DNA of 63,491 nt, filler included, from Licmophora abbreviata (taxonomy: Eukaryota): assembly GCA_900291995.1 (NCBI GenBank). It is 8 parts of 8 records of this genome, joined end to end, with 100 filler letters (N's around TTAATTAATTAA, not from the genome) between each part and the next. Parts side by side here need not be neighbours in the genome. Positions count along the whole stretch, not along the records: positions 41,922 to 51,066 come from OLMU01001428.1; 7 more parts are not named here. One strand, 5' to 3'. Shown here one piece after another: positions 1-63,491 of the stretch (positions are counted from its first letter, which is position 1; every line of letters starts with the position of its first letter). Position numbers and translations under genes: made by a program. The notes below the pieces were generated by a model, which did no database searches, was not told the DNA's origin, and saw only the letters and a list, made by a program, of their open reading frames with translations.

Positions 1-1
1 C

Positions 2-3000
2 ACGCAAGTATTTCATCTTGCATCCGAGGAGCACGACCGAGAGGAACGCAGTAGTATCGGGGGATGGAGAACTCTAGCCAATCGCTCCAGTCTTGCGGAC
101 AATCGACATGCTCCGCCAAGTGACGCGCTGGCGAAGATCGCCTCTGTCGACATCAACTTGCACGGGATCGTTGCGAGGGGGTGGGCCAGTACAGAGTTAG
201 AGCCTATAAGTGCTGCTGTAGCAGCGTTGCGAGTCATCTCTTCATGGGCCTTGCATGTTGAGGATATCATCACTGAGCGACACGGGCGCGACGGAGACAC
301 TACTCCAAATGAAACATCGACGCTCAGAACCCTCAGTCCATTTGGATTGATTTCCAGCTCAGCTGTATTGCCTCCAACGGCGCGGCTTAATAACCAGCTG
401 TCGTCTGCGTGGGACGCCTTTGGTGGATGTTCCATTGTGGATCTTCTTTTGCGATACATGGAATCTCCTGGGGTCGATCCGCGTGTCGACAACTGTGCCG
501 CCGCTGCGCAAGAAGCGATATCTCTTTGTGTTGCACACGAAACGCGTGCGGAAGAAAATTCTATCGTCACATCGATCTGTCGCTCGGCTTCTCAGCTGTC
601 TCGTAGCTCCTTTGACTTCGTCGACCGGACCTATAGAATGAGGGAAGACGTTGATGCTGATCGTTCTCACGTCGTGCGCGCTTTGAGTTATCTGCACTTT
701 CTTCGAGATATCATCAGCGCAGACGTAGTTGCTGCTCCGAAACTATTGTGCGCTCAATTCGGCACCGATCTGTTGAAGCTTCTTGCCACGATCGTCCACG
801 ATGTGGCGCTTTCGATGAAGATTGAACCCTCTAGCTACATCGAACGTGTCCAGCAGGACGAGAAATTGGGCCAGCAGCTACGACATGCTCATGCTTCCGT
901 CTGTCTGCTTGCCACCCTTTGGGGTGCCGCATGTCACTTGAGCACGATCACTGATACTGAGGGGGATACTTTGAAGAAGTTGATCATGACCTGCTCGGAA
1001 GACACGGAAGTCATCAAGGACGTGACGTTTCTAATCATTTCATACTCAGAAATGGACAATCAGAAGAACTCGAGTCTCTTACACCTGAATTGGTCTTCAG
1101 TACTTTGTGACACAGTCGCGGAAGCTTTCAGGCTTGCGGGTTCGGACATGGATATGGTTGCTACTCCCAAAGGTGGGGACTCATCGCGCTTTCATGAATT
1201 TAAAGAATTATTCCAACTTCCAGCAGAGAAATTCACGAGCATGGATAGCGCGTCGTTGGTCGCTGCCTCTGTGGAACGACTGAGATCGACACGATTTGAC
1301 CCCTCTTCACTTCTTTGGTCCTTTCGCAGCGAAGCTTCGAGTCGCTGCAATCATCGAGGTCGTCGTCAGAACGGAGACTTCGGTCTCGCTAGGATCGCCG
1401 CCTGGCTAGCCTTATACCTAGACATGGATGTATCCTCGAAACAAGCTGGTCTAACCGGTGCGTCATACGCTCTTCTGTCATGCCAGCTGTACCTGTGTTC
1501 TGCGTGGGGATCATTTACTTGCCAGTTGTCGACCGAGCCGAGTTTGGATATGCATTCATTTACCACCCTTGCGAAGGGTGTGTTGCGCTCTCTGCGAAGC
1601 ACTGTAGAGGTTTTAGAAGACTGCCAACTGTCTGGCTCAGGGGAGATTTTGTCATATGAAACCAGCCTCATGGGGAGGTCAGTCACTGCTGTATTTCTAC
1701 AAGTAGTCTCCACCCCTGTCTTGCCCGGAAACGTGGCTCGCGAGGTTCTTGGGCCATTCTTGGATGCAAGCGATCGTCTTTTCTCTCTGTCGATGGCACT
1801 TCCTGTCCGCACTCGTGATCCCCTTGATAATGTCCTGTCGCACCCACTCGGAGCTCTCGCTCCCTTGGACGCTCAAAACCGAAAATTGTCGCTTGTAAGT
1901 AGCACAAGAGGATCAATCGACGTGTCTTAAATCACAGACGGTCTCCTCATAAGTATCTCACTGTCTTGGCTCTACCCCAAAAAATAACGGCAGGAGAATG
2001 CAATTGTACAGAAGCATGTTCTAATGGCAGCGACACATCTTGTTGGCAGGTCGCAGACCGGTGCCCCGTCTTCGCGCTCACCGGTGCTCCCTAGCCTGTT
2101 TGGTTTCTGTCAGCTCACAGGAAAGAACCTCGCTTTTGTAGAGCTGTTGAGAAGTCAAGGCAAATCAGCTCCCAGATTTGATATTCTTGCTCAAGATTTG
2201 CTTCTCGCTTCTGTGTCTCTGCTCACTGCTCTGTCAACTGCAGTTCTGAGGTCCGGCGAGCCGCTGCTTTCGTCTCGACTTGCGCCAGGTCTACGAGACG
2301 GAAATGCTCTGATGTCCCTCGTTCGTGAGGCCCAGTTTGCATCGGTGCAGGCTGTAGATTCGCCATCTTCAAGCACAAGAGAAACCTCTGTGAATACAGT
2401 TCAATCGATACTTGCATTGTTGTGCGTAATAGCTGAGATCGGTTGTAATTCGCATGATGTGCGAGCCGCACTCGCCGAGGGTGGTATGATTTCTCAGTTG
2501 TTGCTGAGCAATCCACTTCTGATCTCATCCTGCAGTCGATGGGCATCTGAGTCTGAGAATGCTGATGTTCTTTCCATGCGAGGCTACCTTCCTGCGAAAG
2601 AGACCTCCGTCGCTCAGGCGGGCCGGACGTGTTCGGACGTTTCTGTCAATCCATCTCTGTCTGGAAGAGATGACCCCGCTCACGAAGTTTGGCGAACAGC
2701 GATTCAACTGGCGCGTCAACTTGTTCGAACCGAATCCCTTCTCAAGGACGAAGAACACGATGAAGTCGACATCCTGTTCTTCAGACTTGCCTGTGACTTC
2801 TTGTCGATCCATCACGCATCAGTTGTCTTATGCCTTCAAGAGTGTTGCTCGTTTCCTATAGGCAATGTCGAAAGCCTGGCGTCGCCTGGTCAAGGAAAGA
2901 AAGCGTTGACTTTCAATGTCCTCCTGGAGGCGAACGAACTACTGGCGATGCTGTCCAGACTTTTTTTGCCCTTTCATATGGACAGCTTCGCAAGCGCTTT

Positions 3001-4357
3001 TCCAGAATTGTACCGAACTTCTATCAATGCCTCAGGTGTTGTCATTGCTTGTCTCTCGAAGTTTTTGGGGTCAGCTGGGATGGCTAGAGAGCTGATTGCT
3101 GCTCTTTCAGATTTTGAGCAGACAGTTCAGAACAGCTCAGCGACCGACGATGGGGAGGAATGGGACTACCCTGATCGAATCAGCCCTTTACTTTCCCGGG
3201 GCGTCCCATATGCAAAACACCAGGCAATTCGAAGCGCACATACGGCTATTCGTTGTTGCGCTTGCGTCACCTCAGAGGATTATCGGTCCGTAAAGAGCCA
3301 ATCCTCCGATCGTGACGCGGGCTCGCAGGTAGCCCCGCCGTCTACCGCTTCATTAGAGAGAGAAAGCCAGTCATATATCGACAGCACTTTCCTGACTCGA
3401 ATGGAGTCTGCTGCGGCAAAGTGCCTCTCCAATGCTGTATACATACTTTGGCAAACCCACCCAGCTTCATCGTGTTTTGCTCTCTTTTCAGAGAAGGATC
3501 GGGAACGATTTGATCCAGTTTTGCTTGTCAAGGACGGCATGGTCGTTGCGCTATCCCCTGTAGAGCGCGTGGCTGAGACCGCTTGTCTAGAACCGGCTCT
3601 TTTTGCTCGGGTACTGCAAGTGGACACGATTCGACGCGTTCTTCACGTACGTTTCTTGGCTGGTGGGGCGCATGCATGCTCCGAAGAATCCGTTCCCGCG
3701 GAGCGACTCTGCGGTATTGAAAACACGATGAAAAGAGCTCCTATTCTTGCATATGAGCCCGCCGCTGACACGGCGATTGAGCTCAACGCTGTTACTAAAG
3801 AACAAACTGCGACCTTGGGTGATCTTTTGCTTGCCTTGCGCTGGTGCTACCAATACCAGGGCGGAAGCATTGACCCGACGACGACGAGATGGACGCGCCA
3901 GCTTCTCGCTGAACGCCTTACGATACTCTTAGGTGCAGAGGTGTCGCTACACCGTGAGGTGCGCACAATCGCAGAAGACGATCCCATCTCGAAACGCGTA
4001 AATGCACAGCTGCTTGGTTTGTTCGACGATCGCGGCGTTGGGGAAGATACTGGTGACAGTTCCCTCAAACCCCTTTTAAGTCATTCTCTTTGGGAGACTA
4101 TTCGAGGTAGGTCTCTCTCTCCCACCCGATCCAATACCTTTCTGCCTCTGAAACTCATACATCCCATTTGATCTCTTACACTACTTGAAGGACAAATTAG
4201 TAACGAGCTGGGTCGCGCTCGAAAGGAGCGAACGGATCATGAGATGGAGGAAGAGCGGAAAGAGAATTCCGCCAATATTGCGAGCACTTGGCAGCACATC
4301 CATCCTTCGACAACGAGAAAGAGCCCCTTTCGAGGTCTCGGAATGTCGCTGCGATAG
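2..4357 (+). CDS. Large Leu-rich alpha-helical protein, 5'-partial; possibly a Nup188/Nup205-type scaffold nucleoporin. Exons <2-1894, 2012-4106, 4191-4357
   Basis: The frame is open from base 2. Introns 1895-2011 (GTAAGT..TACAG, phase 0) and 4107-4190 (GTAGGT..GAAG, phase 1) join the 590-aa and 715-aa ORFs and a last exon ending ...GMSLR*. The gene model is solid; the nucleoporin identity is only a weak resemblance. Confidence 0.55.
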
Positions 4358-4454
4358 CTAGGAACGAGGACGACACCTGAGCTATCAAAAATAGGAGAAA
4401 TTTCGTTCGACGTCACTTATGCGTGTTTTGTGTGTTGAGTATTTATTACCATCA

Positions 4455-7400
4455 TTACCACGGGTAGGCAGCTTGATCTCCCAAGTCTGCTGGCGATGGA
4501 ATTCCCATCCCCCCGTCGGCAGCGGCGCCTCCCATCACATTGCTATTGAACCCACCGCCAAATCCCATGGGCTGTCCGCCGTTGCCATAACCGGTATCCA
4601 TCTGAGCCATAGCACCGTTGGACTTTTCTTGGGGTACTGGAATACCGTACGATCCACCGCCATTGGGGGCAACCGATACCATCTGATGCTGTACTTCGGC
4701 TGCATGCGACTGTCGTGACTGTGCGGCCACCGCATCCATCTCCGCCTTTTCTGCAACTTCTCTAAGCCTCTCCGACTCCTGTCTTGTCTGCATGGCTAGT
4801 GTCTGGGCAGTGTTGGCTTGGCCTTGCATGTCCATAAAGTCCTTTCTTTTCTGAGCAGCCTCTTGTTTTGCTTTTTCGGCTTCCTTCTGCAGCCAACGCA
4901 CGAGGCGAAACGAAACAAAAAGAATGTGAGACTCGCAAGCTATGCGGCGAGCAAATTCTACCACAGATCAGCTAATACATACCGCATCCTTCTTCTTTCC
5001 TCGTCCGAAGCGACCCTTCTTCTCAGAGGCGTGAGAGGTCTTCGCTCGAGCTTCAGCCTCTGCTTGGTCGGCAATTTTCCGGAGATCGTCCACCTGCGCT
5101 GCCAGCGTCCGACTCGTGTTTTCCGCTTCGCGAGCAGTCTCTTCTGCCTGGAGCGCCTTTCCTTTGAGCTGCTCCACTTCAGCAGCCGACGGCGATGACG
5201 GAATCACCGCGTCCTGCAAGGGATCCGATTCAGCCCCAGCTGGCTCCGAAAATGGAACTGACGACGGTGAAGTCACACCACCCATGAGCCCGTCCGTTGC
5301 ATAACTCGGCACTCGCTCTTGCATGGCGGCAGGTGCGGGGATGGCGACAGGTGCAGGGATACCGTCATACGGGCTGTACGACGTGTCCGGCTGATGAGTC
5401 GGTTCCGGAGCGTACTGCTGCTGCTGCTGCGGAATGGGAACTTCCTCTACAGCGTCGCTGTCCTCCGAGGTCACCGACTGGATCATGGGAGGAGCAGCTG
5501 CTGCCATGGGAGCGGCGTCAAATCCAAACAAGTCCGCCTCGTTGACATGGGTATCCATGGTCGGTGCTACGTGTTCTCTGTGCTCAACTTCATCCGTGAA
5601 TTCATGTACACCCCCCTAGCGCCGTATCCAGGGCCTCCTTTGTTGCGCGGGTATCGCCAATCAAGTCGTTCAGCTCGCTACAGATAGGAAAAGCAGAAGA
5701 TGTGTCTGTGAGAAAAAGTGCGCTTCGCACATGGACCTCAGGGCACTTCTGGATGCCCTGCTCACATGTTTACTTACGCCTGCTTGTCCTTGTGTCCCTT
5801 CAACTCGGCCGTCGCTTCCAGCAAGGCCGACTTGGCCGCCAACACTTGGGCCCGCAGAGTCGTTAGCTCGCTCGATAGACGCCCAATCTCCGCCACAGTT
5901 GCCGAGATTTCTTTCTGCACTTCCTTTTCTTCTGCCGACATGTGACCCATCGACGCCTTCAGCGAAATATTCTCCGCCTGCAATTTCTGGAGCGTCTCTT
6001 TCAGTTTCGCCAGTTCCTCATGTTCGTCGCCCTGGTCGTACGACGCCGCCAACTGTTTCGTCGACATGATTGTCGGCGCGGGAGCCGCTGCGACTTGGGC
6101 CGCCATCTGCATGGCTGGAGCTGGGGCAGCAACCACGGATGGTTCGGGGATGGAGCTCACCGAGAGCGTATCGGCTCCGATCGAGGCCGCCGCCGTGACG
6201 GCCGCAGCCGCAAAGACCGCAGACGCATTGGAAGGTTGCTCCGGAGGAGGCAAGGCGGCATCCTGCATGGGGGTCGACTCCATCAGACCGCCACTCATCG
6301 TTCCCATGCCCGTCATGCCACCGTCACTCATCGTTCCCATGCCCGTCATGCCACCACCACCGGTCGAGAGTCCTTCAAAGGCATCACTGATACTCACGCC
6401 CCCCGAGGGAGCAAGCGGGGGAGGACCGCTCAAGGTACTCATTACACTAGCATCGCTTGTCGCAGTTTGAGCGATCGTCGGTGGTAGATTCGGAGGAGCC
6501 GACATGGCCGACACCTGCGGCGATGGTGGCTGCTGTGGAACTGGTCGAAGCGAAGGAGACGCCCCTTGCTGAGCTTGTTGTTGAGACTTGAGCATCTTGA
6601 GCGATACCGGCAGTGAAGGCGGCATGGGGAGATTTTTCTTGCTGATACAGACAATGAGATGCATAGCCATGGCGAATTCCAAGGGATCGAGTCGATTGTC
6701 AATGGGATTGTCGACCATATTCCAAATGGCGCCGAGTTGATCTTGGGGCAAACCACTCTTCTTGAAGAGTTCCACCGCTTCGTTGCCATAGACATATCCC
6801 TCCTTGGCGAACTGGGGAAAGAGTTGTTCGTAACGCGATTGTTCGTTGGGGGGCAGGCTGTAGGGGTCCTGGGCCGTGAGGGCTGTACTCATGGCGGTAG
6901 GAGCCGGAGGACGTGGCTGGGGCGGACGCGGGGGTGTGGGAGCAGCTTGCTGCTGCTGGGGAGCTGTAGCAGGTTGAGGAAGCGGAATTGTCACGCCGCT
7001 GACACCCTCAAACATGACAGGCTTCAGGGTGGGTCCAGGAGGAGCCGCCAGGGTGGCTCCCTGTCCTTGGACTCCATTTTGGGAGAGCTGAATGAGTCGG
7101 ACAGCCGTGTAAAACTTGCGAACGTCCAAGGAGTTGTTGGTCGGATTCTGATCTGCCAGCGTCCAGACATTTTTCAAGACATCGACCGGCAGCTTGGAGC
7201 GAGAAAAGAAGCCAACAGCTTCGGCGCCGCCCAATGATCCCTTGCGGCCTGTATCTGCAGCTTGAAACAAAGCATCGAAATACGGCTGGGTTCGGACAAG
7301 TATGAAAGAGAGGCAGAACAAGCAGGATGGATCAGTGGGGGTGCTACAGAGCGATGAGTGATTTAATGATACTAGACTCTAGCAAGGGCCGAAGAAGCAT

Positions 7401-7576
7401 ACAAGACGAGATTTTTCATTCCTGGATCCAGCAAGCGTTGTTCACTCCCGCCGCTCCAGATTCGCGGTCGCTCGACACTACTGAAATCAGAATCATCGCG
7501 CGCGTTTTCGTTCTCGCGCTTCTTCTGTCTCTCTCACCTGCTCATTGGGATCCGGCGTGTACGAAACAGACGCCAT
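4455..7576 (-). CDS. EH-domain endocytic adaptor (Eps15/Ede1-like): two EH domains, Pro-rich linker, coiled coils. Exons 7576-7538, 7285-5778, 5677-4983, 4886-4455
   Basis: EH motifs FDALF..GAEAVGFFSRSKLPVDVLKNVWTLAD and YEQLF..LFKKSGLPQDQLGAIWNMVD..EFAMAMHLI. Exon 1 encodes MASVSYTPDPNEQ followed by a GTGAGA donor. There is an apparent +1 frameshift in the homopolymer at 5611-5616. Confidence 0.85.
6288..6355. repeat. 33-bp tandem duplication encoding GGMTGMGTMS(D/G) twice
   Basis: cactcatcgttcccatgcccgtcatgccacc occurs at 6292 and 6325. Confidence 0.9.
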
Positions 7577-7726
7577 GGTCGTATACAAAGGCTTTGCCAA
7601 GGACAACAAAGACAACAACAACGCACAAGGGGGCAAGGCGCAATATTATGGTCTGCTTCTTCATGGATCTTGAGAGAGGTGCCTTTCGGCAGTTGTCTCT
7701 GGTACACAACGAGTAGAATTCTACCG

Positions 7727-7815
7727 AGAGCGAGCCGGTATGCGTTGAATGATGATGATGACCTCATCCTTTCGAGTGTGTTCGCTCGAGGCGAACTCTG
7801 ACAATGGGCTCGCTT
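7727..7815 (+). ncRNA. Candidate box C/D small RNA (snoRNA-like)
   Basis: ATGATGA (7749-7755) and CTGA (7798-7801) are closed by a cgttg/caatg stem in kink-turn geometry, with an outer stem gagcgagcc/ggctcgctt. No guide target was identified. Confidence 0.3.
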
Positions 7816-8007
7816 TTGGGGGTCTTGCCTTCGTACGGCGGTACCCTCCAAATGTGTGACGTGTGTTTTTCTTCCAGCGGGCGGAGATGAAGTTCATCGC
7901 CAAAACCGTATGAGATCACGACGACACATCACACACACACTTGTATCTATAAACCTGGAGCGACTTCCATTGTAAGACGGCAAAAGAGGCCCAGCCCATT
8001 CATTACA

Positions 8008-10335
8008 TTGATGATTTGTCTCATCCGTATGATACGTAGCTTGCAGGCTCTGATGATGATTCTCGGAAGTGTTCGGGCGGCGTTTCGGACATCAGCCTTT
8101 CGAATCCCAACATCATCCTCTCCTTCGCTCGCGACGACGATGATGCCACCACCCCGCGTCAGTAATACTGCTCTGTTCCAACGCCCTTCCGACGATGACC
8201 TTTCCCAATCAGTGAATTCCATGTTGGGAATGTTTCTCGGTAGAGCCTCGAAAATGAGCGATGATGACGACGACGATATTATTAATTATAGTGCCGAACG
8301 AGAGCCCGAGTCACCAGGGAATAATGTTGGTGAGCACTACGACGACCAACACACACACATTCCCCCCGACGACCCGGGAGCCATCGCGATCAAGGCTATG
8401 AAGAGTTCCACGCGAACTATATCCCCTAGAAGTCTCTACAAGGGCGTGCCGGCATCGACATTGTTGAATACTGCTGCACGGCGTGCTGCTGATGGTGTGG
8501 TAGTGAGCAGTGACGTGAACAGAGATGGCTCCTTCGACGAAGGTGCCAAGGATCCATCGGATTCAAGTATTCCTGGAAGTAGTAGTTCTCCAGCCTTGTT
8601 GGGAGGATCCTTGGGCGAAGATGATCGAGCGTCGGCGCGTACCCTTGCCATCAAGAATGGTCAGCTGGGCCTCAAGTCGGAGAGCGGCGGCAGCCACAAG
8701 TATGAGAACAAGATGGAGGGAGGCGGTGCCGTGTCCTCCGACACTGCAGCGTCTGAAAAGAAGAGTAGAGATGTTTACAAGGGCGTACCGGCATCGCCTT
8801 TGCTCAATACTGCTGCACGACGCACCGCGGATGCGGTGCCTAGTAACCCGAGCGTCACGAACGAGTCCGGACGCGATGATGTTGTGCAGCCATTGGGGAC
8901 AGCCCCAGGTCGCAGCTCTGCGAGCTCATTGCTGGGAGGATCTCTGGGAGAGGACGATCTAGCATCTGCGCGGACTCTTGCAATCAAGAATAATCAACTG
9001 GAGGTCAAATCGGAGGGCGACAGCAACTTGGTGGGTGAGGGCGATGATCTCTACAAGAGTGTACCAGCATCCCCATTGCTCAATACCGCCGCACGACGCA
9101 TTGCGGACTCTGTACCAGATAATCCTAGCACGATGCCAAACGTGCCGGTGGATGAAGAACAGCAGCCTGATATTCCTGGTCGCAGCGCAGTAAGAGAGGA
9201 CGGTCTGCTGGGGGGCTTTTTGGGCGGAAACGAAGATAGTGAGGCTGCCAGAAGCGGAAAGGATCTCTACGAAGGCATACCGGCATCTCCATTGTTGAAT
9301 ACGGCTGCGCGCCGCGATACGGACGGCGAATCATTGTCCAAACCCAAAACAGTCTTGTCGGATGTCAAAGAGCTTCCGGAAAGCAAAGCGGCGGTCGTTG
9401 ACGAAGACTCCAAGACGCAATGGTCAGAGGGTGAAGAGATCGCCGCCGATGCCGAACCCGACACGTCTGCATCAGTTGAAAAGCCAACTGTATCCATTCC
9501 CAGCTCGTCTCCAGTCGGCTCTCGGGCACTCTCAACCACCACGACCTCAACGGCGAGAACCGAATCGTACTTGGGCAATCCCACCATATCAGCGACAGCT
9601 CTCGCCCACTCGCAGTGGTCTCATGTTATCCGACCCAATATTGATACAGTAATTGATGCTACCTGTGGAAATGGCAACGATTCAGAGGCGCTGGCCAAGA
9701 TGTTGTTTCAAAACAGTGAGCAGCAAAGCGCTACAGCTCCACAGTTGCTGTGCATTGACATCCAAGAGAGCGCGTGTAAGAAGACACGCGAGCGATTAGA
9801 AGAGTTACTCCCAAAGGATACGATGGAGGATTATGTGGATATTGTGGAGAGTTCTCATGCTCCGCTGCCTGTGCCTCGTGATATGTCATCGGTCGGTCTG
9901 GTGTGCTACAACTTGGGCTATCTTCCAAAGAGTTTCCAAAAGGATCTGCATACGAAAATGGAAACGACCACCGCCAGTGTTGCCCATGCAGCGTTGTTGC
10001 TTCGGGTTGGTGGAATGCTGAGCGTGACGGCATATCCACGGACCAATCCGAATGAGGATTATGCGGTGTACTCGTTACTGGAGGGAATGGCGTTGTTCAC
10101 ATCCGACGAAATGGACTGGAGAGAGTACCCGGAGCAGCTGGGCCCGGACGTTGTCTTGACGAGCCGTTTGACTGATTCCTACGAGCCAACCTTTCAAGTG
10201 CGGGAGTCCGTGCGGAGTGCGCTCGAGCTTATTCATAAACACGGTGCACCGAATCAAACCTGGCGTGTCATGGAGTACAAGCTGCTGGGGCGAGCCATGT
10301 CTCCCGTGCTCCTCACAGCGACTCGCATCAAGTGA
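8008..10335 (+). CDS. Probably plastid-targeted class I SAM methyltransferase (YtqB/MnmM, 'putative rRNA methylase' family) with a long repetitive disordered N-terminus; true ATG probably 8011-8056
   Basis: C-terminal motifs VIDATCGNGNDS, CIDIQ, YNLGYLP, METT, VGGMLSVTAY. The N-terminus has a hydrophobic signal followed by A-F / SAF and an S/T/R-rich transit-like segment. Confidence 0.8.
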   Translation: MMICLIRMIRSLQALMMILGSVRAAFRTSAFRIPTSSSPSLATTMMPPPRVSNTALFQRPSDDDLSQSVNSMLGMFLGRASKMSDDDDDDIINYSAEREPESPGNNVGEHYDDQHTHIPPDDPGAIAIKAMKSSTRTISPRSLYKGVPASTLLNTAARRAADGVVVSSDVNRDGSFDEGAKDPSDSSIPGSSSSPALLGGSLGEDDRASARTLAIKNGQLGLKSESGGSHKYENKMEGGGAVSSDTAASEKKSRDVYKGVPASPLLNTAARRTADAVPSNPSVTNESGRDDVVQPLGTAPGRSSASSLLGGSLGEDDLASARTLAIKNNQLEVKSEGDSNLVGEGDDLYKSVPASPLLNTAARRIADSVPDNPSTMPNVPVDEEQQPDIPGRSAVREDGLLGGFLGGNEDSEAARSGKDLYEGIPASPLLNTAARRDTDGESLSKPKTVLSDVKELPESKAAVVDEDSKTQWSEGEEIAADAEPDTSASVEKPTVSIPSSSPVGSRALSTTTTSTARTESYLGNPTISATALAHSQWSHVIRPNIDTVIDATCGNGNDSEALAKMLFQNSEQQSATAPQLLCIDIQESACKKTRERLEELLPKDTMEDYVDIVESSHAPLPVPRDMSSVGLVCYNLGYLPKSFQKDLHTKMETTTASVAHAALLLRVGGMLSVTAYPRTNPNEDYAVYSLLEGMALFTSDEMDWREYPEQLGPDVVLTSRLTDSYEPTFQVRESVRSALELIHKHGAPNQTWRVMEYKLLGRAMSPVLLTATRIK
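8431..9315 (+). repeat. Dispersed internal coding repeats: 4x (D)LYKGVPASPLLNTAARR and 2-3x LLGGSLGEDDxASARTLAIKNxQL
   Basis: Motif A lies at about 8431, 8770, 9046 and 9262. Motif B lies at about 8596 and 8929, with a degenerate copy at about 9205. Confidence 0.9.
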
Positions 10336-10628
10336 TTTATATACAGCGCAGTATGGGGATAATCACGGGATAACTAAACGTTGAGTGTGAATATGGACAG
10401 TTGTTGCCACGGTCTCTAGGGTTAGTTGATGAGCTGGGTGCGCAAAGCCGGCTCTGACCTTGGACTCGCTTTTTGTCTGTACACCGCAATCGGCCGTACG
10501 AAGTCGACCCACTGAAAGCGAGGATTCGATATCGAACTTAAGACAACATACGCTAACAGTCTACTACGTATCTTTTCTTTGATAATTGGCGCTTTACTTT
10601 TTACTCCGTACTGGTCTCTGGCGACCCA

Positions 10629-11528
10629 TTATTTCTTTGCCATCTGCTTCTGGTAAAATGCAAGCTCGGGGCCTTCCAGAACGACACCGTCACAGCGGCC
10701 GGTCTGTCCGGGCCGCGAGGTGATCTTGGCGAAGAGACGTCCGGCAGCAAATTGGTGATCAAGAGCCGGCTCCAATTTGCGGCTAGCCTGTCGCGCCTTG
10801 AGCTTCTTGCGCACCTGCTCCGACTTGGACGAAAGGTCAATCGAAGGAGTTTCAGCCTCGGCGGATCCCTTCTTGTGTCCAATCGTCACACCATAGTGCG
10901 CCTCGTACCATGTCTTGAAAGGATGCGCATCAATCAAAATGATGGCACCCTTGACAAGAGTCTTGGTACGCACCAGCTCGTTGTTGGAGGCATTGTAGGT
11001 GACATCCAACACACGCACCTTGCGCGTGCACACCTCCGTGCCCCACGAAAAGTTTCCAGAATCCAACCGCAGGGCGCGAAACTTCAGGTTGCCGCCCCGG
11101 CAGCGGACCTCGTGGATGCGAGGCTCGCCGATCTTGGTCATGGCGGCCGGACGTCCGAGTTCGAACTTGCGCTTCTTGCGAAACTTGGCTCGACGGCCTC
11201 CTGTCTCGCGGCGCTTGTGCCGTCCTTCACGTGTAATACCCTGTTTCGAACAAGAGCAAGAAAAGTGGCGTTAGAGAGTCCAATCGTTATTAGAGAACCA
11301 GCCCCTCGTTTCTGGAGCATACATCCCCATGGCCAGAACAACCGACACTAGCAAGGGCATCTCTCGTCCTTTTTCCAGTAGCAAACATGAGGCTCAGTAC
11401 CCGTGACGACCCAGAAGCAACGCAAGAGAGGAGCTTCCCGCTTCTTTCCTGCTGTCTCCTCTTCAGCCCTTCTTTCCACTAGTTCATGTCTTTCATTGCG
11501 AGCTATCTATATGTGTTTCACTGACCAT
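10629..11528 (-). CDS. RPS8: 40S ribosomal protein S8 (eS8). Exons 11528-11526 (ATG only), 11240-10629
   Basis: [72 protein letters not shown]. Intron GTCAGT..AACAG spans 11525-11241. Confidence 0.97.
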
Positions 11529-11886
11529 GGTTGTTGTCTGCTACGATCAATTCGCTTTGGCAAAGTCCAACAAAGCAAAGCAAACCACAGTGCGAGGATG
11601 ATGCGATGCTGGATGATCCATTGAATTCCCGTGTGCGGCGGCAGAGCGATTTGCGTAGAACGTGGTACAAACGTTACGTGAGTAGTAAAAGGTAAGAAGA
11701 CATCTTGGGGTCTGGCCGTCGGTCATGGATCACCCGTGATGATGGACGTGAGGAGTGCCTGCGTAGGACCTCAGTACAAAATCTACACGGCCTCTTCCAC
11801 CCTCGCCTTTTGGCATCATCATCATCATTGTTGCTCGTGTTCATTGCGTAACTTTGAGCCAAAGAAGACACGTCTAAACAACAGCA
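11529..11886. promoter_or_regulatory. Probable bidirectional promoter between divergent RPS8 and eIF1A
   Basis: Only 358 bp separate the two start codons. No specific element was identified. Confidence 0.5.
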
Positions 11887-12504
11887 ATGCCGAAAGCAAA
11901 GGGTAAGAAGTCAGTGGAGAGAAATCGCGGCAGAATTGTGTCTCTTACTGCGGAAATAAATTGACCCCTCCTGTATTTGAAACGCATCGCAACGACGGCG
12001 CGTGATGGTTTTCTCTTTTCTCAATCCTGTCAAGCAGTCCCATATCTGCGTGGAAACACGACGTTTGCTCACAGTGCTTGTCTGCTTTGCGTTATAGGAA
12101 AGGGCGGAAAGAATCGCCGAAGAGGAAAGGGCGATGGCGAAGAGTCAAAGCGCGAGCTTGAATTCAAAGAGGAGGGCCAGGAATATGCGCAGGTGGTGAG
12201 AATGCTGGGCAATGGACGATGCGAATGCTTTTGCTTTGATGGAGTGACTCGCCTGGGACACATTCGTGGCAAGATGCGTAAAAAGGTATGGATCACAGCG
12301 GGTGATATTGTCTTGGTGGGAAAGCGAGACTTTCAAGATGAAAAGGTGGACATTGTGCACAAGTACTCGGCGGATGAAGCGCGTAACTTGAAGCAGTATG
12401 GCGAACTTCCCGAGACGGCGCGTATTAACGAGACGGCAGTAGATATGGCTATGACGGCAGATGACGACGACAATGATATCGGTATCGACTTTGACGATAT
12501 CTAG
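11887..12504 (+). CDS. EIF1A: Translation initiation factor eIF1A. Exons 11887-11902, 12098-12504
   Basis: [50 protein letters not shown]-like acidic tail. Intron GTAAGA..TATAG. Confidence 0.97.
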
Positions 12505-13074
12505 AGACGTAAGACTGACAGTGGTGAAGCAAGCAATGGCTTTTCGTTGAGCTACTCTACGTGTGCACTGCAAGCTCGCATTTTCTATCACAGTGATGAG
12601 GACGACTCGTTTGGTGCGCCATGTAGTCGTAAGGATAGTCCGTAGGTTGCCATGACTCTTTACCTTTGACTTGCGCCGATTCTGTTTGAAGGATGCTGTG
12701 GTCTTCTCGCGATGCAACTAACGATGAAAGAAGGTCCATCCAGTTATCGAACATCGTAGCTGTGTGTGCATATGGGCTGCTGTCTATATATCGTCTTTGG
12801 CAGGCTGATTCAGTTGTAGCCCACGGCGGGTTGTGCGTCTTTTTCAGGCCTACGTGTTGTTTCGGGACGCTCTATAGGTTGGCCGGCCGACAGCACATAA
12901 CAAAAGAGACCTCGTACGACGAGCGGTATGGAGCGCGAAATCTGTGATCTTTCGAAACTCGAAAAAAACGCGACGACGTCTCTCATCGGCTCATAGATCA
13001 CACAGCCATCATCTTTGGACGGCAGGCCGCCCTTTCTTCATCCCAATCTCCGCTCTTTCTTACCTTTTGTTACC

Positions 13075-13674
13075 ATGGGAAAGAGAAATTCAGTGTCAAT
13101 GATGCTCATGAGCCGGTGGACAATTGTGGCTGCCGTTGGAATATGTGCCTCAATCATAGCGACGGCGCCAGGGACATCCTCCTTTGTTATTAGGCCTCAC
13201 CCCGCAGCACTATTGGTTGAATCGCATCCACGAGCTTCCTCTCCTCTTTCCATGTGTATTTGTATAGATTGCTCGCGAGTCACGAACTGTGCTGCCTATC
13301 ATTTTGTGGAAACCAAACACGAGCAACCGCACATGACCGACGATCCGACCTTTGAACCACGCGAAGGCAGTCCGACCATTCATGTCAATGTCCGGACGAT
13401 TCGGAACAGTGAGGACAGAGAACGCGAGATTCAGCGCATGTGGAGGGAACATGAGGGAGAAACAGAGCGTGCTCAGCAGCAGCAGCAGCAACAAGGGGAT
13501 GAGCAGGGCGAGACACCATTATTATTTGGAGAGACCACGTACGACTTATCACCCGTGACAACGTACGAGTACGATGTGGTCAAGTGTGAGGATTTTGTTC
13601 AAGATGTAGGCGCGTGGGTACGAAACATGCCTCAGGAAATACGAGACGCTAATCCAGACTTTGTGCCGACTTGA
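13075..13674 (+). CDS. ycf34: Nucleus-encoded, plastid-targeted Ycf34-family small Cys-rich protein
   Basis: MCICIDC..VTNC..YHFVETKHEQPH..FEP..PTIHVNVR..EYDVVKCEDF matches the Ycf34 pattern. It is preceded by a signal peptide ending TSS-F and a transit peptide. Confidence 0.85.
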   Translation: MGKRNSVSMMLMSRWTIVAAVGICASIIATAPGTSSFVIRPHPAALLVESHPRASSPLSMCICIDCSRVTNCAAYHFVETKHEQPHMTDDPTFEPREGSPTIHVNVRTIRNSEDREREIQRMWREHEGETERAQQQQQQQGDEQGETPLLFGETTYDLSPVTTYEYDVVKCEDFVQDVGAWVRNMPQEIRDANPDFVPT

Positions 13675-14091
13675 AAATGAATAGAATGTCGAAGCAAAAT
13701 AAGAGGCGGAATTTCCTGCATAGCTCCTACTAAACTTACACACGAAACGACATTCTTTTAGGTAGCTATGGCATTCTGCTTCTGACAAACAAGCATCGCA
13801 GCTCCTTCACGGCTATCAGAAGGTCGAAAGGCATCAGAACCTATACTTTCTTCTGAAAGATATCTTTGGGTTTATTGTTTTGTTTGCTTTTCATAGCGGG
13901 GATCAGGTCGAGTGAGTCGTTCTTACCTGTACGACGCGAACCGGGTGGGGGATCTCATCTTTCGTCACATCGCGTCGCCGTCCCAAGAACGACCAGACAA
14001 CAGCCCCCGTTGTGGGCGTTTCTTTTGCCCCGCTGCCGCGTTTCTAAGCAGCAGGGGACCATTTTCCCTCTGAGAATCTTGTAGAGTGACC

Positions 14092-16933
14092 ATGAATCGC
14101 TTTTCGCCGTCCCCTGGCCCCGCTACACAGCGAAGACAGCCCGTTTCGACCCCCCTCGGCAGTAGACGAAAAACATCATCCTTCAAGAACGCCTTGGTCA
14201 AGATCCCTGTGCCCTCTTGTTTGTTGGAAGGGGTTCATGTCCTGCGCGTCCTTGCCAATGGAAAAACAAGTAACTCCTTTCTTACCTTATCGCAGGACAA
14301 GTTTACGCTATACGTCACTTCGGAACGACGAGGACGAAGCGAGAATGCAGGAGGTGGCTGGTTTCGACGGACTGGCAAGCGGGATGTGACGGAGCGAGCA
14401 ATCGATGTGGGGGCCATTGATCGGATTCAACGAGGACAAGCCACCCATCAATTTGAACTAGCCAAGTACGTCCTGATCGACGACGGTGTGAATCTTCGCT
14501 GGGAGGTATGCGTCAACACAATAACTACGACTCACCTCTTACTCTTCCCTCTTTCCTACTCTTTGCTGTTGCGAACTTTATAGAAAACACAGTGGAGCAA
14601 AGTCCAGCTCAGCCTCGTCTCCGTCGTCGTCTCGCATGTCCACCTCATCCGTGGGTGACGATTCGACACTTCTCTTCGATCCTACAAGTTCATTCTCGAT
14701 TCTCTTTCGCGGAGAGCGCACATTGGACCTCATGATGGTAGATTCGGATCGCGATGTAGTAGTGGATGCGCTGAACCACGTTTTGCAGGCCTACAATGCG
14801 GCCAAAACCAAGGTGGCGAATGATGTGTTGTTGTTGCGTTATATTTGGCTCGATGTGGATAAAGACAAGACGAATACGGTCAATGAGAATGATCTTGGAA
14901 AAGTATTCGAGAGGATCAATTGCGGTATGCGCAAGCCGCAGCTACATCAGACCTACGAAAAGTTCGGCAAGACGATTGGTTTGGATCGGAGTCAGCGGAG
15001 AAAGGGACTGTCATTTGAACAGGCCTGTACGTTGCTGCACAAGATCAAACGTGATACCTGGATGGTCAAGCCGGTGAATGTCTTGTGGAACGAGCTATTC
15101 GGGGAAGTCATGAACAATGGCAAACCGCGAATGACTGTATCGGATCGGACGTTTCTCCAAAAGTTTCTCCACGAAAAACAGGGTGAAACAAATGCGACGT
15201 TGGGACAAGTGCAAAAGCTATTCCTCCGACTGCATCAATTGGAGATTGCGCATACTACAGATACTGTACACTTGACGGATCCGAGACGTATCGATAAAGA
15301 TCGCTTCGAGGCGTACTTGCTGGGACGCGAGAATGACGCGTTTGATCCGCTGAAGGAACGATTTGATCAGCGACTCATGACAAAACCCATTTCTGAATAT
15401 TGGATCAACACATCCCACAACACGTACCTCACAGGTGACCAGTTCACTTCTCACAGCAGTGTGGAAATGTACCTGAACTGTTTGCACCGGGGCTGTCGTT
15501 GTCTGGAGTTAGACTGCTGGGATGGCGAGTGGGTGTCGGAGAAGCCCGTCCCTGTAGTGTGGCATGGGTACGTCATATCGATCGGGTTGAGCTGTCGTAG
15601 AGCGTGCGTTTCGCTATGACTGACCTCTGTTTGCCTGTTTTCTAAAAAGCCACACCATGACAACCAAGATTCTGTTTGTCGACATTATCAAGGCTATCAA
15701 TGTCTATTTGAGTTTTAACCCGTCTGTGTTTCCGATTGTACTTTCATTTGAGAATCACTGCAGCATACCCTTTCAACAGATGATGGCTCAGAACTTGGTT
15801 AAGATACTGGGTGGACGACTCTACATCCCGACGGAGGCGTCTCTGGTTGGTCGATTGCCATCACCGCAGGAGTAAGTCTTCTTTTATGTATGCATTGTAT
15901 GTTTGTTGTGGGGGACAGCTTCATCGTTAAATTTGCCCATTTTGCTCTGCCGTGATGCAGTCTTCGGGGGATGATCATCATCAAAGGAAGAAGACCCGAC
16001 GGGACAGTCAGCACGGATCCCGACGATACAGACGACGATACCGACGACGAAGGACAGCAGAAAACTGAAGATGAAAAGCCTCATCCAATTCAGAAACAGC
16101 GCATCGCACCCGAGCTGGCCAGGCTGACCTTGTTTCACGGAACAAAACATAAGGACTGGGATACCAGCATTGTAAACCCTACGCATCACATGCATTCCTT
16201 CGTCGAGTCGAAAGTGAGGAGCATATGCAGACAAAAGAAAGCCCGAATGTGGACGATTTACAACCAGTCACATATGACTCGAACGTTCCCCGCCGGATCA
16301 CGAGTTGACTCGTCCAACTACAACCCGCTCCTCGCATGGTCTACAGGTTGTCAGCTGGTGGCACTGAACTTCCAGACGCCCGATCCCCTCATGCGGCTGA
16401 ACGATGGACGCTTTCGAGAGAACGGTGACTGTGGCTATGTTCTGAAGCCTTCGGCACTCATGGTAAAGGATGACTTTACCGCGTCTATACCGGTACTGCT
16501 GGCGGTCCGGGTTCTAAGTGGGTACTGTCTTCCCAAACCCAAGGACGCGAAAACTGGCGAGTGTATCGATCCGTACGTCAAAGTCTCGGTGTTCGACGTC
16601 AAGAATGAGGACCGGGAGACATGCACAGCGTTTTCGACCAACGCCGTGCCAAGCAATGGCTTTTTCCCGATTTGGAACGCAGACCGGTTTCTTTTCACGG
16701 TAGAGAACGGGGTGGTTGCTATGTTGCAGTTGTCTGTATACCACAAGGACTCTGGTGTTGGAGTGACGTCAAAGGATGAATTCATTGCAAGCGCGTCGGT
16801 TCCTGTGTCCTGTCTTCGCCAGGGATATCGAAGCGTGCAACTTTTCGACGCAAAGAATACTCGGAGCGGAGCTTTCGATTTTGCATCTCTGTTGATCGAC
16901 ATCGATATGAGGCGTGTTGTAGCCGAAATTTAA
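14092..16933 (+). CDS. PLC: Phosphoinositide phospholipase C (PH, EF-like, X, Y, C2), about 850 aa. Exons 14092-14465, 14584-15567, 15650-15871, 15961-16933
   Basis: X box YWINTSHNTYLTGDQ, CRCLELDCWDG, VVWHGHT, LSFENHCS. Y box RVDSSNYNP..GCQLVALNFQT..GYVLKP, then a C2 domain. All three introns are GT-AG and frame-consistent. Confidence 0.95.
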
Positions 16934-16964
16934 AGTAGGCTCTCTGCTATTGCTTTTACTTGAT

Positions 16965-19076
16965 TTAGTACCGACGCAAGCCACATGCCTTGTCGGAGCT
17001 CTTCTTTTTCTTTCCTCGTCGCTCTCGGCCATGTTTGGATGCGTTCGGGTTGCGTCTACCAAAGCCGACGTTCAGATCGCCGTCCTTTATCAATTTTGCG
17101 TTGCATCCCACGTTGCTCGCAAGGTCACTGCCAAAAATTGATTCAGCTGCCCGTCTTGATTTACCACCGGAACGCTGCTTTACCTTTTGGTTCCAAGCTC
17201 CCATAAGAAGCTGGTCCTCGCGCAGCAGGAGGTCGCCCTGGAAGCGATTTCCGGACCCAGGCTTTGGCAACGAAAATTTCGTGCCCCGTAGGTTGGTTTT
17301 ATGCTTTCTCGAGAGATGAAGGCGAAGTCGTCCTGTTTTGCCATCCACGCTTGCCGCAATGCGCTGGAGATAGTCGCTGCCGCATCGACCACAGAACATG
17401 CGCTTAGTGTTGAACGGGCCGGAATCGTTGCCATCAGCGTACACTGTGTAGCAACTTCCGCATCGGGTCACCCACGATTTCAGTCGCTTGATCTGGATTC
17501 CGTCAACCGATATAAGCTCCAGATTCATTTGCAAGATAATATTCTGCATTGCAAAGTCGGTAGTTGTGCATGCCGTGCGTTTCTCAATAGGAGGCCCCAA
17601 TTCTTCATTGGGAGTCTTGACTGTCTGCCCTGCATCTTGCGTGGGTTCGATCTTTCCACCAGCTTTCATTCTTCTGATATCCCTCGTGCATGTCACCCAT
17701 CCTTCTCCATCATCTTCTACCTCCGTCCCTTGTCCTGACATTGTGGTTCCGCCGATGATGCGTGACTGTCCTTCATTCCACGCGTCGGTTTCGTAGATCG
17801 TATCAACGCCCGCGCGTGCAGCAGTCTCCTCAGTTGGGACAGATGACTCGCCCGAGTTTACATCAACTTTCTGTCTCACCGCAGGCTCTGGGTTCATGAT
17901 GTCTCGGTATTTGCGGAAGGAGTTGTATAACTTGCCCGACTTGGTAACGGGTCGAAGCGCTTCCTTTCTCTTCGCTTCTGCTTCTTCCTTAGTCATTCCT
18001 GCAATACCAACAATATGCGCTGCGTCTCTCTCTTCAGCGTCAAAATCGTCGCAAGGCACATGCAGCGACGCCATGAGGCTTGGAAATTCGGAATTCAGCT
18101 CAGCTTCTTCTGTAGTTTCCGTTAGCACAGCGCGTTTTCGCTCCTCCACCTCGTCCGGGTCCAGAATGTATACATCGCACTCCTCATCGCTGATTTCATC
18201 GTTGTTGTCCGCATATCCCTCATCATCCGAGGCTTGAGACCCGCAAGGCTCGAGATCATCTTCATCCGCATCGTTGAACTGCCCTTTCAAGCTTTCTTCG
18301 GGATCATGTGCTCGTTGCGACAGAATCATAGCGCCGAAACATGAGCTGAGCGCTGGGTTGACTTCGTTTGGTTGCGTTGACACTGCCGCGACCCGATCAA
18401 CGGAGACTTCACTCGCTACAGAGGCATTAACACGCATTGCCCAGCTCGATGGAGATTCTCGAGGCTGACTTGGAGTTTCGCCTGCCATCGCCTCGACGGG
18501 CGCGGATTCGGGATCGAAGAATGAGGGCTCAGTGTACTCATCGATGTCATCCTCCGATGCTTCTTCTGCTTCTGGTCTTTCGCGCGCCCCCACCGTTTTC
18601 GAGTCTTCAACTGTTCGCATAGTCTGGATCTTGCCGACACCAACTGTCCTTTTCGGTACCTTGCGGACATGGTGCATGTCTCCGTTGCAGCCTTCTCGCT
18701 CCAAATCCCACAACAACCCCAGAACCTGCAGATCCACCGCACTCAGGCTTCGATAGTCACCGGTCTGACGAGCAAAGTCTACGACAGCCTGAATGCCTTC
18801 CGGACTGGCCTCGCGAGGAATGAGCTCAAAGGGTAGATTCTCCAGATGATCACGAGCCTTGGCATCGCGAATTTCTTTCAACACTGCGGGTACAGTGAAA
18901 TACTGCTTGGCCTTGTCGCGCAACGACGACAAGCCCGTCAACCGAATGATGGGACCCGAATCGACCACAAGGGCGCGATAGACATCTTCTCTTCCATTCT
19001 GCTGGCCATCCGGTGGGCTGTTTGGACGAACCGACATGGTAACAAGGTCTTTGTGCGGGCGCGGCGGTCCTTGCAT
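16965..19076 (-). CDS. NOB1: 20S pre-rRNA D-site endonuclease NOB1 (PIN domain plus Zn ribbon)
   Basis: LVVDSGPII..EIRD..TGDYRSLSAVDLQV, DDGEGWVT, TTDFAMQNIILQM, RCGSC..FCGRCG, RGTKFSLPKP..LLLREDQ. Confidence 0.95.
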   Translation of the reverse strand: MQGPPRPHKDLVTMSVRPNSPPDGQQNGREDVYRALVVDSGPIIRLTGLSSLRDKAKQYFTVPAVLKEIRDAKARDHLENLPFELIPREASPEGIQAVVDFARQTGDYRSLSAVDLQVLGLLWDLEREGCNGDMHHVRKVPKRTVGVGKIQTMRTVEDSKTVGARERPEAEEASEDDIDEYTEPSFFDPESAPVEAMAGETPSQPRESPSSWAMRVNASVASEVSVDRVAAVSTQPNEVNPALSSCFGAMILSQRAHDPEESLKGQFNDADEDDLEPCGSQASDDEGYADNNDEISDEECDVYILDPDEVEERKRAVLTETTEEAELNSEFPSLMASLHVPCDDFDAEERDAAHIVGIAGMTKEEAEAKRKEALRPVTKSGKLYNSFRKYRDIMNPEPAVRQKVDVNSGESSVPTEETAARAGVDTIYETDAWNEGQSRIIGGTTMSGQGTEVEDDGEGWVTCTRDIRRMKAGGKIEPTQDAGQTVKTPNEELGPPIEKRTACTTTDFAMQNIILQMNLELISVDGIQIKRLKSWVTRCGSCYTVYADGNDSGPFNTKRMFCGRCGSDYLQRIAASVDGKTGRLRLHLSRKHKTNLRGTKFSLPKPGSGNRFQGDLLLREDQLLMGAWNQKVKQRSGGKSRRAAESIFGSDLASNVGCNAKLIKDGDLNVGFGRRNPNASKHGRERRGKKKKSSDKACGLRRY

Positions 19077-19252
19077 TGACGATGTGAAGGTGTTGTAAAT
19101 TTGTAAATTTCCCTCATATCAGTTCTCAAAAAATTTGATCGCGACCGCGTGAAATTGGATGGCTGTCGCGTGATAAATTGTATGACGCGCGCACGCACGA
19201 AACCAACGTTGAAACTCCTTCAATATGCGAGCAGAGGCCAGACCCGAGACCA

Positions 19253-19352
19253 NNNNNNNNNNNNNNNNNNNNNNNNNNNNNNNNNNNNNNNNNNNNTTAA
19301 TTAATTAANNNNNNNNNNNNNNNNNNNNNNNNNNNNNNNNNNNNNNNNNNNN
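19253..19352. other. Artificial scaffold spacer N44-TTAATTAATTAA-N44
   Basis: Fixed 100-bp unit with stop codons in all six frames, identical at seven places in the window. Confidence 0.97.
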
Positions 19353-19524
19353 CCCCTGACGAACGATGCCGTCATTTTTCACCGGTACGCAAATGAAAGT
19401 GCCTACCGGAACCGGAATACATACCGCTACGGAAAAGATACGCACTATGACAACACTATACCAGACTCAGGAATGTATTCTTAACATTAGCTGCATATTA
19501 TAGCTAGCAACTACTCCGTGATTT

Positions 19525-20456
19525 TCAAGTTGGCGAGGCGATATCTCGTTCCTTTTTCAGCGGGCGACCAAGTCGACGAATTCTGTCTCGCATGTTGCCG
19601 CCACGCTTCTGTTTTCGTTCAGCGCGATTCTTGGAACCTTTTTCCGGGAGGTCCCAGTTCATGAATCCTCGACATTGCGATGATCCGCAGTTACACGAGA
19701 TCCTCTGGTCCAAGTCAAGTTCAAGAGGGAACTGATAGTCATATGTCAACTCTTCTCTCGCTTCGATGTCCCCCTGCGCGACAATCATGACACGCTTGAA
19801 ACGGAGATTCGGTGGTTTCCCATCTACAATCGTGGCAGTACAGTTCGGGCTGCAGCTGTGGTTAATATAGCGCCCATGACCACCCTGCTTGGTGGCGTCG
19901 ATAACAAGGCCTCCGTCCACTCGAAACTGATAGTCCTGAATTCTTTGCTCTTGATACAACTTCTCACGGGCATCGGCCGCCGCGTTCGTGATGTACTCGC
20001 CCACATACTCGGCAACAACATCGCCCTTCTTAAAAGGCCGGTCTGCAAAGAGGCCCCACCCATGCACACCACTCCCACGAATACTAACAGCGACTTCATC
20101 GATAGGTTCAAGCCCGGAGTCGTTTCTTTCTGCTTCTTTCTGTTGCGCCGCGACACGTTCGCGGTTATGCGAGCTGGCCAGACCCGTACTCAAGTGAAGG
20201 CGAGATGCAGCCACTCGAGGGATCGAATCAGAATCTTGCTTCCTTCGGTTCCTTCCCCAGCGAAAGGTATCCGAGGTTACCTTCGCTTCATATTCAGATC
20301 GAATTCCGTCGCATCGAACACTGCCACTCTCAGAAGTAATGCGACCTTCCACACGACGGCTCTGAACACGACGTAGCAGACGAACAATCTGCTCTTCTCT
20401 CCACACAGCAAAATCCTTGAGCTGAACAGGGCATGTCGCATCCGCAACATGGCGAT
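19525..20456 (-). CDS. C-terminal SET and post-SET domain of a SET1/trithorax-like histone lysine methyltransferase (probably the 3' part of the gene at 20557-24265)
   Basis: SGVHGWGLFA..VAEYVGE..VIDAT..RYINHSCSPNC..EELTYDY..CNCGSSQCRG. The frame is open up to the gap. Confidence 0.9.
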
Positions 20457-20556
20457 NNNNNNNNNNNNNNNNNNNNNNNNNNNNNNNNNNNNNNNNNNNN
20501 TTAATTAATTAANNNNNNNNNNNNNNNNNNNNNNNNNNNNNNNNNNNNNNNNNNNN
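20457..20556. other. Artificial scaffold spacer
   Basis: N44-TTAATTAATTAA-N44. Confidence 0.97.
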
Positions 20557-23500
20557 GATCAACGCTACGTCTGAGGGCTTCATCGTCTTCAGGGCTTCGC
20601 TTGACTGCAGCGTTCTGACTTCCACCGGAGTCAGGGTACGACGCCAGCGATGCCTCAGCCGCTGCGGCTGCGCGTCGAATGGCGAGACTACCGTAGTAAG
20701 CCGTCTCATTTTCCTTAGTACGAATGAAATCAGACGCAACTTCGTGTCGGGCCCAGTCTCCGCTGTTTAACATATCCACTGCCTCTGGCCACGTAGTTCG
20801 CAGCTCCTCGAACGGATCTTCTTGACCATGCACACCGATCGACTCGTCCTCGCCCATCGACGGACTTCGTCGTGTCGCCGTGGCTCGCCTCCAGAACTTC
20901 TCGTGGGCATTCTTGATTGCCCCCATCCACTCTACGGCTCGTTTCTGCATGACTTCAAGTACTTCAAGCAGGTCCCTGGAAGTTTTCGCGTAGATTGAAC
21001 CTGGGTCGTTAAATGATAACGCGTTGGTGCACAGAAGCCGCACGTCAGACCCAAAGGACACAAGCGACCGGTACTTGTTACGAAGGACCCTAGAACGAAT
21101 CTTGCCAAAATCGATCGGATTCTGCACAATTTTGTCGTAGTCTTCCACATTGGAAACAGGCTCGGCGAACAGCTCCAGGGGGTCGCGTCTCAATAGAGCC
21201 AGAAGAATCCCTGGCATAGCGATCGACAAACATCTTCGATGAAGCTCATCCGCTTCTTCCTTGTGGCGTTGAACGAGCTCTTGGCGGTCTGGCGAAGCTT
21301 CAGTTTCCCCTTCGCTCGCAATACTCGCGGCAGCCTTCAAACGCGCACTACGATGCCTCCTTCCACCAGATAGGGCTACTTCGATTTCCTGGTCCACGTT
21401 TGGCTGGGCGGGAACAATTACCAATCCGTCGGTCGTGTTATCGTCGGCAGTGTTCGAAGAAACATCCTCCATAGTGACTTCCACATCGTCCGAGGCACTG
21501 CCTTCGTCTGTCAGAGAAACTTCTTCCGGAGAAGATGAGATGCTGCACTCATCCTCGTCGCTGAAATAATCTGAGACAGGCGTCTCGCTGATTCTAGGAG
21601 CAGGCATCTCTTCGGGTTGTAGGACAGCGCTAGGGGACCATCGCATTCCAATAATAGCATTGCTGATAGCCTTGTCTCCTTCGGGCTGGGCATCAAAATT
21701 ACTATCCTTGACGGTAAGACGCCCAAGCATGGTTGTCTGTACTCTGAGGAGACCTGCTTTCGCTTCGTTTCTGCGGAGACGGTGACCACGACTTGTTGGA
21801 CTGCTAGTGTTTTCGGGGGCTAGCTTTGACGTGTTGATCACAAGCTGCGCACGGCGACAGGGGATGCATCCACTATTTGACTTTATCACTGTGCGGCAAC
21901 GACCGCACTTCTTGAGTTCTTCAGCGGCGGAAGGATCATTGTCCATCTTTTGGACTCTTGTTGGTAGCTTGCCCCGCGAAAGCATCGGTCGCTTTGGTTG
22001 ATCAAACGAACCAGAAGCGGGGCGGGGTGGTATCGGGACCTTCATTGCAAGGGCCTCTTCGATGAAGGAAACAGTGTCGTCTGCACGACTGCTTGGATAG
22101 GAGAGGCTGAAGCTAGGAATGGGCGGCATCCGCTTCGCTTCGACTGTCTCATGCTTCTCTCTTACTGTGAAAAGGGCGCTTGCAGTTTCTTGGCGCTTGA
22201 TTGGATGCTGAGACTGGGGACGTATGCCAGCCCCAACGCGTGTCGCAAGCAAGGAGCTCAGAGGTGGCTGAAGTCTAGCTCGGCTTTCAACCGCTGGCAG
22301 CCGTCGCTTCAGAATCGGACAGAAATGATTCCACCCTCTCGAACACCCTAGGCATTCGTCCCCGACACATGTAGAAACTGGTCCATGAACGTCGAAGTAA
22401 GGGATTGTCATTTTGCTATGATGCGTGAGGCCTGGCTCAGCCTCAGAGCGGGTCGCACTAAACATAGGCTCGGGGTGAAATCGCATGTCTTGAAGCAGCT
22501 CAAGAAGGATCCTGTTGTTGCTAATTCCTGGCTCTGGGACAAACGGCTTCGATCCCACCGAAGTGTTAACAAAAAGGCGCTTGTAGTTCTGGTAGGTAAT
22601 GTTCTCATCCTCCATGGTTGGCTGATACTCGTCCTCTCCTGCGATAACACCCTCGTTCGTGTTATCGACGACATCTTCACCAGACGCCCCGTTTATCATC
22701 TCATGGACATTCTTCTCTTCTTTCCACTCAATAATTCGTTTCTCATAGTCCCTCATCGACATGCTTATGTAGCGCCTATGGTCACTGGGACGTAACCGTG
22801 TCCACCAAATTGCACCCTCACGAGCAACGAGCTCATTGCGCTCGTGGCCTTTCGACATGCGATTGAAGTATCGATGCTTTCGAGAGAGCATTCGTTCAAT
22901 CTTGAAGCGATTCTCAGCAACGAAGAAGAAGAATGCCGGGGTTGCTTTAACAGGACCTCTCGATGCGGTGAAAAGACGAGAAGGAACAATGCCTTCGACC
23001 GACTCGTTTGTTGGCGATCTCGAAAGACTCGTCGCAGACTCATTCCCGACGCTGTCTCGCCGCTTCTTCTTCTTGCGCCGTTGACTCATCTTGGCCTTCT
23101 TGCGACTGTTGGATGCATGTGGGATCCCTGGAGCTCGAAGGGCCGTCCGCTTGCGCTTCGCTCCCACACCAAAAGTTGATGTCTCTTCGTCGTCAGCTGC
23201 GTCTTCAGATTCGTTGGCCTCGAGAGACGCGGTGTCCATCGACTGTGTCCGACGTCGACGTGACCTCTCGGGTCGCGTGGGCTCAATGTTCGGTGACAGC
23301 TCGTCATCTATTTGGGAGGCCTCGTCCATTTCCTGTTCTTCCAAGTTGACCACTTCCTCTGCACGACAGTTTGAGCAGAGGGCGCCGTTTTCCTCTTCGG
23401 CATCTTCTTCGTCGTCACCCGTGCGGCAAGAAGGGCGATGAAGGTAGTTGCTGCATCCTCCTTCACAGGGGACCATGGGAGTTTGGCCTCCTGACTGCTG

Positions 23501-24265
23501 ACATTCAATACATTTGCGCTTACTAGATCGCTGCGATCGGTGATGTTCATCAACAGATGGAGCTTCTCTATTAGTTTTCGCCTTCTCCAGACAAGTCGGA
23601 CAGAACCACGGGTCTTCATCGTTGTCGAGAGCGTCCCGCGATGGCGTACCGTTCGGGATGCACTTGGGATGAAACACGAGGGGACATCCGTCGCAACATA
23701 CAATATCACCGAAATCACCGCATACGTGACAGGTGTACAAGTTGCCATCGTTTCCTAGCCCGACCCCGCTTTGCCGATTAGCAGGGCGCCCGCCAAAAGG
23801 AGCATTTTCGACCACAAGGCTAATCGAGACCAAGCTGCCGTCCTCCATGAGAGCTTGCAATCCGCCGGCGACGGCTTTTCCTGCGGTAGCCTTATTGGTG
23901 CCCATCTCCTGACTATCTCCCTCCCCTCCACTCGTCGCCGACGTTTCAACGTCCATTGCAACTGGTTGACCTTCAGTATCTTCTTCCATCTCGTCGTCCG
24001 ATGCCCCAGCTGACTCGGATCGGGACTCATCCTGGTTCGAGCGATTCGTAGCATCATCGTTAATTATCTTCTCATCTTTTGACTCCGATCGTGCTCGAGT
24101 CGGCAAGGCCCTCCCACGATCCAGAGGAAGTTCCTGTCCTCTTCTAAGAGAGTTTCCATTGCCACTCGTGAGTGGCTTAATATCGCTTTCAGAGGCGATA
24201 ATCTCAGACTTGTTTTCGGGATCTTCTTTTTCGATCGCCTTTTTGCCGCTTTTAGATGATTCCAT
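20557..24265 (-). CDS. Chromatin protein with two PHD fingers, an HMG-box-like domain, a Cys-rich region and a bromodomain; 3'-truncated by the gap
   Basis: PHD CHVC..CCDGC..FHPKC..WFCPTC and second finger CIEC..CEGGC..HRPSC..CSNC. HMG-like PAFFFFVAENR..WW..Y. Bromodomain LFAEPV..DYDKIVQNPIDFGKI..Y..DVRLLCTNALSFN. Confidence 0.88.
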
Positions 24266-24719
24266 TCTTGCAGATTTTTCGTAAGGAAGACTCCAGTATG
24301 GTGTAATGTGGGAGCAATAACAATCGCAAGTCAACAGCACCCACGACCTTCTCGCTGCTTTGCTGCCTCAAAAAGTGAGGAGGGTCGGGACGTGTTGAGC
24401 ACAGAGTCGGCAAAATTTTTGTGATTCGCTATGATCGCCTTCAAGCCATAACTAAAACTATCGACGAGGATAGAGCTTAGCCAATCAAAACGTGGATTGC
24501 GCAAGCGGGTTAGCTCAGCCTCGCGAGCTCGAAAAAGCGTGCGACGGCGAGACGACAAGATTGAAGATGGACGGCGATGACGATAAGCGCACTCTCATTC
24601 GTCGTCGTCACCAGAGTAGCTCTTCATTCATCACCTTCCACTCCGTTTCATCAATCCACCCTCCAGATACTCCCGACCTGACTTCTCGAACAGTCAGGGA
24701 CTAGAAAGCGATTGAAAGA

Positions 24720-25022
24720 ATGCCATTAGGCGAAGCGCAAGCCAGTTCGGACCTGGGACCTCCTCCATCCCTTGATCTCGATGCCTCGCCCGTTCCATCG
24801 CAGGTTGGCTCCGCAGTACTCAACTTGCAAGGCGACGTTGTACGCCATAGTGGCTTACTATCACCTGGAAATGCAAGAACTCTCTTCAAGATGATGGTGG
24901 AAACGGCAATGTTGCCGGAATCGACCGACTTTCGTCGGATGACGGTAGCCTTTTCCGATATGCGGTATACGGCGGCGCGCGATGTCTCTCATGTATTTGT
25001 GGTTCAGACTCGAGGGTCCTAG
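24720..25022 (+). CDS. LAMTOR4: Roadblock-fold Ragulator subunit, LAMTOR4-like
   Basis: 100 aa. VPSQVGSAVL..G.V..SG.L..FRRMTVAF..VFVV parallels LAMTOR4 as recalled (IPDQLGYLVL..SSGDL..FKRLSVVF..VFVV). Confidence 0.7.
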   Translation: MPLGEAQASSDLGPPPSLDLDASPVPSQVGSAVLNLQGDVVRHSGLLSPGNARTLFKMMVETAMLPESTDFRRMTVAFSDMRYTAARDVSHVFVVQTRGS

Positions 25023-25474
25023 CAAGAAGATGGAATGAATAATCGCACAAGTGGATAAGACGCAGGGAGAATGAATAGAAGGAAAGAGAGAAAGTTGTGC
25101 TTGTCGTTTGGGGCCATCTTGCGTTTGATTTGGTCCGACTATACTTCCGAGCTTCCGCTGGTCGGCTTACAGAGTAAACGATAACTCAGGTTCACAATTA
25201 TTCTTATGGATGGCATGTGTGATAGATTCCTTCGCCTTTTGTACAATAGCGTGGTCCCGCCCTGGACATAGGCATCAGGTCTATTCGTTCATGTCTAGCT
25301 CACGAAATGTAGAAACAAGCGAGTAAAAAAGTATAAAATAGAAGAGTATCAAGAAAGTTTGTACAATGTACGGTTGGAAAAATCTTGGAAGAAACACATA
25401 GTTCCCATTGTTATCCGTCTTGTGCGAGTGATGAAGTGTGTAAAAGTGCTCTTGATGACGGTGTCTATAAAATC

Positions 25475-26146
25475 TCAGTGTACAGAGGTTTGTCGTCGCT
25501 GCCTTTGTTGAGCGACCATGGACATCAAGAAGCGTTGTGTAGTGCTGTAGGGTTGTTGAAGCATGTAATGGATAGGATGGATGAGTTCCCCAGTCTCACT
25601 GAGGACCATGTCGCTGTCTTCGGCCACCTGGCGCCAATCCCAGTTTTCGGATGCGAATTCTACAGCGTTGCGATTCACATTCATGTAGAGCTCGGTAGGA
25701 TCGGTCCACAACTGATGCTTGATGCGGTCCGAGTACTCTTCTCGCCTTGGAATAGGAAGGACAGACACGGAGCCGTCAAAGGAGACGCTTCGGCTCTTGC
25801 GAGAAGAAGATGTGGTGGACAGACTAGAGGAAGAGGAACAACTCCGTGCGAGAGATGGAGTTGACACGTTGTCCTCGTTCATGCTACCATCAGGATCGGT
25901 TTTGAGAGGTTCCTTACGAATCTTTGGCTTCGGGTGAGAGGATGAGGCCTTTGCCTGTCGATTTTTGGAATTGGAAGGGTTCTGTTCGATCCCAAGTCGA
26001 TTCAGAAATCTTGATCGGATGATGTCCGCTTTCAAGATACGACGACGTGAAGGGGTAGTAGAACTCATCGTTTCTCGAGGAACGAAAGGGACCCGATTTG
26101 ACCTCTCTTCGTTTTTGTTATTCTCAGAGGTAAGTTCAGTCATCAT
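25475..26146 (-). CDS. Hypothetical protein (Ser-rich, conserved-looking C-terminal SVSF..V.VLPIP..YS..LW..E..N..F..WDWR motif)
   Basis: Clean ORF with a motif style common in diatom hypothetical proteins. The start codon is uncertain. Confidence 0.65.
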   Translation of the reverse strand: MMTELTSENNKNEERSNRVPFVPRETMSSTTPSRRRILKADIIRSRFLNRLGIEQNPSNSKNRQAKASSSHPKPKIRKEPLKTDPDGSMNEDNVSTPSLARSCSSSSSLSTTSSSRKSRSVSFDGSVSVLPIPRREEYSDRIKHQLWTDPTELYMNVNRNAVEFASENWDWRQVAEDSDMVLSETGELIHPIHYMLQQPYSTTQRFLMSMVAQQRQRRQTSVH

Positions 26147-26660
26147 GGCGCTTGTACAGGACTGTGATGGCTGCAAAACACATTCTTTTGTGTGATTGAA
26201 TGTTCCCAACCGCCACAACAGAACAAAACAGAACTTTGTGTGCCAGCACGACACAAGACACGGCAGAAAACGTCCCGGCAGAATTTTGCCGCCAAAGAAT
26301 TTCTTCAGCTGGCAGCATCAGTTGAACTTCAAAATGTCCAATTCATGTCGTAGGGTATTAGTTTAACTTCAGTCTTGCTTATGTTCATAAAGGTCTGAAT
26401 CAGATGTTCTCTGTAGAAGTGTACGTAAGATGTACTGTTGTACAGAATTCAGTAGAAATGTACGGAGCATTTGGCTGTGTGTCTGTTCTGTTCGGACAAG
26501 AACCAACGACGAGAATTTGTGAGAAGGGGAAAAGGATACGGAGGGCAGACAGACATGCCATGGCTCGGCACCGTCAGTCCGTCGCCGTATCGCCTCGTCT
26601 TCACTCTCGCTCTGTTTCGGCCACAAAAAATCCAAAAAATCATCTTCACCACATTTCACC

Positions 26661-29600
26661 ATGGCACCGCAGCAGCAGTCGACAACAGGAGCAGCGATGG
26701 ACCCGGTGCCGGTGACGGCCATTGCCATGAAACTGCTCGATGTGCGGCTTAAACCATCGGGTGCAATCATCGATTCCGTCATGGGAGAATTCACAGCTCC
26801 TTCCCGACACGAGATTGCTGTGCTACGAGCCGGAGGAACGGTGGAACTGCACCGCATCTTGACTGCCTCGGACGACGACGAGGGGCCTCGGACATTTCTC
26901 AAGCTCATAACCAGGATGGAAACCCGCAGTGTATTGCGCTCCTGCGCTGTTGTGCGCTTGAGTGGTGAGAAACGGGATGTATTGGCAGTGGGAGCCGATG
27001 GAGGAGCCATTAGTGTCGTGGAGTTTGAAGGCGGACGTGGGAAAGTACTTCACTGCATGACTTTTGGCAAGACAGGATGCCGTCGTGGCACACCGGGTCA
27101 GTATCTATCGGCCGACCCCAAGGGCCGCGCAGTCATGATTTCTGGGATTGAGAAGCGAAAACTAGTGTACGTTTTGAATCGGGATGCCACAGGCAAGCCA
27201 ACAATGGCCAGTCCGCTCGAGGCGCATCGTGCGCGGACTCTGACGTTTGCTACGGTTGGGCTCGACAATGGATACGACAACCCTATCTTTGCGACGCTTG
27301 AGTTGCAGTATGCCGACGACGAAGACATCCTTGCGGGGCAGCAGCAGCATGAGATCGAAAAGCAGCTTGCATACTACGAGCTGGATCTCGGCCTCAACCA
27401 CGTGAGTCGACGGTGGGCGACGACGGCTCATCGGTCCGCATGCTGTCTAGCTGCGGTGCCAGGGGGCGTGGATGGCCCTGGAGGGGTTTTAGTGGGCGGA
27501 GAAGATTACATTGAGTACATGCACGAAGGTCTGGCGGGCAAGCATGGTGGTACGGAATCTGATGAGAAGAGCTTGCATCGCGTCATTTGTCCGGTACCGC
27601 GACGAGAATTGCATCCGGCGAACAAGGGTATGCTCGTCACCACGATTGCAGTGCACAGACAGTCCAAGTCCAAGTTTTTTGCTCTCGCCCAGACTGAGTT
27701 TGGTGACGTGTTCAAAGTGACACTTCAGCGGGACCCGAAGGACAAGACAATGGTGACGGGAATGACGGTCGCTGTGCTTGACGTCCTGCCCGTGGCGAAT
27801 GCCTTTAATGTGAGCAAGCTGGGGATGCTCTTTGTCTCTGCAGAATTTGGTGACCATGCTTTGTATCAGTTTGAGCGAATCGACTTGCCAGATGCGCCTA
27901 CGTGTACGAGCGAAGAGACCAAGACGGCGTTTTTGGAATCCTCCGAAGCCAGCGACACTATTTTTTTCGACACCGCCAATGCGGACAAGATTGCCAGAAA
28001 GTTTCGTCCGACAGTTCTACAGAACTTGCGAAAAATCTATGCTTTGGACAGTGCCGCGCCAACGACGGGGGTGCTGGTGGGAGAGTTGGCTGGAAACGAG
28101 GTCAGTCCGCAGATATACACTCTCAATGGACGAGGGCCCCGGAGTTCCATCCGTATTCTACGCCACGGGGCGGCCGTTACAGAACTGGCTGTGAGCGACC
28201 TTCCAGGAGTGCCAGGAGGGATCTTCACAATTGCTGACAATACCGAAGATGCACAAGGGAGCGAGACTCGGAATGACAAATACATCGTCGTGAGCTTTGC
28301 GGACGCCACGCTGGTACTCAGCGTTGGAGCGACTGTCGAGGAAGTCGGAAAGGAGTCGGGTTTTCTCACCAATGCTCCTACTCTTGCATGTTGTGCACTG
28401 GGAAACAATGGGAGTTTGTGTCAAGTGCACCCCGCTGGAGTTCGCCACATCCACCGCGGTCGCGCCAAGCAGTGGCACTGCCCCGGTCTCAAGAGAATTG
28501 AGTGCGCTAGTGCAAACGAAAGTCAGGTGCTCATTGCTTTGGCTGGTGGCGAGATCATTTACTTTGAGGTTGATCCAGTGAGCGGAAATTTGACGGAGAG
28601 CGCAACAAGAGACATGGGCGCCGATGTGTGCTGCCTTGATGTTGGAACAATCTCGACCGGAAGCAGTCGAAGTCTGTTTGCCGCCGTCGGTTGCCGCGAC
28701 CAGACAGTTCGAATCGTCAGTCTCGAACCAGGTAAGCTTCTTACACAGAACAGTAGTACAGCTCTGCGGTCTCGGCCACATTCCGTAGCCCTACAACAAA
28801 TGGTTGCGCAGTCTGAAGAGGGCGATAAGAGCGGAAACGACACCGCCCTGACGATCGGACTTGACGATGGAAGCTCCTTGCGTGCAAGCGTCGACCCAAT
28901 CACTGGTGCAATCGGAACGAGTCCAACGCGCCGCTTTCTAGGCGCTCGACCCGTGGCAGTCTCTCGAGTCGCAATGGAGTCAAGCTCTGCGACTCTACTG
29001 CTTTCTTCACGTCCTTGGATCAGTCGTTTAGACTCAACCACTGGAAAGCACATCATGGCACCCTTGTCCTACGCGCCCCTGGACTACGGATGCTCCTTCA
29101 GCTCTGACGCCATTCGTGAAGGGATTGTTGCGACAGCAGGAAAAACACTTCGTATTTTGTCCATCGACACCGCTGGTATGGATGGAGGAGAGGACGAGGC
29201 ATTCAACACGAACAAGGTCATGCTTAGATATACGCCGCGCCAGATGACCCTTCTTTCCACTGGTGGGCCTGGAACTACAGAATCGCAACGGACGGTCGTT
29301 CTGGCTGTAGTTGAAAGCGATTACAATGACTACGGAATGGAAGAGAAGAAGGCGTTGGGATTTGATGCGACTGGCCAAGGAAAGGCTGGAGCAAATGACA
29401 AGGACAAGGATGACGGCGACGCAATGGATATGGACGAGGGAAGTGACGAAGAAAATGAAGACAAAAAGGACCAGGACGATGAAGACGAAGAGGATGAGGA
29501 AGAGAAAGAAGCACGGGCGACGCCGATTCGAGGCCCATTCCCGCTTGGTGCAGGGCACTGGGGGTCTTGCATTCGTCTGTTGGATCCTTCGAACTCCTGC

Positions 29601-30712
29601 AACACCTTGGAATGCGTTGAGATGGGCCGCAACGAGGCAGCTCTTTGTTGCACTTCAGTGCGCTTCCATTCTCGAGGAGGGGAGAGTCTACTAGCAGTCG
29701 GCACTGTCACTGGTATGACTATGCACCCATTGAAACAGGAGGCAAGCCATGTTATCTTGTATCGTGTCATCAATGGCGAGCGCTTGCAGTTGCTGCACCG
29801 GACGACAGTAGATGACGGCCCGGTACTAGCCCTAGCTCATTTCCAGGGGCGGCTCCTAGTCGGAGTCGGAAACTCGCTCCGACTCTACGAGATGGGAAAG
29901 CGCCAGTTGCTTCGAAAGTGTGAGATTCGGGGACTGCCAACGATGGTTAAAACTCTCCAGACTGCTGGCGACAGGTGCGTTCCTATGACACTGATCTATG
30001 CTAAGATAGGTCACGATCACCTGACTCACGGTTGCCTACTTCGATTTCATTCTTTTTCCACAGAGCCTTTGTAGGCGACATGATGCGATCGATTCAGATT
30101 GTACGATACGACGCAGCCGCGAACCGGCTTGTCCTGCTTGCCTCCGACCCCACTCCTCGTCCGATATCTGCTCAAGAACTCTTGGACTTGAACACGGTTG
30201 CTGTCGGCGACAAGTTTGGAAACCTCTCCATTCTCCGCTTGCCACGCGGTGCCGACGCGGGAGCGGTCGATCAGAGCGGTACTCGAGCCCTCTGGGACTC
30301 GACGCGCGAGGACACTTCTCCCAAACTCGAGTTGATTTGCCAGTACCATATCGGGGAGGTCATTACGAGCATGACACGAGCCTCGCTGGTGGCAGGTGGC
30401 GCTGAATCGCTGATTTATGTCACCGTGACGGGTCGCATCGGTGCTCTGGTGCCGTTTACATCTCGCGACGATGTAGAATTCTACACGGACCTTGAGGGAC
30501 ACATGCGCACGGATGCCGCTCGACCAACGGGACGGGACCCTCGAGCGTATCGCTCGTACTATGCGCCGGTCAAGCATGTCATTGACGGGGACTTGTGTGC
30601 CGCTTTCAATACGCTGTCCTACGACGAACAAAGTGGCATTGCGGAGCGGCTGGATCGCAGCGTCCCCGAAGTCATGAAGAAACTGGAAGATACGCGCAAT
30701 GCACTGCTTTAG
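26661..30712 (+). CDS. SF3B3: Splicing factor 3B subunit 3 (SF3b130/Rse1). Exons 26661-29974, 30064-30712
   Basis: TFGKTGCRR.TPGQYL.ADPKGRA, KLVYVLNRD, SPLEAH, YELDLGLNHV, YRSYYAPVKHVIDGDLC. Intron GTGCGT..CACAG. Confidence 0.97.
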
Positions 30713-30791
30713 TAGAGAGGGGCAAAGATTAAAAACAATATATAACAAAGGAACTTCTAAGGCTCATTCTATTGTACGCAATGCTATGACT

Positions 30792-31793
30792 CTACGCAGA
30801 ACTCTTCTCCGACGCCGGAAGGAATGTCTCGCTCAATGTATCCCACTGTGTACAGCCGGAACAAGAGGATAGTTTCCGGTCCATCGTATCGAGTGCTTCC
30901 TGAACTCCAACACGCCGTGGTACCTGATCGTCCGGAATGTCGGCATGAGAGCCTCCCCAGAGTACCAGCAATACACATCCATCACCATTGGTGGTTGTAA
31001 AAGACTTGTGAATCGACCCTACTTCATTGACGAGCCATTCCCCTTGTCGCAAGGTATCAAAGTACCAAGACCGTTCGAGATTCGTCAAGTTGGGACCAGT
31101 CAATACTACGTTCTTGTTGTCGCTGTCCTCTGACTCAGTCGCAGCAGGTCGGATGCTCTCTCGCAACGATAGTGGATCACCTGCCATACGAATCTCATGA
31201 AGCGCTCCTCGTATACAATATACAAGCTCAATGTTTGGATGCGCATGCAACCGGAACTGACAGGCTGGAGCACAGTCCATCACGGCCCACTGAAGCGGTC
31301 GGCTATTGGAGCGTGATGTGGAGAGGAACTCACCCAAGTCGTTGTTGGTTTTGATGGCTGAGGTGGTAGTCTGATTCGATTGTTGTTCGTTCTTCCAAAG
31401 TTCGTCAATGGCTTGCACATCTTCTGAAGACAAGACAAGTCGCCGCCGCTGCCTCTTCTCATCGTCCATAGAAGTTGTTGTTGTTGTTATGTATCGATTC
31501 TGCAAGTCGACCGGTAACTTTTGAAACTTGGACAACAAGGCCCATCGAGCACTGGCTTGCCAGTAGGCAGCATCCTCCTCTGCCAACGATGCTGATTTTG
31601 AGGGTAGCTGGTGATACGACTGCATCATGGCCAAGAGTGCACTTCCGGACGGCCAATCGTTTGGAAGTTCGTGCTGCTGCTGCTGCTGCTCATCCGGTTG
31701 TGTACCCTCAACGGATGATGATGCCAACAATGGACCATGATTTTCAATCCGCACTTTTTCTTCTCGCTTTGTCTCGAAGGAGAGTTCGCTCAT
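30792..31793 (-). CDS. Cupin-domain protein of unknown function
   Basis: Cupin motif 1 FRLHAHPNIELVYCIRG and motif 2 GEWLVNEVGSIHKS. Confidence 0.75.
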   Translation of the reverse strand: MSELSFETKREEKVRIENHGPLLASSSVEGTQPDEQQQQQHELPNDWPSGSALLAMMQSYHQLPSKSASLAEEDAAYWQASARWALLSKFQKLPVDLQNRYITTTTTSMDDEKRQRRRLVLSSEDVQAIDELWKNEQQSNQTTTSAIKTNNDLGEFLSTSRSNSRPLQWAVMDCAPACQFRLHAHPNIELVYCIRGALHEIRMAGDPLSLRESIRPAATESEDSDNKNVVLTGPNLTNLERSWYFDTLRQGEWLVNEVGSIHKSFTTTNGDGCVLLVLWGGSHADIPDDQVPRRVGVQEALDTMDRKLSSCSGCTQWDTLSETFLPASEKSSA

Positions 31794-32066
31794 TGTCACA
31801 AGTTATTATTAGTATTAGGAGTACTACAGCGGTGTGTGGTTATTGTATGAATGATCTGTTGTGCTTGGTTGTTGTCGTCTGATTTGTGAGAGTGCAGGTG
31901 AGGTGCGCGCGTATCCCAAAAAGTCAAGCGAGCGCGCAAGAAAGCGATGTGAGCACATGATCCGCTCTGTGTAGTGTCTGTAACATAACACTAGGCAGGC
32001 ACATCCGCCGCCCGGTGTTGTTTGTCATCGCGTTCCAAGAAGGGTCCGTAGCTCGCTAACAGTACG

Positions 32067-34952
32067 ATGAAACCGGAAGGTCGTGACGGTCCTGATGCGG
32101 CCGACCAGGCTGCTGCTACTACTACAACTTCCAGTAGTGATCGTATTGGTGGGGATGCAGTAGGAGGAAGTTCGTCGACACTGCCTACTACTACTGCGAA
32201 TGCTACACACCGTAACACTGCCACCTCACCCTTCTCGTCCTTGCTTACGGCATCGGCGGCAGCCCTCGACGATGAGAACGATCGAGGCTTGCAGGCCGCA
32301 TTAGTCATGTCCCTGCAACCATCAGCACAAGGCGACGACGAGTCATCCCCACCGAACCACCAAAACGCCGGAGAGACCGTTATACCTACAATGGACGACG
32401 ACGAGGATGCTGCACTGCAGGCTGCTCTGGCCATGTCGATGGAAGTCAATACTACTACTACTACTATTATTACTACTACTGAGGAGCCAAGTACGGGCGA
32501 CGACCATGATGCTGCTATTCCTTCGTCCCCGGATCCGCAGTCACAGCAGCAAGATCCTTTTGAAATGAAACAACCATCGTCAGTGTCCGACTCTTCTTTG
32601 TCTGCTCCCCCCTTTTTCAATGTCTCGGCCTTTCATGAAATCATGTGGAGTACGCAGTTGACGACGGACAATGACAAGCGTCGATGGGTAAGCCAGGGGA
32701 TTGACGTAGCAAGAGCCAACGCTGCAAAAAAGATGCAAATTGACACTACGATTGCGTCGTCGAGACACTCCATTGCCAATGATACTGCAGTGATGATGGC
32801 TTCTAATTTTGGTCCGTGGGGACTCATGCAAGCACACGGTGGACCCTGTGGTGTCCTGGCGGCCGTCCAAGCCGAACTGCTGCGGTTGCTCTTGTTTGGT
32901 CGAACTAATACCAATGACACTACTGACTTGGACTACCCCATGCTCTTGACAGACGACGACACTCATACGACAGAAGTTCCCGCATCAGCGACCCGTGTTG
33001 CTATGGATGGAGAACCGCCCGTGTCGGAAGCCCTCGTGCTTCGCGCTCTGGCCATGGCGATTGCCATGATCGTCGCACGCGCGGCGCTCATGCCGTCCGC
33101 TGCCCACGACAGTACATCCGGTGGTGCCATACGAATGAGCAGTGGTGACGGGGCTGCTGTAGGAAGGGAGGATGAAGCAAGCATCGTGCTGCCCGTAGGG
33201 AGTAGTAGTACCTTGTCCTTCTACGAGGGACTCTCCTGGCAAGAACTGGAACCTTGGACCAATTTGCCTGCTACTCTACTACTACTACTACTGATGCTGC
33301 TGCTGCTGCTGCGAACATCAGTCAATAACAACACGAAAAGATCTGGATTTACATTGCAAGTGTTCAAAGTGGCATCCACGTCTGCTGCCAACCCTGTTTA
33401 CAAGCGCCAAAAAATGGATGGTGCCGATTCGCCCCAAAATCAAAACGTATCGCGAGACGATCGCATTGTCCGTCTGGCAAAGGCCATTTCGGGATTTCTC
33501 TTGGAGTCATCGCGACTCGACTACTACCGGAAACCTGGCGGCGTTCTCCTTTTGGTCATGTCATTGGTATGTTCGCGAGGCGAGTCGGTCCTTACGGATG
33601 AAATGGACGATCCCATGGGCACCAAACTTACGTCACAATTTGGTCACTGCAGCCAGGAGCTGATCAACCTCCTCTTGACGGGACAGGCCGTGTCCAACGT
33701 TTTTGACAATACCCTCACGCCATCTGGAGAATTGACGTGTCGCGGTATCCAGATTCGTCCTGCAATCGGTTACTTGTCGCAGCTTGAGGCCATGCGGTAT
33801 TGCGAGGTTGGCGGATACTATAAGAACCCTCGATTTCCGATATGGGTTGTTGGTTCCACGAGTCACTTTACGGTGTTGTTTGGCGAAGCGGCGGCCATCA
33901 AGGAGAGTCAAAGCGATGCGCTGTTAGAAAAGTGCCGACGGGCCTTCAAGACAGTTGAAGGTGGAGAGGAAAACGGGTTCATAGCCAAAAACTCATTGGG
34001 AAAGGCTATCGAATCGCTTGGTATTGATTTGGGTGGCGAGAACGCTCTTCAGGCGTTGGCCGCAATGCTCGAAGTTTCTGGTGCCGGTATCATTCTATGG
34101 GACGACTTCTGGAAGGCAGCCAGTCGTCTCTTGACTGGGGCTTCTGTTGAAAACGTCTTGAATGGAACCGCGATCAGTACTGTCGGCACGACCTCAGCCA
34201 AGGACACCCCACAAGATGACGCCTCTCCTCTCTTGCTGACACAGTTTGGAGAATCCAGCAGCAATCAAGAGGTCCCACCGGCGTTCGACCAGAAACTTCC
34301 CGCCAAGCCACCAGCAGCCGGAGAAACAGACGAAGAAATGGCACAACGGCTCGCCGCCGAGTGGGGGAGTGATAGCAACGAGGCCGCTGTCCCGCAAACG
34401 TCGCCAATCTCATCACCTGCCGCTGCCGCTCGACCCGCAAGTCCCATGGAGATCGAGCGAGCTGCCGGTACCATGAGCGATGAAGAGTACGCACGGCAGC
34501 TTCAGTCGCAATGGGATACCGAGGTCATCGGAGGAGGCAATAGTGTCGCGGCAGTGGATGGATCGCCGCCACGTCACGATAAGAATGAGGTGATTGTATT
34601 CCACGACGAAGACGAAATGTACGATCTGCCGGCTCTAGTACCGGCTGGCCAAAAAGATCCAAACCCTGCCGACGATGGCACGGTGGGTCGACCCGCTGCT
34701 GACTTTGAAAGCTTCGGAGATTCGATTCAGCTCTATCACTACAATGGACTACGAGGAGGAACGCTGACTCCTTTCCGAGTGACACGACTGAGCGCGGAAG
34801 AAGCTGTGGGTGCCAGTATCGCATTGACGCAGCATAGCACCGGAGGGGCATTGATGCAATCTGGTGCGGGCGGTCTGGAAGACATAATACGAACCAAATA
34901 TCCAAGTGCCATGATCAATTGGTTTGGAAAATTACCGCCTAACATAGACTAG
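32067..34952 (+). CDS. MINDY-3/4 (FAM188/DUF4205) family deubiquitinase with UIM, EF-hand-like and MIU-like motifs
   Basis: Catalytic GLMQAHGGPCGVLAAVQA, FGHCSQELINLLLTGQAVSNVFD, IGYLS.LE, PIWVVGSTSHFTVLF, C-terminal IIRTKYP..INW. Confidence 0.9.
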   Translation: MKPEGRDGPDAADQAAATTTTSSSDRIGGDAVGGSSSTLPTTTANATHRNTATSPFSSLLTASAAALDDENDRGLQAALVMSLQPSAQGDDESSPPNHQNAGETVIPTMDDDEDAALQAALAMSMEVNTTTTTIITTTEEPSTGDDHDAAIPSSPDPQSQQQDPFEMKQPSSVSDSSLSAPPFFNVSAFHEIMWSTQLTTDNDKRRWVSQGIDVARANAAKKMQIDTTIASSRHSIANDTAVMMASNFGPWGLMQAHGGPCGVLAAVQAELLRLLLFGRTNTNDTTDLDYPMLLTDDDTHTTEVPASATRVAMDGEPPVSEALVLRALAMAIAMIVARAALMPSAAHDSTSGGAIRMSSGDGAAVGREDEASIVLPVGSSSTLSFYEGLSWQELEPWTNLPATLLLLLLMLLLLLRTSVNNNTKRSGFTLQVFKVASTSAANPVYKRQKMDGADSPQNQNVSRDDRIVRLAKAISGFLLESSRLDYYRKPGGVLLLVMSLVCSRGESVLTDEMDDPMGTKLTSQFGHCSQELINLLLTGQAVSNVFDNTLTPSGELTCRGIQIRPAIGYLSQLEAMRYCEVGGYYKNPRFPIWVVGSTSHFTVLFGEAAAIKESQSDALLEKCRRAFKTVEGGEENGFIAKNSLGKAIESLGIDLGGENALQALAAMLEVSGAGIILWDDFWKAASRLLTGASVENVLNGTAISTVGTTSAKDTPQDDASPLLLTQFGESSSNQEVPPAFDQKLPAKPPAAGETDEEMAQRLAAEWGSDSNEAAVPQTSPISSPAAAARPASPMEIERAAGTMSDEEYARQLQSQWDTEVIGGGNSVAAVDGSPPRHDKNEVIVFHDEDEMYDLPALVPAGQKDPNPADDGTVGRPAADFESFGDSIQLYHYNGLRGGTLTPFRVTRLSAEEAVGASIALTQHSTGGALMQSGAGGLEDIIRTKYPSAMINWFGKLPPNID

Positions 34953-34992
34953 TAGTAAAGAAGACACGTTTCTACTATGCGGTATATCGCGT

Positions 34993-35883
34993 CTACTTTG
35001 TCGTGTCCGCTGTCACGTCCATGGTAAAATCGTAATTGATGGTTGGAATAATGCTGCTGACAAACTTGAGGAAAATAAACAAGTAATTCTCGACCGGCGG
35101 TCCTTCTTCTCCGTCTGTCGACTTGATAAGATTACGAACAATGGTTTTCATGACCTTTCCATGTTGACACGGATGAATGCTGGCATGCGGTCCCGCCACA
35201 TGAGGATGCGTTTCAATCGTCACAGTTTTGTTCGCATAGTCACTGATCACGTCCTCCATCATTTGACTGGCCATGAGTGGCTGGTGCGACTCGGCTGTAT
35301 ACCCCATCATCCAAACCCTAGGCGTCTGATAGTACTTGTCATATGTAATACTGAGATCGTAGGTGCGCACTTTGACCAGATTCGACTCTTCCTCGCTCGC
35401 CGACGGAGCCGCCGCGGCAGCATCGTCCATGAGCACATTGTCGTCTTCGAAATCTGCCATGTCGGCATACTCTTCTTCCTCCTCTTCTTGCTCTGTTTCT
35501 TCTTTCGGAACTACCTCTCCCTCGTCATCGAGAATATCAAATTCATCTTCCAGCGGCTTTTCCTGCACGACCGCCGAAACAAGCCAGTCTTCGTCTTCCC
35601 CGTCCACACCCGACTCGATGGCCATGGCGTTTTCCATAGATGCCACCCGAATCTGACAAGGCACGTTCCGCGTGACTAGATACTGCTTGTCAGGAGGCAG
35701 ATATGTCTTTCTCTTCTTCTCGTCCCCTCCTTCCCAGCTCCATGTGGGACACTTGAAGACGAGTTCGTCGCCCGCGTGAACAAACTCTTCCGGGGTCAGG
35801 ACGCCCTTTTCGAGGAAGGCGGACGTTTTCAGTGTCGGATAAGCCCACTCACGGGCTTTGCGTAAGTAACTTGCAGTTGACAT
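34993..35883 (-). CDS. ATG3: Autophagy E2-like enzyme ATG3
   Basis: GVLTPEEFV.AGD.LV.KCPTWSW, RTYDLSITYDKYYQTPRVW, active site ASIHPCQH, FLKF..IIPTINYDFT. Confidence 0.97.
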   Translation of the reverse strand: MSTASYLRKAREWAYPTLKTSAFLEKGVLTPEEFVHAGDELVFKCPTWSWEGGDEKKRKTYLPPDKQYLVTRNVPCQIRVASMENAMAIESGVDGEDEDWLVSAVVQEKPLEDEFDILDDEGEVVPKEETEQEEEEEEYADMADFEDDNVLMDDAAAAAPSASEEESNLVKVRTYDLSITYDKYYQTPRVWMMGYTAESHQPLMASQMMEDVISDYANKTVTIETHPHVAGPHASIHPCQHGKVMKTIVRNLIKSTDGEEGPPVENYLFIFLKFVSSIIPTINYDFTMDVTADTTK

Positions 35884-36024
35884 GGGGACGAGGGTTGGTG
35901 CAAGCGCCAGGATATGAAGTACAAGAGCAAAGGGTGTAATTGTTCGCCCATGGTCGACGGAGATATGTGTCGACGATGTCGGGATTTGAGTGACTTTTTT
36001 CTGTCTGTGTGTTGGGGATTAGTT

Positions 36025-36124
36025 NNNNNNNNNNNNNNNNNNNNNNNNNNNNNNNNNNNNNNNNNNNNTTAATTAATTAANNNNNNNNNNNNNNNNNNNN
36101 NNNNNNNNNNNNNNNNNNNNNNNN
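36025..36124. other. Artificial scaffold spacer
   Basis: N44-TTAATTAATTAA-N44. Confidence 0.97.
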
Positions 36125-36192
36125 ATCGAGGACAAGCGAAATATTGTAATAGTCGATTCGTGTAGCACCACCAGTGTCTCACGGCAGCGTAG

Positions 36193-36792
36193 CTAGTCCC
36201 TGGGACTTTTGACGCCGTTATCTTCCGCACGCTGCTCAATGAAAGGAAGAAATTTCCCATTGAAGGTGATCACCACACGCTTCTCTCCGTGCGTTCCCAC
36301 GGTCGTTCCGACATCGCAGTAAAAGTCAATAGCACTCATGATTCCATCGCCACACTGCTCATTGATGATTCGTTTCATGGCATCTCCATAGTGCAATACA
36401 GCCTCGTGGGTTCGATACACGTGTGGCTCTTTGATTAGATCGTCGTCAAAGGACCGCACAGGGAAGTGTTCCTGCATGGCTTTCAAATCTTGGTCGTCCA
36501 CTGCAGGCAAGGCCTCTTTGAGTTTCTGAGCAGTTTTCGGCGTCAGCTTGGCTTGTCCAAGAAGTAGTTGGGCGGCATATGTGTTGGTGACACCCAGTTT
36601 CGTAGCAAGTTCGTCATAGGACAGATGCGACTCTGCTTTGAGGGCCATGACACGCTCGACCCGTTCGGCGACTTTCTGTTGTTCTAGGGTGGAATACGAA
36701 GTTGAAATTTGACGAGTGATGGTTTGGCAAGGAAAAAGGCGAGACATGTGCTGCCGTGATCGCGAAGGGAGGGGGGCAAGGCGAAAAATCAT
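36193..36792 (-). CDS. cynS: Cyanate hydratase (cyanase) with an N-terminal targeting-like extension
   Basis: EPHVYR.HEAV..YG..K.IINEQCGDGIMSAIDF..RVVITFNGKFLPF is the cyanase signature. Confidence 0.95.
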   Translation of the reverse strand: MIFRLAPLPSRSRQHMSRLFPCQTITRQISTSYSTLEQQKVAERVERVMALKAESHLSYDELATKLGVTNTYAAQLLLGQAKLTPKTAQKLKEALPAVDDQDLKAMQEHFPVRSFDDDLIKEPHVYRTHEAVLHYGDAMKRIINEQCGDGIMSAIDFYCDVGTTVGTHGEKRVVITFNGKFLPFIEQRAEDNGVKSPRD

Positions 36793-37191
36793 GGTGAACC
36801 AACTAAAGTGTCGATGATGGATGTGAGATGTGATGGATGTGAGATGTGATGTGCGTGTGTCGGCGGGAAAACTTTTGGTTTGGACAGCGCGCGAGCTCCG
36901 GTCTTGGACCTCTTGGATTGCCTTCAACGCAGCATTCAACATCAACATCCCATCGCCCGTATCACACTTTCTCTTTTCTGAAGAATTTCAGCTAACGGAA
37001 ACAGACGCTAAGTTGTTCACTCAGCTTCGGATTTGAACTTTCATCGTCACACAATCAAAAACTCACATCTCTTTTCATCTTGGTGAACTTGGTGACACTT
37101 GACTTCTCATTTGTCGTTACCGTATTTCGCTTTGCTATCACTGCCGCTTTCTTCTATTTGACAATCCTGACTGATAATCTTTGTTTCTGCC

Positions 37192-38786
37192 ATGGTACCC
37201 CCACCGTCTGAAGAAAGATCTGCTTCAGAACGAGATACGTTGCTTCCTCGGATTGTGGAGTATACTCATCAGTACGGCGACGAAGATCCGACTCGTCCAT
37301 CCATCATGGCCGATCGCCCGCGACGACTCGCCTACGTGGCTCTCCTCACGTTCTTTCTCTGCTTTCTCATCTTGATCACTACGGTCATCATGAGGCCGCA
37401 TTCATCGTCGGAGGATTACTATGGAGGTCTTGATGTGGATCAGCTGAATGGTCGAAGTGCTAAAACAGGAACGAAAAAGAAGCATGGCAAGAAAAAGAAC
37501 AAAGCAGCAGCTGTTGACATTTGCAATGATGGAGGCTACTCGAAACGCACACTGCAGAGAGCCTATGAGCTTCCGTTTGCGGCCTTGTTTCGGGACAGTC
37601 GTGGACAGACCAAGTACGAGGCGTCCAGTGTGATTGCCGTGGGCAGCGATGTGTATGCAGTCTGTGATAGCTCCTGGGCCATTTCCAAGTTTGGAGACGA
37701 ACTCGTTCCGTTTTCTCCCAGTAATGTGCAGATTGGAGATCCGCAACGTGAAGAAGAGGTAAGGGGGGAGAAAGTCGCCTCGAAAGGAGTCACCCGGGTC
37801 CGAACTTTTTCATTCCCGGTTTCAAGCTCTCGTGTTTCCTTCAATTCTCTTACCGCTCTTGCCCGCCATATCGTTTCGTAGGACTCTGGGTATGAAGCTC
37901 TTTTCTACGACGATGGAACATTCTATATTGTCCGAGAGTCGGTAAACCTGGCCGATGGCAAAGAAGAGTCCTACCATGCTATTATCGAGGAGCTCGACAT
38001 GGGCGAAACAGACTACGACGTGGTTGATGCTTGTCCGTCAGAATTCGAGTTCGAAGGCGACAGGTGTGTGATTTCCTTAATATTTTCATCTATTGAATCG
38101 CTCCGTACCCTACTCACTTTATTCTCGGTTGAACTTTTCCCATGGTGACGCTGCAGCAAGGGCTTTGAGGGCGCGATGGCAGTCCACGATGCCGATGGCG
38201 CACTCATCGTCCTTGGTCTATGCGAAGGCAACTATTGTTCCGAGAGCCGCAAGAACGAGGTGGGAAATGGCCGGCTTGTAGCCATGAAGAAGGTCGTTGG
38301 CGCAGACGGGTCTTGCTCCTGGGCAACGATTCGTAAAATCAAGATTCCGGCATCGGCCACCTTTCGAGACTACTCGGCCATTAGTATGGATGAGAACGGC
38401 CGCGTGGCAGTCTCGTCGCAAGAGGAAAGCCAGCTTTGGGTCGGCCAGATGCTGGGGCGGGGGATGGATGGGGCATGGGATATCAATGCGATGGAGTTCG
38501 ATGCGGACCAAGGCAAGCTTTACGACTTTCCCAAGAATGATAGTTGCGAGACTGTGTACTGCAATATTGAGGGCATACACTGGATGAGTGATAACACGTT
38601 GCTTGCTGTGAGTGACAAGATGAAGGGCAAGGGCAAACAGGACTTTCGGTACGTACGCGAAATGATATGGTGGGTTCTTTTTAGGTACAACCTCTGCATA
38701 TCGCGCTGACAACAATGACTCGTTCTGTTGCTCCCTGCAGCTGCTTCGAGAAAGACCAAAGCGTTCACGTCTTTGTCATTCCGTAG
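37192..38786 (+). CDS. Type II membrane protein with a luminal, probably beta-propeller domain. Exons 37192-37758, 37882-38063, 38157-38648, 38741-38786
   Basis: One TM segment LAYVALLTFFLCFLILITTVIM. Repeated blade-like motifs YEASSV, DSGYEAL, KGFEGA, FRDYSAI, YCNIEGI. Three frame-consistent GT-AG introns give 428 aa. Confidence 0.75.
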
Positions 38787-39122
38787 CTTGAATGATCGAC
38801 ATGTGCCTCCTAGAATAAATTATAAACTGCTACTAGTTGTTAGAACTTGTGTTGTCGTCGTTACCGGTACTTGCGATAGGAACTGATAACTTGAACGCAA
38901 GCTTCATCTTGTGACTAAATCTGGGGGTGTTCGATCGGGGCGAACTCCTCTAGGGGTGGAAAAGACGCGCGCGGCGATGCGTGAGGCTCTGCACGGCGGC
39001 GACGACAGCGAGAGACCTGCTCGTTTGCACTTTTGCACAACCTGATGTTCCTCAATCGCAGTCTGACTCCGCACAATCTATCAAAAGACTACACGATCAA
39101 CAAGTTGACCAGTGAAGGCACC

Positions 39123-40037
39123 ATGATAACTGAAAGTAAAAGAATAAGAAGGAGTTTCCGGCTCGTCGCGGCGACACTCTCCATCACCCTCCTCCTCTCC
39201 ATCACAACGACCGCGGACGCAGCCCACTCGCGTCGGCGTCCCGTGGTGCGCCGTGTAACGGAACCACGCTACGATCGAAGCATAACGACCTTTTCGTCCG
39301 ATGGAAGATTGCAGCAAGTCGAGTATGGAATGGAAGCAGCGCGCCGGGGGGACACGGTGGCCGCTCTGGCGACGGAGCAGCTTGTCGCTGTTGCTACCGT
39401 GGCGTCGTCGCAGTATCAAAACAAGGTGCATCGGATCGATCATCACATCTTACTCGTCACCACTGGGTTGGTGGGAGATGGACGTGCGTTGGCGTCGGCC
39501 TTGCGTAGCTCATGTCAACAGTTCCGACTGTCCTACGGAGAGCCACCGACGGTGTCGGAAGTGGCCAAGATGGCAGCCAAGATGCAGCACGACTTGACGC
39601 GGACGGGAGGGGCGAGGCCGTTGGGGTGTAGTGGCATGGTGGTCGGAGCTGATCCTGTATCGGGGCGCCCACGGCTTTACCAGACAGAGCCAGGAGGGAT
39701 TGTGGAAGAATGTGAGTACTGTGCGGCTGGAAAGGGGCGCGACCTCGCGATGGAGTCTCTTGGCAAAGACTATGATGACCATCTGAGACATAATCATGAT
39801 GAAGCTGGAGAGAAGGAAAGTGATGACGCTACATGTGCTACTCGTGCAGTCGCATGCGCTGCGCTTGGAAAGGAGAGCATTCAGGACGACGACGAGGCCC
39901 GACAAGTAGTGGACGGATGGATAATTCGGGCAGCCGCGAATCGCCGGGGACGATTGTCCGTGACTTGCTATCGGAACCTTGATCGAGAGGCGCTTTCATC
40001 GCTGACTATTCTTACAGATAGAATACAGGCTAGCTAG
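39123..40037 (+). CDS. Divergent 20S proteasome alpha subunit with a signal peptide (periplastid-compartment type)
   Basis: YDRSITTFSSDGRLQQVEYG, GLVGDGR, T.TGGARPLGCS, PRLYQTEPGG. It is preceded by LVAATLSITLLLSITTTADA-A and a basic transit-like peptide. Confidence 0.88.
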   Translation: MITESKRIRRSFRLVAATLSITLLLSITTTADAAHSRRRPVVRRVTEPRYDRSITTFSSDGRLQQVEYGMEAARRGDTVAALATEQLVAVATVASSQYQNKVHRIDHHILLVTTGLVGDGRALASALRSSCQQFRLSYGEPPTVSEVAKMAAKMQHDLTRTGGARPLGCSGMVVGADPVSGRPRLYQTEPGGIVEECEYCAAGKGRDLAMESLGKDYDDHLRHNHDEAGEKESDDATCATRAVACAALGKESIQDDDEARQVVDGWIIRAAANRRGRLSVTCYRNLDREALSSLTILTDRIQAS

Positions 40038-40060
40038 GCTAGGCCATTTCACGGCGACAC

Positions 40061-42373
40061 TTAACATCGTTCAAAGACCTTGTACAAACTTGGAATGTTG
40101 GTCATCCTGGAGATAGTACCATCGTCAAGAAGTTCCTTGTTCGGAACAAGAAGATACGATATAGCTGGAAACAGAGTGTGCTTGACATCCGACGTTGTTT
40201 GTGAGTAGTAGATACCCAGCTCTCGACAGACACCCTTGAAACATGGTTTCTCCTCCGTCCAGTCGACTTCCGTCGCTAGTCGAAGGAGAAAGAACGGTAG
40301 GCCGGAAGGAGAAGGCTCATGGTCGTCCAACAAAACAGGGAGCGCCGTCAAGGCAATGTATTCATTCCCTTTCTTCAATTGAACTCCAAAATACTCTTCG
40401 AGCATATCTGCATGTTCCAACAAACACGTAGCTGCTTGATGCGCCAGGTCTTGATTAGTTTCGCTCACCTGGGTAACTCGGGGGTCTTCCTCCTCCAGAA
40501 GCTCTTCTAGTTCAAGCGCGTATGCCATGACGCGCGTAATGTCGATTGATTCCTGTAACGTGGCTAACGGCATTCCACCAAAGCGAGATAGTGCCAATTG
40601 ATAAAACAGCTCTTGTGCCATGGTCCTTACATTCCACATGTTCAGTTCGACACCGCACTGTACTAAGCAACGCTGCGATGATACCTGTCCGACAAAGATG
40701 GAATCTCGTATCTGCTTGGTCAGGGCGGGGCATTGGTGCTTTTGCACTTTGCGTCGCAGGGACAAAATGCTCTTGTAGGTGCAGTGCGTTGGAGTGACCT
40801 TGCGCGGACGGGCGATGCTGCGAATCACACGTACGATCGGACACGAGCACTGCGTTGTGGCAAAGGCGCCGGGAAGTGAAAGGTCCACACCGTCCTTGAG
40901 AGGGCAATCTGCGCGATGTTCCTGCTGCGATAGATGTTGTGGCTTCTTGCTGGAGGATACTAGGTACGGTTCCAATGCGCCGGCGGGAGCTGCTTTGGTG
41001 GTTCGAATCATCGCAGACGGGGGCGTGATCTTTGACTTTTTTGGTTTCGGTGCTGGCGTGGCTGAAGGAGCAGTCGTTGCGACATTACTAGCAGACGGAG
41101 TCTCGTTGATAGTCGCTTCGCGTTTCTTGGCGTATGGGTTGGTGGGTGGTTGGACGGAAGCGTTCGCAAATGTCTGTTCGGTCGAGGCGAGTACATGTCG
41201 GAGTTCGGTTGTCACTGCCGCAATGAGGTCATCCTGGTGCAATAGCGCCACTTGCTGCTTGGTTGGGTGGACATTGACATCCACCTGTGTCCCTGGTACA
41301 ATCAAAGAGAGGTATAGAACTGGTTTGTTCTTGGAGAATTGAGAACACACGTCTTCGACGGAGCGTTTCAATGGCGAGCATCCTACCAAGCGATGGTTGA
41401 CAAAGAGAACCAGCACGGTTTTCGAGGCTGCATGCGAAGGGTGTGATATAAGTCCAGTCGCGGAATACGTGAAAGCAGTTGGATCGTTGCCTTCGTCCGG
41501 TTTCTTTTCGCATTGAACATCGAGTAGATTGCGTTCCAGCTGGGATCCAAACACGTGCCCCATGACCCGTCGTGTAGCTGCAAACAAAGATGCCTCGCCC
41601 TCTCCACTGGGCGTATTTGCGGCATATGACGACACCACAGTAGTAGTGTTTAGATCCACCACCGTGGCACTTTTCTTCCCAGTCACTTTTCGACACACCA
41701 TACCCACTCCCCTCTGTGCCGCATGAATGGCATAGTGCTGTACAACGGTAAGTATTCTCGCGTACTCGTCGGACGCATTCATCTTGCGTCGGTGGGGAAG
41801 ATTGTAAAACAAGTCTTGCACNNNNNNNNNNNNNNNNNNNNNNNNNNNNNNNNNNNNNNNNNNNNTTAATTAATTAANNNNNNNNNNNNNNNNNNNNNNN
41901 NNNNNNNNNNNNNNNNNNNNNGTCGTACCCCGCGTCCGCGCTTGTGGACGAGGCGTTCCCACCGCAGCGCCGTTGGCATACTGCTGCGCATATCCCACAG
42001 CCGCGTCATTGGTGCGAGCGACAATCTGCAACCTCGCCACGAGACTGACACTCGCCAGGGCTTCTCCTCGGAAACCGAAGGACTGCAGAGTTTCGAAGCC
42101 TTCTAGTGTGCGTAATTTGGAAGTTGCAAAGCGTGTCGCGGCCATGTTCAGGTCCGCTTTGCCAATGCCGCAGCCATTGTCGGTGATTTGCAATTTCTGC
42201 AGACCCTCGACGTGAACGATAATGTTGGAGCTTTTGGCATCCAATGAATTCTCCAAAAGCTCTTTGATGACACTGCATGGCCTCTGCACCACTTCTCCGG
42301 CCGCAATCTTGTCCACAACCTCTTGAGGAAGAGGCACGATGCCCCGAGGAGAGGCGGTCGTCGTCTCCGCCAT
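40061..42373 (-). CDS. MLH1: DNA mismatch repair protein MLH1 (interrupted by a scaffold spacer)
   Basis: KIAAGEVVQRP..KELLENSLDA, DNGCGI, RFATSKL, FGFRGEALAS, QDLFYN, VDVNVHPTK, and the invariant C-terminus LYKVFERC. Confidence 0.96.
41822..41921. other. Artificial scaffold spacer inside MLH1
   Basis: N44-TTAATTAATTAA-N44. Confidence 0.97.
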
Positions 42374-42753
42374 GATGTGACGGTGCGCTCTGACGCTTTT
42401 TGTGTGAGAGTGTATCTCGTCCTGTTTTTTTAAGGAGCGACGCACGGACGGATATCCTAAGTTTGTCGCAGACTACCAGAGAGAGATAGAGCACGTACAT
42501 CTCAGTAGTGGATCTACGTGCAGGAGAACCCCACGATCGCCATTCTGCGAAACGCACCGTTCGTTTTCAACGCACACGCAACAAGCACCACACACACGCA
42601 CACACACACTCGCATTCACACTCGAGCATCCTCGCCATCATCGTCGACCCATCGGACTTGGACGATTGCTTCGACACAATCGATTGCTTAGAACCAAACA
42701 AGAGAAGCATTCAAACCATCCGTCATTGCTGTTGTCCTCCAACAAACAAGAAG

Positions 42754-43997
42754 ATGTCGATGAACGAAGAAGCCAAAGCGTTAATGAAGATTGCGACCCA
42801 GGACGAAGCTGGGACCGACGAGAAGGAGCAAGGCGACGAGGGCGCGGAAGCCGCAAGCAAGCCGACAAAGTCCAATGCCGCCAACATCTTTCTCAAGGAC
42901 GGACCTCCCATCATGGAACCTCTCCTCGATGATGTCCTCAATGGCCGTGGCGCCTTTGTCAATGCGCACAAGGGAAATCAAAAGTTCCGCTCCCTCTGCT
43001 TTGCCCGCAAGCCCGATTTCGATGCAGGCAACCATCCTGTCAAGCGTCGCGTTGCGGTCGAGATTGTCGACGAAATCAAAGGGAACGGCGGACGATTCTT
43101 GAAACGCAAGGAAGAGAAGGGACCGTGGTTCGAGCTCACGAGGGAAAAGGGCATCTTGAAGGCACAGCAAGTCATGCGGGACTTTCAGCGGCCGGATCGG
43201 ATCGAACGAAGGCAGAAGGCTGCGGCGAGGGAAGGAGGACACAAGCGACAGCGTGCAATGGAGAGCACCCCCGGTGCCTCGGAAGCGGTAAGTGAGGACT
43301 GCGACTAACGAAAGTGTTGTAGTTTCTCTGTTGTGGACGAAGTCGTTCGACAGGATGGACCGCTGTGCTCACTTTCTGGTCGCGCGTTTGTCTCAAATCT
43401 TCCCATCAACGCATTCCACACCATCATCAGGCCTCTCGCTTGACGCAGCCCGTTGATCCCATTTTTGAGAACCCCTTTGGAGTTCACGAGCACGACGTTC
43501 TCTCCGGCCGTGGAGCCTTTGTCAATGGACATGTTGGGAACAAGCGCTTTCGCGACCTTGCCGTCGAACGAAAGGCCCAGTTTGATGCCGGAAACTACTC
43601 GGAAAAGCGCCAGCTTGCAGCGGAGGCTGTTCACATTATTAAGAGCCTCACTCCTCCTGGTCGTTTCCTCAAGCAAGTCACTCGGGCCATGATGGAGAGC
43701 GACCATCCACCGACAATGACGCTCGTCGAGGGTCTTGTTGGCGATTGGATGGAACTCCCTGACGACAAGGCCATTCACAAGGCGTGTCAAGTGATGCGTG
43801 ACTTGGAACGTCCTGATCGCGTCATGGGACGACGCAAGAAGAGCAAGAAGGTCAAGGAGACGGATGGCATCGCCATGTTGGCGGAAACGACGACAAATGA
43901 AGCGTCGGCTGTCGAAGAGGCCATGGCAGCGACCGAAGAGGCTCTCGACAAGGTGTTGGAGTCCACGGGGGAGAAACCAAAGTCTGAGGAAGTTTAA
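42754..43997 (+). CDS. Protein with two tandem DUF6824-type domains. Exons 42754-43287, 43431 (or 43449)-43997
   Basis: Two copies of DVL.GRG..VN.H.GN..FR.L..K..GRFLK..W.EL..K..Q.MRD. Donor GTAAGT at 43288 with two in-frame acceptors. Confidence 0.8.
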
Positions 43998-44532
43998 GTG
44001 TGGCAGGAGAGGGGTCAAGCTCAAGCGGCCTTTGGTTCTATGTGTGTGAAACTATAGCTGGAGTACGACCAATTATCGGTAGACCAAGTTTCTTATGAAA
44101 CTCTCTAGTACTTACATTGAGCGTCGTTAGATCGGGCGTAGTAGGTGCGGTCGGTCTATCCGGGAGTACCTATGGCTGTGTACAGAGGGTCACTCTCTCC
44201 TCTCTACAGAAGCATAACTCCACGCCCTCTGTACCGGTATCTATAGTCCACCTCAGGATGCGCATTCAACATCAGCCGCCTGCCCGTCGGACAGGCAGTA
44301 TCATAACTTCGCTCCGCATCGTAGACTAATATGTCAGAATGACCGAGCGTTAAATCCAGTCTGTCTCTTGGTCATTCCGATCTGGCGCCACACAAAAAAG
44401 CCAAGGGCGTGCGTGTTTTGATGCTCCGCGCCATGATGGAGGATGGTCGGTGGCCCTAGACTGCTGCTGCTGCTGCTGCTGTGAATGTTGGGTGCTCCTG
44501 TAGAAGCTCAACGCTACGCCAGATCTGCCACC

Positions 44533-47500
44533 ATGTCTTCACGTGATCGATTGTCGAGTCCTTCTCCACCGACGCAGCAAGACAGTTTGGCCTTCCTGAG
44601 GGACCCTGACTTCCAATCGACTTCGAGCGCCGCGTCCATCGCGGCATCTACAACGTCCTCGTATCGACATCGTCAGGCCTCGTTCTCCATTCCCACGCCG
44701 ACGGTCCCCAAGCCTGTCCTCATGAACGATACGAACCATGAGCCAAAGACCAGAGGCGCGTTGGGAATTATGATTGTTGGGCTGGGAGGAGCCAACGGAA
44801 CGACCCTACTGGCTGGAGTTTTGGCCAATCGACAAAAGATGGATTGGAGGGGAGCTCGAGGAGAACCCATGTCGTCGAACTACTTTGGGTGTATTACTCA
44901 GCTGGAAGAAAGGGGAGGCGGCGTGGGGTACAAGAACAAAATCAATGGCCTGGCGGACGCCTCCATGGCCGCCGTCGGAGGATGGGACATTCGACCGGCC
45001 AAGCTGGGAGATGCTTTGTTGGATGCTCAGATTCTAGACTACGACCTGGTCCGACAGCTTCAAGGTGACATGAACAAAGTCAAAGTTTTTCGGGGGTTAT
45101 ACGACAAGCGATTCATCGGTGCGTCGCAACATGCAGGTGCCACTCACATTCTGTCGGCGCAGGAAGCGCCGACGGCCAGCGAAGCGCTCAAGTGTTTACG
45201 GGCTGACATTCGGTATTTCAAATGGGGAAACGGGGTTGTTGGTCACACGACAGTCATCTGGAGCGCGAGCGTAGAGCCGAATTGTGAACTCTTGTTGAAA
45301 TACAAGACAGCTATCGATCTTTTGAACGCTATTGAAATGACCGACGACGATCGAGGAGGACCGTTGCCACCGTCGTTGCTGTATGCGACAGCGGCATTAC
45401 TAGAGAGGTGCTCATTCGTGAACGGTGGCAGTCAGAATACTTTGTCTTGTCCGGGTCTGGTGGATCTGGCGGAGCAACAGCTCGGTGTCTACTGCCTCGG
45501 GACGGACTTCAAAGCAGGACAGACCAAGTTTAAGACTGCAGCGGTCGAGTACATTAGGACCATGGGTCTCACTCCGAAAGTGATTGCTTCCTCGAATCAT
45601 TTAGGAAACAATGATATGAAAAACTTGGCGTCTGCCCCTGCAACGAGCAAAGCCAAGCTACGAGTGAAGCACGACATTTTTGCACCGTGGGAAGAGGACA
45701 TTGATCACAAAGTGAGCATCATGTATACTCCAATAATCAATGACGAAAAGCGAGACTTTGTGGAATACACCAGTCTTGGTTTTCTTGGTCAGACGCATAC
45801 TATGGTGACCTACACACGTGCATCGGATTCCGTCTTGTGTGTCCCGCTGATGATCGATGCTGCAGTCTGGTGCGACCTTTTCGCGAATCGAAGTTGGTCG
45901 TACGACAAGGTGGCAAAGGCCCTCGCCTATCTCTTCAAGGTACCCGAAGGATCGGCGATGGGGGTAGACCCGGGTTTCTTTCGTCAAATGGAGGAGCTCA
46001 AGACCCAAGCGTATGCTGCAAGCGAGGCGAAGACTACTAAACGACAAGAGAGTGGTGCCAAGAAGCGAGTGCGGATTCGACCAGAGGAGAAAAGGACGGA
46101 GTGGGCTATCCCGAGCGACGCTAGGATCGTATGTGCAGGACTGGCATGCGTAGATATGCAACTTAACCAGGCCTCTGGTGGTGACGGTGGGGAGAGTATC
46201 GAGACCTTTGAAGGCGAGAAGAGCATTGGCGGAGGAAGGTGCGTTCCAATACCCGCGTTTGTAGAGAGTTCTCGAATATGAACAAACGACTCATTCGTGA
46301 TTGTTGCACATTGTTAATCTTAGTGTGTCCATGGCGTGCAAGACAGTCGCTCGGCTCTGCCATGGCGCCCTTCTCAACGATGGATTCATGCAGGTGACCC
46401 CGCCTGTGGTCCATTCAATTGTGCCACTCTGTAAGATTGGTCACGACGACGCCGGGAACAAGCTCGTTTCACTTCTTGAAGGCTGTGGCGCTGAGTTTCG
46501 CAACGTTGACACATCGTATATCAAGAAAGCTCGCGAGGAAGGCGACGACGCTAGGACAGCCCTATCAGTTCTTCCGATTTATCGCGATGGTCGGAGGGGC
46601 TGCTTCTTCGATGCGGCCTCAAACGCAACATTTTCCCCTGACGAGATGATTCGGATGATCCACGGTCTCACGTCAAGTTCAACAGCCCCGGACCTTGACA
46701 CAAGCCAGATGTCAATAGACGACATGCAAAGCTACCAAGAGCGAATGGACTCGAGAACTCCAGCATACGGGGCGTTCCTCTTCGGTTATCCTCACCTTCT
46801 CCCTCGGATGCAAGGCGAGAGTCTGGCAAGAATATTCGTCGAGGCGCGAAGCGTCATGATAGACGGGGGTATTGTGGCTCTCGACCTGAACGGAGTACCG
46901 GACGACGTCTTCACCCTGCAGTCAGGACTGCGGAACGTTTCTGATCTCAAGAACGATCGTGTCCTTGGACCCGCTCTTGAACATGTGGATATCTTGCATA
47001 TGAACGAAGACGAGCTGATGCTTCTAACTGGATGCGAGATAAGAGGAACCGAGAAATCGCGACTTGATGACGAATATGCTATTGAAAGCGCTGTCGACTT
47101 GTTCCTACAATGCGGAGTAGCAGTTGTGGCTGTCACTCGGGGAAGAAAAGGAAGTTTTGTGAGCTGCAACAGCGAGGTCCGATTCAACCGGAGCCCCATG
47201 CTGTAAGTGTAACAGGCTTACAGCCGCCCCCGCGCGTAAACTTCGTATACACTCTGACTGACTTGTCGTCCAATTTCCTCTCGTAGGCCGGCAGCATGGT
47301 TCGATTGCAACACCAAGCTTGGTTCAGCGGAACTTCCTCAAGGTACTTCCATCAACACGAATGGAGCTGGCGATTCGTTCACGGCAGGATTGCTGGTGGC
47401 GACGATGCTACGACATACAGGCATGACCGTCCCACTCCCGAAGGAAGAGTCGGAAGATGAAGGTGCAGCGCTTGATCTGAGCGGCAGTCATGGCGAACTC

Positions 47501-48025
47501 TTTGAGCAATCCATTGATCTCGGGCAACTTCAAGTTTCCTCCCCACGGAGGTCGTCGCCAACAAAGAAGCAATCCACTCCGTACCAACTTTACATGCGCG
47601 AGAACTATGTCATGCTGAAGAAACAGCTCCAGGACGACAAGAAGGCAATCTTCACGAAATGCCACGAGATGTGGGAGCACGAAACGGACAGCGTCAAAGC
47701 GTTGTATGAACGTAAAGCTAGAGAAGAGGCCAAAGAAGACGCAAACGAGCTTTCGGCGCGGCTAGAAGATGCCATGGAAGTTTTGGATTCGACTCCCCGC
47801 ACAATCGAAGCCGGTTCATCGTTTGGAGCGGACAAGGACGAAGAGAAGGTCGTTCGGAACCTCTACATGATGAATCGGGCGTTGAACCTGGAGTCGGCCG
47901 TGCAGTTCGCCAGCCTGGTGGCCGCTCATCATGTCGACGTGAGCACGCGGGACTTGCTGCATCTAGATATTCTCTGTCTCCTCGAACGAGCGCTCATCGT
48001 CCCCCTCGGGCTCGAGGAAATCTGA
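44533..48025 (+). CDS. Fusion protein: myo-inositol-1-phosphate synthase + PfkB-family kinase with inserted HMG-box, about 1107 aa. Exons 44533-46238, 46324-47202, 47287-48025
   Basis: MIPS motifs [60 protein letters not shown]. PfkB motifs [50 protein letters not shown]-like [22 protein letters not shown]. Confidence 0.88.
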
Positions 48026-48179
48026 CCCGTTCTTACAGTCTACGACAAGAAGGACGAGCATTAGGCTCCATGACGACTTCCAAGTAGCTCGTACTGTTAA
48101 TTTTTATAGCGACCTATCGACAAATATGACGGCGAAATCTTCACATTTTGCACATTCAGGGGATGACGGCGTAAATCTT

Positions 48180-49296
48180 TTAAAAATCAGCATTGAAGTT
48201 CAGTGATCTTGTCCCAGACCCACTTTCCTCCAGTGATGCCATCACCCCACTCTTTTGATACTCCGCAACTCGTTTCTCGAAGAAATTCGTCTTCCCCTCC
48301 AAACTTATCATGTCCATCCCTGTGTTAAAGATATGCATGTCATGGGCGGTGTTAGATCCTGGAATACTTCAAAACGTGGATCAACCATCGGGACAGTCGT
48401 CACACTACTTACAGTCGAATGGATTCTTACTCCCGTACAATGGTCGATACCCGAGGTCCTTGAGCAGGCGATCCGCCACAAACTCGATATACTGCGACAT
48501 GAGCGACGCATTCATACCAATGAGACTGACGGGCAGAGCATCACAGATGAATCCTTTCTCTACTGCCACTGCTTCGCCAATGACCCTGTGAATTTGATCT
48601 TCGCTCAACTTGTTCTGTAGCTTGGAGTACAAGTGACATGCGAACGAGCAGTGAAGACCTTCGTCGCGACTGATGAGTTCGTTCGAGAAGGTAAGACCCG
48701 GCATGAGACCTCTCTTTTTCAACCAGAAGATGGCACAGAATGCCCCGGAAAAGAAAATCCCTTCCACTGCGGCAAATGCTACCAAACGCTCCGCAAACGA
48801 CGCATCGGAGCTAATGTAGCGCTGCGCCCACTTGGCCTTCTTCTTGACGCTGGGCACGCTGGTATGAGCGGAAAACAAAACATCCCGATCTTTGGCATCC
48901 GATATGTATGTGTCAATCAGCAAGCAGTAGGTTTCTTGATGAATACTCTCCATGGCCATTTGGAATCCATAAAAACAGCGGGCTTCGGGTACAGTCACTT
49001 CACGACAGAAGCGTTCGGCCAAGTTTTCTACGACGATCCCATCGGCACCCGCAAAGAAGGCCAGTACCATGGAAACAAAATGTCTCTCATTTTCGGTTAA
49101 TTTGTTTTGCCAATCCGACAAGTCCATGGATAAGTCAATTTCATCGGCAGTCCAGAAGCTAGCCATGTGTTGCTTGTACATGCTCCACAAGTCGGGGTGT
49201 TCAATTGGAAAGAGAGAGAAGCGAGATCCAGCTTCGTCGGTTCGGCAAATGGGTTCGACGAAGGTATCATTCTGATCATCGTTCTGTTGCAACGAC

Positions 49297-49336
<40 letters not shown>

Positions 49337-49739
49337 CTGACTGGGCGGCAGGTGACGGTAGTCGATGAGGGCTACTTTTTAACGTGTCGCTCCCACTGTC
49401 CGTTCTGGCGTTCGATACGCTACTACTGCCTCCCCGAGCTAGTATCGAGTCAGAAGGCCTAGACGGTCGTTCCAAGGGCAGCGATGGCTCGTCTGTTGTA
49501 GACGATCCACCACCTCGCCACCGTCTTGCCACGTGTCGGAGGACACTTGGGTCATCGATGATCGCGTTTCTCTGGTTTCGAGCGGAGGATGAGAATCCAA
49601 GCATCGTCGGCGGTATAACAGGTATAGAATTGACAGAAATAACAAGAAGGAGGAGGAGAAGAAGAAATGATCGTCCTGCAGTAGTGGTATTCACCATCTT
49701 CCGTTTGTTCGTTTGTAATCTGAGGAGGAACTCGCTCAT
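48180..49739 (-). CDS. RNR2: Class Ia ribonucleotide reductase small subunit (R2) with an N-terminal signal peptide. Exons 49739 (or 49697)-48413, 48319-48180
   Basis: [69 protein letters not shown]. Confidence 0.95.
49297..49336. repeat. (CAA)n microsatellite encoding polyQ in the R2 leader
   Basis: About 13 TGT units on the + strand. Confidence 0.95.
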
Positions 49740-50315
49740 AATGGTGCGTTGCAGGGACACACTTTCACCTCCAATCCAAAACAGGAACTCGATACCAAGC
49801 TTTGCGTTGCCTCTCTCACTATTTTCATATATAGACGCCCCTCTACGGTTCAGGGTGGTCGTCGGGAAGAACTGATAGTGTCCCGTACAACTGAGTGTGT
49901 GTGAGGATGTTGATGTGTGGTGCATGTCACAACGAGCACAGAGACGGCGGTGAGCGACGGGATGGATCACATTCGATCTTTTCGTACAGCGTCGCAGTAC
50001 AAAGTCTACGTGGAAGGCATCCATAGCCATTGAAGTATGTTTGCGCGCCCTCTGACTCATTCGACTCTTAGAAGGTCAGGTTTGTTGGAGAGTACGTGTG
50101 GCTGCTGTTGCGGGAGAATGATCCCATTCGTTCGTGGTTGTCTGATGCCAGCTGTCGTGTGCGAACAATTTTTTGGCGCGCCTGTTTCGACGTTCGTCCG
50201 TGTTGAAGCCCGCAGGATTTCGTTCCGACTCACTCACTCGCACTCATCAGCATTGCTCTCGCCATCTGTGAACTTTCCAGGTCTCTTTTAGGCTACAAGA
50301 AAACAACAAAGCACC

Positions 50316-51066
50316 ATGTCTACGTCCTCCTCCTCTACTTCTGATCCACCTTCTTCTTCTTCTGCAGAGCTTCTCGGTAGTACCGACATTGGAAAGCTCC
50401 TCAGTTCGGATGGACCGATCGTCACGTGTGTCTTGCTCCGGGCGACTCCCAAGATGGACGCGGGCGGAGACCAGAAGCTCCCGGCAGCATCCAACAACAC
50501 GTCAGCAGACGCGTCGTCCAAGAAAAAGACAGTCTTGGTCGATCTAATGGAAGAAATTCAAGTCGACACGACTCCTAAAAAGTCCATGGTCAACAAGGTT
50601 CTGGGGGGACCGTTTACGTTCCTAGGACAGTTTGAAGACGAAGGCATCATGTTGATGGTGCGGCGTTATGAGAATGACGCGAGTGATGGACAGGAACCAC
50701 TGCCCCCAGTCAATCCGCATCAACTTCAGCCTCCCTTTGATGATGTGGAAGTCTATGGAGATATTCTCATTATGAAGGTGGCACCGACCGATGAAGTTTT
50801 GGATCGTCCAGAGGATGATGACGACGACGAGGAAAAACAACAAGAGAAGAAGCTTGTCGTTCCAGCGGGAGACGATTTCTTCTTGGATTATACCAAGGAA
50901 GAGTACGTAGCCTTTGCCTTGCGTACTGATGTTGTCGCACCGGTACTCCCAGAAGAGAGTGACTGCGAGGAGGAGGAGGAAGAAGAAGTGGACAGTGATG
51001 CCGAAGACGAGGACTATGACATAGAGGACGAACTAGAAGAGGATGACGAGGAAGATGACAAGGAAC
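50316..51066 (+). CDS. Hypothetical acidic protein, 3'-truncated by the gap
   Basis: The ORF is open to the gap. Core LGGPFTFLGQF..VNPHQLQPPF..VYGDILIM..FFLDYTKEEY is followed by a D/E tail. Confidence 0.7.
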
Positions 51067-51166
51067 NNNNNNNNNNNNNNNNNNNNNNNNNNNNNNNNNN
51101 NNNNNNNNNNTTAATTAATTAANNNNNNNNNNNNNNNNNNNNNNNNNNNNNNNNNNNNNNNNNNNN
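51067..51166. other. Artificial scaffold spacer
   Basis: N44-TTAATTAATTAA-N44. Confidence 0.97.
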
Positions 51167-51212
51167 AATGAGTACACCCGTTCATTCACCCATTACATCA
51201 TCATCTAGTCTA

Positions 51213-53909
51213 CTAGTACGCTGAGATCTCTTCTTCAGGGATGTCTGGCTCGTCCATCTTTTCCATGGCGGCCTTGATGCTCAGATTCGTATCTTTCGGC
51301 TCCAAGTCAAGCGCAATCAAGAAGCACCGCATCGCTTGCTCCGTCCGCCCGAGGCGCTTCAACACCTTGCCCATCCCATAGTGTACAGAAGCCTCCCGGG
51401 GACACAAGTCACGAACCTTCTCCAGTTCCGCCAATGCCTCGCGTGGACGATCTAGCGCCGTGTAAATGTTGGCACGCTGGTAGCGAGCCTGTGGGTTGCG
51501 CGGACTGACCTTGAGCGCGCGCGAAAAGGTCTCAAGAGCATCGTACGCTTTTCCATTGTTATTCTGGGCGAGTCCCAAGTGGCATAGCAGGACAGCGCTT
51601 TGGGGGTTGATATCAATGGCGCGCTGAAAGTGGTACTCGGCCAGTTCGAACTGCTCTTGTCGAAAGTAAATGGTACCAATACCATACCAGGCATTGTAGT
51701 GACGATCGTCGGCGCGAATGGCGTCACGGTAGCATGCCTTGGCCTTTTCAAAATCTTCGATGGCCATGTACTCGTGTCCGGATAGTGTGTGTGAGTAGGT
51801 GAAGGACGGGTCAAGCTGGATGGATCGCCGAAAGAATGTCAGAGCTGCCTCGTGGTCCTTTTGAAGGGAAAAGCAGTTTCCAACGACACACCAACTCTCT
51901 GCACTGAGACGATCAAAATCAGTGGCGCGCTGTGCGAGATGAGACAGCTGTACTTCCTTCTTAAGTTGCCACAAAGTAGTGGACAGAACCTCGAGCCCCT
52001 TGATGCGATGAGGTTCTGTTTGCTGCATGAGCTCTAGGTACCGCTGCGCGTTGCGGTAGTCGGCCATTTCAGAATGTGCCCGACCCACTTGATGAAGTAC
52101 CCAGCCCGTGCGAAACTGCTCTTGAGGGAGTCGATGAAAGATCTGAATTGCCTCACGGCAACGGTACTGTTTGTTCAGGAAAGGCACCACAACTGGCATA
52201 AGCGTACTAGTACGAAGCGCTTTTCAACTTGACCGGCTGATGAAAAATCCACTTACCTGACAAAGTCGCTTGTGTGCCCCTCCCATGATACAAAGTAGTT
52301 CCAGAATTGACTTGACGCTATCTTCGTCGATCTCGCAGCCGCTACTTCGCTCGGCAGCACCAGAATCGGATGACTCTTTCTCAAAGAGCGCTCCGGGACG
52401 AGAAGCCCCAGTCATCGAAAGTCCACCTCGCGGCGCTGTTCCTTCGTCCATCGCTTTCACTGATGCGCCTTCGCCAATTATATCCTTCGAGAGACTTAGG
52501 CGCGAAAACGATCCTCCTTTTCGACTTGCTGCACTCATGTGGATGCTCATGCTATCAAGTCCCCCGAGGAACAGTGATCGAGGCTTGTTGCTCGACGAAG
52601 GCGACGCTGTCTCTGGAGACGGCGGGTAGTACAACCGCGACGCCACCCTATTGGCACGCCTCACCACGACTGGATTGAATCCGTCGCCAGAGGCACCCAA
52701 GTATGACTTTTCCGTCGTCATGGGAATGGGTGTCAAATTGGGCGTTTCAAACAGGGATGTCCCCGAGGGACGAGGCGGTTTGCTGTTAGTATGGCGTGAG
52801 GAAGTAGGAAACAGAGATGTCTTGGGTAGAAAGGACGACATGGGCGTCGTTGTCAAGTCAATGGCCGCACGAGCTGGGGATGGAGCCGCAGCTGCCGCCG
52901 TTTCAGTTATGGGTGTTTGAGACAAGAAGCTTGGGGTCAAGACGCCGCGTTCCTCGCGGGGTGTCGGTTGTGCAAGGTTAGTTTTCTGGTCCTCTAATGT
53001 CTCAGGGGGTAAGACGAGCGCATCGGGACACACGCCAAAGATCTCCACCGGGTCCAAGACATCGTCCGGAGCGCCAAGCTCGCAAAGGGCTTCATAACTC
53101 GACCACATCATGGGGTCCAACTGAGAATGAGAAAAAACGACATGAGCAGGTACAGCGTGAGAAGAAAATTCCCCAGTACACAAGCATTGAACGTCTTCAC
53201 GTAGAACATATTGTTAGTACCTTCAGGGACATACGATAATACTTTATGGCCCGTTCCTTTCGATTGGAGTTGCGACAAATATCGGCCAATAAGTGCAGAC
53301 CCACTGCTCCATTTGGAAGCGGACAGGGCTGTGCGCCGTTGAGGAAGATGAGATTAGGAAAGATGAAATAATGATGCAGCCGAACGGGTGTTCACCTCCC
53401 TTCCCTACTGCGGTACTCACCGTCTTGGTGAGGATCCACTCTTCCATGTTGTCATTGGTTGCCGAGCGGGTACCTCCGTCCTTGTCATCACTTCTTGCGC
53501 GGTACTGATTCCGACAGGCGGCGAGCAATGCATCCTCGGCACGTCCGTACTGCTTCAAATCATAATAACATTTCGCCAACAAGTACAGCGTGTTGGCGTC
53601 CTTGCCTATACTCCCGCGATGCCCCCTGCTGGTGTCGTCATTCTGTTCGAGTACGGCTCGTGCACTCTGCGGCGATCCGGAACGATAATGACACATTGCC
53701 AGCAGGTACAGGGATTCGCTGCTTTTGTGATGAGCCACATAGCGTTCCGCAAGAAAGATGGCGTTGTCGAGACAGAGCATGGACAAGTATTGTTGAATCA
53801 AGGCAGTGTACGTGTCGTCGAGGCGTCCGGCGGTAGCAGCAGCTTTGGTGTCGTTTGATTCGGGATGAGCGGACAAATCGACGCCATCAGCGACACTGGG
53901 TGCTCCCAT
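51213..53909 (-). CDS. CDC27: APC/C subunit CDC27/APC3. Exons 53909-53421, 53328-53221, 53120-52257, 52166-51213
   Basis: NAIFLAER, LDP.MWSSYEALC.LG, TGWVL.QVGRA, ESWCVVGNCFSLQKDH, TLSGHEY, RHYNAWYG.G, TPR array. All three introns are phase 0. Confidence 0.95.
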
Positions 53910-54199
53910 AGTGAGATACGAATGATAGATAAGGAGAGTGGAAGAAGCACGAAGCGATGATGAAATAGCTACTTGATGAGCGTCGCGGTGATGATCTCCA
54001 TGGTCGACGCGGCTCATCCTCGCGTCTCTCTCAACACGGCGTCCGTCTGTATGTCCCCTAAGATTTTGATCGAATGCCAAAGACTCGACGGACGACGGAA
54101 CTTTCAACTTTGTGTTCAGTCTACCGCCCCGACCATGACTTGATCTCTCATTGTGCTGTCCTTACAACTCTTCTTCTTATATCGAAACGCTTGCCTACC

Positions 54200-55642
54200 A
54201 TGGTTGATACGCCCCTACGTCCGCTCAATCGCTCGGTAGTCCTCGTACTATGCATTGCTCTGTCGCTTCTTATCGGTACGACCCGAGCCTTGTCGCCCAA
54301 CACCGAGTACATTCCCGGCACTCCCCGAAGCAGCGTCGTGGAACTGACGCGTGCCACCTTTCCGCATGCGCTCGAGGATCCTGCGAACTCCCTCTGGCTC
54401 TTGAAATTCTACGCCCCCTGGTGTGGACACTGCAAGCGCATGGCGCCCATGCTGAACGAGATTGCGCCGGAGCTGTCGTCTCAGCTGGCGATTGCTAAAA
54501 TTGACTGTACCGTGCAGAAGGCCTTGTGCAGCGAGTATGGGGTCAAGGGGTATCCGACCTTGAAGTTTGCGCGGGATGGGAAGGTCTATGACTACCCGGG
54601 TGGGCGCAAGAAGGAAGACATTGTGCGTTTTGCGAAACAAATGAGTGCTCCTGCGGTTGTTGATTGTGGGGGGTCCTACGACAGTGCCTTGGAATTGGCA
54701 AATGACGAGGACGACGAGGAAGAATTGGGAATTATCTTTGTGGTTTACCATAAAGATGTCAAGACTATTGACGATCTTCAGTCGACATCGCTCACGCAAG
54801 TATTTTCTCAAGTCGCACGCGTGGACCAGCCCTTTGCCAAGTTTTGTCTCTTGTCGTCGACCGACCCCCCGCCCGATCTGGCCCCGTTTTGGCTCAACCA
54901 AGAGGAAAAGGACAAGGGATTTATTGCGAAGCTTCAAATCAACGTGCCTTTGAAACTTCTCCCCTTGAAAGAAGACGAAGAAGTCGATACGCCCATGCTT
55001 TTGGATTTTGTCAAGGAGTACAATGTGCCTCTGGTGTCACAGTTGGGACCTCACAATTTCCATAAGATTGGTCGAAATGGACGCAGACTCGTCATCGGTG
55101 TCATTGATGGTGGTGCCGACGAGAAAGATGGGCAGATAGAGACTATGAAGAAGAAACTGGCTGAGTATGCATTGTCAGGCCCCACGGTCATCACTGCCCA
55201 GTATTACTTTGGCTGGATCGATGGGAAGCAGTGGCAAAAGTTCTTGCAGAACTTTGACGTCGAGCCCAACGCCCTGCCACAAATATTGGCGTTGGATATG
55301 GAAGAGAAGAAATACTGGCAGAATGCAACCTACACGTCGGTAAAAGACTTTTTGATGGCGATCGAAGATGGCAACGTGGAGGTCAAGTACTCGGGAAGAC
55401 CGCCGACAGGCGCGAGGGGCGTGTTGGCGCGGGCGGAGCGGACCTTTTTCAAGTACTTGCCGTGGAGTGTCGTCGGGGTGGTTGCGGTCATCTGCTTAAT
55501 GTGTATTCTTATCATTCCGACTCCAGACGAGTTGCGCGAGGGGGTGTTCGGTGAAACCAAGAAGGCGGCGGCAGCAGCTGCGGCCGCCGAGGCTAGCGGA
55601 GAAGAAGTACAAGAAGGAGATGAGTCCAAAAAGGACAAGTAA
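54200..55642 (+). CDS. Membrane-anchored protein disulfide isomerase (TMX3/PDIL5-2-like)
   Basis: Signal peptide, FYAPWCGHCK, GYPTL, b-type domains, C-terminal TM segment and a KKDK dilysine ER-retrieval signal. Confidence 0.9.
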   Translation: MVDTPLRPLNRSVVLVLCIALSLLIGTTRALSPNTEYIPGTPRSSVVELTRATFPHALEDPANSLWLLKFYAPWCGHCKRMAPMLNEIAPELSSQLAIAKIDCTVQKALCSEYGVKGYPTLKFARDGKVYDYPGGRKKEDIVRFAKQMSAPAVVDCGGSYDSALELANDEDDEEELGIIFVVYHKDVKTIDDLQSTSLTQVFSQVARVDQPFAKFCLLSSTDPPPDLAPFWLNQEEKDKGFIAKLQINVPLKLLPLKEDEEVDTPMLLDFVKEYNVPLVSQLGPHNFHKIGRNGRRLVIGVIDGGADEKDGQIETMKKKLAEYALSGPTVITAQYYFGWIDGKQWQKFLQNFDVEPNALPQILALDMEEKKYWQNATYTSVKDFLMAIEDGNVEVKYSGRPPTGARGVLARAERTFFKYLPWSVVGVVAVICLMCILIIPTPDELREGVFGETKKAAAAAAAAEASGEEVQEGDESKKDK

Positions 55643-56160
55643 GAACGTCTCCGTGCGCGTCATAGTTATTTTACGTACACCTTCTAATCCGTTGAGCGGG
55701 ACTGGTTGTTGCCGAAAAAACACGAACTTCGTAGACGGTAAACAGATTCGAGATTTCTCGCCAGGATCTCATTACTTCGATAGACTTTTGCGTGCTCAAT
55801 AGGCGCGTGAGTCCGGGTGCTAACTTCGACCTAGACCAGCAGGCTCCGTTCGGTCTAGTATCCTATGTATAAGTACGACGTACGAATGGGCACGGTGTGC
55901 CCAGGGGGGTGCGCATCGAGAAAGCAAGAAGCCTCACTCCATCAAATCCGTTCTGGCTTTTATGTATTTCGGATGCTGCGCGCGGGCGCGTCATCTGATT
56001 CTTAAGAATTCGCGCCGGCCAAGTCTAGTCTCAACGGCGTGAATTTTTCGCACCCTCTCGTCGCGATGTGCACCAACCACTTTTTCCACGTTCGACCGCA
56101 ACGCACACGACGCTGCTGCTCTGTCTAGGAAGCCACTAGTCTACCTTCTAATCCTCCACG

Positions 56161-56633
56161 ATGGGTCGCACAGCGAAAGGCAACGACTTCGAGACCATAT
56201 ACGGTCAAAATGACGCGCCGACCGAGACTCCTGAACTCCTGCAAAGCAAGCTTCTTGAGCTCGACCAAGAACTCGAAAAGCTACCCGCTGCCGACAAACA
56301 GGGCTGGATGCAAGCGCAAGAAAAATGTCCCGATCTCGTGAACGACGACCACAAGCTTCAATTTCTACGGTGTGAAGTCATGAATGTTGAGGTGCGTCTA
56401 TTTGCGACGGCTTTAAAATCGTTTTTCTCGTCCAATCTAACGAACGGCTCCCTCTTCTTCCTGCAGCTCGCCGTCGAGCGTCTTGTGCGCTACTGGGACA
56501 CTCGAATTGATCTCTTTGGTCCCGACAAGGCCTTTTTGCCCTTGAAGCTTGATGAAGCTTTGAAGGACGACAGTGTTGCGTTGAATTTCGGCTTCATTCG
56601 CATTGTGCCTGCCAAGGATCCAGTGGGACGAGG
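56161..56633 (+). CDS. CRAL-TRIO (Sec14/clavesin-like) protein, copy 1, 3'-truncated by the gap; intron 56392-56466
   Basis: KLQFLRCE..LAVERLVRYW..R..LFG..DPVGR. Paralogous to the next gene. Confidence 0.85.
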
Positions 56634-56733
56634 NNNNNNNNNNNNNNNNNNNNNNNNNNNNNNNNNNNNNNNNNNNNTTAATTAATTAANNNNNNNNNNN
56701 NNNNNNNNNNNNNNNNNNNNNNNNNNNNNNNNN
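56634..56733. other. Artificial scaffold spacer
   Basis: N44-TTAATTAATTAA-N44. Confidence 0.97.
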
Positions 56734-56980
56734 CCGACAACAAGCATTTCACATCCCAGGCACACCAAATGCCGCGCGCCAGCGTGTACTCGTATTTGAG
56801 TACCGAGCACGCTGCACCGCGCGCGCCTCGCGTTGAACTTCAAAACGAAACTCTCGCTTCGCGCGCTTTCCGTCTTTCGGGACAAAGGAACAAACCCTGT
56901 GTTCGAAGAACGGCGCCATAAAACACTTGAATTCATCGCCTTGTATTGCAGTACTCTTGTTGCCAGGAGCAATAACCACA

Positions 56981-57926
56981 ATGCGTCCGACGAAGAAAGA
57001 TGTCGACTACGAGACCATGTACGGGCAGAAACCCACGCCAACTGAGACCCCTGAACTGCTTCAAAGCAAGATTCTTGAGCTCGACCAAGAACTCAGAAAG
57101 CTCTCTATTGACGACAAGCAGGGATGGATGCAAGCACAAGAAAAGTGCCCTGACCTCGTCAACAACAACCACAAGCTTCAATTCTTGCGGTGTGAGGTCA
57201 TGAATTCAGATGTAGTTATTTTGTGGCTTTTTGATTCGCGTGTCTCCGTTCAAGCTCACATGCAGGCTCTACACCTGTCTGAACTTCTTACAGCTCGCTG
57301 CCAAGCGCCTTGCACACTATTGGGATACCCGAATTGATCTTTTTGGCTTGGAAAAGGCTGTTTTACCCTTGAAACTCGACGAAGCTTTGAAGGATGATGA
57401 TGTGGCGTTGAATTTCGGCTTTATGCGCATCGTGCCTGCCAAGGATCCTGCCGGACGGGGGATTGTATTTGCAGATCCGTCTCGTCAGGACCTATCGCAG
57501 TACGAACGCAAGAGTATGACACGTGGTATTTGGTATGGTGTGAGCGCCTTATTGGAAGATGAGGAGATACAGAGAAAGGGCGTTGTCTTTATTGCGTACC
57601 CACGCAACGCGAAATTCAAGCAAGTGGATCGGCCCCAGATGAAGCTAAACATTGACAGCATCCAAGGGTGTCTTCCGATTCGTGTAGCGGCTTTTCATAT
57701 TTGTCACCCTCCGACTTTCTTTGCGTTGGTCTTCCCTATTATCAAGTTATTCATGAGCGAACGCATGCGGAAGCGCATGAAGGTGGAATCGGGCTCAGAC
57801 GAAAAGGTGTTGGCGCGACTAGAGAAATACGGACTGCCGAAAGACAAACTTCCGACGGACATTGGAGGTAACTTGTCACTCGATCACGAAGGGTGGCTCG
57901 AAGAGCGGAGAGAGTCAGGATTGTAG
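56981..57926 (+). CDS. CRAL-TRIO lipid-binding protein, copy 2. Exons 56981-57211, 57294-57926
   Basis: FLRCE..AAKRLAHYW, DPAGRGIV, Q.KGVVFI, CLPIRVAAFHICHPP.FF..FPIIK.FM..RMRKR, LPTDIGG. Confidence 0.9.
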
Positions 57927-57970
57927 AGAGAAGAGTCATAGAACGTGTTCGCTATTACATTACCAACTAC

Positions 57971-58813
57971 TCAAGAAACGACACACTCTTCTTTCTTCGT
58001 CGTCGCATCGCGCTGAGGATAATAGTTCGGCTGCAACTCCCTGTCTACAAACTCGAGCCAGCGAAAGTGCTCCATGTGTCCGCCATACTGCCCGTGCGAG
58101 ACATACTCGCTCTTGAGGCTCAGAAAGAGAGCCACTCCTTTCTGTGCAAAGGCTGGGGTATGTGTATCCACAACAGCTTTGAGTTTTTTCGTCTTCCAGT
58201 TCTTGAGTCGATTTCCGACCCCTTCGTTCACACAAGCTGTAACCAAGGTCTCATATTCCGACATGAGGTCCTTGTTCATCATCATTTTTTCGACATGAAT
58301 CGGCATCTTTTCCTTGAGCTTCTTGCGTCCACCAAAGTCCTTGAGCTGCTCCACAGCTACTCCGTAGGGAAACTCGAGCTTCGTGTAGATAGTTTTGACA
58401 ACCTGTCCACTATTGTTCTCCACATCATACTGTGGGACATAATCCGGTACAACTTCCGTGTCAATAAACTCGATCCAGCGGTAAAAACCTGAGACTGACT
58501 TGCGCTTGCAGAGAACCACTTTGATTCCCTTTTCCGCAAACTCGTCATGAAACAAGTCGACAATCGAGACAAATTCTTCGTCCTTCCACATTCCAAAGAC
58601 ATTTCGAGTATTACTCTCCTGCACTATGGCTTCCACCATCTTATCATAGACTGGTTTGAGCTGCTTCTTCTCCAAAAGAGCTTCCACCTGAGGCGGACAC
58701 TTGTCAGCAAGTTTCTTCTTGCTGCCGTCGAGTTCCTCCACCGCGACGCCGTCCGGAACGACGTGCTTGCCTCCGGCCACTTGGGTTCCAGCTTCCATAT
58801 CGGTGTAAGGCAT
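57971..58813 (-). CDS. Unknown protein with two tandem ~120-aa homologous domains and a C-terminal CaaX box (CVVS)
   Basis: P.GVAVE.L..KKL..K.P..VE..FA.KG..RW.EF.D.E..P.Y.PQ.D occurs twice. The protein ends KKEECVVS*. Confidence 0.75.
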   Translation of the reverse strand: MPYTDMEAGTQVAGGKHVVPDGVAVEELDGSKKKLADKCPPQVEALLEKKQLKPVYDKMVEAIVQESNTRNVFGMWKDEEFVSIVDLFHDEFAEKGIKVVLCKRKSVSGFYRWIEFIDTEVVPDYVPQYDVENNSGQVVKTIYTKLEFPYGVAVEQLKDFGGRKKLKEKMPIHVEKMMMNKDLMSEYETLVTACVNEGVGNRLKNWKTKKLKAVVDTHTPAFAQKGVALFLSLKSEYVSHGQYGGHMEHFRWLEFVDRELQPNYYPQRDATTKKEECVVS

Positions 58814-59263
58814 GGTTCTCAATGATGAATGGAAACAAGTGAGTCTTGGAGCAATATGCTTCGCCAGAAGAGAGAGACGTTGTGACTAGTTGTGACGATG
58901 TTTCGGCGGTTCTTGCGTGGCGAATCTTCAATCTTCCTTCAAAAACTGAGCACTTTTGCCACTTCCACCTTCGGTCGGGGCGAAGGCCAGACTTTCCCTC
59001 CAAAAACACATTGCACACTCGCTATTTCAAAATGTCATACACGTCTTCAGCCCTTTTGAAATATTCACGCCATACTTCATGTTTGTATTCGAATACGAAA
59101 ATCATGAAAATTTGAAGGCCATCTCCAGCAAAGACAGACACACTCCTCGTTGCACATGGTATCCTTGCCGAGGATGAAGCATATCACATGATACACACCG
59201 TGTGGCACCGCGCCTCGAAGAACCTTCCTTGTTCATTGCGAGCCGTAACGAAAGCGTGACACT

Positions 59264-60550
59264 ATGCTAGCCTCGTCCAAGCAAAAGAAGAAGAAGCTGC
59301 GGCTGTTTCGGAATCCGTTCAAGCGCAAGGCCAAAATGGTGGACGGAATGATGAATCTTGTCATTGAGAGAATCGAGACGAGCACCACGATCGATTCTCC
59401 GCGGGACGTCGAGACAATGTTGTCGGACCTGGAGGATCCAGTTTCCTTTGATGAATGGCGTCCGGAAGACAGTGTGATCAAGGATCGAGGTGTCAGTCTG
59501 CCACCGAACGAGGAGGCGAAGGCAGAAGGAGAGAAGCAGCATGAGGAGACGGTTGACAACAATCAGTATCTTCAGATCTCCTTCGTTTCCGCGGACAAAG
59601 AGGCGACTGTGTATACAATCGAGGCTACCGAGAGCGAGTCGGAGGAGCTGGAGCTTCTCGACACCAAAGAGGTCATCGAATTTCATGGCAAGCAAGTCCT
59701 CATCGTGGAGGATGAGAATGATGTAGGTGCCGTCGAAACTCAGTTGAGCACGCTGCCTGAGACTGCCGTTGATCTCGACGACGACGTCAGTAGCACCTGC
59801 ACCCAGGCTACTCCACTTTCTACAGACGGGGAGGAATCGGTTGCGTCGGTCCACTCCGCCTCGGACTTGACGGCACTGATAGAGGCAGAGATTTCGACCC
59901 CGACGCGGGTCAATCGGACATCAGCTCCTGCGGTCCGGACTAGCGCCGACATTATGTCCAGGGGCAAGGAAGAGGAAGACCTACCAGTCTGGTCTATGGA
60001 TGTCGATGACGACACGACCTTCCAAAATCTGGACAACGTTCCCGATGAAAGTATTGCTTTTGAGACTGAACTCGAATCCGACTTGGACTCCAAGGTGCGA
60101 CTCGAAGAAGCAAAACCTCCCGCGCTCAGTACAGATGACGATGAGTCATCTCAACTTGCCTCTTCGTCCTCGTTGCAGGAATACGAGACTCGACAAGAGA
60201 CCTTGTCCCCAGTCGATAGTATCCTTGATGCAAGTGATGGAGAGGACGAGAATGCATCGGAAGACGAGACCGAGTCGAGTCCTGCCCCAACGCCCGACCA
60301 ACTTGTAGCCTCAGTCATGAGCGATGAACGTTCCGATGAACGCTCCGATATGGAGTCGCTGGTCACTTTGGCTACACCACATTCGTTGAGTGTGATGGGT
60401 AGCGATGGTACCGACGGACAGTCGACCAGCTCGGCGGACGACGATGACGACCTCAGTGACTCGGGCGTCGTGTCGGAGGTGGGCGAGATGATGTCAGAAA
60501 TCAAGGCGAGCGGTGGAAAGGTTGTCATGGAGTGGCTCGATATGCGATAA
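59264..60550 (+). CDS. Hypothetical low-complexity acidic (D/E/S-rich) protein with a basic N-terminus
   Basis: 428-aa ORF beginning KQKKKKLRLFRNPFKRK. No recognisable domain. Confidence 0.65.
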   Translation: MLASSKQKKKKLRLFRNPFKRKAKMVDGMMNLVIERIETSTTIDSPRDVETMLSDLEDPVSFDEWRPEDSVIKDRGVSLPPNEEAKAEGEKQHEETVDNNQYLQISFVSADKEATVYTIEATESESEELELLDTKEVIEFHGKQVLIVEDENDVGAVETQLSTLPETAVDLDDDVSSTCTQATPLSTDGEESVASVHSASDLTALIEAEISTPTRVNRTSAPAVRTSADIMSRGKEEEDLPVWSMDVDDDTTFQNLDNVPDESIAFETELESDLDSKVRLEEAKPPALSTDDDESSQLASSSSLQEYETRQETLSPVDSILDASDGEDENASEDETESSPAPTPDQLVASVMSDERSDERSDMESLVTLATPHSLSVMGSDGTDGQSTSSADDDDDLSDSGVVSEVGEMMSEIKASGGKVVMEWLDMR

Positions 60551-60705
60551 AAAAACCTTACCGTACGAGTAGTTGTGCCTGGCGTCACAAGACGACTGGG
60601 CACATGGAAGAAATTTCTAACCGGCAAACATGTTTAAGTAGGTTCAATCTAATACCAAAGACCTGTGCCTCGACTACAAGATAGCAGAGAACGAGAGTGT
60701 CTTCT

Positions 60706-62171
60706 CTAGCCAAACAAAAGAATGTCCTCTTCTATGCCAGATACCTTCGTGAGTGGTTCTGTTCCGTGCCATGAATCAATGGCAGCTCCGTTGAACACCA
60801 TGAACTTGTTATCTTTCCTTGCAAACAGCTCTTCGTTAATCTGTTCAAATCCCGAAAGGGTTCCGCCGCGACGTTCACCGAACGTAAAGAGCGGAGGTGC
60901 CTTCTCTTGCTGTATGTCAGCACTTGACGGTAGATTGACGCCCAGTCGAGCCGCCCGAACCACAAAGCTGTCGACTTGCTCAGTCAGACCGTCCTGGATG
61001 TTGATGCGATCTACACTCTCGACGGTGTTGAGCTTTTCTTCCTTCGTGTCTTGGATCGAAGGTGTTTCACCAAGCAAGTACGTCATCTGCATCTTGGACA
61101 TGGGAGTTGAGTCGTCGTAGAACGACGCATATAGCCGAAGAGACTCTTCTGATGTCGTATCGCTTCGTCTGCAGGCGGCGCCAGAGTTATCTAGAATTTC
61201 GGTGTACTGCTGTTCGGAAGCGACACAGCGATCCCAACCAGCGGCAACGGCCTCTTGGACACCAGGAGTGTCGACACCTCGTCGATGCAGTTCTAGATCG
61301 ACCAGTGAGACGCCATCCCTCAGATGGCCCCTGTCGCGCACGTTGGCGAGAACTGTGAGCTGCTCGTGTATTACGGTAGAAACATCGACTGCCGACGTGT
61401 TCTGCGGCAGACCCCTATAAGGACCGGACTGAAGAGTGGAATTGACGTGTGCTGATTCTGCCAACTGGTTGAGAAACAAGACTGTAAGTTGGGTTAAGTT
61501 CGACAAACAGCGCTCTTGAAACAGAAAACAGCACATGGCGGCTTACCTTCCTGATGCCGTCTACGTTGTCCGATTCGAGTGATGTCTCGTATAGGCAAGC
61601 ACGAAACTCGTCGAAGACATGCTTTCTTGAGGGATCTCGAGCATGTGTGACCGAGGGGTTTACGTACTCCTTGTAAATGTCGGGCGGCTCCTCTTGTCCA
61701 CCAAGCTGTCCTACATATTTTCGGCCGCCTTAAAATTGTGCGTAGACAAGGTCATACATTAGTTGTGTTCCACGTAAAGGATTGTCTCGCAACGACATTT
61801 GTCCCTCTTACCTGATGTACTAGCCAAATGAGCTGAATGCGCTTGCACTGCAGCTACCGTGCTCTGAAATGGCTCTAAAAAATGTCCCAACTTGGAAGCA
61901 GTCTGGGGCTCAAAGCCATATGTTTGAATGTAATCCCGAAGCGTAGGCCCCTCCTGAACAGACTGCGTCCCAGTGGAGGATCCGGCAACTTCGGACGTTC
62001 TAGATGTACGGCTTGTTGACGATTTTACTCTTCCTGAGATGGTGCGCCGGTACTCTGTAATTTCCGAGTCTTCTTCAGACTCGGGACCATGCTGGGCAGA
62101 ATGAGAGCGCCTGACGGGAATCGCCCAGCTCCGAGCGAAGAATCGATCAAACTGTGCGAGTTTGTCGGGCT
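60706..62171 (-). CDS. Hypothetical protein, 5'-truncated by the gap. Exons >62171-61812, 61728-61547, 61464-60706
   Basis: Introns GTAAGA..TTAAG and GTAAGC..ACCAG join three open frames consistently. Confidence 0.65.
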
Positions 62172-62271
62172 NNNNNNNNNNNNNNNNNNNNNNNNNNNNN
62201 NNNNNNNNNNNNNNNTTAATTAATTAANNNNNNNNNNNNNNNNNNNNNNNNNNNNNNNNNNNNNNNNNNNN
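62172..62271. other. Artificial scaffold spacer
   Basis: N44-TTAATTAATTAA-N44. Confidence 0.97.
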
Positions 62272-62557
62272 ATATTCACGAAGACATTTTTAGTATCCCA
62301 CAGACATGATGAATAATGTCGTCTTATGTAAACCACAGACATCGGCGCTCGCCATTGTACTCTTTATAGGAGACAAACAAAGATTTAACGAGCCATGTAC
62401 CATTGCCGTGAGCAAATCCGCGAACTTCGTGATGACAGACTAGTCTAGCTCTAGTCTACCCTGGTAGTCCAACGAAGGATTGATTCCTCTCTATTGTCAA
62501 GCAGTGGCATACTCAAGGCACTGCAGCTATGTACATCACCACACGCCATAGTCTTGC

Positions 62558-62583
62558 CTCTACTCTCTAGCTAGAGAGTAGAG
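62558..62583. repeat. Perfect 26-bp palindrome
   Basis: ctctactctctag|ctagagagtagag. Confidence 0.9.
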
Positions 62584-63071
62584 AGAGATCATTTGCTCCA
62601 CTCGGGCTCTCCAAAGAAGTAGCTAGAGTAGATGAGAGTTTTCTCTGCACAAGAAAGAGGAGCTCTTGGCCTTCGTCCTTTTCCTGGGCAAAGGCCTGGG
62701 GTGTCTAGCAGACTACGCTGTGCTCGTTCACACTTCTTTTGACTTACACGGTCTGCCCTTCGATCAGACGGAATTTGGAATTTGCAAGTTTCAAATTTCA
62801 TGGCGACGCGTGGCACCAAAAGTTCCTACGCGATTGTGATACGTAGATTTCTTACCAGCCGTAGAATAGGTACCATTTCCTACGTACGTTACATTCACCG
62901 CATGGCCGGGACACAACATCTGATGCATATTCCCATGGCAAACAAGACTGTGGTGTTTGTCGAAGACGCTCGTTGCATTCATCGTGTCGGCGACTCTCAT
63001 TGTCGTATCGTATCATCATACTTCTTGTACAGAAGAGCTTGGCGTTTTGAATTATAAGAATTGAAAAATTG

Positions 63072-63491
63072 ATGGCACAGCAAGCATCGACAACCATGCC
63101 ATCACCATCCCTGACTTCAAGGAACAACAACTTGTCATCCGCCTCTGCATCCTGGATTTCCATGCACGATCATTCCTCGTCGTCGATCGGAAGCAACGCA
63201 GTTCGATCGAGTCCTATCGCGATTGTACAAAACGACGGAAATAACCAACAGCGGAGAAAAGAAAACGATGACTCGAGTGACTCGTCTGCCTCACAGGCGT
63301 CAAGTACGTTCGACGTGTTCGAGGACAAGGAGGACGAACAGAGACTCATGGTGGGATCGCTTCCATCCCGATCACCTTCACTGAATCCATGGACTCGACG
63401 AAGCAGTCGAAGTAGACATGGCAATAAGCATGGCTCTCTATTGGCGACGTCGCTTCCATCTGCACCCGTGCTGAGGGCGCGAGGCGGACCC
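63072..63491 (+). CDS. 5' part of a Ser-rich hypothetical protein running off the window end
   Basis: ATG at 63072 (MAQQASTTMPSPS...) with 140 open codons to the end. It is absent from the ORF track because it has no stop. Confidence 0.55.
   Translation, partial: MAQQASTTMPSPSLTSRNNNLSSASASWISMHDHSSSSIGSNAVRSSPIAIVQNDGNNQQRRKENDDSSDSSASQASSTFDVFEDKEDEQRLMVGSLPSRSPSLNPWTRRSSRSRHGNKHGSLLATSLPSAPVLRARGGP

Follow-up and report, generated by a model that had tools for sequence, protein, structure and literature searches.

A single predicted gene was found at 44533..48025 of the window (the whole stretch of DNA analysed, 63,491 nucleotides of Licmophora abbreviata). It is predicted to be a three-exon nuclear gene of a diatom-like stramenopile, encoding one protein of 1107 amino acids. 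In this protein a myo-inositol-3-phosphate synthase (MIPS) runs into a PfkB-family kinase, and an insert with HMG-box fold is predicted inside the kinase. The features of the locus are as follows.

44533..46238, + strand: exon 1, residues 1-568 and two bases of codon 569 (open reading frame, ATG at 44533; Pfam)
44761..46002, + strand: MIPS domain, residues 77-490 (Pfam, phmmer, motif table)
44779-44799, + strand: MIPS motif GLGGANG
45499-45534, + strand: MIPS motif of 12 residues
45589-45618, + strand: MIPS motif of 10 residues
45739-45768, + strand: MIPS motif of 10 residues
45925-45951, + strand: MIPS motif AYLFKVPEG
46060..46092, + strand: basic linker of 11 residues between both enzymes (consensus in relatives)
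46123..47389, + strand: PfkB kinase core, interrupted by both introns (Pfam, motifs, fold of relative P0001)
46123, + strand: start of the kinase, a motif of 11 residues
46222-46345, + strand: kinase GG motif, across intron 1
46239..46323, + strand: intron 1, 85 nt, GT...AG, phase 2 (sequence; splice-junction fit to relatives)
46324..47202, + strand: exon 2, PfkB body with DGRRG, GYPHLLP and NEDE (= NxxE) motifs (Pfam PF00294, motif conservation)
46571-46624, + strand: kinase DGRRG motif
46775-46804, + strand: kinase GYPHLLP motif
46997-47032, + strand: kinase NEDE (NxxE) motif
47203..47286, + strand: intron 2, 84 nt, GTAAGT...AG, phase 2 (sequence; junction fit)
47287..48025, + strand: exon 3, TGA stop at 48023-48025 (open reading frame, Pfam PfkB and HMG_box, AF2 model)
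47354-47389, + strand: kinase GAGD motif, 12 residues
47564..47737, + strand: HMG-box-fold insert, residues 955-1012, inside the kinase (Pfam, AF2 model, Foldseek)
47882..48022, + strand: C-terminal kinase helices (24 residues) and a tail ending GLEEI (conserved in relatives; helices in AF2 models)

Exon 1 encodes, from 5' to 3', a low-complexity N-terminal region, the MIPS domain, the basic linker, and the first strand and GG motif of the kinase. An in-frame ATG at 44485, upstream of that at 44533, is also a possible start. The stop-to-stop open reading frames of the + strand span 44485-46281 (598 aa), 46301-47206 (301 aa) and 47258-48025 (255 aa), and the first of them contains no stop between the MIPS domain and the kinase start (residue 531, nt 46123). 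Intron 1, with GT at 46239 and AG at 46322-46323, begins immediately behind the GGG of the GG motif and contains a stop at 46279-46281. Intron 2 is in frame yet possesses a TAA at 47204 and a TGA at 47255, and its AG is at 47285-47286. Exon 3 comprises, in order, the last kinase strands, the GAGD anion-hole helix, a disordered loop, the HMG-box-like insert, the C-terminal kinase helices and the conserved GLEEI end. Joining the exons in silico gave a coding sequence of 3324 nt, with 1107 codons plus stop and zero internal stops. The 13-residue junction peptide of intron 1 is the commonest form in relatives (23 rows of the alignment), and that of intron 2, SPML/PAAW, fits the relatives' consensus SPMLPxSW. 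The initial annotation had proposed a MIPS running into a PfkB kinase without a stop, with two GT-AG introns and a product of about 1107 aa; the first reading frame is indeed open through the kinase start, and both introns were recovered exactly as proposed.

The same stretch might be read as two neighbouring genes, a MIPS gene that terminates at the 46279-46281 stop and, downstream of it, an independent kinase gene, with the fusion as an artefact of the gene model. The long reading frame does stop inside intron 1 and many database ORF calls end there, 17 calls in relatives ending exactly at the intron 1 point. However, the first strand and GG motif of the kinase are situated in exon 1, in frame with MIPS, and a separate kinase would be without them; both junction peptides agree with the relatives, and complete transcriptome ORFs of other diatoms cover both halves. 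Two separate genes are thus hardly credible. Four such ORFs of 'type:complete' (P0011, P0020, P0023 and P0029) span both halves, and therefore the fusion is one mRNA in other diatoms. A search for transcript data of this organism listed no RNA run with the gene. One sequencing run of uncertain kind contained 6% of the sampled words and gave two contigs of ~160 nt inside exon 1 and none over the introns. By tblastn, the 63-kb window holds a single copy of the fusion gene. Judged from sequence, the agreement of reading frame, splice junctions and domains is far beyond chance, and the predicted gene structure and family membership are very probably correct. The neighbours in the window, a DUF6824 protein, ribonucleotide reductase small chain, MLH1, a proteasome subunit and a thioredoxin-domain protein, are ordinary nuclear genes and uninformative on function.

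MIPS is normally a stand-alone enzyme and, to our knowledge, the only de novo route to inositol. Exon 1 scored 203.4 bits for PF07994 (NAD_binding_5; cut-off 25) and 74.9 bits for PF01658 (Inos-1-P_synth; cut-off 27), so both Pfam families of eukaryotic MIPS/INO1 (rice 9m53, yeast 1jkf, C. elegans 1vko) are above cut-off. A phmmer search of the MIPS half against PDB retrieved the rice, yeast and C. elegans structures with E 2e-59 to 3e-52. MIPS structures were the best PDB matches of the fusion both by sequence and by fold, and a profile of the whole fusion matched only MIPS chains in PDB; a search of the MIPS exon against NCBIfam gave no match. As in eukaryotic MIPS, the NAD-binding glycine motif GxGGxxG and the GQTK, SxNHLGNND, KRD and YLFK motifs are kept, in stretches that total 37 residues, plus AYLFKVPEG; the first three align with rice MIPS, and we take GQTK, SxNHLGNND, KRD and YLFK to have catalytic-site roles. 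They are identical or near-identical between the window protein and most relatives. The half differs from the solved eukaryotic enzymes in that the match to them is low by the standards of the family (204 bits across some 380 residues), the N-terminus carries 76 disordered, Ser/Thr-rich residues, and the chain runs on into the kinase where MIPS ends. At one motif, which we presume to read LWTANTERY in MIPS, the window protein has IWSASVEPN. On its conserved motifs this half is predicted to be an intact, eukaryote-type myo-inositol-3-phosphate synthase. The earlier proposal of a complete MIPS fused to a PfkB kinase is thereby upheld, with Pfam matches for both enzymes and catalytic motifs kept in both halves.

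The two enzymes are joined by the basic linker, for which the consensus in diatom relatives is KRRVRIRxxEKxTEWAIP. In the kinase, exon 2 alone scored 29.2 bits for PF00294 (cut-off 25.8) and exon 3 scored 22.9 bits, while P0001, a relative with 70% identity to the window protein, scored 45.8 bits over its whole length, and all 37 long relatives match this family. The kinase motifs, 16 residues and NGAGD, are conserved over 84 aligned rows, and SIGGGS and NEDE are likewise conserved in the window protein and over these rows. The invariant columns include the catalytic Asp and the Asn and Glu of NxxE. An Arg in the DG[RK]RG motif (R657) is invariant in 83 of 83 aligned rows and aligns with DGER of E. 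coli YdjH, which is a possible hint at an anionic acceptor. A profile of the kinase alone placed YdjH and ribokinases at the top of the PDB matches (E 5e-28 and 2e-27), and Foldseek of P0001 found the same proteins with E 1e-15 and TM by target 0.69-0.73, YdjH being the top kinase match by sequence profile and by fold; exon 2 as a single sequence matched PDB weakly (E 0.0018). With YdjH and ribokinases (3h49/3in1, 3ry7, 1rkd, 5c3y) the window kinase shares the ribokinase fold, the GG, NxxE and GAGD motifs and, with YdjH, the aligned Arg. It differs from them in its 16-19% identity in the fold alignment, in clade-specific motifs (a 15-residue motif and FGYPHLLP), and in about 60 extra loop residues, the HMG-box insert and the fusion to MIPS. 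No paper on the substrate preference of YdjH was found in the literature searched. The NCBIfam matches of the kinase (ribokinase, hexose kinase and IolC N-terminal domain) were far below their cut-offs, and a substrate name based on them was set aside.

The HMG-like insert, which the initial annotation had overlooked while describing the MIPS and PfkB parts correctly, is situated in the loop that connects the GAGD helix with the final helices of the kinase. In the window it scored 19.2 bits for HMG_box (PF00505), below the cut-off of 25.4, and P0001 scored 25.9 bits; 33 of the 37 long relatives match at E<=0.01, the best at 1.6e-7. The AF2 model of exon 3 showed helices at exon-3 residues 98-113, 118-130 and 134-166, modelled for the most part at pLDDT above 90. 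Nearly all Foldseek rows for the insert were HMG boxes, such as BAF57 (TM by target 0.83, rmsd 1.9 A), but every E-value was at least 0.74, and a single-sequence PDB search with this piece gave a weak match (E 0.065). Like the HMG boxes of BAF57, UBF box 5 and TFAM box B, the insert has a modelled three-helix fold, its Pfam and Foldseek matches are essentially HMG boxes alone and, by our reading of the alignments, it keeps the conserved P-Y...Y/F, W and Y positions. It differs in its marginal scores (19-26 bits), its place in a loop of a metabolic kinase and its neutral to acidic character. DNA-binding HMG boxes are strongly basic. The net charge of the insert is +2 in the window protein and averages -1.5 (range -4 to +2) over 50 sequences of 58-61 aligned residues, and by net charge the basic surface expected for DNA binding was not found. 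The module might nevertheless make the protein DNA- or chromatin-bound, giving it a second job in gene regulation or in nuclear sensing of inositol metabolites. The Pfam matches in the relatives and the confidently modelled three-helix fold with its HMG-box Foldseek rows favor this, the basic KKRVRIR of the linker could by our inference be a nuclear signal, and Arabidopsis MIPS1 has a nuclear role. Against it stand the mean charge, so unlike true DNA binders, the sub-threshold score in the window and the poor Foldseek E-values, and we consider it very unlikely. The module is not basic, and regulation or protein contacts would be a likelier role than DNA binding.

The fusion is found in pennate and centric diatoms and in Phaeothamnion. 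All 37 long relatives contain both PF07994 and PF00294, and in BLASTP all 37 matched the spliced product in a single stretch with 49-70% identity. In 36 of them it begins no later than residue 113 and reaches residue 1083 or beyond; in the other, P0037, the match begins at residue 496 only and the MIPS half is degenerate. Among 120 shorter relatives listed, 75 possess both MIPS families and PfkB, and most are either MIPS plus PfkB or gene calls cut at the intron 1 site. Outside diatoms, fusions were found in Phaeothamnion (P0068) and in the metagenome proteins P0099, P0103 and P0174, and other ochrophytes carry a MIPS-PfkB fusion without the HMG insert. The tree groups every fusion in a single kinase clade (SH-aLRT 99). 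Of the 64 fusions that have 380 or more residues ahead of the kinase, 58 keep all four MIPS motifs checked, while six relatives have none of the four and still keep the kinase, a dead-MIPS class beyond the reach of the earlier single-sequence reading. In red algae, amoebozoans and Fibrocapsa the kinase occurs alone, with no MIPS in the chain. Given the dead-MIPS relatives and the stand-alone kinases of red algae and Fibrocapsa, the kinase needs no MIPS in the same chain. Some JGI records are already titled 'myo-inositol-1-phosphate synthase/sugar/nucleoside kinase'. No description or characterisation of the fusion was found in the mostly open-access literature searched. The initial annotation knew of no characterised example, and none came to light in this literature. 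The architecture is widespread in diatoms and ochrophytes and present in public databases, and this was half of what the initial annotation had named as speaking against it.

The kinase clade is small, with 136 cluster representatives among 1.84 billion proteins, and no specific function was assigned to any of the members named in our look-ups. A branch of 1.07 changes per column separates the eukaryotic clade, with its own motifs LPxYxDGRRG and LQG, from bacterial kinases, of which 75 of 80 loci have a FHFGYPPLM motif. The bacterial genes neighbour aldolases, lyxose-isomerase-like cupins, DUF4432 and GFO/IDH/MocA oxidoreductases, and MIPS was beside the kinase in 0 of the 15 bacterial loci examined. 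These sugar-catabolic neighbourhoods point to ketose or acid-sugar kinases. An ESM Atlas search with the Porphyridium kinase retrieved generic PfkB clusters only.

PfkB-family kinases able to make inositol monophosphate are described, namely maize MIK (lpa3) (PMC4765147) and archaeal MI3K and TM0415 (PMC5931981). The window kinase shares with MIK, Thermococcus MI3K (4XF7) and Thermotoga TM0415 (1VK4) the superfamily and the metabolic area, and it has the first-strand and the catalytic Asp. Among the inositol ligands of MI3K (D12, G26, Q136, R140 and D219; PMC5931981), no counterpart of Q136 and R140 was recognised in an alignment of sequence motifs, where GYPHLLP fills the region. Neither 4XF7 nor 1VK4 was among the best 60 of 110 PDB matches of the kinase-only profile, and none of 30 named clade members, looked up from the 136 cluster representatives, was a plant protein. 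Judged by these profile matches and look-ups, the link to plant myo-inositol kinase drawn in the initial annotation is not backed; the kinase sits in a clade of its own with few members, whose closest relatives of solved structure are YdjH and ribokinases.

Taken together, the explanation that we favor, with modest confidence, is an active MIPS and a kinase acting on a compound of the same pathway, in one fused protein. Both halves would be active, the MIPS half converting glucose-6-phosphate to Ins3P and the kinase half carrying out an ATP-dependent phosphorylation. The likeliest acceptors would be free inositol, salvaged in this way to InsP, or Ins3P, whose phosphorylation would open the route to higher inositol phosphates; with either of them, a single particle would couple synthesis with phosphorylation. 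Our best guess from sequence is a kinase for inositol or an inositol phosphate that works in step with the making of Ins3P, although the choice of such a substrate is itself tentative, at somewhat below an even chance. Against this explanation, the kinase-only profile puts YdjH and ribokinases at the top, and the kinase bears no specific resemblance to known inositol kinases. The lack of a recognised Q136/R140 counterpart, the low NCBIfam scores, the bacterial gene neighbours, the six dead-MIPS relatives and the stand-alone kinases also speak against it.

The kinase might instead supply the synthase, phosphorylating glucose to glucose-6-phosphate, or fructose or mannose one isomerase step away, so that the fusion would tie delivery of the substrate to formation of Ins3P. 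Enzymes joined in one chain frequently carry out adjacent steps, sugar kinases are the nearest relatives of solved structure, and the bacterial relatives adjoin D-lyxose/mannose-isomerase-like genes and aldolases, as expected of ketohexose kinases. This is distinctly unlikely, however, as no PfkB glucose-6-kinase model matches, the long branch and own motifs set the eukaryotic clade apart from the bacterial kinases, and retention of the kinase by dead-MIPS relatives would be odd for a dedicated supplier. It is also conceivable that the substrate has no relation to inositol and is a sugar, keto-sugar or acid sugar, as is probable for the bacterial and YdjH-like relatives, with the fusion serving co-expression, assembly or regulation only. 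The top rank of YdjH by profile and by fold, the catabolic bacterial neighbourhoods, and the kinases found alone or with a dead MIPS agree with it, but the domain order and conserved linker are held across diatoms and other ochrophytes, and fusions kept this stably tend to reflect a functional connection; we regard it as rather unlikely. Returning to inositol, a bolder form of the favored explanation would make the kinase a dedicated Ins3P (or inositol) kinase passing the MIPS product straight to higher inositol phosphates, a channelled, lipid-independent InsP route in diatoms and ochrophytes in which the acidic HMG module and the dead-MIPS relatives would be regulatory. As a whole this is a low-probability proposal.

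Databases mostly label the fusion proteins plain MIPS, and prokaryote-style gene calls break at intron 1. An HMG-box fold within a metabolic kinase is unusual, as are relatives retaining a catalytically dead MIPS half. Inositol phosphates have links with phosphate sensing and with lipid signalling, and diatoms are major marine primary producers. The stable fusion across diatoms ties this kinase clade to inositol-phosphate metabolism and, if the kinase were a dedicated Ins3P or inositol kinase, the conversion of InsP to InsP2, so far poorly defined, would gain a named enzyme.

Features of the fusion gene and of its surroundings
44485-46281, plus strand: ORF 1, stop to stop, 598 aa
46301-47206, plus strand: ORF 2, stop to stop, 301 aa
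47258-48025, plus strand: ORF 3, stop to stop, 255 aa
46239-46323, plus strand: intron 1, 85 nt, read from sequence (GT at 46239, AG at 46322-46323)
47203-47286, plus strand: intron 2, 84 nt, read from sequence (GTAAGT at 47203, AG at 47285-47286)
Exon 1, plus strand: PF07994, residues 77-490 (Pfam, 203 bits), and PF01658 (Pfam, 75 bits)
Exon 2, plus strand: PfkB (Pfam, 29.2 bits against a cut-off of 25.8)
Exon 3, plus strand: PfkB (Pfam, 22.9 bits) and HMG_box, PF00505 (Pfam, 19.2 bits, under the 25.4 cut-off)
43323-43997, plus strand: DUF6824 ORF (63.6 bits), immediately upstream of the fusion gene
48405-50075, minus strand: ribonucleotide reductase small chain (PF00268, 364 bits), extended at its N-terminus by about 280 residues, among them some 12 consecutive glutamines and a hydrophobic segment
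38985-41869 and 50292-55642: ordinary nuclear genes (proteasome alpha-type subunit, MLH1 C-terminal half on the minus strand, DUF5880, TPR protein, thioredoxin-domain protein)

The initial annotation had proposed a single gene joining inositol-phosphate synthase (MIPS) to a PfkB kinase over two GT-AG introns, and this model was confirmed as written. The ORF at 44485-46281 has no stop between the MIPS domain and the kinase start motif [11 protein letters not shown]. Joining the exons 44533-46238, 46324-47202 and 47287-48025 by script gave a CDS of 3324 nt, with 1107 codons and a stop. In BLASTP the spliced product matched all 37 long relatives in a single stretch with 49-70% identity, which started at or before residue 113 and ended at or after residue 1083 in 36 of them; the exception, P0037, matched only from residue 496. 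The peptide across the intron 1 junction, [13 protein letters not shown], is the one seen most often among relatives (23 alignment rows), and that of intron 2, SPMLPAAW, agrees with their pattern SPMLPxSW. The locus is one gene encoding two enzyme domains with intact motifs, and the fusion is conserved. Intron 1 immediately follows the GGG in the kinase GG motif, a position which seems to be conserved among relatives.

The N-terminus (44533-44760) is Ser/Thr-rich and disordered, and contains a short motif, S-S-[YF]-R-H, recurring in relatives (SSYRH in the window protein; SSFRHH, SSYRHH and STFRH in others), which may be a regulatory site. No hydrophobic signal peptide was seen there by eye.

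Both PF07994 and PF00294 were present in all 37 relatives found in the 995-2840 aa range. Their hosts include Seminavis robusta, Mayamaea pseudoterrestris, Epithemia clementina, Nitzschia inconspicua, a Bacillariaceae species, a Pseudo-nitzschia-like model (Psemu1) and an 'Amphip...' transcriptome entry. Four of these proteins (P0011, P0020, P0023 and P0029) are transcriptome ORFs marked complete, which shows that in other diatoms a single mRNA spans both halves. A further 361 relatives fell in the 312-994 aa range, and the best 120 of them were sorted by script on the kinase start motif and GAGD. PF00294 (precomputed Pfam) was found in 66 of these 120, and further named members among them come from Fistulifera, Amphora and a centric diatom resembling Chaetoceros. 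Both motifs were present in 50, while in 53 the start motif was present and the sequence then broke off, 17 of these ending exactly 36 residues past the motif start, at the intron 1 site. The remaining 17 lacked the start motif as written; four end in EEI like full fusions, five end within the kinase start, and eight, mostly on short contigs, end in or just past MIPS. Hence no clear case of stand-alone MIPS from the clade of the window gene was found among these best 120 of 361. Given the ORF calls ending at intron 1, many of the 'stand-alone MIPS' entries, about 540-590 aa long, are cut-off fusions, and prokaryote-style gene calling explains most of the 'MIPS-only' entries.

The kinase side was searched among longer proteins using exon 2 as query. 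Among the 120 listed of the 156 proteins found, both MIPS families occurred with PfkB in 75, PF07994 alone with PfkB in 15, PF01658 alone with PfkB in 7, PfkB alone in 22 (518-689 aa) and MIPS families alone in 1. Outside diatoms, Phaeothamnion confervicola possesses a MIPS-PfkB protein (P0068, 857 aa), the metagenome proteins P0099, P0103 and P0174 likewise combine MIPS with PfkB, and Discosporangium P0092 and P0080 retain the end of a MIPS domain ahead of the kinase. Public databases already show the architecture, and some JGI entries name both halves; our literature search found no paper describing or testing it. A kelp study treats INO1 as a stand-alone enzyme and describes two copies of it (PMC6742357).

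The MIPS half of the window protein is of eukaryotic type. Its best solved matches were rice, fungal, C. elegans and yeast MIPS (E 2e-59 to 3e-52), with Bacteroides and Archaeoglobus MIPS scoring far behind, and all conserved MIPS motifs are intact. Four motifs were scored in 64 fusions having at least 380 residues ahead of the kinase, and they behaved as all-or-none: 58 kept all four and six (P0029, P0031, P0036, P0037, P0046 and P0350) kept none. The MIPS half of P0289 is likewise degenerate in a separate motif table. The kinase start and NG[AS]GD motifs are retained in all seven, and for P0029, P0031 and P0036 they are seen in alignment motif tables as well. The six scored ones also keep the HMG-like motif, and P0029 is a complete transcriptome ORF. 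The window kinase is nearest to that of P0036 (78% identity), yet its own MIPS motifs are intact. The seven degenerate relatives make up a class of diatom MIPS-PfkB proteins which have lost all checked MIPS motifs and kept those of the kinase.

Inside the kinase lies a module resembling an HMG box (47564-47737). PF00505 matched 33 of the 37 long relatives at E<=0.01 (best 1.6e-7; 25.9 bits in P0001), and the PDB matches of the window piece alone were weak and all to TFAM HMG boxes (E 0.065-0.24). AlphaFold models of P0001 and window exon 3 showed three helices with pLDDT above 90 between disordered loops. Foldseek with the exon 3 model retrieved HMG boxes almost exclusively, such as BAF57 (TM by target 0.83, rmsd 1.9 A). 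The E-values, all 0.74 or higher, reflect how little of the query this domain makes up. A simple motif test detected the insert in 57 of 64 fusions; in the motif alignment the Phaeothamnion fusion, the metagenome MIPS-PfkB proteins P0099, P0103 and P0174, and the stand-alone kinases lack it. Over 50 sequences the insert has a mean net charge of -1.5 (range -4 to +2; +2 in the window), which counts against classical DNA binding.

The GG, NxxE and GAGD motifs of the kinase are conserved across aligned relatives, as are the clade-specific [15 protein letters not shown] and FGYPHLLP. Searched exhaustively by HMMER with exon 2 as query, 1.84 billion proteins yielded only 136 cluster representatives (E<=0.001). 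The 30 looked up for source included stand-alone kinases of red algae (Porphyridium, Timspurckia, Erythrolobus, Galdieria), the raphidophyte Fibrocapsa, the amoebozoans Stenamoeba and Pelomyxa and a Planctomycetota bacterium, and no plant protein. In a quick IQ-TREE phylogeny of 61 kinase domains, the bacteria from the prokaryote genome scan described below formed the outgroup (branch of 1.07 changes per column), with Planctomycetota-like and amoebozoan sequences branching next. All fusions fell in an ochrophyte clade (SH-aLRT 99) sister to red-algal stand-alone kinases, the diatom fusions on a long stem (1.1, support 100). Fibrocapsa and four other stand-alone rows were nested within the fusion clade, which implies fission, truncated gene models or repeated fusion.

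What the kinase phosphorylates was weighed from its relatives. A profile of 25 stand-alone members matched E. coli YdjH (4.8e-28) and Staphylococcus ribokinase (1.7e-27) best in the PDB; the archaeal inositol 3-kinase 4XF7 and TM0415 (1VK4) were absent from the best 60 of 110 matches, and every NCBIfam match was far under its cut-off. In the AlphaFold model of P0001 (83-row alignment, mean pLDDT 81, pTM 0.66) the first half matched MIPS structures and the second YdjH and ribokinases (TM by target 0.69-0.73). A kinase with the motif FHFGYPPLM was encoded at 75 of 80 loci kept from a prokaryote genome scan. At 15 loci examined, the recurring neighbours were DeoC/LacD or class II aldolases, lyxose-isomerase-like cupins, DUF4432, GFO/IDH/MocA oxidoreductases, AraC or DeoR regulators and transporters, and none had a MIPS gene; these neighbourhoods are of sugar catabolism. 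The FHFGYPPLM subfamily is large in bacteria, and its neighbourhood, seen at L003, L004, L026, L027, L050, L070 and L078, resembles a cassette for the breakdown of a sugar.

Inositol or an inositol phosphate is, tentatively, a plausible acceptor. The fusion itself counts for it, as does the precedent of PfkB-family inositol kinases (PMC4765147, PMC5931981). Against it count the catabolic bacterial kin, the occurrence of the kinase without an active MIPS, and the fact that it is no nearer to inositol kinases than to other sugar kinases. An unrelated sugar is an unlikely acceptor, a hexose feeding MIPS is somewhat less likely still, and other roles account for the remainder. We infer that both domains of the fusion are active and metabolically linked.
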